Assembly: GCA_964016885.1 (NCBI GenBank)
Contig: OZ024750.1
Span: 20,336,001 to 20,400,000, forward strand
From: Eledone cirrhosa
Lineage: Eukaryota
DNA length: 64,000 bases
Direction: 5' to 3'
Shown here: positions 1 to 64,000 of the stretch, one piece after another
How the letters are laid out: each line of letters opens with the position of its first letter
How positions within the stretch are numbered: position 1 is the stretch's first letter
Position numbers and translations under genes: made by a program
Notes under the pieces: model-generated
Told to the model about the DNA's origin: nothing
Seen by the model: the letters and a program-made list of their open reading frames with translations, nothing else
Database searches by the model: none

Positions 1-384
1 CAGTAATAAAATCACACTCACACAGTTTGAACTGTCTGGTTTAACAAGAGAAAGTTTACGCTAAAACAATCTTGTCTCATCTACATGATGATATTCATAG
101 ATTTTCTTTTATTTTAAAAATAATGCTTTAATATAAATTTGTATTAACGTTCAACAAAACACATAACTTGCAACCATAATACATCTTTTGCGGATCCTAC
201 ATTGTTTTATCGAAAAATTAAGGATTCTTTAAATCTTAATATACATGACAAAATGTCAAAAAGAAAAAGAAAAACAGGTGTGTTAATTTAAATAGTTATA
301 GTAGCATATTTACTAGTGGACAGATCATTGTGAAAATTTGAAGTATTACATGCTAAAGAGAAAAGTGATGCATTGATAGTAATG

Positions 385-1215
385 AATGAGGGATTGACCG
401 AAGAGAAAAGTGCATGCTTTCAGTCCTTTCAGCCTGGTCCAGCACACAAGCTCTCTCGCTACCGCCATCAGACATCGAAAAACTGCCTGGCCTTCATCCT
501 GGTCAAAAGTAGGCTGTCATGTAATTTTCACTATGGGTTCTGTCGATATCAGGATCCGTCCTACGCGTGAAAATGGCTGCTCGACAAAATACTACAAGTA
601 TTACACGGACACTAGACGAGTGCGTGCAGAATGGTTTCATCGCTCGGCACAAATACCCCAGGAGTCTGTTTGACAGCACTTCTCTGCATGTTGAGTCAGT
701 CTCGGACCGGCAGGTCCCTTCCCCACCGGTAGAACTGCTAAGACAGGGATTTCTGGAAATAATCCATAGAACTCGTGTCAAATGATCTCCGGAACATAAT
801 GGTCGACGCCCAGAGTCTCTTCAAGAAACTTCGTCACACTTGTCCACCACTAGTCATCTATAGAACTCCAGAGTGGGATTTCCACTGCTCGTATTGCCCG
901 GCTGGTCGAGGTGAGGGAGCGCCTGACTGCATTTCAGATATCAAGCGCCCAGTCTTGCTCTCCTCTTGACTGCAACTCAGTCAAAGAGACGAACTGCAAA
1001 AATACTTTCCTCATAAACGGTGATCACACATGTTCACTGTTTAAGAATATCTGTAGATACCGTAGTCTCAGTGAATGTTCGCTCATCATTAGCCACGGCA
1101 CGCCCAGCCTTCAGCTTAGAGGGAGTTCGCTGCGTATAGACTGCCTAATCAAATGAACATTTCCTCTCCGCGAGATATTGAAGAGCAGGCCCTCTAGTTT
1201 GGCGAGGCTCGAACA
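385..1215 (-). pseudogene. Decayed Tx1/L1-clade LINE ORF2 C-terminal fragment (zf-RVT region)
   Basis: Minus strand reads ...SSMDYFQKSLS*QFYR..LPVRD*L..DETILHALV*C. This is collinear with the intact frame at 25426-26151 (GPMDNFQKSLAWQCYRGALPVRERL..EETVAHALVHC). It has stops and frameshifts; boundaries are approximate. Confidence 0.75.
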
Positions 1216-1790
1216 TGGAAAATACAATGGTTCATGACTTAACTAAATTGTGATGAAATGTTTGAGGAGACGAACCCAATATCAGGTGATATACACAAGG
1301 AATGAGGTCAATCTGGGATGAAATAGCAGAATTTTGAGAAAAGAAGCCGCTCGCAAATCAGATAGGATCATTGTTTCTATATTGAGGATTTTCGAATAAC
1401 TGTTGATAGTTATGACTCGGAGCTTAAGAACAAGACACGCGAGGAGTGTTTGGAATGTGTGGAGAACATAAATGATAACAATGAAAGCAAAAGAATAAAG
1501 GTTTTGTCAGTTGTAGAAAACTTATTAGCTAATAAAATTTAATTGATTAGAATGACATAAAGGCATGGTTATGATGATGGACATGAGGATATATTAAGAA
1601 TGTTATCTCATTATATCAGAGAAATCTCCAACGTAACACTCCGAATCTGACATATTTTGACAGGTGTAAACCGAAAGAGGGGAACAGAGAAAGCAGACTG
1701 TCTTAAAACTGTTTCAGACAGTAACAACAACAATAACCGTAACAGAGGGAAGAAAATTACGATTAATAAAAAACTATCATAGCTTATGAT

Positions 1791-1985
1791 TTAGGCACAA
1801 TGCCAGAAATTTGAACGTAAGGGCAGAGTGGAACAAATAGACCCCAGAGTATTAGGAGGGCTTTATTTTATCGACCCGGTAAGGATGAAAGATAAAGGTA
1901 ACCTTGGTGGGGTTTGAATTCATAACAGAAAAGGACATAACTTTATGGCGCAAACCATGTCCGCCGCTCTACCGATACTGGCAAT
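1791..1985 (-). mobile_element. tRNA-derived SINE, older and longer subfamily
   Basis: Reverse complement of the SINE core (ctttattttatcgacccggtaaggatgaaag...tttgaa) with an extra internal segment. Confidence 0.7.
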
Positions 1986-2431
1986 TAATCATAATTTAGT
2001 TAGAATTTTCGAGTTTCTTTGTACGACATTATTCAGGGTAATTTACATATGCTAGTGCGTTATCCATCGTATGCTGGCTAAATTTGGAAGTAAGCATCTG
2101 TTACTGTTACAGAAGATTAATAGAGAAAACTGTATAAATGTATTTATAAAAGTAACTAAATAAATGAATTCACTGCAATGTACATTTGGCTAAAGCAATT
2201 CATTATATTGTTCACACACAAACATTAATATTTAATATAACAGTGAATCGAGAAACCGGAATAGCGAAAATGGTTATATATATCTTCAAATAGGTATATT
2301 TCATTCCTGAAAAAGAAGGACGAATTGGTAAAAATAAACAGATTTTAACACACCTTATACGCATTCGCAGTTGTTTCAGCAAACAATAATTTCTGTTAGC
2401 AGCGATTCTTTGCTTAAACTTTAATCTGTTA

Positions 2432-2470
<39 letters not shown>

Positions 2471-2567
2471 CGTAGGTCCCGGGTTGAGTCGGGGATAACC
2501 ACAGTAAGTAAGGTACTCAATACATGGCAGAGTAAAATTTTTTATTTAAATATATATTATATATATA

Positions 2568-2698
2568 TTTACGATCTGAGTTCAAATCCCGCCGAGGTTG
2601 ACTTTGCCTTTCATCCATACGGGGTCGATAAAATATAAAATAAAGTACCAGTAATGCACTGGGTAATTGCTGGCCTCGTGCCTAAAGTAGAAACAATT
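2568..2698 (+). mobile_element. tRNA-derived SINE, 5'-truncated
   Basis: B-box gagttcaaatccc, core gactttgcctttcatcc..ggggtcgataaaa, tail gtagaaacaatt. Confidence 0.9.
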
Positions 2699-2922
2699 AT
2701 ATATATATATATATATATCCAGGTAGTGTAACGCGGATTTACTGTAGGTTCACCCGGGTGAACACTCCGTGTTTTCGAGGTGTAGAGCTAGAAGGAGTTT
2801 AATATAATTATGTCATTACTACTACAGATGTCCGACGCGCCTTTGATTCCAGAAACGTGCGTCACCAAACAATAAATGTAATGGAGTAACCATTCGTCCT
2901 CGTATTATCATTATAATATAAG

Positions 2923-3110
2923 GGCGGTGGATTGGAGAATCGGTAGAGGGTGAGATGCCATGCTTTGCAGCATAGAGTTACGGCCCTTATGATCTGAGTT
3001 CAAATCCTGCCAAGGTTAACTTTGCCGTTCATCCTTACGGAGTCGATAAAATAAAGTACCAGTAATGCACTGGTATAATTTCTGGACTTGTGCCAAGAGT
3101 AGAAACAATT
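2923..3110 (+). mobile_element. tRNA-derived SINE, full length (~190 bp)
   Basis: A-box-like tggagaatcgg, B-box gagttcaaatcc, conserved core and (att)n tail; about 15 copies in the window. Confidence 0.92.
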
Positions 3111-3400
3111 ATTATTATAATTATATAAATATATATACACAGTATATATGTGTATGTATGTATGTCAGATCGTAGCCGCTATTTAAGTCTAATTTGCGGC
3201 TCTAAAGAATTGCATACAGACTGAACTGATACCCAGTTAAGTGTCTATGCACCTCTTTCAACCCTTTTCCTCTACACATCCCTTTTATTCTCTCTCACTA
3301 ACTATATTTGATACCATACGTGGCAGCTTACTTTGAGCTGACGAAGGAGCGTACACATTGAATATTATGTATAGAAGTATACGATAACAGCATTATAAAA

Positions 3401-3587
3401 GGCGGTGAATTGGCAGTATCGGTAGAGGGTTGGACGTCATGCTTTCTAGCATAGTTTCGTCCCTTTACGGTCTGAGTTCAAATCCCGCCGAGGTTAACTT
3501 TGCCTTTCATCCTTACGGGTTCGATAAAATAAAGTACCAGTAATGTACTGGGTAATTGCTGGCCTTGTGCCAAATGTAGAAACAATT
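3401..3587 (+). mobile_element. tRNA-derived SINE, full length
   Basis: A-box tggcagtatcgg, B-box gagttcaaatccc. Flanking 10-bp direct repeat atattatgta at 3362-3371 and 3588-3597. Confidence 0.92.
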
Positions 3588-4762
3588 ATATTATGTACTT
3601 GATTCTTTGAAACGTGTTTCCTAGAATTATCGTTTGGCAAATAAAAGCATTCTATTTACAAACACTTTAAAGATGAGAAAATGTATATTTGTGTACGTAC
3701 GCTTGTGTGCGTGTAAGGGTTCGTTTATGCCTTGCAGCCTAGAGATTCGAAACGAGAGATGAATAGTAGAACTGCGACACGCGGAAGAAATAAATGAGGT
3801 GGATATGATCGACTAAAATATTCGTAGGCGATGTTGACCCATGCCCATTTATATCCATATATGTAAACACCCACACATGCGCGTGTGCGTATGATTATGA
3901 GGGCAAAATACAAGTTTTGTTATTAATCGGCTATTCAAACCTTTCTCTAATGTTACTATACTATATATTTTGTGTTTACTTTATATTCCTAGTTCAGAAT
4001 ATTTCTACACTGTCCTGTAAATAACTGTCATGCAGTTTGCATAACTCTTTCCTAATTATAAATGCCTTATATTTATGATTCATACTAAAGATTATGAAAT
4101 ATTCATAGCGTTCTACAGGTGTGATTGATATGAGGTAGTAGCAGTAAATTCTAATATATTATCAATTGTCATAGAGCTGTCTTAGGAATTGCAGATTATT
4201 TCATACAAGAAATCTCTCCCTCACTCTATTCTCTGTATAATATAAAACGAAGGGAAGATGAAAATTGGAAAACGAAATGAAAATTAGAGAAAGACGGAGA
4301 ATATGATTTGGTGCCTGTTTCCTCAACGTGACCAATGAAGCTTCCGCTTCAAATGCAATATTCTTAGTAGTAGCTTATTATCGGGCATATTTTTCTGACG
4401 ATTATTCATAGACGTGGTAGCATTTATTGGTAGTATATAACCAAAACCAATTTTAAACTAACAAGAGGAAAGGTGTCAAGATTTTACAAGATAGTGTAAG
4501 ATGAAATGGGATAGAAAGAGATTGGGTGAGATGTATTCTGAAATATAATGTAAAAGGAAAGAAAATCTTCAAATGGGAGAAATTAGTGATAAGATGATAT
4601 TGTTGGTTTCGCTCATATGAGTATTTTCTTTGTTCGTTATATTATTTTCTTTGATAGATTTCACTAAAGAACACATACAAATATACTCTTCATTATTGTA
4701 AACCAATATATACGTATAACAGTTTGGTCTAACTGCCAACGTCAGCAGTAGTATAGTAGTAA

Positions 4763-4763
<1 letters not shown>

Positions 4764-4841
<78 letters not shown>

Positions 4842-4866
4842 CGTCTCTCTCTCTCTCTATATATAT
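4764..4866. repeat. (CT)n microsatellite
   Basis: Direct reading. Confidence 0.95.
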
Positions 4867-4941
4867 ACTGTTCAGATTGTAGTGTAACTTCTTAATATAT
4901 GCTAACACGAAACAAGCAAAACGGATAGAGGAAGTGTAAAG

Positions 4942-5007
<66 letters not shown>

Positions 5008-5098
5008 TATTAGCTTTACACTTTTACACTTCCTCTATCCGTTTTGCCTGTTTTGCGTTAGCATATATTTAAGAAGTTACACTACAATCAGAACAGTA
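4866..5098. repeat. ~80-bp inverted repeat flanking a (TA)n tract
   Basis: 4866-4946 is the imperfect reverse complement of 5009-5098; the right arm has a tandem tttacact duplication. Confidence 0.9.
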
Positions 5099-6696
5099 GA
5101 CCTATTGTGGTTTATGAATGATGGACACCGCCACCGAGAGCAAATAAAAGGTATCGATGTGTTTGACTAATTAACAAACCTACTTAGGGAATTACTTTGC
5201 GCCATACACGAGTATTCCAGAATCATGCCCCGACTTAACTCAATAGCAATTTTGAAGTGCAATGAATGCATGTTGCTCACATCTATTAAACGTGACTTAA
5301 CAGATTTCGAAATACTGTAATGATAGAAGTACCCTAGTGTGCCATTGAGACATGCACCATTTACTCATTTCTCAAGTGTAACCAATGTGGCACAATATAG
5401 TGATACTGACTTGCAGCTATTATCCAGATGACGGGTTTCTAAACAGGTTACGTCTCTTCAATTTCAACTGTACGTCTCTGGGTGGTATAATAATAGGATA
5501 ATAACAAATTCCCTTCAAAGATATCACGAATCAATATCGAAATTGTAACATGATGATTGACTGTTAAAATTTTAACACTTTTTGTAACTGTCAACTTCAG
5601 TATAAGTGTGTATATATCTACTCACGTGTCACGGTAATGTTATTTTTTGTTGAATCCATCACTGTCATTTTAACGCTAGAAATGTTTACATATAATAACA
5701 AGATGTGTCAGAAGGGAACATATATTAGCCTGACATTTCACCTTTATGTTTTTCTAGATTTAGGCTTAACATATATTTGAGAAAACTGCAAGTGTAACAT
5801 AAGAAATGAGAGATTTCTCTGAAAGGCGTCATGCATACTAATTTGAAAACGGATATTTTAAAACATTTTCTTTTTTAACCTCACTTCATATCTTTGCTCT
5901 AATATTAGAGCATGTGGAAAATATATTTTAATTTAATTTTAGTCTAGTATATCTACTCAACTTTATAGAGAATATTATGGAGTACTAACTAAATTTATTA
6001 GCTGTCTAAAAAGCGTAGTTTATTTCAAGTTTCTTATTCGTATATTGTTACATGCCAAATCGTCATCTTATTAGGTTTTCGACTGAAATATAGGAATGGC
6101 AATACAGAGTTATTTCTTATTGAACAGTACGACGTCACCGCTCCCAGATTTTGTCGTTTGTTGTCTTAAGTTTTATCCAGCATTCATATAACTCATTTCG
6201 GTTTTATATGTCGATTCATATTTAACTCTGGAAATATGAAATACTCTTAAACCAAGATTAAAAGGTTATGTGTGAAAGAGACATTACATATTCTTAAAAT
6301 GATATTGATATGACTTCATATTAAATACCAGAGTTTTGCTACCCTGTGTAAAAGGCAACCACAGAAGATTTATTTGAAGTCTTTGGGGTATCACCTTATC
6401 ATAACAGTTTGTTTGTGGTAAATAATTCGATATAATTATTGACTGCACATTTAATGCCATTTCAAATACAAGTTAAATAATTGATATTTTAGCATATCTA
6501 ATTTCAAATCAATCGGTGTTCTTCCCTCCCAAGTTTTGATCACAACCAATGTTTCCCGAGGGTAAAAAGGGTGCATGAGAATGAAAGAAAGATAGAAGAG
6601 GAAGCAGAAAAAGAAGAAGAATTGTATCACAAGTATACATTCAGTCGAATCCAATGGCTATATATCAATACTATTTTATTATTATTAGTGGGTCAG

Positions 6697-6839
6697 CACA
6701 TAGAGTTAAAGCCCTTGCCATTCTGAGTTCAAATCCCGCCGAGGTTAACTTTGCCTTTCATCTTTGTGGGGTTGATAAAATAAAGTACCAGTAATACGCT
6801 GAGATATTTGCCGGTTTTGTGTCAAAATAAGAAACAATT
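6697..6839 (+). mobile_element. tRNA-derived SINE, partial
   Basis: ctgagttcaaatcccgccgaggttaactttgcctttcatc core. Confidence 0.85.
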
Positions 6840-7678
6840 ATATAGTAGGTCGTTACCAATCAATACCAGTAAAATACACACACACGCATCAACTGAAAAA
6901 AAAAAAAATTTAAATGTATGTTACATATATATACCTATAAGTGTAACGAATAAATATCATGATGTATTTTTTTTAAGTCTCTGTAGCGTTGGCTATATGT
7001 TGAATGACATACAGTAACACACACACACTCATGTGTTATCCACACTTGCTGACAAACTTGCATTTCAAATTCCCCGTCTACTTGTCTATATTTCACAAGC
7101 AAACACACACACAGATACACACTCCTCTCTCGCTCCCCCTCTCTCTCTATCTCCCTCTTTCCCTATCTAACTCTCTCTCAACAACTGCAACATGTTGTTT
7201 TTTCTTGAAACAAATTTTAATTCAATTCTTGATATATAAACTTCCATTCGTATGAATTGCAGAAAAAAAAAAGACTTTCAAAATATATTTTATATTAGAT
7301 CGTAAAATTATTTTTATGAATAAAAACTACTAAAAATGTATGAGAACAAATGTTACTCAAGACTAAGTGCAAAGTCTAACGAAAGAAGAAATCATGTCGT
7401 TTCAGGTTATCATCTATTATGTATTCCATAATATATAGTTTGTCTGTGAAAACGGGAAAAACAGAAATCCATACATTGGGAGAATAACATATAATTTATT
7501 CTAGTTGGCCCTTTATACCAGTAATTAGGAAACCATAAGATTCGGGAGATAATTCATATATGAGTAACGATAATTCATGTATGTATGTATCTATGTATGT
7601 ACACATATATATATATACACATACACGCTCACAAACACACAGACACACACTGGTACACAAAGACAATCATTTATAGGC

Positions 7679-7773
<95 letters not shown>

Positions 7774-9729
7774 CATATATATATATATATATTTATATAT
7801 ATGTTCGCATGTATACAGATATTTCGATGACAGATGCGAAAGTAATCTGTTTGATTTAATTTCATTCAAGGCTACCTCTTCTCTGGAGAGATATTATAAG
7901 ATGATTGACAAGTGGATCTGCACTGGGTAAGGAGAAAGAAAACCTGAGGTGAAACCGAAGAAATAACTACAACAAAAAGTAAAGGAAAATACGATAAAAA
8001 TTGAGCAAGATGGTTGAACGTCATCGCTTAATGACCCAAAGACTGATCCAATTCAATTTCATTCTTGTCATGTATTTGATTTTATTATTTTGGTTTTGGT
8101 ATTTAATTTTATCATTATTATTTCTTTTTTTTTTTTTTGCATTGGTTCTGATGTCTCATTCATAGCAGATTTACTTTTTGCTTATTTAGTCCACGACCTC
8201 CACATCCCGATCAACTTATAGTACACCCATTATAGTGATATACATTTTGTAATTAAATCAATCATATTAATTTATCATTTGCTATTGAGACATCTTAAGC
8301 CTAACCGCAAGTCAAATAATCCATTTAATGGTATCTACATTCTACATTCCCTAAGAAAAGAATACTCCGTTCAATAATAGTTTCGATATCCTTAACGAGT
8401 AAAAATGTATATATATGCATATTAATTCGGGCTAGATCGATACAGATCGAAACTTGAGCCCCTCTGCTGGTCACACTCTCTCGTCTGTCCACTTCCTCAC
8501 ACTTTCACTCACTCACTCTCTGCCACCCTCCCTCTCTCACTTTCTCCCGTCTGATCTGTGTGAAAGTCTTTTCTCTCTCACTTTTCATGTCGTTTAGACG
8601 CGTCTGGGTCTTCTCGTCGCTTGATTCGTTCGGACTTACATCCACAAGATTCATTGGCTTGTCTCTCTTTTCCTCTCTATACGTTGCATTACTACCATGT
8701 TGTTTGTTTAGTTTCCACTTCCAATTCGCCCTGTCCCGATAACTTATTTTAGTTATCACTCGCACTGATGTTGAGGTATGTAATCTTTAATGCGAAGAAA
8801 TACCAATGATAATCAGCAGACTATCCCGTTTCTCTGTCTATTTTAATTCATATGTATCACACTCGCAGCAACGTAGCACGCCATTTTTGTTATTCATATA
8901 TATATATACATGTATATACATATGTATATACATGTATATATCTATATAAATGTGTGTGTGTTTGTGTGTAAGTGCATGTGGTTGTTCTTGTTTGCGTTTG
9001 TGTTAGTGTGTGTAAATATATATAGTAGGTTTTTCTCCTCTAACTCTGTAGTAAAAAATAAGTTTGAATGTGTATTTACGGAAATAAGGATTTATCTCTT
9101 GGTATATATGTCTAACCGAAAATTGACGGATATTTGGAATATATCTGCAGTATCTTTAATCTGTAGGTTGATAATATAAAATCTCCTGGTTGAAGAATCT
9201 GTTGAACGTTTTTGACAAACAATATTCTTGTTCCAGGTTTTAATCACTGTCGCCCACATATCAAAAATATGAGATGCACCGAATCAGCGGTGAAATGAGC
9301 AATGGAGACATTGCGTTTTTAGCCTAGCCCTGCAAGAAGTTAGCACTAGTAGCTAGTATCAAAAAAGAAAAACAAATAGGAGACTTTGTATTCTTTATTT
9401 TCATTTGTGCTGGATCTATATTCAATTCACTAAACTACATCTTCAATTTATTTTTATGATTTTAATTTCATTATTGAATGTGAAATTCTATGCAAATTAT
9501 CACAGAAACAAACAGACGCAAATGGTTAGTATAATTGTATGATAATATAAATAGCAATGAGGATGGATTTTTTATGATAGCTTCTTACAAACATCTTCAT
9601 AGCTATATATTTAAGCCATTGGTAATGTTTTTCATTAGCGTAGAATGTATTAGTTTAATTAGATTATATTTACGGTTCTAAATAATTAATGATAACGTAG
9701 AAGATGTTTTCAATGACACTGTTGAAGAT

Positions 9730-9793
9730 AATATATATATATATATGTATATATATATATGAATATATATATATATGTATGTATATATGTCTG

Positions 9794-9846
<53 letters not shown>

Positions 9847-9865
9847 GAATATATATATATGTATG

Positions 9866-9896
<31 letters not shown>

Positions 9897-9999
9897 GAAT
9901 ATATATATATATCTATGTATATATGTCTGTATATATATATATGTATATATATATATATGTATATATATATATTTGTATATATGTGTATATATATGTATG

Positions 10000-10035
<36 letters not shown>

Positions 10036-10124
10036 GATGTATATACATGTATATATATGTATATATAAATGTATATATATATATGTATATACGTATGTAT
10101 ATATGTATATATATATATGTATGT

Positions 10125-10184
<60 letters not shown>

Positions 10185-10206
10185 ATATATGTATATATAT
10201 ATATAT
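9730..10206. repeat. Long interrupted (TA)n/(TATG)n microsatellite
   Basis: Direct reading; source of the spurious IY-repeat ORFs. Confidence 0.95.
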
Positions 10207-10810
10207 GTCAGGTCACCACTTGGTGCTACTGGTAACCTGTATCCCAGTGCAACCTGTCACATGGTCGGGTCGTTGGCGACTAAACTGGAAACCCCACTAA
10301 GGTTTATTGGTGAGGAGGGTGACTTTGGACATCCTGCAGGACTAAAAGCAAAACCTGTCAAACGGCAAAGGAGCTCTTAAGAGTCAATGGCCATCCAAAA
10401 TTACCGGGAGAGATGACCCCTTAGCCTTTGTCAAGGCAGAATTCTAGAAGAAGGAAAACTCTGATATAACACCTGCAACACTGATGGTATCCAATGATGT
10501 TGACTTGTTCTTCTTTTTGGTAAATATCATCTTGGTTAAGAGAGTGGGACTGGCTTTGTGCAGTGCCTGTGCTCACTATAAAAGCTTCACGGCACAGGCA
10601 TTGCTTTATATCTGGAAATCTCTCTGCACTTGTCGTCACATAGTACCATGGGCCTAGCACTATGTGTCAATAATTGTCACATGTGTAGTGTTTGTACCAG
10701 AGTTTTCAAGTCGCTGGCTGGACTAAGGTCACATTCGTTCAGCGCATCGGTAGGAGTTCTCCTACATGGATATAAAGTAGTGGCCATACTCGAAAACGAG
10801 TTGGCAGCCA

Positions 10811-10812
<2 letters not shown>
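10207..10812 (+). mobile_element. Non-autonomous RTE-clade derivative (5'UTR-like part fused to ORF 3' end)
   Basis: Encodes [17 protein letters not shown] (10684-10734), like the C-terminal CxxC..GL.SH finger of RTE ORFs. It has a terminal stem-loop ctcg-aaaa-cgag and a second copy at 11390-11944. Confidence 0.65.
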
Positions 10813-11389
<577 letters not shown>

Positions 11390-11944
11390 GGTGGCTGCCA
11401 ACTCGTTTTCGGGTACCGCCACTACTTTATATCCATGTAGGAGAACCCCTACCGATGCGCTGAACAAGTGTGACTTTTTAGTCCAACCAGAGACTTGAAA
11501 AGTCTGGTACAAACACTACACTTGTGACAATTATTGACACATAGTGCTGGACCCATGGTACCATGTGAAGTCAAGTGCAGAGAGATCTCCAGATATAAAG
11601 CAATGCCTGTGCCGTGAAGCTTTTATAGTGAGCACAGGCACTGCACAAAGCCAGTCACACTCTCTTAACCAATATGATATTTACCAAAAAGAAGAACAAG
11701 TGAACATCATTGGATACCATCAGGGTTGCAGGTGTTATATCAGAGTTTTCCTTCTCCTAGAATTCTGCCTTGATAAAGGCTAAGGGGTCATCTCTCCCGG
11801 TGATTTTGGATGGCCATTGACTCTTAAGAGCTCCTTTGCCCTTTGACAGGTTTTGTTTTTAGTCCGGCAGGATGTCCAAAGTCACCCTCCTCACCAAGTA
11901 ACCTTGGTGGGGTTGCCAGTTTAGTCGCCAACGAGCCGACCATG
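11390..11944 (-). mobile_element. Second, inverted, slightly 5'-truncated copy of the RTE derivative
   Basis: Reverse complement of 10260-10812 with scattered substitutions. ORFs 10421-10660(-) and 11544-11783(+) are near-identical translations. Confidence 0.85.
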
Positions 11945-12113
11945 ATACATACATATATATACATATATATATACATATATATAGATATATATACATACAT
12001 ATATACATATATATACATATATATATATATACATATATATATATACATACATATATATACATTCATACATATATATACATTCATACATATATATACATAT
12101 ATGTACATATATG

Positions 12114-12225
<112 letters not shown>

Positions 12226-12276
12226 GTTATTCCGGGTTGAATCGGAGGTAACCACAGTAAGTGGTTATATATATTA

Positions 12277-12433
<157 letters not shown>

Positions 12434-12482
12434 ATATATATGTGTATATACATGTGAATATATGCATATATATATATAATAT

Positions 12483-12779
12483 AAAACAGAAAATCAGTGA
12501 TGCCTCTTAACTCAATGTATTGTTAATTACAATTGTTTCGCCGGCGGACAGCTCCAGAAGCGATCATTGTGTGGATCTGTCTGATTACGGACCCGCAGGT
12601 TCGACGGACACGTCTAATGATTACGGAGCTGTCCGCCGACGAAACATTTGTAACACACAATAAATTGAGTTCAGCTGCATCACTGATTTTTCGTTTTCTA
12701 TTCCATCATACTCTGCTCGCTAAGAGCATAGAGTACTCAACCGGCATACCGCCTATGGAAGCATTTTAGCTACCATCAG

Positions 12780-12780
<1 letters not shown>
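12483..12780 (+). mobile_element. Fold-back element family J (PLE-like, degenerate hammerhead)
   Basis: Arms 12483-12555 and 12625-12697. ctaatga...gaaacatttgta, with the left arm giving gaaacaattgta. Related copy at ~34275-34355. Confidence 0.6.
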
Positions 12781-12812
<32 letters not shown>

Positions 12813-12836
12813 CACATAGACACACATACACACACT

Positions 12837-12900
<64 letters not shown>

Positions 12901-14489
12901 ATGTATGTATGTATGTACTGATACTTTTTAATATACCTTTCCAAAGATCTGTGTTCATAAGTTCTATGACTAATCCAATTGATTAAGGATTCCGTTAAGT
13001 TGCTTTCTTTGTGGATGGATCACTGGTCTCCATGGACTATAATATATTTAGAAATTATTTATTTTACTCCATCACATAATATTATGACTAAGATAGTAGC
13101 AGTTATTTAAGTTTGAATATAATTACTTAAAGTTTAGTTAAATTATACTTTATTCGTGTATCAGATAATTCTATATATCCCGATAAACTAATTCTTAATG
13201 AAAGTTAATGCTACATTTTAAATTCCTAGATTACATTCATTTAGTTAAACTGCATCAGATAATATTTAGTTGTAGCGTAGATCTAGTAATTAATAACAAT
13301 AAAGTGTAGCTGTGTATATTTTAATATATATTTTGTTGTAATTTTCATAGGTATCTCGTTGTTTATACATCTCCCGAGAAGCCAATTACTGAAACACCGT
13401 CATCACCATAAACATGAACTGCATTGTAGTCATCATCATGTTATCATATCTTGTAGACTACTCTTCGGTGTTGCCACTCTAGACGTTTTCTAAGTCAGTT
13501 GTCACCACTGATTTCTATGCTCCGCCATACCCAGAAGCTTCACTCTATCCTCACTGCTCCAGGCGTTGATGATTTTTTTGTATCAGGATATACTTTATCA
13601 TCACACTCTATGCCCTCTGCCCTATTGAATACATTCAAAGAGAGTTACGTGTTTGGATAACTATCAGTACCGGGTGAGGGCGTTTTATTTTTAATTTATT
13701 TTTTCCTGTTATATTCATATAAAAACATCTAAGCCTAAAGCAATCACTCGCTATCAAAGATGACAAGTTATTGTGAACAATTGTTTTGCTAAGGGTTTCG
13801 GCATGTGTATAATTGCGAGAAGACATTGGCAACCACCCACTGGACCTACGTCGATCCATTCACATATTCGTGATGTAACAACAATAAGGAGTGATATTTT
13901 CACAAGCAGATCACTGGTATTCTGTGAACAATGAAGAGATGAACAGCGAATAGAACCACGGTGGAATTTAAATAAGAAGGGCAGCCTGAATATCCCATAC
14001 TATAATGATTCTGCTAAATCGACCAACTTTCAACGATAAATAAGCTGGATGATATGAAAAGCTCATTCTAAAAATATATAGTGTATGGTATTTCGAAACA
14101 ATTGTGAACTATAAATTCTAACTTGATTGTAGTGCATAGCTGTTGTCTTCCTGACCTAGAGCTTAGAACTTGATGCATCCGTGAAATTATATATATATAT
14201 ATATATAATATGAATGTGTGTGTGTGTGTGCGCTCTCATACGTATACACACGAGTAAACATAAAACCATAAATATGCTTAGTTGTTGCTTTTTCAAGCGT
14301 CTCTTTCTGAGGGTTGTGTATGCTTGACGGACGACTTAACCCAGATAACCTCTCTTGTTCGGATATAAATATAGAAACAGTTGAAAATGACATCACATCA
14401 CTTGGTGGCGAACTGCAAGGGGCAATGCCCTCTTTACCGCACTCAATAATAATAAAACATAATAGAAAAAGAAGATTAAATGCATAACA

Positions 14490-15630
14490 TGTTAAAAAAC
14501 CTGATACCGAAAGTTGAGATTGACCAGAATCGAAAAATAGCCAGTTTTTTTGATACCCTTAACTTGGAGTCAGGTTTCCATTACATATTCCATAAACTTA
14601 ATGGACATTTGAAGTCCGTAAATGCTAACTCAAGCTACTCAAGTTCGAAGATAAACGTAATAGCTAGGAGCGTCTCTCTGAGGATATCCACATTATCAGC
14701 AAACCAGATGTTTGACAATAGTGTGGATTATTGTAATAGTGCCCTAGCTAGAGCGGGATCCAAGGAAAATACACATACCTATATACGATAAACTGTTCGC
14801 AATGGAGAGGAAACTGCACACATATGCATGTATAACATAACAAAATAGATAGATAAGGCTATATAACGATCGCATATAACACGGCATTGCCTCCCATCTG
14901 CCATAAGAAGACGAGAGATAAGATCATTATCCATACTAATGGAAAATAAATACGTATGTTAACCGGTCATTAAATACCTCAATAAAGGAAGTCTCTCCTC
15001 ATCATCAAGATATTCTGTGGTCTGCAGAGCATCATTTATATACGATAGTGAATAGATTCGTTGCGATGACTCAACCCTACTTCATTCCGAAGATGATCGG
15101 GAAAGGCTCTAAGCGGTCACTGCTATATCTGACCTGGACACGCTGGTCTTCGTGTGTGCTGAATGACGATCTTCAAGAAAGGTTGGGGACGACTGAGTCG
15201 TTCCATCATCTGTCACATTCATTTACTGCTCACTGTATCGAATGCTTTAGTTAGGTCAACGAACGCCGCATATAGCCCTTTATTTTGCTATATGTGACAC
15301 TCCTATTGACTCTGGCGTATGGTTTCGAATTCATTGGTAGATATCAGCTTATTTAGCATCATCCTTGGGAGAAATTTTCCCGCGATTGAAAGCAGAATAA
15401 TCTCGGTAATGTGCAGAGTCTGATTACTTCCCCTATATTCAAGTATAGGGTGATGATGACTGCATCGCAGTTATCTTGTAGAAGATTTCCCTGCTCCAAG
15501 CAACATACGAAGGACTCGTAGAGATTTGCGTGTAGTGTTGGACCCCCCCCCCTCCCAAATCTCAGGTGGAATTCCATTGACTCCTATTACTTTGTCACTA
15601 CTTCGCTGCTCTATGATTTGCCGGTGCCTT
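14490..15630 (-). pseudogene. Decayed RTE-clade reverse transcriptase fragment
   Basis: Minus-strand peptides GVNGIPPEIW..GPTLHANLYESFVCCLEQGNLLQDNCDAVIITLY, SIAGKF, NKGLYAAFVDLTKAFDTVS and QVRYSSDRLEPFPIIFGMK match canonical RTE RT motifs. Many stops and frameshifts. Confidence 0.88.
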
Positions 15631-15735
15631 TAATGGTGGACAATGCTTCCAGCTTTGCATTTACTTGTTGTTGGGGAATGCAGAGAATTGTTATTTTCTG
15701 GATTGTGTGGTTCGCACCGAAGAGGGCCTGACATG

Positions 15736-15810
<75 letters not shown>

Positions 15811-17582
15811 AATGAAATGACCAAAATCGAATGTCATCAAAGTATGTAATCCATTTATGAACGTTTCTCTGAATACAGTAAGATGTTTCATTATTTTCCT
15901 CCGTACAGATTTCTTCAGAATCCATTAAACGATATGGATTACATATTTAACATCGGCGTTCAGCTATCTCTAATTCACAAATTGTAAACAAGTTTAAAAT
16001 ACAGCTGGTAACTCAGTTACTCCAGTCCACTAAGGTCGCAGAAAGCAGATATACCTGTATTTGAAATGGCCACCTGTATCACATCAAATATCACATTGAA
16101 TCACACATTGAAATACGTTAAATGTATACGAGTCTGTAGAATGCTTAGCCATTTACACAAAACATTCTATTTTGCAGAGATTGGTAGATATTAACAGCTT
16201 TAGATACGAAGCACTACGATTGAATTTGGAGCTTTTTGAATATGAAGCGATCTTAAATAATCTGACATGCGGCGCCCAAATTTACATATGTTATTATCTG
16301 AAGAATATTAGAATGCTAAGTCATACCTCCAACTGTGAATCGAAATCAGTTACTATTCATTTAGGACCTCCCCTGCTTCAACAATATCCCTGCTACATAT
16401 GAATTAATGGGAATGTCATCATAAAGGTTTTGTATATATTTCTCATTCTGACACGAAGCAACGTATAAAGAAGACATAAATATATCAACTGTGTGTTTAT
16501 TAAATGTACACGAAAATGTCTATATTGCAGCAATTGGTTTGTGGGAGAACATGAAACACAACAACGCAATTATGTCCATATTGATTCCATAGCTGTTGCC
16601 GTAATGAATAAAGATTAAACGTTCCAGGAGAACGTAAATCGATGTAATACGAAATCTTTACAGCGAAATTTTATATATTGTGTCAGTTTTCCACATGGTC
16701 ATCGCATTCAGAAATGAAAGGATAGCACTTCCTTTTATAAACCACACTGACAACACTAATATTATCTCCCCTTAGATAAGATTCTCTGTCTCACTTTTTC
16801 TCTCTGTTTCTCTTTTTATTTTCTTATTTTCTTCGTGCATGCTATTTTTATGCTCTAGCCGCAAGTGCTGCGATAAAGGTAGTGTGTTCTCTTTCAATTC
16901 CATAACACATAAATGCGTTTATGTACGCAAATCTTTGTGCACCGATAACGTTACACAGCAAATGCCCGCCTGCATAAAAATAATTATCTATATTGCTGCA
17001 TATAACAAAAGATACATTACCTGATCAGTTAAGAAACTAAAGTTATTTCCAGAACTTTTGATATTCTCAGTTTAACGAAATTAATACCTATTAATATGAA
17101 AGATGCCATTAACCCTTTGTTATAGATTCTTTATTGTGACTATCAGGTTAAAGTTACATGCTTATAAATGGCGTGGTAAAGCCAAAGGCCATCGCTTTCT
17201 GGAAAAAGAATGGCTGCTCCTTTCATTTAAACAGTTAAATGTGTTACAACTAAATATTCTATATAAATGTTGCTTCTGGTCAAAAGTATATTGCACAAGA
17301 TCTGAATTTTCTGATGCACTTTTGGTCTTGAAATGTATTTCATATACACAACTTAGACTCATTATCATAAACTTACTAATGTTTGATATATGAACTACAT
17401 CATGTACGCGAATGCGTCTGAGTATTTTATTAAAGTTCTATAAAAAGATACATTGTATGAGTTGTCTCATACATATTTACATATGTAAGGTCTATCATAT
17501 CGTTTGAAATCGTATTACTTGCTATCGTTATTTTGTACATTCTCTGCCACTGGCTCATATCAATATATATATATATATATAT

Positions 17583-17806
17583 AGTAATAATAATAAATTT
17601 GAAGACTAAAATCCAAAGAGGGCTCGATAAGGATAAATATATATCAAATATATAAGAACCGTAGAGCAAATATTTATTAAAATAACAGATTAAAGTTTAA
17701 GCAAAGAATCGCATGCTTTCACCCTTAACGGGATCTTCAGAAGATCCCGTTAAGAGTGAAAGCAGCGATTCTTTGCTTAAACTTTGATCTGTTATTTTAA
17801 TAAATA
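17583..17806 (-). mobile_element. Fold-back element family E (tail + palindrome centred at 17739, hammerhead-like core)
   Basis: Palindrome ~17672-17806. Minus strand CTGAAGA-TCCCGTTAAGGGT-GAAA. Other full copies at 26605-26823 and 58882-59100. Confidence 0.8.
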
Positions 17807-18512
17807 AATGAATATATATATATATATATATATATTATAATTGTTTTCTCAACGCTGTGGCTTGCTACCTAATATTTGAAATCCTACTCTAATATTGGTT
17901 ATACATACACTGTATATGCTAGTGGTACTCTTCTTTCGGTGTATGGTTAAGTTTATCAGACCTACATCATCAACTTTATATACAGAAACGAGTTGGTTTT
18001 TGAAAGGTAGACAATCAATTTCTCGTGGATTATTCAAGAAAGTAAGCTTTCTTGAATATTCTAATATATTGTTTGTTATATACTGCAGTGTATTTAATCT
18101 ATATTATATTCTATTACTGGTTTCGGAGATTAACCATGGTGTACATCATTTTGAAAGTGTTTAGTGTTTCAAACACTGATCGTAGAAAAGTAATATATAT
18201 TTCAACTAAATGTATACATTTGTAAACAGCTTATATATGGTCCAGTATGTGCACATGAGGTAGCTTCCTAGTTGACATAATCGTAAAACTGGCCATGCGT
18301 ACGGTGCGGGTTTGCAACTGAGCATATTTATACGTCAGCTAGTTATTATATTGCATTGGATGCCCAGTGGAAGTAGCAGTGTTTCCACGGATTCCCTCGA
18401 TTTAGATTCCCTGGGAAAGAAAAGAAACTGTTGTTCAGATTAATTAATGTTTAAACATGTAATCAAAACGAAAGTGGGAGAAAATTTGAAAAAAATAACT
18501 ATATATATATAT

Positions 18513-18630
<118 letters not shown>

Positions 18631-18964
18631 AATACGTTACACATTTCTAAATATTAAACGCAATATCAGGAGTGGCTAGAGTATGTAAAACGCAATATAG
18701 GAAACCTTATGTAATATAAAATGGGTTCGTGTTGAAAAACAAATATATATGCATGTGTGCGTGTGTGTGTCTGTATGTGTGTCTGTGAGTGTGTGTGTGA
18801 CATAGAATATTAACACAAGGCTATGGGCATTTCATTGACGTGATTGAATCCTTTCGCAAAATACTTGCATGAAAAACACTCGAAATAACAGATATGCCAT
18901 TTGAGTCTTCACTATATACATGCATAAATATATAAACACACACACACACTCACACACGCGCACG

Positions 18965-19031
<67 letters not shown>

Positions 19032-19040
19032 ACACACACA

Positions 19041-19151
<111 letters not shown>

Positions 19152-19198
19152 AACACAGACAGCCACACAGACAGCCACACAGACACATACACACACAC

Positions 19199-19235
<37 letters not shown>

Positions 19236-19238
<3 letters not shown>

Positions 19239-19688
19239 GATATTAAATAAATGGAAACTATATTTATAAAACCATATTTATTTCATTATATATATTTCAG
19301 GGATATCATATTAACAATATGCTATGCCTTCCTCAGACAAAATACAATATAAACAGTTTTATAGATAAATAGATTTGACATACTGTACAACATCGACTTG
19401 TATTTGAAAAGTTGAATTGCCAATTCAACTTTTCAAATACAAGTCGATGTTGTACGGTATGTCAAATCTATTTATCTATAAAACTGTTTATATTGTATTT
19501 TGTCTGAGGAAGGCATAGCATATTGTTAATATGATATCCCTGAAATATATATAATGAAATAAATATGGTTTTATAAATATAGTTTCCATTTATTTAATAT
19601 CGTAAATATTATCCAAATACTTGTCGAGTGCTTTTATATCAGTTATAAATATTTACTAGTTGTAACCCAACAATTTAAATATAACTTT

Positions 19689-19690
<2 letters not shown>
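19236..19690 (+). mobile_element. Fold-back element family A: 184-bp near-perfect palindrome + tail, in (TA)n
   Basis: 19236-19419 vs 19421-19604, 1-nt spacer, one mismatch seen. Tail 19605-19690. Confidence 0.9.
19496..19561 (+). ncRNA. Minimal type I hammerhead ribozyme motif (mirror copy 19279-19344, minus strand)
   Basis: TATTTTGT-CTGAGGA-AGG..CATATT/AATATG..CCT-GAAA-TATATA-TA-ATGAAATA. Helices I and II pair and helix III is palindromic. Predicted cut after A19553. Confidence 0.8.
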
Positions 19691-19729
<39 letters not shown>

Positions 19730-20033
19730 TGGTTTGGATGAAACAATTGTAAGCTAATAAATGCTTTGAACATAGCTTTGATTCATGTAATTTCTATATG
19801 ACTGCTCTGTAGAACAATTGATGTTATTACATTGAGCTATTTATCTTACTGGTAATAACGTAGTAATAAATTACTGTCTTTCACTGTTTAGGGTTTAAAA
19901 TATATATAATTATAAAAAGTTTTAGTAAATACATAACCATAAATAGTATCCTTAATACTATATATATATATATTTCGTTTCTGAATTTGTTTAGCAAGAT
20001 GCTTTATCTGAAAACCTGTGTTGAAACCGATAT

Positions 20034-20660
20034 TGTTATACTTTGGGAGGGTCAGTTGCCAATAAGAAACACGTGCACCAGTTGTTTTCACATTAGCATG
20101 CTAAAATAGAACATAAGGGTAAATTAGAGAACATAGAAATAAAGATAGAATCCACACACAGAAAAGACGCAATGTTTAGACAAATCACAGAGGCAATAAA
20201 CATAAATGAACTCCAACTAAAATTAAATAGAAAACATGAATGGAACAGCAACATCACAACTTACAAATAAGGACAAAATGAAAACACACACACACATAGA
20301 ACAAACAACCAACAAGTAAAATGTAAATAAACAAATAAATAAACAAATATAAACACACACAGACACCCGGATGTAACACATGCGCAAACTAAGCACACAA
20401 CATACACAAAAACAAGATGGCGTAGGACAGAACAAAGGAGAGGCACAAAAACAAAGAAAAGAATCCCCAGTCACTGAACAGGTCACATAAGGTGTGACGA
20501 AAGAACTTTGACAATATATGAACAATCGTCTGGTTATTGAACCAAGCAACCGACCGGAAATTTATAAATTCCTAAATTTATAAATTTAATTTATAATAAA
20601 TTGAAGTGAAAGCAACTAGTGCGTGTGTTTCTTATTGGCAACATGACCCTCCCAAAGTAT

Positions 20661-20664
<4 letters not shown>
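20034..20664. mobile_element. TIR-bounded non-autonomous element (TGT...ACA ends, ~58-bp TIRs, ATAT flanks)
   Basis: 20034-20091 is the reverse complement of 20606-20664. The same end motif gaccctcccaaagtataaca recurs at ~55085, with diverged versions at ~56810 and ~58485. Confidence 0.65.
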
Positions 20665-20735
<71 letters not shown>

Positions 20736-21023
20736 CACGTTACCTTATGTTGAGTGAATGTTAAATTTGAATTTATGTCAGCTAACAGTATGCTAAGTAG
20801 TAAAACATGCGTTTGACAACTTGGTTGAAAGATTGAAGCATATGAACCCCTAAAGACGAAAGGCGGTGGATTGTATCACCTGCATGAATATAAAGTAGAC
20901 TACCGACATATGGCTGGTATTCTTTTCCTACGAGCATCTCTATTCCCATTCTTCTACTCTAGGGTGTTTAATGCCGAACTGAACTGACTATTTGAAAGTC
21001 AAATCTGCGTTGCATCAGTTTAA

Positions 21024-21197
21024 GTATCGGTAGAGGGTCGGACGCCATGCTTTCCAGCATAGTTACGTCCCTTTATGATCTGAGTTCAAATCCCGCCGAG
21101 GTTGACTTTGCCTTTCATCCTTACGGGGTCGATAAAATAAAGTACCAGTAATGCACTGGGTAATTTGCTGGCCTTATGCCTAAAGTAGAAACAATTA
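21024..21197 (+). mobile_element. tRNA-derived SINE
   Basis: Core and tail match the family. Confidence 0.9.
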
Positions 21198-21225
21198 TTT
21201 AAGTTTTGGTCTTCTATATACTTAA

Positions 21226-21372
21226 ATAATTGTTTCTACTTTTGGCACAAGGCCAGCAATTATCCCTGTGTATTATTGGTACTTTATGTTATTGGACCCC
21301 ATAAGGATGAAAGACAAAGTTAGCCTCGGCGGGATTTGAAATTAGACCGTAAAGGACCGTAACTCTATGCTA
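21226..21372 (-). mobile_element. tRNA-derived SINE, inverted
   Basis: Reverse complement of the core; mirror of 21376-21511. Confidence 0.88.
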
Positions 21373-21375
21373 CAA

Positions 21376-21511
21376 AGTAGAATTACGATCCCTTACGGTT
21401 CAAATCCCGCCGGGGTTAACTTTGCTTTCATCCTTATGCGGTCGATAAAATAAAGTACCAGTAATACACAGGGATAATTGCTGGCCTTGTGCCAAAAGTA
21501 GAAACAATTAT
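21376..21511 (+). mobile_element. tRNA-derived SINE, partial
   Basis: gttcaaatcccgcc core and gtagaaacaatt tail. Confidence 0.88.
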
Positions 21512-21992
21512 TTAAGTATATAGAAGATCGAGAATATTCTCGACAGAATCTGGAATCATGATGCAGAGAATGGGAACCACTCTACTTCCCGTTGAAATAA
21601 AGCTGCTAAATCATCTAATTTTGTCTGGATATGGTAACTTTCCATTTCAATTTAAAATATCCTCTTCTGATTCTGTGTGCTAATGGTGCTTACGCACCCA
21701 CAATTTGATATAACAATAAGCATGTTTTATCATTATACCTATCTATATATCTATTCATATTCTGATGGTAACATTTTCAAAAAATCTGCTATGTAGGAGA
21801 CGTTATTTTGCTTTCATTTCCTCATACCTTATCCATTTCTTTCATCTCCTTAATTTTTTTCCTCTTCTGAATTTACTAACAATTCTTCCCTTCCTGTTCT
21901 TCTTAGATTATCTGCTGTTAGGCTGAGAGAAGCGAGAGCCTGCGTGTGAGAAATAGTCTGTGCGAGAGAGAGGGAGTGTGTGTTTGTTTGTA

Positions 21993-22030
<38 letters not shown>

Positions 22031-23032
22031 TGTGTGTGTGTATGTGTGTGTGCATGTGGGTGAGAAAGGGACGGAGAGAGGGCGAGGGACATAGAGAGAA
22101 ACAGACAGACGGATTTCGAAAGTGATTTGCCGTCAGATGTTATGCACGGTGTAATACGTAATAGAATCGAAGGAAGAAAATAAAACTGAGAAAAACAGTA
22201 AACGATTAAGGGAAACATGCATCAAGATAGCGATGGAGGATCGTAAAAAAGAGAGTTACACATGAAATCGGTTTATTTAAAATGTGAATTCACTAATTAT
22301 GTATTTACGGACTATATATAGGATTCACATGCTCATCTCCCTCGAAAACACTCAATATTTCTACCACGTCAAAGATTCGTTTGCCAGGGCTTGAACCTTC
22401 TATATTCATTATTTCACATACATCCTCTATATGAAGGGCCGTTAATATATCTGTGAGTTACCATCACTTTTGACTGTGCGGGCTCACTATAGTATATAAT
22501 ACCTGTCTCGCATATTAAGAATACACAGGAAATATAGAAAGAAACACTACAATGGCATATATTGTAGGAAATCAAACAAGTTACATTTCTAACAGATTTG
22601 TTTTTCTATTGCTACTGGCATATTGGCGTGTTTAGATTGAAACGTAAATGGAAAATAAGAGCAAACGAATGTATAGGGGAAAAACTGTCTTTCAGCAATG
22701 TCAAAAAAAGAAAAATAATATGTATATAATTTTATAACTTTTTTGTTTTAGACAAACTTATCAGAATTTTGTGTTTTATAATTATAACATTAGGATATTT
22801 TTTTATGATCTGTGTTAGATTTTTTTATGTTTTGGCTTTGCTTTCCTTCAGCATTAGTATTTATGATCCGACGCTATAAGGAAAAAAAATTATAATCATA
22901 AAATTAAGTTTTAGATTGAATAAGAAAATAGTTGTATTATGAAGAAACAAACTAGTATATACTAAATAACAATGAATATCAAATAGATGTGGAATATATT
23001 ATATATGAGGCATATATTTGTGTCTCTGTCTG

Positions 23033-23178
<146 letters not shown>

Positions 23179-23949
23179 GTGAGAAATATGTATATATGTA
23201 CGTTTGCATGTATGTATGAATGTATGAATGTACGTTTGTATACAGAGTAAGTTTAGACAAGTTATTTTATGTTACTTTATATTTCTCGTGTATGTATGAG
23301 AGTACATCTGCTCATCTAATTAAAAAATGCATGATTTAAAAAAAAAATACATCTATATTGTCGTTCTATTCATAATTTCTTTTGTGTTGGTTTGGCTGAG
23401 CACTTGCTAAAGAAATGTTTCTCATGATTTAATTGGAGGGCCAGTTTATCTGTGCAAACAAATGATCAGTCTTGACCGAAAGGGACGTTATGTCTCTCGT
23501 TTATTTTTAAAATGATGTATTCTAATCCCCGCTCTTAGTTTTGTAAAGATAGACAATACAATGGACTAGACCAAGCGCACGCGTTGACGCAGACACTACC
23601 TCGTGACTCAGACTATTTGTCCCAAAAATTCAGTGTATCTCCCCATCACCATAAAATCTGACCCATAATTTAACACGCTATACGTCAACAATTATTAGGA
23701 CCTGCCCCTGGTGAAGAAATATTGTTTGCAAATAGCTGAAAAAATGAAGACATAATTCACTTAAACATTCACCGCTCAAACAGCGTAAGTTCTGACTTCC
23801 GGTACTAACTTTTTACAATAAAAATAGACACGCACACACACTTATATATATATATATATATCATCAATCGATCGACTTTCGTTAAATCGAATCGAGGAGA
23901 CAATGTTTCCATGGGTCTTTCCAATTGCTAATACTATCTATCGGTCGCA

Positions 23950-24075
23950 ACTCCAGGTAGAATGAATAACGTGAAATAAAGTGTCTTGCTTAAGGACATA
24001 ACGCATGACCCGTTCCGGGAATCGAAATCACAAACTCACGATTGCGAATACAATTCTCTTACAACTCATCCGTTC
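23950..24075 (-). mobile_element. Second, older tRNA-derived SINE family (head fragment)
   Basis: Minus strand has B-box-like ttcgattcccgg followed by tgtccttaagcaagacactttatttcacg. Confidence 0.5.
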
Positions 24076-24111
24076 GCCTTCTCTCTCTCTATCATATATA
24101 TATATGAGAGA

Positions 24112-24152
<41 letters not shown>

Positions 24153-24512
24153 GCTATATATTTTAGGGAAAAGGTGGATGTAGCTTTTTACAGCATTGAT
24201 GCTACAAATGTAGATATCGATTGCCCAAGCTATGCCAATAATAATATCCCTTACCATCAAATTGACAAAGACTGTTTTGCATTGAGTTCTGTATTTCATT
24301 TTAAAATAAATGCCATAAACAAAAGTTGCATGAAGCTGAAACAACATAATTTAAGGTAAAATAAATATAAATGTAAACCGTAACATACACCACATGTGAG
24401 AACATATTTAATCCGAAACATCTGATTGGTAGTGGGTTAAATGTTAAGCCTAAAAGAGGATTTCGGTTTAGAATTTCCAAATCAATCGCGATTTAACAAT
24501 TTTACCACAGGA

Positions 24513-24609
<97 letters not shown>

Positions 24610-24613
24610 TAGA

Positions 24614-24645
<32 letters not shown>

Positions 24646-24723
24646 AAGGGAGAGAGCTTGCTTTGTTTGTGTGTATGTATAATATATACACATATATATG
24701 TGTGTGTGTGCTTGTGTGTGTGT

Positions 24724-25028
<305 letters not shown>

Positions 25029-25161
25029 GGTAGAACACTGGAAGGTAATATCCGTAGTGGTAGAGCACTCTGTCCATGGGACGAGTTAGGTGAAACACAA
25101 TTGTTCTCGTTATGGTGAACTAACTGTTGTTTTACCACTTCTATATATGTATATATATATA

Positions 25162-26151
25162 GATTTCTTTTATTTGCCACTAGGGCATCAAAAGTGGGAC
25201 AAGTACAAAGGGGGGAGTTTACACAAAAAGGCGTCCTCAATAAGGAGGAGGCAATAACAAAATATAAAAATAAAATAAGATATAACAAAAAATAAAATTT
25301 TTAACAAAATCCTCAATAGAGAGGAGGCGCCTTGGGGGGTCGCACACACCCCCGAAAAAAGTGTGCAACCCTTCTCCTCAGGAGCACAGAGAAGGGGTGC
25401 TCCCTTGGTCTTTCATCTTCCTCACCTATAGTCTGATGTAGAGTGAAGGCCCATTCACACAGGCCATTCTCGCCACTTTCACCCATCTTTCATAGAAACG
25501 GCTGGGGTGCAGCACCTCTCTCTCCATCCTGATCCTTCTTCCGAAATGATATCGGAAGAAACGGACCAGTTGTTGGCCAGAGAGAAAGGTGCCCGACCTC
25601 AGTCCTTTCAGACGCGTCCACCATACAACCTCTTTCGCCATGGCTATTACGCACAGAAACACCGCCTCTGCTTCATCTTTGAAGGGGGGAGGCGGCTTGA
25701 TCATTACAATAGACTCGGTGGTCAACCGGATCGGTCCCACCCTTGACAGCAGTTGTTCGACATAGCCCCACAGATCGGCTACGCCCGAGCAGTGTACTAA
25801 TGCGTGTGCAACGGTTTCCTCGTCGCACACGCATCTGGGACAGATCTTTTTGGCGGGGTCCCTACCCGGGCGCCCGTGTCTGTAGAGCCTTTCTCGAACG
25901 GGTAAAGCCCCTCGGTAGCACTGCCAGGCCAGGGACTTCTGGAAGTTGTCCATAGGTCCCGGGCTGAATGTCCTACCGAACAGGCTGGCCAGTTCGTCCT
26001 CCTCCATGTCTAGGGCTTCTCCGAGGGCGTCGTCGCACCTGCTGCGTACCAGCCCTCTATAGAATGTTGCGGTGGAGTCTCCACTGATAACCGGATCCGC
26101 CTGCCAGAGGGCGGTGAGCGCCTGGGCACACTCAGTGTGCCAGGCGCCCAG
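25162..26151 (-). mobile_element. 5'-truncated Tx1/L1-clade LINE (ORF2 C-terminus + 3'UTR) inserted in (TA)n
   Basis: GC-rich island. Open frame with CPRCVCDEETVAHALVHC (zf-RVT CCHC). AATAAA near the 3' end; TA repeats on both sides. Confidence 0.88.
25426..26151 (-). CDS. Partial LINE ORF2 C-terminus with zf-RVT zinc knuckle (no true start)
   Basis: About 241 uninterrupted codons with LPVRERL..CPRC..EETVAHALVHC..W motif. The ORF-track start lies beyond the flanking TA repeat. Confidence 0.8.
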   Translation of the reverse strand: MGAWHTECAQALTALWQADPVISGDSTATFYRGLVRSRCDDALGEALDMEEDELASLFGRTFSPGPMDNFQKSLAWQCYRGALPVRERLYRHGRPGRDPAKKICPRCVCDEETVAHALVHCSGVADLWGYVEQLLSRVGPIRLTTESIVMIKPPPPFKDEAEAVFLCVIAMAKEVVWWTRLKGLRSGTFLSGQQLVRFFRYHFGRRIRMEREVLHPSRFYERWVKVARMACVNGPSLYIRL

Positions 26152-26408
26152 TATATATATATATATAGGCAAAATGATTAATGAAAAAGTTACAAGCCAT
26201 TAAAACATATCTTTATGAAGCTTGTAACTCTTTCAACTCTTTCATTAATCATTGTGCCTATCACCCTCTATTTATCCTTGTACACTAAATATTAACCTCC
26301 TCTAACATTTAAACCTGATAACCCATGCATGGGGCACTTATGCACCCGCTGTTCTTTCTATCCTCTTTTACGATACTGTAACTTTATATATATATATATA
26401 TAGTAATA

Positions 26409-26590
26409 ATTGTTTCTACTTTTTGGCACAAGGCCAGCAATTACTCAGTGCATTACTGGTACTTTATTTTATCGACCCGGTAAGGATGAAAGGCAAAGTC
26501 AACCTCAGGGGGATTTGAACTCAGATCGTTGAGGCACGTAACTATGCTGGAAAGCATGGCATCCGACACTCTACCGATACTGCCAATCCA
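26409..26590 (-). mobile_element. tRNA-derived SINE, full length
   Basis: Reverse complement of A-box, B-box, core and tail. Confidence 0.92.
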
Positions 26591-26604
26591 TATATATATA
26601 TATA

Positions 26605-26823
26605 GTATTAATAATAAATTTGAAGACTAAAATCCAAAGAGGGCTCGATAAGGACAAATATATATCAGATATATAAGAACCGTAGAGCAAATATTTACTA
26701 AAATAACAGATTACATGTTAAGCAAAGAATCGATGCGTTCACTCTTAACGGGATCTTCTGAAGATCTGTTAAGGGTGAAAGCAGCGATTGTTTGCTTCAA
26801 CTTTAATCTGTTATTTCAATAAA
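26605..26823 (-). mobile_element. Fold-back element family E copy
   Basis: Collinear with 17583-17806; centre gatcttc-t-gaagatc at 26759. Confidence 0.85.
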
Positions 26824-26847
26824 TATATATATATATATATATAATAT

Positions 26848-27272
26848 AAGATCAAAAGATGGTTAAAGGAGTTCCATGTATTTTATTATGCGCATTTCAA
26901 AAACAAACATCATCATGCAATAATATTTGTGTTTTCATCAGATAAAACAGGAGAACATGATATGAAGGCTAAAAAACACTTGTGGATAGTGCAGTTTTAA
27001 ATCAACATATCAACATATATGTTGATTTAAAACTGCACTATCCACAAGTGTTTTTTAGCCTTCATATCATGTTCTCCTGTTTTATCTGATGAAAACACAA
27101 ATATTATTGCATGATGATGTTTGTTTTTGAAATGCGCATAATAAAATACATGGAACTCCTTTAACCATCTTTTGATCTTCTATTATGTATACTCCAGTCC
27201 TACAAACTGTAGAGTGCTTCTTATCCGATATCTGCATTGCTTTATTGTACTACAATAAAACTCACCTCCTAC

Positions 27273-27273
<1 letters not shown>
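26848..27273 (+). mobile_element. Fold-back element family B: ~163-bp perfect palindrome + tail, in (TA)n
   Basis: 26848-27010 vs ~27017-27179, no mismatch seen. Tail 27180-27273. Confidence 0.9.
27080..27146 (+). ncRNA. Minimal type I hammerhead ribozyme motif (mirror copy 26881-26947, minus strand)
   Basis: TTTTAT-CTGATGA-AAACACAAA...TTTGTTTTT-GAAA-TGCGCA-TA-ATAAAA. Helix I 6 bp, palindromic helix III ATGCGCAT. Predicted cut after A27140. Confidence 0.85.
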
Positions 27274-27337
<64 letters not shown>

Positions 27338-27725
27338 TTTTATATGTGTGTGTGTTTGCACTTGTGCGAAATGTAAACGAAATCAACAAAGCAAAAAGAA
27401 CAGTGAATTTGAATATATTAGATTAATGCTTTATATAGTAGGAACACTGTTTAAAGTGTTCAGTTGGGGAAAATGTTGGTCACAGGGTATCTCAGATATT
27501 AGAAATGCTTTGAAAGGGAGAAAAACACTGTATATTCCGAGTGGATATGTAAGTGTGTGTTTGTGTGTTTCTGTCTGTGTGTGCGTGAGTGGGTGCATGT
27601 GTGTTGGTGTGCTTGTCCGTCTCTGCTAATCTGAGAATGGATCTGTGGGACTTTAGATGTGTGTGCGTGCGTGCGTGAACAAATGCTGACCAAATTCCGG
27701 AGACATACCTATGTATGTGAAATTC

Positions 27726-27759
<34 letters not shown>

Positions 27760-28359
27760 AGCTTTATTTACGGTTCGTACACAATGTTCTGGCAGTGTTC
27801 TCGGGTAGGAATTCTATTAGGTATACTCTCATATTCTCTGATGTTCATATGGTACTGATGTCCTTATGACATTCTAAAGACACTGTCGTGTTACATGACT
27901 TGCCCAGTGAAACTTAAACATGTTTTATCCTACCCCACGCTAAGTTCTTAAACACCCGTTATTTTCCAGGGACATACAGAGACAGATAGATATAGAGAGA
28001 GAGAGAAAGGGAAAGAGAGACATAGAGAGATAAGGAGATAGTGAGGCAGAGAAAAAGGAAGATAGAGTTAGAAAGATTGCGAGAGAAAGAAACATATAGT
28101 GAGTAATGAGTTAATCACATTGAGGAGGAAATGACAGTGGTAGTTTAATTGTCAAACAGGAAATACCGAAAGGTAAGGTTAGCATTTGAACTGAAACAAG
28201 AAACTCTATGCTAACTGATAACATGTTATACATGCACGCATGAACCAAAAAATAATGAAGCTCTTTTGTTGAAATGTATTTACATTTTTACTGTGTATCT
28301 CATGTTTCGCAGCAGGCTGGCTCAAGTTCACCAATCAAGGCTATGGAAATAACTTCATT

Positions 28360-28628
28360 ATTACGGGGTCGATAAAAATAAAGTACCAGTAATGCACTGG
28401 TTAATTGGTGGCCTTGTGCCTAAAGTAGAAACAACTATTACTATGGTGGATTGGCAGGATCGGTAGAGGGTCAGACGCCATGCTTTGCAGCACAGTTAAT
28501 TCCCTTTACGAACTGAGTTCAAATCCCGCCGAGGTTAAGTTTGCCTTTCATCCTTACGGGGTCGATAAAATAAAGTACCAGTACTGTACTGGGTAATTTC
28601 TGGCCTTGTGCCAAAAGTAGAAACAATT
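28360..28628 (+). mobile_element. Tandem SINEs (3' fragment 28360-28438 + full copy 28445-28628)
   Basis: Two successive core/tail matches. Confidence 0.9.
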
Positions 28629-28861
28629 ATTAATATGCTTTTTGGACTATTTCAACAAAATATGTTTGATTGTGTGTGAATCAGCAGTCTAAAGAGCAGA
28701 TCAATAATTGAATCATGTCAATAATTTGTGTGGATGACATTGAGCCAATTATCTGCTAAAGATGCGTGACATATCGATACACAATAAGAAAACTAAATGC
28801 ACGTAAACGAAAGTGCATAGTCATTCTTAATATATAAAGTGTGTCGGCGCATCTATTGCTG

Positions 28862-28921
<60 letters not shown>

Positions 28922-29205
28922 AGAGAGGGAGAGAGAGATATAGTGCTAGATATGTATGTGTGTGTCTTTGTAGATATACGCATGCATACATACATGCATA
29001 CCTACATACTTTCATACAGTTACATAAATACAACGATAGTGCAACATAGTCTAAAATTATCAATGTATATATACTCATGTGTGAGGAAATAGGTTACTTG
29101 TTTGTCTGATAGATTTTCAGTAAGTTTTAAAATGAAGTCTTTTGAACATTTTCCACAAATATTTGATGTATATATTGTATAATCATTATACTGTTTTTCA
29201 GTATG

Positions 29206-29393
29206 GGCGGTGGATTGGCAGTATCCGTAGAGGTTCGGACGCCATGCTTTGACGCATAGAGTTACGGCCCTTGCCATTCTGAGTTCAAATCCCGCCGAGG
29301 TTAACTTTGCCTTTCATCCTTACGGGGTCGATAAAATAAAGTGCCAGTAATGTACTGGGAATTTCTGGCCTTGTGCCAATAGTAGAAACAATT
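29206..29393 (+). mobile_element. tRNA-derived SINE, full length
   Basis: A-box, B-box, core and tail all present. Confidence 0.92.
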
Positions 29394-29758
29394 ATACTGT
29401 TTTTCAACAAGGTCGTCTTGTTTTCAATTTAAGAATATAAAAGGGAGGCAGTATTTACTTATTCTTGTAAACTAGCATATTTAAGACTTCAAATATATGT
29501 TTACATTTGTTTCAGTGTGAGAGTAACCAATAACAATTTTCCCAAATTGAATTTTGGTTAAATTTCTAGAAAATTGATATTTACATGGAAACTGTTTCTA
29601 ATATAAGGAAAAGAGTCATTCATAAAATGCATTATTTACATAAAACAGACAAATTCTCTATGAGTTTTAGGTATTGACTATATATCACTTACTTAGTGTC
29701 GGCAAAAACAAACGGAAGCAACTGACAGATGTTTCTCGTTTGTTAACGGTTATATATA

Positions 29759-29815
<57 letters not shown>

Positions 29816-29816
<1 letters not shown>

Positions 29817-30158
29817 CTTCAAAATGTTAACAAATATAGACATTTGTGTGATCAAGTATGTTTTATTAGACATATTTCAGAGGTACTGAGCTATCTTCAA
29901 CAGTATGTCCTCATCAGATACAATAAGATGATGCATGACATACCCTGACTTAGTAGATGGTTAAGATTCAGTCATCGTAGTGAATAATATATGACAAAAC
30001 ACACGCACCCTCTGCAGTATATGTAAATGTTTTCATGTCTCAATCTTAAGGTATATAAATATTGAGTTTTGTCATATCTTATTCATTACCATGACTGAAT
30101 CTTCCAATCTATTGTAAAACTCATTCTTTGATTTATTCATTGAACCTTGTTTAACCTT

Positions 30159-30161
<3 letters not shown>
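29816..30161. mobile_element. Family C copy (inverted arm with hammerhead 29861-29925 on minus strand + tail)
   Basis: 29816-29980 matches 35237-35403; 30095-30161 matches the tail at 35600-35667. Confidence 0.8.
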
Positions 30162-30198
<37 letters not shown>

Positions 30199-30579
30199 AA
30201 ATTGAGGTTGGTAATGGCACATGGAATATATAAGAGACAGAATACTTTTTTGTGAAAAAACATAATTTTATAAGGTAAGGAAATAATAAAGGGTATAAAA
30301 AATGACCGGTTTCGATGGGTCTGCAAAAGCCATCTTTTCAAATGTTGATTAATATTAAGAAAAATTAATAATACGAAGAGTTAAAATTTGAGACTTGAAA
30401 ATTCAAGTATAAAATTCATTGTGGGATTTCATAGCAGTTTTCATCTAGGTAGCAACAACAGGTTGACTGCTGTGTCCCTTTCTGGTAGTGAATGAGAAGT
30501 TATTTGGGGTGTGGGTTATTTTATAAAGGTCAGATTTAGCAATAGCCAGCTGCTGGTCAGTGAGGGGGTGGAAGCAATA

Positions 30580-30618
30580 TACACACACATACCTTCATCC
30601 ACACATACATACACATAC

Positions 30619-30659
<41 letters not shown>

Positions 30660-30728
30660 CACACATACATACACACACACATACATATACATACACACAT
30701 ACACACACACACACATATATATACACAT

Positions 30729-30775
<47 letters not shown>

Positions 30776-30806
30776 TATATATACATACACATACATCCAG
30801 ATACAC

Positions 30807-30849
<43 letters not shown>

Positions 30850-30854
30850 CACAC

Positions 30855-30892
<38 letters not shown>

Positions 30893-30955
30893 CCCCACAC
30901 ATACATACACACACACATATATATATATACATACACACATACAAACATACACACA

Positions 30956-30989
<34 letters not shown>

Positions 30990-31034
30990 TGCATATATAT
31001 ATATATATACACATACGCATACATCCAGATACCC

Positions 31035-31065
<31 letters not shown>

Positions 31066-31170
31066 ATACATACATCCACATGCACACACATACTCACACA
31101 CACACACACACACATACATACACCCACACACAGAGAAATGGCCTTCAAATATATATATATATATATACAT
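30580..31170. repeat. Complex (CA)n/(TA)n low-complexity tract
   Basis: Direct reading. Confidence 0.95.
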
Positions 31171-33578
31171 ACAGACACATATATTTTTTCCATAATATAA
31201 GAAGTTGGGGCAGTGAAATTAAAATAATTCTGTGTGCGCATATATATATAGATATACGTGTGTGCACGTGCAGGGTTTAACATGGATGTGTTGGTCACAT
31301 ATACATACATATATATATTCAATACACTAACAGAGAAAGCTTTAAGCAATACTCCGACCGGCTTCCGTCACACTCAACAAACATTACGATATACCTTAGT
31401 ATAATCCCAATTATACGTTTGGGGTGCTAACTATACGTATTTTGCGGATAGCCAGTTGTATTATTTTATGAGACATATATATATATTGATCAGAACACCA
31501 TATTGTTCTTTTGTGTGAATGCATGTGTTGGTGGTACCTTAGTACCTTACGTTTAACTTGGTGAGTTGTTTGTTATAATATAAATCACAAAATACATCGG
31601 CCTGTCTAACAAATGATATACTCTTGATTGAACGTAGCAAATGGCAGTTTGGTAACATACTTTGGTTAAAGAGGTTCCATATATGGTGATATGTTTATTA
31701 CAAACGCATCGGCATTCCAACTAAATAAAAGGAACCGTAAGAATAAAAGCAACTTTACTTGTGGTGATAACGTTTCTGATAAAATACTAATATGTGCACA
31801 GGTTTTATATGTGTAGACATAAAACGGCTCGCCATATTAATAATATCAGGAGAAACACAAAAATATTAAGAACAGCAAAGCCACATGTGTAATAATATCT
31901 ACGTACAGTGCGGTTAATGCAAGAAAACCACCAACGGCAAGGCGAAAAATCAATAGATTCATCATGACCTGCTGTGAACCAATGAACTCTCTAACACGTG
32001 TCTTAGACAATTACTCCCTCCAGCAGAATAATTAAACAGTAAAATTTTATATTTGTTTCAGTAATATTTATATTTTATTTGTTTTTAGTGTTTGACTAGG
32101 AATAAAAACGAATAACAGTATTGAATGATATTGAATATATATTAAGTTATTCACAACAGAAATATAAATTTACAATACCCTCAGAGATTTGACATCGACT
32201 GTATAATGGCATTACGCATAACTTTGTTAAAATATGGTCGCCGTTTACGAATAAGCGTAGATATGAAATTGTGCACTCACATAAAACGATTGTTAAAAGC
32301 TCAGACACATAAACTTAAGCTCTTTATCCATGCATATATGTGAATGCATGGGATTTCTTATTCCTGTGGTTATGAAGTCATAAGTTCGATTGCCGGAAAC
32401 GCGTTTTGGTCTTGATAAACACACGCCATATCACTTGCCTCAGTCTATGTACATAGCTGGCATACAGGAATTTTAACTGACATATAGTAGACGAGATTTG
32501 TGACACAGCGTGTCACTCTGAATCACAATGAGAAATACATTAAGTGTGTAAATGTCAGTGGATAGGGAAATGTCAAATTAGAATGAAAATGAACAGAATG
32601 CAGATATAAAACAAGGAGATCAAGTATTAAAGTATATAATTATAATATATAGCATTAAATGTGAGAATGTTCTGTAGGAGCAAACTGCTCAAGATGTCAT
32701 CAATACATATATGGGATTATTCTCTGTATATATATATATATATATATATATGTAGATAAATCTACCAAGAGTTTACGGTAGTGTCCAATCCGTATATATA
32801 TATAAGATTTGAACAATCAACGTCATGTGTTAGTCAGTAATGTGTAAAATAATATGTTACATGTTATGCAGTAACGTGTAAAATAATAGTATTTGTGAAG
32901 GTCCGATGTAAATGTTCAACATTCATTTATGCATAAAGCTGTGTTACATATTACATGACGTTCATGGCTATATGATACTTTGATCTCGCAATCAGTAACG
33001 ATATGTCATCAAACAACATTGTATGCAATAATGTTGACAATTCAATATAAGCTAAAGAGAAAGGAACCGATCGATACGATGCTGTTGCTACTGAGGTCCT
33101 TTCCCTTAACTCTACAGATGTTAGTGAGCCTTTAGTTGATGGATTAAATGACCATCAACCCAAATCCCACTATTTGAGATATGACTATCTGACACATCAA
33201 CACAGCCTTCCTCCACTTCTGCTGACATATTACTGCCAACAATACATATTTTACTTTACTGCAGTTAATAAGAGCATTAATCTAATATTCCGGTGGTGGT
33301 ACGTGAACCCCAGCCTTCTATTTCATTTGTTTAAAGAAAAAACGTGGGGCACTTCACTGTCCGCAAATACTTATAATGAATGAATGTAATAAGTATATAG
33401 ATTGGAAGAGAGATAAATCAATGTTAAGTGGTTATAAATGAAAATTTAATATTCAAAATTCAAATTTCATAATTAACAGTTTAATGTTAATGATTAAAAA
33501 TGAAGACGTGTCCAGTTATATGAAGTACATGACCTACAAAATATACGAGAAACAAGTCAAGGCAAAAGGAATCTAATA

Positions 33579-33653
33579 ATTGTTTCTACTTTTGGCACAA
33601 GGCCAGCAATTATCCCAGTGTATTACTGCTACTTTATTTTATCGACCCCGTAA
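33579..33653 (-). mobile_element. SINE 3' fragment
   Basis: ttgtttctacttttggcacaaggccagcaatt...atcgacccc. Confidence 0.85.
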
Positions 33654-33893
33654 GAAATATAATAATAAATGAATAAAACATAAGTAAATACAGAATAGAG
33701 AGCTATGTACACACGCATATGCAATATAAAAAATTACCCACCGCATTAGCAATTAAAATACGTGATAATCAGAAATCAGTATTAAACTGTAGATAGGTGC
33801 GTAAGAAAGACTATTAACTGTAATCAGCAAATATATTAATCAGGTCACTAATAACCTCGAATAGGAAAATACAGTAAAGGATTATCTATGTGT

Positions 33894-33937
<44 letters not shown>

Positions 33938-35081
33938 ATATATAGGCATATATATGTATGTATGAGTGTATGTATGTATATTTGTGTGTATGTGTGTGTG
34001 TCTATATGTGTATTGTGTGTTCAAGTGGACTTGAGAAATACCAAACCCAGCATGAATTCATTGAAGTGTGTCAGCCAGAGGGTAACGGATGGACAGCCTG
34101 ACTGCAACTATTGGCCAGAATTTATGATGACGTGGAAAAACAACAGCCAACAGCAGGACAAGCGAGGAAGATGTTTTTTGACGCTAACACCCAGTGAGAA
34201 ATTTTGGTCCGGAATTATTGCCTGTGTCCGAAGAACGTTCAGTTTCCAGAATCAGAGAGATTCATAGAATGATCGTGTCACGAGCTTTCTGCCGGCGAAA
34301 CAATTGTAACACACAATAAATTGAGTCCAGATGCATCACTGATTTTTCGTTTTATATCATATATATATATATATTCACGTGTATATCTATAGTGTCAACT
34401 AGAACTTGAGATTACCTTCTCTTTTTCTCTTTCTTTCTTTTTCCGGAAAGTACATATATACTTATGTATTTTTGAAGTTTTATCTCAGGTTTTGGTATAT
34501 CGACCTAAGAATTTTTAAACTAAGCATATGGTCATTATTTTTCACACATTATATATCTATGTCCCATTCATGAATATTGATATTTACATTATAATACCCA
34601 ATTGATAATTCAAATTGATAGGACATAACGTAAAGTTGTAAATCTGCCATCCTTCTCTCTAGATATAGCTCTTTCTTCCCCTCCCTCTATACATGATGAA
34701 ATTTAAGTATCGCTGTTTTCTCTTTATTTATTTTTTTTATTTCTCTCCGTCTCCTTAACACTATAACTAAATAAATAATTAAATAAATAATTACTCCCAC
34801 CCTCCTAAATCTCTCAATTTGTATGATGAATTATTATTATTCATCTGTTGCCTCAGCTGCCTCTCATTTTTCACCCCCTCACTATTTTTCTCTCTCCCAT
34901 ATCTCTCTCTATCTCTCTCTGTTTTTCTTTACATACATTTATTCCTTCTCTCCGTCTTTCTTTCTAACTGTGCTTAACACTAAATATTTACAAACATTTC
35001 ACTACCAAACCAACTTTTTAAATGGAAGTTGATCAATATTTATGGTACGTCAAATTTATTTATAAAACTGCTTATATATTA

Positions 35082-35147
35082 TATTTTATCTGAAGAAGGC
35101 ATGCCATATTTTTAATATGGCATCCCTGAAATATGTATAATGAAATA
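35082..35147 (+). ncRNA. Hammerhead ribozyme motif, family A second copy (arm 35040-35190)
   Basis: TATTTTAT-CTGAAGA-AGG-C-ATGCCATATT-ttt-AATATGGCAT-C-CCT-GAAA-TATGTA-TA-ATGAAATA; perfect 10-bp distal helix II. Confidence 0.85.
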
Positions 35148-35187
35148 AATATGGTTTTATAAATATAGTTTCCATTTGTTTAATATC

Positions 35188-35235
<48 letters not shown>

Positions 35236-35240
<5 letters not shown>

Positions 35241-35666
35241 TTCAAAATATTAACAAAATAGATATTCTTGTGATCAATTATATTTTATTATACATATTTC
35301 AGCGGTACCGAGTTAGTTCAACAATACTGTCCTCATCAGATAAAATAACATGATGCATGACATACCCTGACATAGTAGATGGTTAAGATTCAGTCATGGT
35401 AGTCTACTATGCCTGAATCTTAACCATCTACTATGTCAGGGTATGCCATACATCATCTTATTTTATCTGATGGGGACGTACTGTTGAACTTAACTCAGTA
35501 CCTCTGAAATATGTATAATAAAATATAATTGATCACAAGAATATCTATTTTGTTAATATTTTGAATTAATATTAATAACTGTGGAAAACATTTCTATGCT
35601 GAGTGCTTCCAATCTATTGTGAAACTCATTCTTTGATGTATTCATTGAACCTTGTTTAACCTTTAA

Positions 35667-35667
<1 letters not shown>
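35236..35667 (+). mobile_element. Fold-back element family C: ~167-bp palindrome + tail, in (TA)n
   Basis: Centre at 35403. Hammerhead motifs at 35281-35347 (-, CTGATGA intact) and 35459-35525 (+, CTGATGG). Confidence 0.88.
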
Positions 35668-35704
<37 letters not shown>

Positions 35705-35724
35705 CTGTATATGTGTGTATATAC

Positions 35725-35762
<38 letters not shown>

Positions 35763-36481
35763 TTGATGTACAGTTGTTTAATATTAAGAGCATCTTTAAA
35801 TGTTAATTGGAAGCCGTAATATAGTTATCTATATCGTAATTATATATTAATTCTATTCAGCTACATATTTGCAGGTGATATATTTCACAGCTAAAGCAAA
35901 TACTGATACACAATATATTACAGAGAAGCTGTAAATGTACAGATGTGGACGTCGTTATCTTATATAGCGGCTGGCTTTTATTAATGATCTCTTAACATAG
36001 AAAATGCGTGCGATGTAAGATATGTGAACTGATTCATCTGCTCCACTATCAAACAATTTTTTCTGAATGTGTAATGAGAAAGTGAAATAGCACTTTGTTT
36101 GGAAAAAACACACGTTCTTTATTATACAAAAGATTGATATCACACGTAAATAGGTTTTAAAACAAATAGACTTAATTATAAAGCTGGTAAGTACAACGAT
36201 GAAATAAAACACGAGGTAGGACTGCCTTGCAATTAAAGTCTTCTGCGTTTTAACTATTCATCAGGAATAGTAAACAATAAAGTGCTTCTTTGTCTGAAGT
36301 GAAACACGGTCGGGCACACACACACTCACACACACACACTCACACATATATATGTATATATATATAGAGAGAGAGAAGAGGAGGAGGGAGTATGCGTTGC
36401 TGAGCCTGAGGAGACGACTAACCATGTCAGTACTCGGCTTATCAGTGTGGTCAGGGTTTTAAACATGTTTCTCCTCTCTCG

Positions 36482-36574
<93 letters not shown>

Positions 36575-39500
36575 TCTTTCTCTCTCTCTCATCTCTCTCT
36601 CTCTCCCACCGCATCACCAATAATCCCGACTAGAAATGAAACACAACCTACTAGCAAAAGATTATAGAAAACTGCAACAGTAAGCAGCCGGTGATCTGCC
36701 CTTAATATGTAAATAACTCTACAGAAATAATGTTTATGAATGCAAGATAATAACAACGAAAGACTCATAAATGTATATTGGCGCAGTAGTGAACCAGTAG
36801 TTAAACAATGCTTCTATGTGGACACGCATTTTCTAAAACAAAAACCAACAACAACAAAAAAACGCTACCCTACAGAAAACAACAGAGCTCGCGAGTAAGA
36901 TTTAATATCTGAAAAATGAGTTCGTATATATAATATCATTGTCGGTAGTACAGTCTGCAAAACCATACCCGGTAGAACGTAGAGAATGTAACATCTCTTT
37001 GTTTGAATTCATAGATACCTACTAAACTCTAGCCACGACTAGATTTGCAGCTGTCTGCACAAGTCATAACATATATTTTATTGATATACAGAATTAACAA
37101 ATTACGTAAACATATGCAAGAGCAGCTAAATCTCAACAAAATAACCAACATTTCCCTAGATAGAACAACGCATTAATCTACTCCGAATAATAACCACTTA
37201 CGCTCTAAATCACACAATACAAATATACAATTAACATACACCAAATCCCGAGAGGCATGTCTAAGAATTACTTAACTCTACTCCTAAAAACAAATTAATC
37301 TCACTGAAACAGACGTTTACAACTAAAAAAAAAATAAAATCTAAAGTACATTTTGTCAGACAACTCAGATAATATATTTCATTTGAACATTAGAACTACC
37401 AGGGCTAAAATAAAGAAATAAAACTAACATCACATGGTAATAGTAGGCCATTTTAAACCCATACATATATAGTTAATCTAGAACATTTGCTTATGCACAC
37501 CGAGCACCTTAGCTCCAACCACAATGTATCAAAACCTTTATCTGGTGCTAAATAATAACGACCTGTAAAAAACAATAAACACATTGAGTATACATCCAGA
37601 ACAAAATAGCTATACAGAAATTACGTCGCCAATAAAAAATACAATTCTAGACACAGGCTTAATAAAGGAAGATGTTGAAGCAAATACTTCCATTATATCC
37701 GTCTAAAATTTAATAAATAAATAACAATATATTCAACATAGCTGGAAGATTCCACCAGTCCACAACAAACTGTTAAAATCGAAGCAAATGTCATATGTCA
37801 ATTTATTTTCATAACATTCTGAACCTAGAAAGTTGATTGGTCTGTCGTATGTTTGTATCATCTTGTAATTCCCGGGGGGAGTCGTAGGGGCACCATATTT
37901 ATACACGACCTTTCTATGGCTTTGTTTTTTTAAACCTAGTAGAGCCGAATTCTTCTCCTAATTCTTAGGTCAATCTATCTAAAACAACACTGTTTACCTC
38001 AAAAGAGATGTGAACTGTACATTTTACTGCATAGAATTCGAACAAATTACATAACGTTTCGCAAACTGGTGCAGGCCTCGCACACAACCAATGCAATGAA
38101 ACACTTGTGGTAAAATATTATTAAGTGAAATATTTCTATGAATAATTCTGCGGCCTTTTTAATAATGGTGTCATCCTCTGCTCATTTAATAAAAGTAAAG
38201 CTGTACGATTTAGCTTTGCAATTCAATTTCTAGTTAGAGCAGTCAACCGGTATTTAAAACGTTCGATACAGTACTGTATACAAGAATACCAGATATAAAA
38301 TATAGATATATAAACTGAAGATCATCATTCTCTATTATGTTTTTTTTCCATCATATATATGTACATAGATTTACATTAAGATAGCATATTATCGCTTCTT
38401 TATGTTTTTATGTAAAGATTTATTAAATTCAAATATTATACAAATCATTTTATGCACATTATACAAATGAATGCGTGTTGACGTTTGCAATAAATTCTAT
38501 TTAAATATGGAACAAAAGTCTAGACACCATTGATGCATAATAGTTCCATAGATTGTATTGAAGCATCACTGGAATTCTAAAAAAAATTCAAACCGTGCCT
38601 TATCATTTTCGTTCGGAAACTGAGAAAAAAACTTTGCAATGGTGTTCTATGTTAATTATAAATGTTAAAGAACTAAACACCATAATTCTAATGTGAATCA
38701 CCATTGTGATATTTGCTTTAAAACAAAATTCTTCATGAACTGAAATTGGATAAATAGTTTCCATTTGACCAGATAATTTTCGGATCGGCAAGCACTTTCT
38801 AAATAAAAATGAAATGTATTCAGCAAGTTCCAGGCTCTTTATTGAATAACTTAGTTTTAAAAAGGATACTATAGTTCAATAACAATAAATTTCGTGAATA
38901 TGATGTTCTTCTTCGTATGAAATTCTTTACAAACAAATTGAACTAAATCAAACTCATATAATTAGACTCATAACTTTAAAATCTTGGAAACCAGGGCATA
39001 TCTTTCATCCACATATACTTTATAGTCATGGGATTACAGATACCAGATTTTTACTCAAGTAAGTATGTTGAATTTGAGAAATTGTCAAATTTGTTGAGGG
39101 AATTATATAATGAATAACGTCCTTCTGGAAAAAAAACATATTCTTATATACTAAGAAATAGAGCTTGTTAGAGTATTGTATAGTTTTATAGTCATATATC
39201 AACTGACATCAATCTAATTTTACTTTATAATGATTCCTTTAAAATTGATTTTGCTAATTTGGCTACGCCTAAATTTCAATTCCATGCAAGTAAATCAATT
39301 TTCATGAAATAATTATTGTGCCACTGAATCTATGGTGGAGTCTCACATACCTTACTATATTGCTTAATATTGTGTATGTTTGGACCTTGGTTGATTCCGA
39401 CAACGTTGGAATTAACACGCCAGGGAACGCGCTTTCGAAAGAAATGTGTCTAAGCACAATATAGATATCGGATGGATTCAGAATAACACAGCACCTGCGA

Positions 39501-40249
39501 TCTCTGCGTATATGGTGGTAATTATGATCGACAATGATTGGTTAGTTTAGGAATGGGAATATTCATGCCTCTGTCTAATTATCTGTGAGTTATCATACAT
39601 CATAAGTCAAACTATATTATAGAGAAGTATATATATTATAAGCGCAGGTATAAGCATTTTAATGAGTTTGCATCAAATAGACATTATGGATGTGCTCACT
39701 CCTGCATGTTTCTGTTACTATAATCTCGGGATGACCAATGTGTTCTGGCTTAAATTTGGTGAAAGACGCCCGCAGAATCGCGTCGGCTACGTATGTGAGC
39801 TTACGTTGGCGTTTGGTGTCTACGTTTAGCGTTTCCCAATGGTTCCTCAAAAAAGAACTGATAGAATATATGAGAGTTAGGAAAATAAATCAATGCTCAC
39901 ATCCTTATGATCAACCATATCTTTTTAAGGTGATGCCGCAGTGTCGTTGCAATCTAACGACCTAAAAGTGTGTAAGAATTAGCTATGATATGCCTAATTC
40001 TTGTACAGAAAATTATACATTACATGTGAGAGTTCATTTGCGAATTGCAAAAGAAAATTCTAAAATTCTGACCATGATAAAAATAACTTGAAGTGAGGTT
40101 TGATGACTTGAACTAATTCTTTAGTTGAGATAATTCTGTGAAAAATAAATATCAAGCAACATAACAGCTCACTTAATTTAATGGTATAATTTAACATAAA
40201 ATGATTAAGTCTCATTCCAATAATGTATATTAGACCAGTAAAAAAGCAA

Positions 40250-40302
40250 TTATCATTATTGTTATTATTATTATTATTATTTTTATTATTATTATTATTA
40301 TT

Positions 40303-40341
<39 letters not shown>
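40250..40341. repeat. Compound (TTA)n-(TTG)n trinucleotide repeat
   Basis: Direct reading; explains the poly-L and poly-Q ORFs. Confidence 0.95.
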
Positions 40342-40449
40342 GCAATGTTGCTGCTTTTATACGGTTCTTACATTCTATCATAAAATCAATTATTATTCTC
40401 CAGACATCAGATAGAGGTTGATATTTATGAAATGTTATAGAAGAAAGGC

Positions 40450-40563
<114 letters not shown>

Positions 40564-41011
40564 TTTCCATATTACAGATAACTATAATAATAATTGATAG
40601 CTATAAAACAATAAATAGTAGTTAGTTAAATCGGTAAAAGGGAATAGAGATAATATCCAGGCGAGTGTTTGAATCTATTTATTCAAGTATTTATATAGCT
40701 ATCAACAATATTTAAGGTATCTGGAATAAATGAAAGTCTATTCTTTTCGCAATATTAACTTTATTGAAAGGAAAGTGAGAGAGTGATAGATTTCGCAACC
40801 AGTCACGAAGTAGCTGAACTAAAACGTCTGTCTAATTCAGATACCATTATTTATGAGTAAGCATCAGGAAAAATATTGACCTCGAACAGGATTTGAACCC
40901 AGATGGTAAAATTGCAGAACAATTACTACGACTCAATCTGATGCGGCAATAATCGCAAACATTCTACAGTACTGCGCTCGGCATACAAATCATGTTTGTA
41001 TTGACGAAGAA

Positions 41012-41173
<162 letters not shown>

Positions 41174-41444
41174 GATAAATCTACCAAGAGTTTACGGTAG
41201 TGTCCAATCCGTATGAAGAACTCAATGTAGTCCGGATATCATGGAAAGAAGACGGCATATATGTGTGTTTGGTATGTATATTTAATCTTGATAGTTTGTA
41301 TAATTTTGTATAATTTTGTACATAGATCTGTTGAATATGCATGCCAATTCTAACACATATATATCCTAGAAACGATCGTTAAATAATGAACTTTTTTTGT
41401 TTAATATAAGGAACTGTTTCATTGTTTTATTCATTATTTTTTTA

Positions 41445-41534
<90 letters not shown>

Positions 41535-41539
41535 TACAC

Positions 41540-41614
<75 letters not shown>

Positions 41615-41761
41615 AACGAGTAGGACCCCAGATTTAGCCTTCGAAACGGCTTGAGCTCAGCCGTCAGGGTCCTACTCGTTCCTATTACCCACTCTACTAC
41701 CCTAAGTATTGGGTACTTTGGTGCGTTATGGTCCACCTGGTCCCTTACCACATTTCCTTCG

Positions 41762-41809
<48 letters not shown>

Positions 41810-41814
<5 letters not shown>

Positions 41815-42026
41815 TAAGAGGAATTCCAACTTTGTCTGATTTACTCGTTTTATTTACAATCCTTTAAAATATATAATGGTATTATAATGAAATAGTATGA
41901 TAGAATATTAAATTCTAAGTGTTAATTGAACAAGTACTTTCATGCTTTCGCAATCTTCAGGTTCATAATATGTGGTGACAGTCGAGTTTGCAATTTTCAA
42001 CTGTGAAAATTGCAAACTCGACTGTG
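41810..42026 (-). mobile_element. Family H copy with hammerhead (41927-41965, minus) and short terminal fold-back
   Basis: Reverse complement of 46082-46277; ends in the hairpin acagtcgagtttgcaattttca-actg-tgaaaattgcaaactcgactgt. Confidence 0.85.
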
Positions 42027-42062
42027 TATATTTACCTATCTATATCTATATATATATATATA

Positions 42063-42509
42063 TATATATTGGTAAACGGAATAGAAAATGCTGACAAATT
42101 GTTCACAGTTGAAAAATGGTTTAATTAGGAATAAAAGAGTAATAGTGATTGTATGGGTTAGTATTCAGTTGTGGTTTTAAGTTTTTAAGTTTTTACCGGT
42201 TGCGCATTTCTAAATGCTTTTCAAAAATAATTTTGAGATTGAGTGTCCGTGCTATTTGCTCTGAGCAAACAGATCAGAGCAAACAGCACGGACACTCAAT
42301 CTCAAAATTATTTTTGAAAAACATTTAGAAATGCGCAACCGGTAAAAACTTAAAAAACTTAAAACCACAACTGAATACTAACCCATACAATCACTAATAC
42401 TCTTTTATTCCTAATTAAACCATTTTTCAACTGTGAACAATTTGTCAGCATTTTCTATTCCGTTTACCAATATATAATAACTCGTGTGTTACACCTCTAT
42501 TCTTTTAAC
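42063..42509 (+). mobile_element. Fold-back element family G: ~200-bp palindrome + tail
   Basis: 42063-42264 vs 42274-42476. Core TTGAAAA-(G/A)CATTT-ag-AAATGC-GCAA-CCGG-TA. Confidence 0.88.
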
Positions 42510-43614
42510 TATATATATATATATATATATATTCTAATTCTTACTTTCGACAAGACAATATAAATTACATTAAGTAAACATTTTCAGCATTCCGGAAAAG
42601 AAGCTGGTGTGTATTTCTGAAGCTGCCAACGTAGAAACAATACCTTAACCAATAAAATAAATTATAAGCATAGGCAAGAGCATGCAATTTAATGTGTGCT
42701 CCTAATTAACAACTGTACAGTACTATGTATTCAGGAATGGGCATTAATTAAATAACAATTACATTATTTAATAAATTTTAATTAAGGGAGGCATATTATA
42801 CAAAAACTGCTTGTATTACATATAAATATGTCGTATATTGTACGTTTGTTTAATATATTTCATTTTTATTTGTATAAACAACTGTAAAAAATATGGTGTA
42901 TTAATATACAAATATCTTCATTACCTTTAGGATCGGAAACAATATATCAATATAAAAGAAAGTTCTGTGTTTACAAAAATGGAATATTTATGTAGGCTTA
43001 CATATACTTTCAGAATAAAAAAATATATTTGTTTGGTAATTAAATAGTGTATTTCTTGAATGTATAAAGATAAGAAATCCCCACGCAAAAAAATAAACAG
43101 CGTTTTAATTGAACCTGTATAACTGCGAAAGTGACATATTTAAATATGAGTTGAAATAGAAATGATCATATTCTCGATCATAAATATTTGGCCCATGAAG
43201 TTTCTTTGCTCAGCGATGTGAGTTAATGTCACCCAAAGATAGCCGATTGTATCAGTAGAAAATATAGTCTTATATGGTGATCAATACTACTGACATTAAG
43301 TTGAAGCACTACCAAAGCTTTTGTAGTTAAATTCTCATTAGCCTCCTTCAATATGATAGCATTGTATCCCTTAACATTGGCATATTACATCGTAAATTTC
43401 ATACAGAGTATGGTGGAGCGGGGTGTATCATGTCAACACGAAGAGAAATAACACGTTCTGAATGTTTTCTTAATACTATCCATAAACACTCATGGTCTAT
43501 GGGCATTCACTCTTCTATTCATATTCATATGTGACGTGCGTTAATTTATCCTGCGTATTCAGTAGAGGTGAATTTGTAAAGTCATTAAATCACAGAGGTA
43601 AAGTTAGCTTTCAT

Positions 43615-43929
43615 TATTTTGAGTTCAAATCCCGCCGAGGTTATCTTTGTCTTTCATCCTTATGGGGTCGATAAAGTAAAGCACCAGTAATATACAGGGG
43701 TAATTTCTGGCCTTGTGCCCAAAGTAGAAACATTTATTTTTAGTGGTTTGGCACTATCGGTAGAGGGTCGGACGCTATGCTTTGTAGCAAAGAGTTACGG
43801 CCACTTATGGTCTGAGTTGAAATCCCTCCGAGGTTTACTTTGTCTGTCATCCTTACTAGGTCGATAAAATAAAGTAGAAGTAATGTAGTGGAATACTTGC
43901 TGGCCTTGTGCCAAAAAGTAGAAACAATT
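43615..43929 (+). mobile_element. Tandem SINEs (43615-43733 and 43744-43929)
   Basis: Two core/tail matches. Confidence 0.88.
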
Positions 43930-44389
43930 ATTTTGAGGTAAAAATATAAAGCATTACGTCATTACTAGCCTCGCTTCTTAATGATTATCCTTCTCTAACT
44001 ACTTATTTCTCCTCTGTGGTCAGACCTGAGGAGAGGGACGATAGGATACCTACGTCTCGAAAATTTAGTGTTCTTGGATAGAAGTACGGAAATTGAAAAG
44101 TACGAACATGTGTGTGATGAAGCAATATCCTACCCTAAGGCTTGAGAAAGATTTTTCTATGCAGAACTACAGTGGCTGGTTGTTAGCTTCATCTAATTGC
44201 CTCATTATCCATAACTATTTCCCAGAAATTGTACTTCAGTATGTGTCTTTTAACATGCTGAAAAGTGAATCTTCAGTTTTTTAACCACAAATCATATACC
44301 GATTAAGAGGTTTTCCATGACATCTCAAATCCTTATTTTTCTTCTTCGCACACTTATTCCCGAGAGAGTCAATGAGACAGAGTCCTCAA

Positions 44390-44610
44390 ACACCCATTCC
44401 AATGGGTCCTGTCAGAAGCAACCACTGATCCAACTGGATGCACAAGGGGGACCAGCCTGACTCATGGATGTTATCCAACAGTTTTGCTCGGGGTCTACCC
44501 TTATGTATCTTCGGTATGCGACAGAATTTAATAGTACATGCCATAGCATCTATAGGAATAGCAGCATACGTGATGATCATGGCACACCCAAACCCATCAA
44601 TCAATTAATT
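44390..44610 (-). pseudogene. Possible decayed RTE-type ORF 3' end
   Basis: KGRPRAKLLDNI resembles the RGRPR.RW.D.I motif of RTE-clade C-termini. Confidence 0.4.
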
Positions 44611-45062
44611 AGGATTTTAAATAAACCTAAATGTTTCGATTCTCCTCCATAATTTGTCAATGTTTAAAGCAATCTGAAAAAGATACTCTCCAATACAATT
44701 GGCATTCATCTTCCTGTCCCTATTTTAATTTTCTTCTTTCATTTTAAGACAATGTACGTCATTTCAATTTGATGTCATAATTGAAATATATCTCGTGACG
44801 ACGAACAATGCATCCATTACTTAATTATGAAACAGCAATATCTTTTTAAACATATTTCTACTCAGCTTTACCACTTCCACATATATCGAGAATCAAATTT
44901 AAATAATTTTAACATGAAATTAATTAAAAGAAATATATATTTAAGCTTAATGAAGAACATATATTTCAGTTAAGAAATAACTTAATCAAATTTCAAATTA
45001 TATATATGTCCCACCCTTGCAAGCAGGGAAAAGCGGACGTAAAATGATGATGATGATGATGA

Positions 45063-45103
<41 letters not shown>

Positions 45104-45120
45104 ATTACAGAGAACGAGAG

Positions 45121-45194
<74 letters not shown>

Positions 45195-45502
45195 AGAGAG
45201 TGAGAGTAGATTGAAATCGGTGTTTCAGCATATGTACGAATTGTATGGCATATTACAATTCTTTCGACAAATATACTCTCATATCTGAGGAGAGGTAAAG
45301 AAGAGTCGGGTCCCGCCATTATGATTGTACTCTGGGCTGATCGATGTAGAAACAGGACTAGAACTGTTTCATTCAAGAGAAATCATCAGGAAAGCTTTTC
45401 AGACGACTTCCTTCGAATAAAACTGTTATAGTCCCGTAGAATATTTATATTCTGCTATCTATTGCGTACTTTAGTTAATGTGGTGACCCCCGATTGTACC
45501 TG

Positions 45503-45554
<52 letters not shown>

Positions 45555-45555
45555 A

Positions 45556-45599
<44 letters not shown>

Positions 45600-45611
45600 T
45601 ACACAGACACA

Positions 45612-45659
<48 letters not shown>

Positions 45660-46081
45660 TATAGATAGGTAAATATACACGGGTGTGTATGATTGTGTAT
45701 AGAAGATTATATTAATAAGAGGAATTCCAACTTTGTCTGATTTACTCGTTTTATTTACAATCCTTTAAAATATATATAATGGTATTATAATGAACAACAA
45801 CAACAACAACAATAATAATAATAATAAAAGTGATGTTGATGGTGATGATTAATAGAAAATGCTATTTTCATCATTTCAAAAAAGCAAAACAATTGATACG
45901 TTGGATATGACTATTGGTCGTTAGCATGCTCAACCAGCCGTGACGCTTAAACCAATCAGCTGTAGTAATTCAGTGAAACTACACACTGATTGGTCGAAAT
46001 ACAGTTTACAGGGCTTTGCATTCTGGAGCCACTTTTCTCTGTATAAAATGTATAAAAGGTAGGAAATTTACCCATCTCATT

Positions 46082-46273
46082 ACAGTTGAAAATTGCAAAC
46101 TCGACTGTCACCACATATCATGAACCTGAAGATTGCGAAAGCATGAAAGTACTTGTTCAATTAACACTTAGAATTTAATATTCTATCATACTATTTCATT
46201 ATAATACCATTATATATATTTTAAAGGATTGTAAATAAAACGAGTAAATCAGACAAAGTTGGAATTCCTCTTA

Positions 46274-46277
<4 letters not shown>
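46082..46277 (+). mobile_element. Family H element
   Basis: Copies at 41810-42026(-), 45714-45793(-, tail only) and 59551-59758(-). Tail ends abut or lie near TA repeats. Confidence 0.85.
46121..46159 (+). ncRNA. 39-nt minimal hammerhead motif (family H)
   Basis: TGAAC-CTGAAGA-T-TGC-GAAA-GCA-T-GAAA-GTAC-TT-GTTCA: helix I 5 bp, GNRA-capped helix II, palindromic helix III AGTACT. Confidence 0.75.
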
Positions 46278-46317
<40 letters not shown>

Positions 46318-46448
46318 AAGATAGATAGATGATAGATAGGTTGCTATGTATCATGTGATACAGAAAGTACTTCTACAGAACTGGAAATGTTTGAAATTAT
46401 TAGGATTGATGAATTTATACGAATGGAGCAATTTCAGTCAGGCAGAAT

Positions 46449-46526
<78 letters not shown>

Positions 46527-46843
46527 AATAAATATTTATATCTTCTCTCTGAATACGTCGGGTAATTAATTTAACTGTAGATTCTAACGGAAACTCTTCA
46601 GAAAACCATTCTTAATAATATTGGTATTAATGAAAGAAATAAGGAAATGTCGAAAGTTTGGAAGGCTGTTGCGAAACGCAGATAATAGCAATGAGAAAAT
46701 ATCAGACTTAATATCATTTCATTGCATACAACATACATGAGGAATTCCATTTCCCATGACATTTCACAAGGTGGGTTTGCGGGAGAAGAATCACATTCTA
46801 ATGCACATTGTTATCGTATGTATATACACTCAACATTTGTATG

Positions 46844-46915
<72 letters not shown>

Positions 46916-47050
46916 AGCATATTCTACAGTGGATATGGCGCATGTCTCTCGGACATGACACCCTTAATTTAATTTTGGATATATATATATAAATATATAT
47001 ACATATATATATATATATGAATGGAATATAGAAATTAATGTGAGCAAGGA

Positions 47051-47114
<64 letters not shown>

Positions 47115-49374
47115 AGGGTGTGTGTATGTGTGTATGTGTGTGTGTGTATATATATATAAGCCGTTAGAAACCTATTATTTACTTATTTCTGCGACATTCT
47201 GAAGGGGATCGGCTTGGCTTGGGTTTGATATTTCTTAGAATCAACTTCATAAATTCCCTGCATATTTCATAAACCGAAGAAAATTACCAAATTCATGGCC
47301 TTATAATTCAATCAATTGCGCCAGAAACAGTGAACTGAATGTGACAAGTTATTTATTATTATACTTAGAAGATTGAATGCAATAAACGTTGACCCCGTGT
47401 AAATTCCGCGATATTAATGTGAAACAACCATCATGTATTAAACATATATGTGACATTTTAATTATTGTGTGTATAAGTTACGTGTGTACACATAAATAAT
47501 ATAATCATCCCAGATTATAACAAAATAAACATTGCAGTTAAGACAACTGGTTGTTTCTCTCACGCATAAACATATTCTTACCACCCCCCTTTCTACAATG
47601 ACTTGTTACCGTATGGGATTAAATATTTATTCATGTGTCGAGCCTGCCACCACCAATCACACTCTACCAAATACACCTACCAACATCTTTCCATGAAAAA
47701 ATGATAGACTTGGATAAAAACATACATCATCACCCCAAACATACTCATCACCAGATTTCCAAAGTGGCCAACTTTCTACATGAAATATTAAACAACTTTA
47801 ATATAATACATCGATAATACCATTATCCTTTCATTTTACAAATGTAACATGGCTCCGAGTCAGATATTTAACGTGCACATCTGCCAACTCTTGATAAGAC
47901 TCACTTACAACAGCTATTCAATACATTGTATGGGTTCTGTAGATGTCTTCATAATTATGTATCCTCACCCCACAAAAGCTTTTTAAATGCTACAATGTTA
48001 TGTAAGCATGTTTCTATTGTGTTTCAGTCCTGATTTCTTTCGTGATGTAACCACTTTTATATTTTTGTGTTTTAGATGCACTCTATATGGATCAATCCTT
48101 TGTAGAACATTATTTTTGTATGCACGTGTGCGGGTATGACGAACAAAAAGTCTCTATTCAAAACTCAATATTACTGTTTTGTGATGCAAATGTTGCTTTT
48201 TAATATTTGCTCTGTTTTATTTTAGTTTTTTTATTCCTCACACGAGAATCCTATACATCTATCTGATGATATTTTTATCCGAATTTCGTGACTCTTGTTA
48301 TTTTGCTTGTTGGATCCCTTTTTCTCCTTAAATCATCTTACGTTGTGATTCCCATAGCAGAGTGTAATATGTTTATTTGACTGGTATTGTCAACTTTAAA
48401 ACCATCTAAATTATGATAGAAAAAAATCTAGTGTATTTCGTGTAAAACGTCGGTCATGTCTCTATTTTTACTAACATGTTATTGGAACAATGATCAACTA
48501 TTTCTCCTTTCTCCTATACTACGGGCCGTCTCACCCATGTAAGTCGTGTTCCTATTCCTACACCGCCCCCGCACATCTTATACTATACACTAAGCTTCTA
48601 ATTTTGCAGTTAATTTGAGGAATTAATTGGCAGACAATATATTTTCTATCAGTGCAGGGAGTTTTCGCAAAACAGGTATGGCACAAGGAATATTCTTTGG
48701 TGAAATAGACATTTTGAATAAAATACAGAAGTAGTAATATGAAAATGAAAATAAATGAAGTGAAAAATGTATCTACATATTTATTGGTAGTAGAACGAAA
48801 GAGATCAGAATTACAAAGAAAAGCCATGCAAAAAAATGACCAAGACATTTGGATAATTCAATAGAATATGCATTATATATCACATTGATGAAGATTGACT
48901 TCTAAATGTTTTGTGATGCAGAAAATTAGATTCTAACCTTATAGTTTACCATACTATCACACACATTTATGTAAGCACACATATGTTCGAATGTGCAGAA
49001 CAAACGCCGTGTTCCCATATATATATATATATATATATATATATGGGGCGGGGAGTGTGTGTGTTTGTAAGCGTGTGTGTGTTTGTAAGCTATTGTAAAA
49101 AATGACATTTTTTATGTGCAGGTCATATTAATGCTACATATATATAGGAGAAGTTATATATAAGGTTATATTCTTAAATCCCTCTAAATGGAAAAGAGAT
49201 GTCGAATGATGTACATGGGAGTCGGCTTTCCGGATGATTTCCTACGAATGAAACAGTTCTAGTCCCATTGAAGCCATTTCTATATTAAATATGTATATTT
49301 TGCTATGTAGTGAGTACCTTACTTACTGTGGTTACCGCCGATTGAACCCGGCATACATACACACACATACGCAA

Positions 49375-49406
<32 letters not shown>

Positions 49407-49420
49407 ACACACACTCACAC

Positions 49421-49478
<58 letters not shown>

Positions 49479-49479
49479 T

Positions 49480-49831
49480 AGAAAGTGAGGTTTTTTTTAC
49501 AAAATGAAAAATAACCGAGGTGTCCTACACGAGTGAAAGTATAAAGAAAAAGAGATGAAATCGAAAATGCAACTGGAGTCTTATTTTTTTTAAAAATATA
49601 TATATTTATTTGGTTCCTTTACCGGTTTCGCAGTTCTTCTGCTTTTCAAAAGGTGAGTTGAGATGGAGGGTCTGTGGATTTTCTCACAGATGTGAGAAAA
49701 ACAACAGACCCTCCATCTCAACTCACCTTTTGAAAAGCAGAAGAACTGCGAAAACGGTAAAGGAACCAAATAAATATATATATTTTAAAAAAAATAAGAC
49801 TCCAGTTGCATTTTCGATTTCATCTCTTTTT

Positions 49832-49838
<7 letters not shown>
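49480..49838 (-). mobile_element. Fold-back element family F: ~149-bp palindrome + tail on the left
   Basis: 49540-49688 vs 49691-49838; tail 49480-49539; (TA)n on both sides. Confidence 0.9.
49616..49653 (-). ncRNA. Variant (U3-A8) minimal hammerhead motif (mirror copy 49726-49763, plus strand)
   Basis: CCTT-TTGAAAA-GCAG-aagaa-CTGC-GAAA-CCGG-TA-AAGG: all three helices pair; GUA site. Confidence 0.78.
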
Positions 49839-49873
<35 letters not shown>

Positions 49874-49885
49874 ATATATATACAT

Positions 49886-49969
<84 letters not shown>

Positions 49970-52900
49970 CTGTGTGTGTGTTTATGTGTGTACATATATA
50001 TGTACGTCTATATAATTATACAGAAAGATATATAAGATTAAATTCTCTGCCTTATTGTACAACACAAATATTAGACATCATTTTAGAAATGACAAATCCA
50101 ATTAGGAATATTTTAATCGTAGATGATCACATGATGAACATATTCTATTAAATGCAACAAAAATTATTTCTTATTAATTGATATGAAATGTTTCGGAATA
50201 TTTTGCAATATTTTCTCCGTATCTCTGGCGCCAAGAACATATTTGCCTTTCGCTTGTTAAAGAAATATTAGTAGATACATATGTATATGTATGTGTGTGC
50301 TAAACATATACTTTCTCAACTGAATAAACTAGCGTAGTGTCTCACACACAAACTCCTGTGTAGTCTGGGTATGCAACTCATGATCTTAAGCTGGTGAGAC
50401 AATCATTCTATCTACAAACCCACCCGTAACCACGGTGTTTTAGACATTACGACAATAATCATAGTTTAAGTCACAGATCTATCAGTATTTTGTAAAAATA
50501 CCAATTAACCAAGATTTATCAAATATCTGCAGTGGTGATACTAATTCTTGTTATCAGTGTAAGGTAAAATTTATTTGTTAGGCAGTTTTTATATGTGGTG
50601 TCCTAGTATCTATTCACATAATTCATGTTGTCGATGTTAACTATGTATTCTCGTTAGTGTTCAGAATTTATTCTTACGCCTGTACAATCTATTTTTGTTT
50701 TGTGATGGAATAGATAGAGGTTAAGAAAATTCGTTTCATTTATGTTAAAGCGAAATTTTTATTCATTTTTGTTTTCTTGTATAGTTTTGATCTTGTGATA
50801 ACAAAACATTGCATGAATTTTCTAAAAGTACACTTTTCATTTTACTATTTTACCTACACGCTAAGCTTATCTTCTCGCCTCCATTCACCCGCTCAGTATA
50901 GATTATACATAGCAACATAAACCTTATCTATTCAGCAATTTCTAAGTTGCTTAAAAACAGTTTATGGCGTCGATTGTGCCCTTACATTCATTTCACAACT
51001 TTCTTTTGATATTTGGCTTTACTTTTCTGGTTCATGGAAAATACTTGCTGACATACATGTGTTGACGTCATCAAGCTACTTTGAAGTATTCTGAAATTCT
51101 AGACATTCATAATAAAAGGAATGTTTAGTCAGATAATTTATAACTTCTAAAAAAGTCTACATATTTGTTAGAGAAATATTGCCGTATTACATCTTAACTA
51201 TAATAAAGAAAGGAGTGCGGGATTGCGTCCAGAATATATTTGTTTACCCCGTTTGTAAATTAAGTTGGATTACTTTGAATAAATAATGAATGAATATTAC
51301 ATAATTTATGTGCTAAATTTCGTGGCTAATGATTAAATATATTTTATAGCTTATTTAAAGATCTTTAAAATTCACTTCTTTAAATGTTTCAAAAGTCAAC
51401 ACTTCCGGTTAGCGGCCGTTATATTATAACACATATAAAAATATCACATATATTTCCGTCGCTAATTTTCTCCTAATGCAGTTCATATATAATATCGTCT
51501 TTTTTTTAATGTATCATGGATTACATTACTGATTACAGAAGACAGAAATGTCTGTGTATATTGTCAATTACGATTTTATTTGATGTATATTATCTACATG
51601 TATATATATATATGTGTATAATATCAATATATACACTACACATACTAGCAGAAAACCACTCGTAGGGTGGTTTCTCTGCTAGTTAGTGTAATGGAATATG
51701 TACATTCATATGAATATGATACTGTCCGTATAATACACAAACAAGGTCTTTCCTCGCTCGGTCATTTTGTTACAATAAGAATTATATATATGTTGAACAT
51801 TTATGTAATATATCCCAGAAATAACTCATTGAAATGTCATTCTTATCTTCAGACACGTCCATGTATCAGTAGTCAGCATATACTATAGAGTATTTATAGT
51901 GCAAATCATTAATTTATCAAATAAATATTTAATATGACGAGAATATTAAGTCATTGACTTTGGTAATAAGCCAAATACATTTTTTGTAATTCAAAACTGC
52001 CTTTGAGCTTCGATAGCTGCACATTTAATTAGAAATATTTCTAGTATTGATTATTCCAAACAATGAAAGATTTTTTAATATTATTAATTAATTACTTTGT
52101 AATTAAAATCGATATTTAGAGAGAGCTAGAGAAGGAATTATTACACTAAATATAATGCATGTAATTAATAAAATGTATACAATTGCATACATACACACAA
52201 ATGCTTATATATACTTGCACATGCCTATATTTACGTATATACATATATATATATATAGGTATATATGTAAATATATTTTATGTACAGGAATATATACTCA
52301 TGTGTGTGTATGCGATATATAGGTGTGTGTGTTTACGCGTATGCTTGTATATGCATCATTTTGTCTGTGTGCGAGTGTGTATCCTATTACTGGTTCAGTG
52401 GTTTCTCAAACTGACAAAGCACTGCGACAATTCGCTTAATTAGTTTATCATTTAGATCTGGTGTTTTATTTTTTTCCATTCTGGTATGAGGTATAATCAA
52501 AGACTGTGAGATATTCACAAAATCAATAACTTTGAGCAGGTTGCTTCTACAAAATTCCTCTCGTAAGAAATTCGTCGAACCGAGATTTACTAGATGCCAC
52601 CTTCCTGATTTCCCGGTAACAAAACTGAACTCAGAATCCAATGATTGCAAAGCAAACACATTAACTTCACAACCTGAAAGTATTTAAGGCATAAACTTCA
52701 TGAAGAAATTCTGCCTCCAGCCCAAATGTTTAGTAATTATTCCCATGAAAATCTACATATTTATACGTAAGTAAGCGTATGAATAATTCCACAAATAATG
52801 AAATTATATTAATCACAAGTAACCCTGTAATTGAACCACTGCAGTGATACAATTAATTGGTTTCAGATTATCGATGATAAGGCTAATTGCAGATTTATTA

Positions 52901-53606
52901 AGTTTGAACGTGTGAAGTTTTACTCGTCATTATCGAAAGCTATTTTTCATCAGACTTTGGAATTAGGTACCACGCATACCAAAATATGTGTGCATAGATG
53001 TAACCTCGCGGTAGCACAAATATAACTTGAATCATAAAACAGTTGCATGGAAGAAGAGGGAACAATATTCATGCATACTTTCATATACTCCTGTTGAGGT
53101 CATAGGAGCGCTTTGGTCGTATAAATATAGATTATGTATTAAGTATTTAAACTAGGTGTAATTCATCCACAACGTGTGAAACTACTATCAAATCCTTCCT
53201 GATAAGGGAAGATAAAACAGCCAACTATTCAGCCAGATTGACTGATAGACAGAAAGAGACCCGACATCATTAATGCATTAATACTTTATCGAGCTCGAAT
53301 CAGTAAAGACCAAATTTGATATCGGTGGTATTTGAACTAAGAGTGGGGAAGGTTTGAATGAATACCACAGAGACTTCTCGTCGACGTTCTAAAATCTCTC
53401 TCGGTTTGCTGTCTTCATACACCAATGTACAAGATTTTTAAAAATAAATTGAAATAGTGTCTATCGGGAAATGAAACAGCACAGGGTTGCTCATTTGTAC
53501 AATGTTTGCTAGAAGGAAACAGCTTATAAATTCTTTATTTTATATTCCCAGGACTTTGAGTGCAATAAGTGAAGCGCTTACGCAAGTTCATGTTCATGAA
53601 TAAACC

Positions 53607-53682
<76 letters not shown>

Positions 53683-54327
53683 ATATATATATATATATAT
53701 ATATGTATCTATGTATATATATTATGTAATTATATTATTTTATGCCTTAAAATATTTTGCGTTTCGTAAGATAAGGGGGAAAAGAAAATGTATTTATCTC
53801 TGAAACGAACTAACATCGTGGAATACGGCTATAGAATTAAATTAGTTTTAAAGATAAGTAGAAACACAGCGTCTGAAATGATGTTAACTTTTTGAAACTT
53901 AAGAGAGGAATGAGCGTTAGGAAAGATAAGCGTTTGAGGTTGTTCTTCTACGATAATCATTTCCCCACCTAGAACCAAATTGAATGCTGAGGCTTCTCAT
54001 TGTTTATTCTTTACTCTAAATTTAACTTTCTTGGAAATAGTGTCTATTAGATATGTGTATGTATTTATAACTTCATGTATTTTGTATGTAACAGTCCTGT
54101 GTAAATCTAAAGAAAAATACTAGCTAACGAAAGAAAATTCGAAATAGCAAACGAAATCTACAAGGCATCAAGATTTAATATATGTGGATATTGTATGTGG
54201 GCTTGTGTGTATTAGTAAATACAGACAAATTTGCAAAACAAAATATAAGTATTTAATACCGGTGTAGAATACAATTAGTTATATAGGTGCTGAGAATAAA
54301 CTGTCTTGTTACTAGGAACTACTTGAT

Positions 54328-54362
<35 letters not shown>

Positions 54363-54450
54363 GTCTGTGTTAGTGTGTATATGTGTGTGTGTAGGTGCAT
54401 ATATATATATATATATATAAGTGCCAACAAAACAGTTAGTTCACCATACC

Positions 54451-54486
54451 GAGAACAATTGTTTCACCTTAGCGGATCTTCAGCTC
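54451..54486 (-). ncRNA. Minimal hammerhead motif (family K)
   Basis: GAG-CTGAAGA-T-CC-gctaa-GG-T-GAAA-CAATTG-TT-CTC. A related degenerate copy lies at ~25075-25140(+). Confidence 0.65.
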
Positions 54487-54809
54487 ATATATTCATTTAA
54501 TGGCTAACGGGTAAGTCTTGTTACTCTGAAGTTTGCGCCGCGCACTCGCAGTATCTTCTAACAATACCACATTATTACCGTTATTATTATTACTGGTTTT
54601 ATGGTTGTTGCATTTGTTATTGTTATTTGGACGTAGCAGGAAACAAATAATTACATCTCAAATTATGCTTTAAATGTGAGCCACCTACCTGTATGAAAAC
54701 TGTAGCCACCATAACCCTCGCGAATTTGTCATAATTAATCACATAACCTTTCTCAAAATATGAAATTGTAATGCAAATATATAGTTAACTGAGCTACATA
54801 TGTTTTGTT

Positions 54810-54947
<138 letters not shown>

Positions 54948-55008
54948 TAAAATAACAGATTAAAGTTTAAGCACCTATGTATATACACCTATATATATAG
55001 ACCTAAAA

Positions 55009-55064
<56 letters not shown>

Positions 55065-55105
55065 CGTTTCTGAATTTGGCAACATGACCCTCCCAAAGTA
55101 TAACA

Positions 55106-55139
<34 letters not shown>

Positions 55140-55312
55140 GTATATATATATATGTAAATATGCTGGGTCCGTGAACTCCTTTATATATATACATATATAT
55201 ATATGTATATATTTATAACCAACATTTAATTAAGGAAGTCATTTCCGAGACATGCGCCATGTCCACCGTAGAATAAGCTCAACGATTCCAATGAATAAAG
55301 CCGATCATTTTA

Positions 55313-55541
55313 TATCAACTAGAAATTGATTGACATATATATATATATATATATATAAAATAAACACATGAAACAATCACAAGGAAGATTAATCATTTTA
55401 AAAGGTATATATATTTGAAGTACTAGTTAAACTTTAATTAGTTCCCTACCTAGCTATGTGTGCTTACACACTTTACAAATTATCCCATGTGATTGTTTCA
55501 TGTGTTTACTTTAGATATATATGTCAATCAATTTCTACTTG

Positions 55542-55544
<3 letters not shown>
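55313..55544. repeat. Imperfect inverted repeat with ~100-bp spacer
   Basis: tatcaactagaaattgattgacat..taaacacatgaaacaatcaca vs tgtgattgtttcatgtgttta..atgtcaatcaatttctacttgata. Confidence 0.8.
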
Positions 55545-55618
<74 letters not shown>

Positions 55619-56053
55619 TGATGTTGTCTGTGTGTGTGTGGCCTCATCTTTTCAAAGTCTATACAAATCCACATTGACTTCAAACTTGCATTTATATAGG
55701 CCTTGCGGTCTAACGATATTAACTGCAGCTTATATTTTCAATTTTCTGTTGTTAAAGGGGTGTTAGACGCCAGTTATCCATCTCAGTCGCGCTCTTATAA
55801 TATATGTCTGTATGCCTGCTGTCTGCATTACGACATTCTGACAAACATTGATGACGTATTATGTTCGCTATTATCCTTTCATTGCCAGGGAACGTCTTCA
55901 CGAACCACAGTATCGTCTTCCTGTTTACCTTCGGTTGCAACGATTTTCGAAATATTTCCTTCTGCGTTCATAGATTGATGCTTTTAGTTTGAGCTGATGC
56001 CGTTAAGGGTGAAAGCAACGATTCTTTGCTTAAGCTTTAATCTGATATTTTAA

Positions 56054-56762
56054 TCTATATATGCATATATATATAAAACTGAGGAAGTATGTATGTATGT
56101 ATGTATGTATGTATGTATGTATGTATGTATGTATGTATGTATGTATGTATGTATGTATGTATGTATGTGTGTGTGTGTGTATGAAACGCGACGTACCCAA
56201 CCAATCTTTTTCAAACTTTACATGTGTATTACTTATATTTCAGGGAGTTTTATGCACATGAAAAATTCTACTTTTTGATCCCTTAGGTGAAAAACTGCGT
56301 TCTTTTCCAGCTTTTTATAGATTTTTTTAGGCTTTACGTGAGACCGATTTCCTTGAATTTGTAACTATGTATTAGCCAGTCTCTTTATCATACAGTGAGC
56401 AAAGAAAATTCAACTTTTTTAAGGCCTAGGGCCCATATTAGCTGGAAAACTTCAATTTTTTCAGCTTTTTATGGTTTTTCTGAGGTGTTACATCTAGCCG
56501 ATTACCCCGAAATTTCAAGGTAATCGGCTAGATGTAACAAGCAATAAGAAAATTCATTTTCCTGATTCCCTAGGGCCCGCATTAGGTGAAAACCTGCTTT
56601 TTCCTGCTTCATCGAGAAAAATCTTAGATTACCCAGTCATCAGAATATTCGGTTTATTTTCTTTACATATTGTCCAGGCATGCAGTTTTTCCAGGATTAG
56701 GTCTGTTGGCGGCCCGCGTTCCAAAATACCTTATCCCGTGCAACGCCGGGTACCACTGCTAG
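56054..56762 (+). mobile_element. Non-autonomous Helitron (~710 bp)
   Basis: A|TC start, 5' (TATG)n tract, internal subrepeats (tagggccc..attag), subterminal hairpin cccg-tgcaacgc-cggg, CTAG|T end, no TSD. Confidence 0.85.
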
Positions 56763-56880
56763 TATATATATATTTCCTTTGCAAATTTCTAAACAATATT
56801 ACAGCAATATGACCCTTCAAAAGTATAACAATATATATATGTAAGTGTGTGTATGTGTGTATGTGTGTGTGTGTGTGTGT

Positions 56881-56953
<73 letters not shown>

Positions 56954-57394
56954 CGTGTGTGTGCGCGTGTGCTATGTTTGTGAGTGTGTGTGTATATAAA
57001 GAAAGTCGTCAAGTGCAGGAATGCTAAACATAGCTTTAAAAATGTGGCGAACACCCTTAAAGAACGGAAATTGCCATCGACCGCTATGAGGAATTGGAAC
57101 CCATATCTTCCGGATACCGACACAGGTTGGCTCAAGAATTCAGGAAACTCACTTTTCCAGATTGCTGGTCTTGATTAATATGAATTAGTGGGCTTTCTTC
57201 AAGAACACGTTTCATCGTTCCAAGATAGTGGACTCTTACCCATATATTATAAAAAGTAAGCCTCATAACTTCACATTTAACTATGATATCTGGGATAAAT
57301 CTCAACCATTCAATTAAGCAGTGTCTTATTAATAAGTTTGTAGTATTTATGTCTTCAAAATAGGGAACGTAAAAACGGAATTAGACTACAAATA

Positions 57395-57531
57395 ATTGTT
57401 TCTAGTTTTTGGCACAAGGCCAGCAAATATTCCAGTACATTACTGGTACTTTATTTTATCGACCCCGTAAGGATGAAAGGCAAAGTTAACCTCGGCGGGA
57501 ATTGAACTCAGATCGTAAAGAGACGTAACTA
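57395..57531 (-). mobile_element. tRNA-derived SINE, partial
   Basis: Reverse complement of core and tail. Confidence 0.9.
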
Positions 57532-57900
57532 TAAATAATAACAAGATTTTAGTGCCTAAATTCCCAATGTGGATACTACATTTTTCCCTGTTTCAAAATA
57601 CATTGGTTTGGCGATGTTTGATTATTTGTATATTGTCTTTATTCCAGAATTTAAGCTGAGTAATTCAAACACACGCATATATGATAGAAATATAACAACA
57701 CGTGTCAGCAGTTTTTTCATATCCAAACACATTTTGCAAAGGATAATTACGTTATTTTTTTCTTTTCAGAATGAATATTCAGGTGTGTGTATATATCTAA
57801 GAACAGCAGCAGAAACTCACACCAACACACACACAAATATATATATATTTATTTATATATTGTTTGTGTGTGGATGTATCTGTAGAAGTTCTTGTGAGTA

Positions 57901-57954
<54 letters not shown>

Positions 57955-58577
57955 TATAATATATTCAACTATTAACCTACATTGTTCTAAATGTAATATT
58001 GCATGCTATTATACCAATCTTGTTTTTACATTATTCCTGCTGCGCTTTAAAACAGAAATATCGATAATTGAATGCGATATTAAAGTCAACCGGAAGTTGC
58101 CTATATTTAACGACATGGTGTTTCAAATATATATGTATATGTATATATATATGTGTGTGAGTGTGTGTGTTTGTGTGTGTTTGTGTGTTTGTGTGTATAT
58201 ATATATATGTGTATGTATACATATATATATGTATGTATATATACACGTACACATATATATATATACACGCACACATATATATATATACACGCACATATAT
58301 ATATATATATATACTGTTATTATGCTGAACTGGAATTTAAAACAAAGTTTTAATGTTTTTTTTTTTGTTTCTGTATTTACATATTTGATAGTTAAAACCG
58401 GTGATTACCAATTCCATTTGTTAAAATGAATTAGTTACAAATATATCGTTATAGTTGTATATATATATATATGTATAAATATGTTGTTATATTTGGGGAC
58501 GGTCATAGTGTTATAATATTGCCAGAAGTAATAATAAAACACACACAGTATTTATCATTGATTTAACAACGATGAGA

Positions 58578-58615
<38 letters not shown>

Positions 58616-58749
58616 GCCTATCAAAGTTATTTCAGAACACAATGAAAGGAATCCAGTTCCTCAGAGAAATAACAACACAACCAGGAGCTGGACATATAGT
58701 AAAACACACTTCAAAAACATGTGTACTTGTCTTTCCGACACCAATTCGG

Positions 58750-58804
58750 ACTGCCTGAAGAGGTCACAGCCAACGATAGCTGTTACCGAAATATATATAG
58801 CAGT
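58750..58804 (+). ncRNA. Type I hammerhead ribozyme motif (family I)
   Basis: ACTGC-CTGAAGA-GGTcACAGC-caacgata-GCTGTtACC-GAAA-TATATA-TA-GCAGT. Canonical G10.1-C11.1 pair. Predicted cut after A58799. Confidence 0.85.
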
Positions 58805-58881
58805 ATATCTATAATTTATAATAAACGAAGCCAAATGTTATATACTTGACTTAATTATTTTATATATATATATATATATAT

Positions 58882-59096
58882 ATTTATTAAAATAACAGAT
58901 TAAAGTTTAAGCAAAGAATCGCTGCTTTCACCCTTAACGGGAGTTTCAGAAGATCCTGTTAAGGGTGAAATTAGCGATTATTTGCTTAAACTTTAATCTG
59001 TTATTTTAATAAATATTTGCTCTACGGTTCTTATATATTTGATATATATTTATCCTTATCGAGCCCTCTTTGGATTTTAGTCTTCAAATTTATTAT

Positions 59097-59100
<4 letters not shown>
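58882..59100 (+). mobile_element. Fold-back element family E copy
   Basis: Palindrome centred at 58948 plus the same tail as 17583-17670 (reverse complement). Confidence 0.85.
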
Positions 59101-59139
<39 letters not shown>

Positions 59140-59550
59140 TGTGTAGAAGCTGTAGAGATTCGTGTGTGTTTTTGTACCCCTTCGTATTTGAAAGAACATG
59201 CATTTTCATTACAGGTGGGGGAGGGGGGATATTATAATCAAACAGATTAATAAAATTTTAAAAAAGTACCTCCCTAACTAGAACACCTGTATAGTCAATG
59301 GTATGATTGTACTTATCCTGTATTCTCTATTATATATATAAATATATAGTCTTCAAATTTATTATTATTACTACATATATATATATATATGTGAAGTAAT
59401 TCCATCGGAAAAGTCCAGGAAAAAAAGAGTGCTCTATGTATGCAACAGAGCTTAATTATTATTATTATGTAATAAACAACATGTTATGTTGTTTATTACA
59501 TAATAATAATATATATATATATATGCAGATATATATATATATACATATAT

Positions 59551-59758
59551 ATTAATAAAAGGAATTCCAGCTTTGTCTGATTTACTCGTTTTATTTACAA
59601 TCCTTTAAATGTATAATGGTATTATAATCCTTTAATGTATAATCGTATTAGAATGAAATAGTATGGTACAATATTAAATGTTAAGTGTTAATAGAACAAG
59701 TACTTTTATGCTTTCGCAATCTTCAGGTTCAAATGTGGTGACAGTCAAGTTTTCAATG
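59551..59758 (-). mobile_element. Family H copy, degenerate (GAAA mutated to AAAA)
   Basis: Collinear with 41810-42000; internal duplication at ~59625-59650. Confidence 0.8.
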
Positions 59759-59783
59759 TTGAATATACACACACGTGTGTATT

Positions 59784-59834
<51 letters not shown>

Positions 59835-59858
59835 ATATATATATATATGTATGTATGG

Positions 59859-59902
<44 letters not shown>

Positions 59903-59917
59903 GTGTGTGTGGGGGGG

Positions 59918-59969
<52 letters not shown>

Positions 59970-62900
59970 AATTGTAGGATTGTAGAAGAAGCACGTGGTG
60001 GCAACGTAAGCCACTTAAATATATTAACATTCCAACGCCATTATGTTTCCTTTCATATTATATTAGGCATTCTGCAGGCCTCTCATTAAAATGAGAGAAT
60101 TTGAACATACTTACAATAATTGTTTGAAATGCTGCCATTATCATAGTTCTTTGTAATAATTAAACTAATTATAAACCATGCACTGTATATGTGTGCATAT
60201 GTGTACTTGTATGGGTGTATGTTTGAGTGGGTATGTATGTGTATGTGTGTGTGTCTGCGGGTGAAATAATCGGCATTGATATATTCCAGTTTGTGGGTCC
60301 TTACTTAAAATGTTATTGATCTGTAGTATATATATTTGATTTATAATATTTGACCAATCCTCAAAATATTGAATGGCATGGAAAAATCTCATTGCACTCA
60401 ATGTATTGATTCCAAAGCACATAACAATGTCACACCTGGCAAAATTTGAGATAGAATATCCACATATATAGTGATATATTCACACTGATCTCATCCATCT
60501 TCGCAACAACTACATCACATTTGCGTTGTTAGAGCTGTACTACATACAAATAATAAATTTACAAAGAGTAATATAAGCTTACTCGATTATTAATTAATAC
60601 CAACTGAAGATGCACAACGAGACTGGAACATGATCTACATCTGAATTGGTAGATCTCAAGATGAGATGGTTTCCTTACTTTGCCTGGCACGATTTTAGTT
60701 CAAAGCACCCCTCAGGGATTAAAATCCTAAAATATACTTGGGAAAAATCCCGTGGGGTTGGTAACACAAATTTATTATAAAAACAGCAATGAGTGGAGGA
60801 GCATTGTCGTCGTCTACGTCTGTAGTTGACGTATGATGATGACGATGAAGATGATAATGAATATAACGGATAATTATTTCCCTCCATAATTACATTTTTG
60901 GACTAGACTTTTAGATATTCTAATAAAACGCTAGGCACAATGATCTCCCATTCCTCATTTAACTACGCCTTTCACTTTCCTTTTCACAGGAAACGTTTTC
61001 CTATAGCACCTACCAAGTGAATTGGACGTATTTATTAGAATTCACTCCACAACCCCATGGTTGACCTTCCAACATGTCTAACCCAGCGAAACTAGCTTCC
61101 TCTTTCGTATTATGCGATGATTTTCTTGAATCCACACCACTTTCCAATTGTCTAATTTCGTATATTATATCAGGTGAGATTCCTGAGTTGTAGTTATATA
61201 TACAAATATATTTAACCTGTAGTATAACCAGTAAATTCTACTCCTGTGTAATTCTAGTATCCCTGTTGATCGTCAAACTATATAATTGTTAAATCAAAGA
61301 AAATAAAAAAAATTAACGGTTAAATTAAGACATTTATTGAAACCATCAAATGAAAAAAGATGGTGAGAACGATCACAATCAGGAAATAAATTGCTTTATG
61401 ATATTTCCTTTACTTTTTATTTTTTTTTTAGATTTTTCCGAGATGAAATTATTTGAAGATTTATTTCGGCTTCCATCTCTCTGGCTTTGATAAATAATTT
61501 ACTCTTAATTATCTTAGTGTTTTACAAGTTTCAGTTATTAGCTGTCAGCCCTCTTGTGGCACCAGTTTGACTTATTTCTTTCTGTGATATGAGGTGAAAT
61601 TTACCTTTTGTCCTTTTGAAGTCGGCAAAAAAAATATAAGTACAATCAGGCCTACCAAACTCTTAAGATTCAAACGGGGAGTACCATGAAAAACGTCTCC
61701 AAATCGGGGAGGAATGATGCCAAGTGGAGGGATTTTACATAATGAAAACTATATCAATTCCAGAGTGAGTGGGAAATCTCCCTGTCGGACAAGGGAGAGT
61801 TGACAGTTCTGGTATAATATTGAGGATAATTATTCTTTTATGTGTCTTTTTCACTTAATTCCACTTAATTCCCCATCCTTGTCTATCTTAGGGAGAAATG
61901 TGTATGCATATGAAGAGATTTGGGGTCCGCCCAAAACATACCGTATCTTAAAACACAACCTCTACCACTCAAACCGGAATTAAAGAACCATTGATAGATA
62001 GACGATATTATTAGATAGATTGACGACTAGCTACATTCTGCTATACCCCTGTATTTGTAATGTATTTATGTAGTGAATTCCAACGGAATTTCCCATATCT
62101 ATGCATATTAATTCCATATAAGTCTGGCTTTCCGATATTAGTCATCTTATATATCTAAACTGGATATTTTACTCAGTTATGTAACCAATTCACATCTCAC
62201 AACCCCCCTGTCTTTGTATACCAAGGTATTTCTAAATAATAGCATTTACTGTTGTCTAGATATATCCCTTCCCGATAGACTAATAAAGTCGAGATACTAA
62301 GTTGATTTCCCTATAATAAAATCACCATCACTGCTGAAGATTTTCTTAAACGCTGTATAAAGATTACATTCCAAGTTGCACTAATGGAAAACAAGTTTAT
62401 CTTTCTTTTTACTCATTATTATCAAATAAATTAACACAGTAGCTAATTGAAGACAGATAAGACATTATCTGTAACAATGTGCCACTTAGAACAATGTTTA
62501 TTGTGTTTTTCTTATTTTATGAGAATGTATTTATGGGGTTTCTCCTGAGAAAGTTATGCAATAAATTGACGCAAATTAATGGCAATAGATAAGGTTAAAG
62601 ATTAATGACTTGGTATCAATTCCAGTCTGGAGAATATTAAATGCATTCAATTGAATGTTTGTGTTTATTAAGGAAACTTTCAAATTAACAGCGGTGAAAT
62701 TGTTGTATAAGGAGAATGGTATAAGCGCTTGTAGACAACTAGACTTTTCATTTGGCGTTATTGTAATGCTTACCATAGTACAACAAAATCATATATATGC
62801 ATACATTATTAACTATAAGAGCAAAATACCCACCTTTGCCTTATATTAAAAGACAGTGTTGGGTATATCTTTCGAAACAAGGAGGGAGGAAAACATAAAT

Positions 62901-63785
62901 TAGGTGTTGCCCCGATTTCCAAACTTAGATTTATAATATTTGGAGAAATATAAGCCTGATAAGAATAGCGTTGTATCGCAACTAGAGATTTTCGTCACAT
63001 CTGATGATGTTGTAAAAGGGCCTTCATGCCACTTTAACCCGGTGCAGCATATTACACTCCAGGCCTAAAGACTATACAATAATAATTGTGATGTTACGTG
63101 AATTATTAATTACTGTGTTGGACTCGTGATCACAAGTTCGTCTTTAGCGGAAACTGAACGTGTCGTCCTTTATCAAGATGTTACATTTCACATTGCATTT
63201 AAGGATTAGACTTGGAACAATATCAGAAAGCCCAAGTAACGTTCTATTTGAAATAGCCCAGCAGGAGGCTCAGCAAAATCTCTGTAGATGTGGGCACTGT
63301 GAAAAACATATATAAGAGAATATATAATAGAGGAAGGGTCCATATCAATAAAGTTGAGAAGATGAGAATTCTGGATTTGATAGAATCTCGTAGGGGCCAA
63401 CTAAACATACATAGGTGTGGGCTATAACAACTACACGCTGGTTAGACTGGGGTTCATTTTATTTAAGCAATCAAGACAACTCATAAGAATTACAACATCG
63501 TGTTAAGGCAAGGTAAATATACGTTGGTTGGTGTGTATGATAGGAGTGGAGAATTTATTATTGAAAATCAGAGAAAACATTTATGAGATACAACATCGTA
63601 GAAGGCTAGCTAAACGTGCATAGGAGTGAGTTCTAAATTTCATTTTATCTTTAAAGATAACCAAATCTATTGAAACAAAATCTCAAACTTGGAAATTATG
63701 ACCATAAAATCTATTAACATTAGGTCGATGAATAACGAAGGCATACATACACACACGCACACACATACATGCATACATATACATA

Positions 63786-63824
<39 letters not shown>

Positions 63825-64000
63825 TCATATACACAGCGAGAGAAAACAAACTACATAAAAGCCACACAATACATCAAAGCACAACATATCCCCCATTATT
63901 ATAAGCCATAACAACTTACATCAACGGAAGTATGAACAGAAATGAATATGAGCAAACATCAAAGAGAAAAACCATATAAAATGGTATAAAACTGTAAATG

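Follow-up and report, generated by a model that had tools for sequence, protein, structure and literature searches.

The window, by which we mean the whole stretch of 64,000 nucleotides analyzed here, is AT-rich (GC 25–41% per 2 kb) and dense in microsatellites (132 TRF rows); we take it to resemble intergenic or intronic DNA of an animal, possibly an octopus. The insert under study has a simple order: (TA)n, an untailed arm, a tailed arm with its 86-nt tail, and (TA)n. The two arms form a palindrome of 369 bases (19236–19604), near-perfect as the preliminary description of this DNA had claimed, in which 184-bp arms flank the center C19420 with a single mismatch on self-comparison. The lone mismatch, T19384 facing G19456, is a C-to-T change at a CpG.

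Each arm is a 5′-truncated element end. The untailed arm (19236–19419, minus strand) is the reverse complement of 19421–19604 with 1 mismatch; it reads outward and has its short end at 19236–19238. The tailed arm (19421–19604, plus strand) is 83% identical to 35005–35190 (blastn, E 7.5e-52). Between them lies the one-base center of the head-to-head junction (19420, plus strand), where template comparison finds that the family base agrees with the tailed arm. No hairpin precedes this center in the family sequence; upstream of 19420, the sister copy and the loose ends in dataset X14 run on as unrelated, non-palindromic sequence. The tail (19605–19690, plus strand) is present on one arm only and is family sequence rather than host flank: in each of the 4 datasets compared, numerous reads and contigs of the family cover it. 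On the left, the unstranded (TA)n run at 19200–19237 (TRF, 19 copies) takes in the outermost 2 bp of the palindrome; on the right, an unstranded (AT)n run follows at 19691–19725 (TRF, 17.5 copies). The left run is likely one part of a split target microsatellite.

A type I minimal hammerhead motif, identified by structural scan and family alignment, lies on the tailed arm (19496–19561, plus strand), with a predicted cut after A19553. On the plus strand, helix I pairs 19496–19503 with 19554–19561, the catalytic core occupies 19504–19510 and 19542–19545, helix II (19511–19541) consists of 3 bp, a C.C mismatch, and a long stem with a G.A break, and helix III (19545–19552) is 8 nt long and self-complementary. 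The core is complete: CUGANGA, GAA, A15.1-U16.1, and H17 stand around 3 helices. The untailed arm holds the mirror copy (19279–19344, minus strand; core start 19336, predicted cut after 19287), found by the structural scan and by a covariance model match of 76.4 bits that mirrors a training sequence.

The sole other copy of the 19236–19604 element in the window is the sister copy at 35005–35190 (plus strand, blastn), which is 83% identical and consists of one untailed arm, without a mirror half, ending at (TA)n. Identity between the two copies rises from 72% upstream of the hammerhead to 88% within it and 98% downstream. The preliminary description had this copy running from 35040 to 35190 and stopping at the boundary of the inverted arm at 19236; the end base beside (TA)n is indeed the same, but the copy begins at 35005. 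Its hammerhead (35082–35147, plus strand) has an intact helix II and folds with z -2.72. Comparison with 19496–19561 gives 8 differences over 66 nt, of which the preliminary list held 4, all correct. The core differs only at N7 (G19508 versus A35094), helix II shows a compensatory change at 19517/19535 (A-U here, G-C in the sister copy), and helix I swaps G.U for A-U at pair 19502/19555 (G.U here); the structural scan also places the predicted cuts at A19553 and A35139, as claimed. Missing from that list were the helix II pair 19518/19534, a G.A mismatch here and C-G in the sister copy, and changes in loop II (19525) and helix III (19549). The 2 copies therefore yield 1 clean compensatory pair. 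The probability that 4 stem changes land on 2 facing pairs is P = 0.009, a value that speaks for coordinated change, which either selection or hairpin-templated repair could produce.

The covariation cited in favor of the ribozyme fold is thus real but thin when drawn from 2 copies; it is much stronger across families. A structural scan for type I hammerheads gave 8 matches in the window versus 2 in total across 30 local shuffles. Four families share one design (19494 and 35080; 35281, 35457, and 29859; 27076; 58745), which runs from helix I and CUGANGA through a helix II base of 3 bp, a pyrimidine mismatch, and a long stem to GAA and a self-complementary helix III of 8 nt. An alignment of 7 rows from these families shows pairing in 90.5% of 147 cells and double changes in 14 of 21 pairs, with most of the helix I double changes stemming from one row. 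Slid versions pair at 31–56% and 0 of 500 shuffles equal the real value, a count that is not a probability; the structure was drawn from the same 7 rows, and 2 of these are arms of one insertion. Among the variant rows listed from public reads and contigs (40 of 72), 12 fall within the motif or its mirror and none at the 11 invariant core positions. At the level of sequence, these comparisons support a conserved hammerhead fold.

Rfam at gathering level returned 0 matches across the whole window, and at E up to 10 it returned 128 sub-threshold matches in 17000–47000, mostly miRNA hairpins, with no hammerhead among them; the combination of a long helix II and a minimal helix III may lie outside the Rfam hammerhead models. 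A miRNA reading of these sub-threshold matches was rejected. Our own covariance model gave 9 strong matches, all of them training copies or mirror arms; the next stood at 18 bits (E 0.12), and no new members were found.

To place the insert in its family (family A), 19150–19760 was compared with 4 public datasets: X1 and X14 from organism A, X5 from organism B, and X6 from organism C, where X1 is possibly the source of the window itself; runs X7–X12, which have small shares, were set aside. Family A is very abundant in organism A (X1, X14), present in B (X5), and faint in C (X6). Its outer ends are two and fixed. At about 19609, many records pass from the element into (AT)n (5496 reads in X14, with 23 contigs from X1 and 3 from X5); others carry the tail, and both end types are present in reads. 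The common end is known to within a few nucleotides, since element and flank both read TA there. The inner ends vary. Depth in X1, which is not a copy number, drops about 50-fold from 19570–19590 to 19423–19443, with divergence adding to the drop. Of the listed joints that skip sequence (14 of 21), 11 are mirror-symmetric to within 16 nt and occupy other positions; palindrome centers are therefore made anew while the outer ends stay fixed. The family thus combines variable 5′ truncation with fixed 3′ ends. The preliminary description had proposed a fixed priming or nicking position, and the fixed end is indeed seen in reads; an RNA-side start site is more likely than a DNA nick, because it fits the 2 fixed reverse transcription (RT) start sites published for a Penelope-like element (PLE) (PMC11167929).

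The same listed joints may cluster near the predicted hammerhead cut. Left-arm ends fall at +4 to +18 after the predicted cut in 9 of 14 and at -58 to +3 in 0 of 14; the visible range ends near +21, and if the other 7 joints fell in the gap, the deficit versus about 10 expected of 21 would mostly be gone. Through an extended helix I, the upstream stretch is 77–80% like the left arm at an alignment threshold of 80%, and joints could be misplaced there. A literature search, made mostly without subscription journals, returned no paper with a cut-site junction footprint or a two-ended join.

Fold-backs of this kind recur in the window. From a self-comparison, 12 of them, belonging to about 9 families, were picked for examination. 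A script found a one-sided extra of 40–98 nt in 10 of the 12; the eleventh (49480–49834) has a tail of about 64 nt by eye, the script having halted at an internal TA run, and the twelfth (41978–42025) is short and differently shaped. Arm identity among fold-backs with the same layout ranges from 73% to 98%. Neither a conserved tail motif (9 tails, 38% column identity) nor a tail hairpin (3 folded tails, z -0.6 to -1.3) was supported.

Several of these fold-backs carry hammerheads. A second hammerhead palindrome at 26844–27274 has arms of 97.7% identity; its one-sided tail measures 91 nt, and 8 nt are duplicated at its center. A third family comprises 35238–35666, where A9 is replaced by G in the right arm at 35467, and 29814–30161, in which the arms are unequal, a spacer is present, and one hammerhead has been taken out by an internal deletion. 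Three members of one further family (17584–17811, 26605–26822, and 58884–59099) have their centers inside the CUGA core, with helix I lost; the center base flips relative to the tail, and shorter pieces of the family lie at 2401–2444, 54940–54973, and 55996–56064. Another family, found at 41812–42025, 45713–45794, 46082–46276, and 59553–59763, ends at (TA)n and has a very small hammerhead whose palindromic helix III measures 6 nt; among its copies is an inverted pair set 400 nt apart by a spacer. At 58745–58860, a lone hammerhead built to the design of family A and closed by a G-C pair ends at (TA)n and adjoins another fold-back.

Two weakly related palindromes, 42070–42509 and 49480–49834 (about 75% over 70 nt), have tails of about 40 and 64 nt; the hammerhead scan found none in either, and they are possibly Naiad-like ends. 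Older or shorter fold-backs at 24713–24922, 12479–12779, and 59391–59508 have one-sided tails of 58–78 nt, and in two of them (GT)/(AC) repeats flank the tail. A 257-aa open frame with a zf-RVT domain (25429–26199, minus strand; E 4.6e-6) is likely the end of a LINE ORF2. Inverted repeats of 555 bp (10260–10812 and 11390–11944, 94%) have long degenerate TA runs between and around them. A dispersed repeat family of 180 nt, SINE-like by size, lies at 2919–3118, 3401–3597, 21023–21527, 26404–26589, 28354–28636, 29202–29396, 43616–43950, and 57385–57551; 21023–21527 holds 3 copies in alternating orientation.

The insert is likely a dead, 5′-truncated PLE end (a pseudo-LTR) inserted in a TA repeat. 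Our full reading, to which we give a probability of about 0.8, is that this is a PLE stump, probably built by priming from both strands of a cut repeat and joined head to head. Within it, the PLE identity is very probable, and toward two-ended priming we lean with some reserve. Membership is likely on the ground of anatomy, every test of which agrees with a PLE end. A Pfam scan of the 120 longer ones among the 290 filtered open reading frames (ORFs) of the window found 0 with a PLE RT or GIY-YIG domain, and 5 PLE motifs found 0 matches in the 6 frames of the window; truncated stumps are expected to have no RT/GIY-YIG ORF. Because there is no ORF in the insert, it cannot be assigned to a PLE clade (Neptune, Penelope/Poseidon, or Hydra). 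Phage, metagenome-contig, prokaryote-genome, and viral-contig collections gave 0 relatives with flanks.

Published PLE biochemistry suggests how such a stump could arise. An RT/GIY-YIG protein would cut both strands of (TA)n. One target end would prime at the distal RNA start site, corresponding to 19690, and give the tailed arm; the other would prime at the proximal RNA site, at about 19604, and give the untailed arm. We propose that both cDNAs then halt at roughly one place on the RNA, for which the simplest candidate is the 5′ end of a single broken molecule, before the two are joined end to end, head to head. Two cDNAs that reach the same RNA end would explain the near-exact symmetry; early stops would give unequal arms, as at 29814–30161, and unequal arms are also seen at 45713–46276.

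The main rival shares the PLE stump and differs in how it was made. A cDNA primed at the tail end might snap back, copy itself to the short end, and join the other target end, a route that we hold possible and doubtful. A near-perfect mirror with a one-base center is the outcome of folding back, and self-priming is the reading proposed for such junctions in the available text of Arkhipova et al. 2013 (PMC3846280). A single tailed cDNA folding back predicts the template base on the tailed arm in 5 of 5 centers. At the 5 readable one-base centers, it stands on the tailed arm in 2 (19420, in keeping with a snap-back, and 17739) and on the untailed arm in 3 (35403, 58948, and 26759), which favors two-ended priming; 3 of the 5 cases come from one family with a natural mini-palindrome center, where the template base was taken from the hammerhead core, and the copies are 5–20% decayed. 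In addition, the family A and family B templates offer no stem at the center on which to fold, and a snap-back leaves unexplained why lone copies such as 35005–35190 end at the same short end.

A further alternative is a non-autonomous unit of MITE-like or retrozyme-like kind that spreads as a whole palindrome. The long terminal inverted repeats and the one center shared by 17584–17811, 26605–26822, and 58884–59099 are what such a unit would leave. However, in family A the centers vary and the copies show a truncation gradient, the sister copy at 35005–35190 has no mirror half, the center base of the 3 shared-center copies flips relative to the tail, the ends are asymmetric, and head-to-tail tandem units are absent, so that we judge this reading improbable. 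A MITE or TIR DNA transposon proper was rejected: where symmetric ends and a constant internal length belong to such an element, we found a one-sided tail, variable centers, and a single-arm copy.

A host-selected ribozyme or hairpin RNA gene at the locus is very improbable. Its core is intact on both arms and the arms are nearly identical, but young age accounts for the near-identity, and the layout recurs elsewhere at 73–98% arm identity. Helix II is interrupted at 19518/19534, and folding of the motif at 19496–19561 does not exceed that of shuffled sequence (z +0.77). When the right arm is folded as a monomer, the helix I pair probability is about 0.001; when a transcript spans the palindrome, each of the 6 hammerhead pairs checked has probability 0 and the palindrome pairs with itself. 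On these folding models, a read-through transcript would be one long hairpin of dsRNA, not a ribozyme. The selection on RNA structure proposed by the preliminary description accordingly stands for the parent elements and fails here, on the broken pair, the z value, and the zero pair probabilities; the evidence supports selection on the source elements, not on this copy. The ribozyme would act in parent-element transcripts, probably as a dimer via helix III or with protein help.

An assembly or library fold-back artefact is scarcely credible: no aligned record in X1, X14, X5, or X6 crosses the junction at 19420, but a CpG difference tells the two arms apart, the tail rule is also followed by fold-backs whose arms have diverged, and mirror-type joints occur in public data of two studies (X1, possibly the source of the window, and X14).

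This likely PLE stump is mostly an ordinary locus. Its layout is already described for PLE ends, and it is a new family member; annotated plainly, it would be a truncated PLE end lying in a microsatellite. More can be learned from its surroundings than from the locus alone. About a dozen fold-backs of several families lie within 64 kb, so that a survey of the whole genome could test how integration of PLEs is completed and whether hammerhead cleavage takes place in vivo. Stumps of this kind score as sub-threshold miRNA-like hairpins and could be taken for MITEs or RNA genes. A bolder idea, which we consider unlikely, is that the palindromes record the missing integration step of PLEs, in which two cDNAs, primed from two target ends at the two RNA start sites, are joined at the 5′ end of one RNA, with tiny cut-centered palindromes arising when that end is the hammerhead cut. 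If true, the latter would count as in vivo evidence for cleavage of the insertion template by PLE hammerheads.

The closest known counterparts are insertions of endonuclease-bearing (EN+) PLEs. As far as the available text of two papers goes, these have an inverted 5′-truncated copy, a 30–40 bp tail that is often at one end, and a bias to microsatellites (Craig et al. 2021, PMC8557442), as well as palindromes at head-to-head junctions (Arkhipova et al. 2013, PMC3846280). The insert shares with them the head-to-head inverted 5′-truncated copy, the palindromic junction, the extension at one end, a (TA)n target without readable duplication, and a hammerhead near the end. It differs in holding no ORF and in its tail, 86 nt here and 40–98 nt across the window versus the published 30–40 bp. 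The excerpted text of Craig et al. calls the function of hammerheads in PLEs unclear.

The motif itself resembles metazoan PLE type I hammerheads. The portion of Cervera and de la Pena 2014 (PMC4209133) consulted describes minimal hammerheads with a palindromic helix III and low dimer activity, among them pairs on opposite strands 100–700 bp apart. The motif here has the same type I topology, a complete core, a long helix II, and a small palindromic helix III of a kind that suits dimers, and motifs likewise form opposite-strand pairs a few hundred bases apart. Against that description, helix I has 8 bp versus 4–5, and a pyrimidine mismatch common to four families here follows the first 3 bp of helix II. 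Family A also departs from the exact min-HHR consensus of that paper, with A-U versus G-C at pair 10.1-11.1 and no unpaired base between 9 and 10.1. Non-LTR retrozymes, as presented in part of a preprint (bioRxiv 10.64898/2026.07.22.740005), are likewise non-coding, PLE-related, and equipped with a type I hammerhead; they form head-to-tail tandem units, in contrast to the head-to-head pair of truncated ends here. A retrozyme was rejected for this locus, where copies are inverted or single and there is no head-to-tail hammerhead array.

Poseidon of Anolis (PAc) offers the biochemical counterpart. In the text available from Frangieh et al. 2024 (PMC11167929), both strands are cut and extended and 2 RT start sites bound the tail; cleavage by the hammerhead is dispensable in vitro, with no reads ending at the cut, and later integration steps are left unvalidated. 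That text does not treat palindromic junctions (0 matches for "palindrom"), and no ORF start overlapping the hammerhead emerged here. The insert and its family are like PAc in having two fixed outer ends that bound a tail, an AT-rich target, and a hammerhead upstream of the start sites.

Follow-up and report, generated by a model that had tools for sequence, protein, structure and literature searches.

A hammerhead-bearing palindrome in a (TA)n microsatellite, most likely two Penelope-like pseudo-LTR copies joined head to head

The locus lies in a window of 64 kb (the whole stretch of DNA that was analysed), which is AT-rich and full of microsatellites. Its core, 26848-27179 (332 bp), consists of two exactly complementary 163-bp arms with a 6-nt spacer between them. 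The first-pass annotation had described this core as a perfect 332-bp palindrome: the inner arms are indeed exact, but the palindrome is not strictly perfect, because the spacer is unpaired. The boundary set at 27179 arose because the C at 27180 breaks the arm match. This base is nearly private to the locus copy (the family base is A in 737,866 of 738,536 of the summed depth in sequencing run X1). With this position and a second mismatch at 27187 included, the full arms are 175 bp each (Table 1). On an alternative reading, the centre folds perfectly at 27017/27018 and contains in addition an 8-bp tandem duplication, next to which lies an 18-bp perfect palindrome (27009-27026). The 83-bp tail on the right has no mirror on the side of the left arm.

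Contigs in which (TA)n follows 27191 (14 in X1 and one in X5) support the outer end of the left arm, for which 27191 is the mirror position. Since (TA)n also follows 27274 (15 contigs in X1 and one in X5), the family has both a tail-less and a tailed end. A target duplication is not readable inside a TA run. No open reading frame was found within the element in the three frames checked, and a 30-codon open frame running from 27185 through the tail was rejected as not significant in AT-rich DNA.

Table 1. Coordinates of the studied element, its flanks and the related elements in the 64-kb window
Feature	Position	Strand	Basis or remark
Left (TA)n target run	26824-26835		Sequence; also parts the element from the family D palindrome at 26605-26826
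Inverted tail-less copy of the element end, 175 bp	26836-27010	-	Outer ~7 bp blend into the TA run
Mirror type I hammerhead (predicted)	26881-26947	-	Descriptor scan
Unpaired centre, CAACAT	27011-27016		Putative junction scar; five of its letters are missing in six X1 contigs
Forward copy	27017-27191	+	Family members prefer 27017 as inner end (joints and loose ends)
Type I hammerhead (predicted), palindromic helix III (AUGCGCAU), dimer type	27080-27146	+	Descriptor and folding; predicted cut after A27140
One-sided tail, 83 bp	27192-27274	+	Holds GAGTGCTT at 27212-27219
Right (TA)n target run	27275-27336		Sequence
Family A	19231-19690; second (solo) copy 35011-35195		Hammerhead-bearing
Family C	35234-35665; second copy 29811-30160		Hammerhead-bearing
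Family D palindromes	17582-17806, 26605-26826, 58880-59100		One shared centre (3/3)
Family E	42063-42510		Looks like a decayed F by eye
Family F	49475-49838		U3-A8 core-variant hammerhead, palindromic ACCGGT helix III
Family G	41790-42025, 45708-46281, ~59550-59750		Hammerhead-bearing stumps beside (TA)n
Family H	58751-58803		Hammerhead-bearing stump beside (TA)n

As annotated earlier, a 6-bp helix I, a long helix II and a palindromic AUGCGCAU helix III are present in both arms, and each strand is predicted to carry a complete hammerhead with its full core and three helices, helix III being fully formed only in a dimer. In the forward copy, helix I (27080-27085/27141-27146) has six of six Watson-Crick pairs, the core letters CUGAUGA and GAAA occupy 27086-27092 and 27129-27132, and AUGCGCAU lies at 27132-27139. 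Helix II comprises three A-U pairs, a C-U mismatch and then 12 pairs (three of them G-U), and the pair at its foot is A-U, the usual G-C being absent. Within one molecule, at most 2 bp of helix III can close. The two opposite-strand motifs sit 133 bp apart.

The descriptor scan of the window returned eight such motifs and one U3-A8 variant, as against none in each of 40 resampled controls, a count that exceeds chance. Rfam gave no match at the gathering score in the whole window and no hammerhead family among the 57 matches at E ≤ 10 in 26700-27400; because the Rfam models do not score this motif, the hammerhead call is based on our own descriptor. Rfam matches of the miRNA type at lax E-values were rejected, as they merely reflect the long hairpin. 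Among the 16 listed variable sites, no variant of at least 5% falls inside 27080-27093 or 27129-27146, an absence with a chance of ~12% by hand calculation. Helix II covariation in a diverged subfamily (seven contigs), in which five of five stem positions still pair, was discounted because most transitions would preserve pairing.

Folding predictions agree with the earlier expectation that the ribozyme is sequestered in RNA that reads through the palindrome in either direction: the hairpin is predicted at ~-280 to -291 kcal/mol (-291 for the minus strand), and the probability of helix I in it is ~1e-60 or lower at both 37 °C and 20 °C. A co-transcriptional race between self-cleavage and pairing of the arms, which had also been proposed, is not borne out by the stepwise folds, which are equilibrium snapshots and not kinetics. 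From a left-hand start the arms are 93% paired at 27026 and 99% by 27045, the ribozyme begins at 27080, and closure of helix I is impossible before 27146; the central hairpin would therefore be closed ~55 nt before the ribozyme begins. The race is opposed as well by the dimer-type ribozyme, of which only one sense copy is available per strand. The antisense arm, said to be always made first, does come first in read-through RNA, but not in RNA started between the two hammerheads. For such RNAs, the helix I probability was 0.52-0.87 at four of the five tested starts and 0.07 at the fifth; RNA from 27017 gave ~0.85 with its end at 27162-27186 and ~0.01-0.02 once most of the tail was added. Closing 1-2 bp of intramolecular helix III costs 2-3 kcal/mol in these predictions. 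Two copies of the motif folded unconstrained as a double hammerhead (-43.9 vs 2 × -15.9 kcal/mol), and when four other motifs of the window were folded as pairs, those of families F and G joined via helix III and those of A and C formed other dimers.

At the locus, the ribozyme is thus predicted to be silent in any read-through RNA, the product being a long hairpin. That the locus is functional, with self-cleavage racing dsRNA formation and thereby tuning silencing or editing, is very improbable. Both cores are intact and free of variants of at least 5%, read-through RNA would be long dsRNA, and rotifer Penelope-like elements (PLEs) yield small RNAs (PMC3846280); but the hairpin is predicted to shut ahead of the ribozyme, a dimer is required with no same-strand partner, the hammerhead of an anole PLE is inactive without protein and dispensable in vitro (PMC11167929), and the copy belongs to a very numerous set and looks young, so that the intactness of its core needs no selection at the locus. 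Nothing suggests a selected switch rather than a by-product of insertion.

Part of the element is contained in 20 public runs from 15 studies; nine of the runs have at least half of the sampled words, and none of those listed is an RNA run, which counts neither for nor against expression. Contigs matching 26975-27284 numbered 4067 in X1, 25 in X5 and five in X4, and X1 is possibly the source sample. The family is very abundant in X1 but sparse and near-identical in X4 (133 nt with one difference, 96 nt with none) and X5, which suggests a recent species-specific burst, with contamination or low coverage as alternatives. Summed contig depth was ~2x over the outer arm relative to the tail; this is not a copy number and was left unused. 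An assembly or library fold-back artefact was also considered, given that no listed contig spans the centre with 31 letters on both sides and that X1 may be the source sample itself. It is extremely improbable: the arms differ at two places and are accompanied by the 8-bp duplication, both outer ends are family ends seen in two runs, X1 depth is present in all 29 bins including the centre, and several other families of the window are built alike.

Joints between inverted and forward copies were taken from the contigs; the figures refer to 15 listed of 42 joints and to 12 listed rows with letters between the copies, a further 84 loose ends lying outside the listing. All 15 joints exit the inverted arm at 27004-27010, and 11 of the 12 rows do so at 27004-27013. 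The inverted arm accordingly stops at the same inner point in 26 of the 27 listed joints, a proportion to be read with caution, since a reference with just 36 bp of left arm makes inverted arms more likely to be seen if they end close to the centre. Entry into the forward, tail-bearing copy is spread over 23 different places from 27075 to 27243 (27 listed rows), ten of the listed entry points falling inside the tail, and 0-4 letters are shared at the joints (microhomology). Because of the private C27180, entries at 27181/27182 are overcounted, and an apparent clustering at 27181 was rejected as an effect of that base. A single row (1/27) enters at 27141, the predicted cleavage site, which chance allows. 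Similar but non-palindromic letters run upstream past 27017 in 12 contigs of X1, one of X5 and one of X4 (205 nt). Of this upstream parent sequence 30 letters were read, and its motif is absent from the 64-kb window.

Because the inverted arm ends at a fixed point and the forward arm starts at 23 places, the palindrome was likely built anew at each insertion, and would be complete when both cDNAs reach the fixed end of the template. The contrary reading is that the palindrome moves in one piece as a fixed, non-autonomous unit, either MITE-like or a palindromic master copy. It would account for the centre shared by independent copies (family D 3/3 palindromic, family C 2/2), and the flanking TA could be mistaken for a target duplication of TA. 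It is quite improbable in view of the one-sided tail, the two alternative ends, the truncation series, the centre letters that differ between copies and the non-palindromic upstream parent; the variable junctions have already largely refuted it. The label MITE, which implies symmetric TIRs, a uniform size and no one-sided extension, was rejected on account of the tail and the truncation series.

The locus is, with high confidence, a single, heavily 5′-truncated PLE insertion into a (TA)n microsatellite, most likely in the form of two short hammerhead-bearing pseudo-LTR (pLTR) copies joined head to head. PLE insertions are described with an inverted 5′-truncated copy, a one-sided tail and a (TA)n bias (PMC8557442), and with head-to-head inverted pLTRs whose junctions hold 18- and 38-bp palindromes (PMC3846280). 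The features of such insertions recur here: an inverted 5′-truncated copy joined at its 5′ end (arms and joint series), a tail at one end (83 bp) with two alternative 3′ ends, variable 5′ truncation (23 entry points among the 27 listed rows), a type I hammerhead with palindromic helix III in the pLTR, and an AT-rich microsatellite target with (TA)n on both sides. The likeness to EN+ PLE insertions (PMC8557442; PMC3846280; PMC2377424) thus extends to the head-to-head copy, the junction palindrome, the tail on one arm, the AT-rich or (TA)n target and the hammerhead in the pLTR. The locus differs from them in being without an ORF and in that both copies end at one fixed inner point, and its tail is 83 bp long vs the 30-40 bp usually cited for PLEs. 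Counting against a PLE, no RT or GIY-YIG ORF of a parent was found among the 150 longest of the 303 window frames (Pfam). In the same set, no host exon or PLE domain scored above the cut-off, the sole match above it being zf-RVT in a 257-codon frame at 25429-26199 (minus strand); this frame appears to be a 3′ fragment of a non-LTR retrotransposon, unrelated to the palindrome element. Exact pattern searches for the parent element in metagenome contigs and viral contigs gave no matches.

Given a PLE insertion, a route with two primers is probable. The element protein would nick both strands of the TA run and prime a cDNA from each end, tailed and tail-less. Both cDNAs would grow inward as far as 27017 at most, a fixed template end taken to be the 5′ end of the copied RNA; this fixed end is probably the RNA start site, with a strong RT stop as the alternative. 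The cDNA ends would then be joined via 0-4 nt of microhomology, and where both cDNAs were full-length a near-perfect palindrome would result, the 8-bp duplication being a possible slip at the template end. In line with such a route, a purified anole PLE protein, a predicted dimer, cuts AT-rich DNA and extends both strands, and its reverse transcription starts at two RNA sites bounding the tail (PMC11167929). The hammerhead of the same element needs the protein to cut and is dispensable for insertion in vitro (PMC11167929). Taken as a whole (PLE insertion, head-to-head pLTR copies, two cDNAs), this account is fairly likely to be right.

The palindrome of a PLE could also have arisen by self-priming, in which one cDNA (or the antisense template) folds back and copies itself. 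Self-priming is the published reading of the junction palindromes in Adineta PLEs (PMC3846280), and it fits the 18-bp perfect palindrome at the junction, the identity of the inner 163 bp between the arms although the family varies at nine places there, and the arms of family A, which differ at 2/189 positions while another A copy is 84% alike. Identical arms are equally expected, though, if both cDNAs copy RNA from one source locus. Moreover, fold-back of a truncated cDNA yields equally truncated arms, whereas the listed joints pair complete with variably truncated arms, and a tail-less first cDNA cannot template the ten listed entries inside the tail. The unpaired central base toward the tail in family D is T in one copy and A in two (n = 3), a split that annealing of two cDNA ends and repair of one strand or the other would produce, with mutation as the alternative. 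Given the shortness of the contigs, the joints do not reveal whether their inverted arm has a tail, and self-priming therefore keeps a place as an unlikely alternative.

The fixed inner end invites a further, rather doubtful reading: 27017 may be the transcription start of an internal pLTR promoter, and every complete palindrome would then form an outward-facing pair of mini transcription units. Penelope transcription uses an internal promoter in the pLTR, upstream of the ORF start and the tail (PMC2377424). No clear downstream promoter motif was found near 27017 by eye. RNAs started at the centre would carry the sense hammerhead alone, escape the hairpin and possibly cleave as trans dimers via AUGCGCAU, an idea as doubtful as the start site itself. 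If the start-site reading is true, palindrome centres map the parent RNA start from DNA alone, and PLEs prime two cDNAs from the 5′-proximal copy of the start sites. In the literature covered, which was without most subscription papers and Repbase, no paper was found on the family or on palindrome centres that mark an RNA start.

Dual minimal hammerheads on opposite strands, 100-700 bp apart, were reported in 2014, among others from Schistosoma mansoni (PMC4209133), and hammerheads with a short palindromic helix III are described as inactive as monomers and low in activity as dimers (PMC4209133; reviewed in PMC6765202). The present pair resembles the metazoan PLE minimal hammerheads (PMC4209133) in being of type I, with a palindromic helix III, a long helix II and opposite-strand pairing. 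It differs from those of that source in its longer helix II (~15 bp), its helix I of 6-8 bp and the A-U, not G-C, at the base of helix II, and in being a predicted motif. The hammerhead appears to have been inherited as cargo, and any activity that it has would be that of a dimer formed through AUGCGCAU.

Among PLEs, those of the Hydra clade (PMC8557442) share the (TA)n target and a canonical hammerhead 30-45 nt before the tail-less end, although a (TA)n target with a hammerhead near the 3′ end is not unique to that clade. Proteins of the clade are marked by RWK, DKT and CxCX5C motifs and lack CCHH. By eye, the tail begins here with a CTC...GAG hairpin, as it does in three to four of six Hydra consensus sequences (PMC8557442); relative to shuffled sequences, tail hairpins show no added stability (z -0.92 for the tail hairpin of this element). 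Motifs of families A-H had no match in the supplementary file of Naiad, Chlamys and Hydra consensus sequences (PMC8557442), in which line breaks can hide matches, and GAGTGCTT occurs twice in that file, in unrelated context. The Hydra clade is the nearest guess, made by eye only.

Retrozymes are head-to-tail tandems with a hammerhead per unit, which allow dimer cleavage and circles (PMC7229834; bioRxiv 10.64898/2026.07.22.740005). The element resembles the animal non-LTR retrozymes of these sources in being short, non-coding, equipped with a type I hammerhead and probably PLE-derived, but differs in its head-to-head arrangement, in which each strand has a single sense motif. Assignment as a non-LTR retrozyme, which takes at least two head-to-tail units, was rejected, as the two inverted arms are the only matches to the unit within the window. 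For a squid genome, hammerheads and Penelope are only listed (PMC6962438).

The arrangement has already been described for PLEs, and the family is an ordinary further case. The single locus is a retroelement stump like very many others and matters little; the only useful lead that it gives is the fixed inner end. The family offers a test of how PLEs build inverted ends, for which self-priming (PMC3846280) competes with the extension of both strands from two start sites, as seen in vitro (PMC11167929). Joints of a complete inverted arm with a variably truncated forward arm, some of them inside the tail, favour two primers and are countable in a genome assembly. Such palindromes would also be a ready source of dsRNA wherever they are read through.

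Families A, C, D, E and F repeat this build: an inverted and a forward arm meet at a centre, a tail extends the forward arm alone, and (TA)n flanks the whole on both sides. Families A and C are built head to head with 85-93-bp tails; the solo A copy begins 5 nt from the A centre, and the C copies share their centre (2/2). GAGTGCTT is common to the tails of A, C and the studied element (family B) and occurs at just these three places in the window; a shared 8-mer among the tails was obtained in 41 of 20,000 shuffles. E and F are related palindromes, 75% alike near the centre.

Several further observations were made in the window. Close to its centre (~29969-30085), the second C copy appears to hold another insertion, which has inverted ends, and in family D the centre lies within the opening letters of what looks like a decayed hammerhead core (CTGAAGA and GAAA, with a short helix II). 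At 41978-42025, a copy of G combines a long arm with a very short inverted arm. ARAGORN found no tRNA in the sequence. A SINE-like repeat with tRNA-type A/B-box-like motifs (26400-26590, 21050-21527, 28350-28640 and 29185-29415) often stands beside (TA)n and in inverted clusters, and presumably resembles an octopus SINE with a Nin-type domain, a likeness that would make the host an animal, probably an octopus. At 4866-5098 the usual build is reversed, in an inverted repeat whose arms face outward from a (TA)n run in the middle.

Follow-up and report, generated by a model that had tools for sequence, protein, structure and literature searches.

The closest described systems to the locus analysed here are Penelope-like elements (PLEs). 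PLE insertions carry a signature consisting of an inverted 5'-truncated copy, an optional tail of 30-40 bp at one end, and a bias towards (TA)n (PMC8557442). Head-to-head copies in PLEs have junction palindromes, which have been read as self-priming (PMC3846280), and the tail is the stretch between two start sites of the reverse transcriptase (RT) (PMC11167929), with the published tails overlapping the start of the ORF (PMC11167929; PMC3846280). The minimal hammerhead motifs of PLEs show no activity as monomers and little as dimers (PMC4209133; PMC6765202), and pairs of minimal hammerheads can lie on opposite strands 100-700 bp apart (PMC4209133). In Anolis, cleavage by the PLE motif required the protein of the element, and hammerhead mutants were without effect on insertion in vitro (PMC11167929); the cellular role of PLE hammerheads is described as an open question (PMC8557442; PMC11167929).

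The U3-A8 variant of the hammerhead core is already published and is not new. Natural U3-A8 covariation, together with earlier in vitro activity, was reported in 2011 (PMC3088659), and Cervera and de la Pena (2014) described U3-A8 in the Cercyon PLEs of Schistosoma mansoni, with ~1,300 descriptor matches and a supplement that, in its machine-read PDF text, includes UUGAAAA as the core of one PLE-linked motif (PMC4209133). A literature search combining U3-A8 with hammerhead matched only PMC4209133, and separate searches found no report of such motifs in octopus. The original prediction for the locus treated the Watson-Crick pair between positions 3 and 8 as established and U3-A8 as a tolerated variant, which agrees with the published work (PMC3884650; PMC3088659), and the novelty that it implied for the U3-A8 class does not hold, since both the variant and a descriptor for it had been published (PMC4209133). 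Its suggestion that the class is under-annotated stands in part: a search limited to CUGANGA, a descriptor in published use (PMC8557442), does miss the motif, but none of the C3-G8 motifs in the window (the whole stretch of 64,000 nucleotides that was analysed) was detected by Rfam either, and U3-A8 is therefore no special case.

The tailed palindrome compared with Penelope-like elements

The element at 49480-49838 is likely, with good confidence, a 5'-truncated fold-back insertion of a PLE pLTR, which inherited the known U3-A8 minimal hammerhead and whose present copy is predicted to be catalytically silent. Its two arms form a 299-bp palindrome (49540-49838) in which 145 of the 149 aligned bases are identical, with four mismatches and one gap in a T run, and this alignment bears out the earlier description of a palindrome with its tail on the side of the minus-strand motif (Table 1). 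Three of the four mismatches lie at the centre or no more than 14 bp from it, and the fourth (49625/49754) falls inside the ribozyme motif. Three features of a truncated pLTR insertion are found here, namely a head-to-head copy with a junction palindrome, a tail at one end and (TA)n on both flanks, within which a target duplication is unreadable. At least 10 short palindromes in the window share this layout of inverted arms, one-sided tail and TA flank. The tail also contains a short stem-loop motif in common with the element at 42069-42510.

Table 1. Positions of the tailed palindrome, its hammerhead motifs and the related U3-A8 motifs in the window
Feature	Positions	Strand	Remarks
Left-flank (TA)n tract	49456-49478		Likely insertion target
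One-sided tail, 60 bp	49480-49539	-	Beyond the palindrome, on one side only
Tail-bearing arm, 150 nt	49540-49689	-	Likely truncated pLTR, reading outward from the centre
Complete minimal type I hammerhead motif	49653-49616	-	U3-A8 core
Junction hairpin	49679-49700		Perfect 10-bp arms, 2-nt centre, two flanking mismatches
Mirror arm, 149 nt	49690-49838	+	Inverted, tail-less copy ending in (TA)n
Mirror hammerhead motif	49726-49763	+	One base off: C15.2 to A at 49754 (AACGGU)
Right-flank (TA)n tract	49839-49868
Related tailed palindrome	42069-42510		402-bp palindrome (96%) plus tail; U3-A8 in both arms
Third U3-A8 motif	30299-30346	-	Single copy, GUC triplet, 5-bp helix II

The junction hairpin is likely the fold-back (self-priming) site. 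In the proposed sequence of events, the RT of the parent element would start at the tail end, copy ~210 nt, fold back at the junction hairpin, recopy the arm and stop short of the tail, and the mirror arm would have acquired its helix III change at or after this duplication. By eye, the start of the tail (49495-49560, minus strand) holds a stretch rich in pyrimidines that ends in TAG and resembles a 3' splice site, and introns are frequent in pLTRs.

Endonuclease-bearing PLEs (Penelope/Poseidon, Neptune and Hydra) have the same head-to-head copy, junction palindrome and one-sided tail, as well as an AT-rich or (TA)n target and a hammerhead in the repeat (PMC8557442; PMC3846280; PMC11167929), but the copy studied here (of family F) has lost its coding part. 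Against the assignment to PLEs stand the length of its tail, which is 60 bp rather than the 30-40 bp in print, and a tail-bearing strand without an ATG. None of the 184 non-microsatellite frames of at least 55 aa in the window was an RT or GIY-YIG frame linked to the palindrome, and the same scan yielded one zf-RVT match (25429-26199) and two sub-threshold matches; an autonomous PLE with an RT plus GIY-YIG ORF, and hence the parent element, was not found within the window. The non-LTR retrozymes of animals are likewise short, non-coding and PLE-related with a type I hammerhead (PMC7229834; bioRxiv 10.64898/2026.07.22.740005), but they are head-to-tail tandem repeats, whereas family F is a head-to-head palindrome with a minimal motif, and its only close second copy is inverted.

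Read base by base, the minus-strand motif is the U3-A8 hammerhead that had been assigned to the tail-bearing strand. Helix I is formed by CCUU (49653-49650) and AAGG (49619-49616) over 4 bp, and the core UUGAAAA places U3 at 49649 and A8 at 49644. Helix II (GCAG/CUGC, 4 bp) is closed by a 5-nt loop AAGAA and followed by GAAA, and the self-complementary ACCGGU spans 15.1-16.1, with A17 at 49620 in a GUA cleavage triplet, so that the cut is predicted after A17, between 49620 and 49619. The strand thus holds the hammerhead core features of a Watson-Crick 3-8 pair, GAAA and a UH site, together with a G10.1-C11.1 opening of helix II and a short helix I. The single helix III change claimed for the mirror arm is also present; it breaks the palindrome that would serve dimer formation, which is intact in the tail-bearing arm, and weakens its self-duplex to -1.5 from -8.3 kcal/mol for ACCGGU. 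By all the sequence tests run, the motif is a minimal PLE-type hammerhead motif.

The minimal hammerheads of Schistosoma share with family F the type I topology, the short helix I, G10.1-C11.1, the palindromic helix III region, U3-A8 and the occurrence singly or on opposite strands (PMC4209133). Family F differs from them in having no extra nucleotide between A9 and helix II, in a helix II of 4 bp instead of 7-8 bp, in a six-base ACCGGU where the minimal form has four bases, and in A17, where the listed Schistosoma UUGAAAA example has U at 17 in the machine-read PDF text (PMC4209133). The natural U3-A8 variants of the 2011 report have the same compensated 3-8 pair and were active in vitro there, but the family F motif is of the minimal dimer type, with no helix I-II tertiary contact recognised (PMC3088659). 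The locus extends U3-A8 PLE hammerheads to another animal lineage.

Related motifs and the predicted catalytic state

Two further U3-A8 insertions occur in the window. The palindrome at 42069-42510 resembles family F beyond the motif (local score 81 against a shuffle maximum of 53), and the likeness of the 30-kb motif (30341, minus strand) to family F does not rise above shuffles outside the motif (37 against a maximum of 56). In a by-register table of the three insertions (49 kb, 42 kb and 30 kb; five arms), helix II changes in pairs (GCAG/CUGC, GCAUU/AAUGC, GAUGG/CCAUC), and helix I, which has 4 bp in family F, has 3 bp in the 42-kb element and contains one mismatch in the 30-kb motif. U3-A8 is kept in all five arms, and G10.1-C11.1 and ACCGGU each in four; two arms, both in the 42-kb element, carry GCAA in place of GAAA, and one arm of that element has A10.1. 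Such paired helix changes with a kept core point, on sequence comparison, to a selected motif, with selection on the fold. The conservation across copies expected in the original prediction thus holds within the window for these three insertions only.

Among 18 hand-picked cores from palindromic or tailed elements in the window, 13 are C3-G8 (four of them with doubtful helices) and five are U3-A8, with no mixed pair. C3-G8 and U3-A8 families side by side in 64 kb offer a natural covariation set for the 3-8 pair, and the U3-A8/A17, U3-A8/C17 and GCAA forms make up a small test series for PLE hammerhead function.

Predicted folding places the motif of the present copy in a different structure from that of the ribozyme. 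The whole element on the minus strand gives -237.5 kcal/mol as one hairpin versus -174.0 kcal/mol with helices I and II enforced, so that for read-through RNA the single hairpin is predicted to be favoured over the ribozyme fold by ~63 kcal/mol. The probability of helix I is at most 0.01 in all five longer contexts folded. The isolated motif reaches probabilities of 0.94 for helix II and 0.75-0.79 for helix I, and 0.0 for helix III as a monomer; this last value and the lack of an Rfam model match set it apart from a canonical hammerhead. The 49480-49838 copy is therefore predicted by these models to be catalytically silent, because its two motifs lie on opposite strands and RNA crossing the centre would make the antisense arm first. 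Such RNA, from either strand, would fold into one hairpin of ~145 bp hiding the motif, and there is no same-strand partner motif nearby. The earlier description of the hammerhead as intact, where it stands for active, is overstated on these grounds: the motif is of the minimal dimer type without a same-strand partner, the hairpin of the palindrome is predicted to enclose it, and its U3 is predicted to be mispaired with A17. If transcribed, the palindromic copy would be a likelier source of double-stranded RNA than of cleavage.

The parent element may have behaved differently. The two-copy complex reaches -20 to -22.5 kcal/mol versus -7.5 kcal/mol per monomer, and as helix III is predicted not to form in the monomer and ACCGGU can pair with a second copy, dimer formation would be open to a parent RNA with tandem repeats. 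There, as the published relatives suggest, ACCGGU would join two motifs of the same strand, with slow cutting after GUA that would probably be helped by the element's protein.

The same origin could also apply to a U3-A8 lineage that is catalytically dead even in the parent, as a decaying relic or as a protein-binding or folding signal; this reading is possible, if doubtful. Changes at A13 are harmful to the hammerhead, and the GCAA at 42 kb points to relaxed selection in the U3-A8 lineage; since GCAA is found in both arms, the template of this insertion probably carried the damaged core already. A dead lineage is also favoured by the predicted pairing of U3 with A17 (probability 0.61 for the isolated motif and 0.49 for the mirror motif), by the Anolis insertion in vitro that hammerhead mutants left unaffected (PMC11167929), and by the weakness of published minimal motifs even as dimers (PMC4209133). 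However, across three divergent insertions both positions of the 3-8 pair have changed jointly, helix II shows covariation and ACCGGU persists, and U3-A8 ribozymes have been reported as active in vitro (PMC3088659). Apart from this comparison, the damaged 42-kb core fits reports that PLE insertion does not need cleavage.

The pairing of U3 with A17 follows from a U at position 3 combined with an A kept at the cleavage site, which allows helix I to be extended. The C3-A17 probability was 0.00 in the three C3-G8 neighbours folded. At 42 kb a different fold prevails and U3-A17 has a probability of 0.01, and in the 30-kb motif position 17 is C. The predicted pairing in family F mirrors the inhibitory C3-G17 trap, which was proposed to explain the poor activity of G17 minimal hammerheads (PMC3884650). 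It could reflect a safety catch or, in line with the GCAA at 42 kb, a crippled lineage. On the safety-catch reading, which is unlikely, the lineage would have exchanged C3-G8 for U3-A8 with A17 retained, and the U3-A17 pair would block the ribozyme unless a dimer forms or the protein of the element releases it; if true, the NUH rule for U3-A8 cores would be altered, with A disfavoured and not only G. A literature search for U3-A17 with hammerhead gave no match, but U3-A8 or A17 variants may already be described by Lunse, Weinberg and Breaker (RNA Biol 14:1499, 2017).

An active locus, in which transcription from near the centre frees the minus-strand motif and a dimer cuts in trans with RNAs of other copies, is improbable. 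All core positions are present, the ACCGGU self-duplex and the two-copy complex are both favourable, the family is abundant, and pLTRs can hold promoters (PMC6765202; PMC3846280). However, a single arm folded from centre to tail gives a helix I probability of 0.01, the centre is only ~35 nt away from helix I, and in a study of one PLE no RNA ends were found at the site (PMC11167929).

Copies in public data, mobility and chance matches

Family F is abundant in public data, as judged from matches to the tail and outer arm. The counts cover this region in four of 21 sequencing runs (shares below 0.2 were not used), and amount to 2,410 contig pieces (run X1) and 1,980 reads (run X19) in organism A and to 30 and 7 pieces in organisms B and C, where read or contig depth is not equivalent to copy number. 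Tail-less ends running into (TA)n were found at 49540 (55 contigs in X1, 69 reads in X19, and one contig each in X4 and X5) and at 49544 (14 contigs in X1, 168 reads in X19, and one contig in X5). The end points of copies in these reads and contigs lie at about 49491, 49496, 49507, 49517, 49540 and 49544, and ends into (TA)n were seen in three organisms.

Movement of the palindrome as a MITE-like or fold-back DNA unit targeting TA, with the hammerhead as a passenger from PLE ancestry, is quite improbable. Near-perfect inverted arms and TA flanks would fit such a unit, as would the nearly identical centre shared by three palindromes of another family (17671, 26694 and 58883), but the tail is one-sided, copies end at several places (49491 to 49544), the related 30-kb motif has no mirror arm, and several unrelated families in the window share the layout.

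The search with a descriptor allowing U3-A8, which the original prediction had proposed, recovered the motif. Using a type I hammerhead with positions 3 and 8 left free over the 64-kb window, two matches were obtained, the family F motif and one case with an unpaired C3/C8, and 20 block-wise dinucleotide shuffles gave a mean of 0.05 U3-A8 matches, with 0 at the strict level. A pattern fitted afterwards to the motif gave five matches versus 0 in 100 shuffles, a result that is favourable because of the fitting. At the Rfam gathering score, no family, hammerhead included, was matched in the whole window, and at E<=10 the region 49400-49900 gave 45 sub-threshold matches, none of them a hammerhead and most of them miRNA hairpin models, reflecting the palindrome. 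A chance match in AT-rich DNA is scarcely credible, for although the predicted fold of the isolated motif does not stand out from those of shuffles (z -0.66) and a bacterial coding frame (L020) holds a look-alike with both helices, shuffled windows gave only 0.05 matches each, three insertions have paired helix changes, and the motif is placed and oriented like the C3-G8 hammerheads of the neighbouring palindromes.

Matches in the metagenome, viral and prokaryotic collections are chance only, and no family F copy was found in the prokaryotic or viral collections scanned. All 34 metagenome matches to the family-derived pattern were rejected, 33 of them lacking both helices; the other, a U3-A8 look-alike with both helices at 3996-4041 of L020, is antisense within an 864-aa bacterial coding frame, the translation of which reads by eye like what we take to be a helicase. 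This look-alike illustrates how relaxed descriptors yield false positives. Similarly, two matches in viral contigs were rejected (one without helices and one antisense within a 405-aa frame), a family-specific 22-mer had 0 matches in viral contigs, and 10 matches to a 19-mer in prokaryotic genomes were rejected, none extending beyond 26 bp.

Other features of the window

C3-G8 minimal motifs with a palindromic helix III were noted at 19238-19602, 26844-27183, 35237-35569, 58755 (plus strand), 41960 (minus strand) and 46126 (plus strand), in tailed palindromes or single copies mostly adjoining (TA)n, and several distinct PLE-like families occur within the 64 kb. One family has three palindromes with near-identical centres (17671-17806, 26694-26823 and 58883-59013) and a partial copy (55986-56064); the shared centre falls on a CTGAAGA core, as a fold-back hotspot or through spread as a unit. 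The hexamer GAGTRC is found in six of the 12 tail stretches listed (after 12701, 19602, 27183 and 35569, before 24789, and at 49290-49350), against an expectation of ~0.01 per 60 nt, and the tails of the U3-A8 group carry ACCTC in its place. GAGTRC may serve as a conserved signal for recognition by the RT.

The window is rich in AT, at 25-41% GC per 2 kb, and densely filled with (TA)n tracts, (CA)n tracts and short repeats. ARAGORN gave 0 tRNA genes in the window, and a bacterial promoter scan gave 0 sites, with a model that is not applicable to this DNA; the window looks like invertebrate non-coding DNA without a clear host gene. The 257-aa frame with a zf-RVT domain (25429-26199, minus strand; E 4.6e-6) is the 3' part of a LINE-type element and unrelated to the palindrome. 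In addition, an inverted pair (10260-10811 and 11391-11944; ~550 bp, 94% alike) lies round a microsatellite, with a weak C2H2 zinc-finger match in one arm. A dispersed SINE-like repeat, with copies ~80-90% alike, occurs at 2569-2697, 2963-3107, 3465-3597, 6699-6844 and 21081-21527, and further copies occur at 26397-26588, 28449-28637, 29247-29396, 43616-43937 and 57385-57533; it presumably resembles the tRNA-derived SINEs of octopods.
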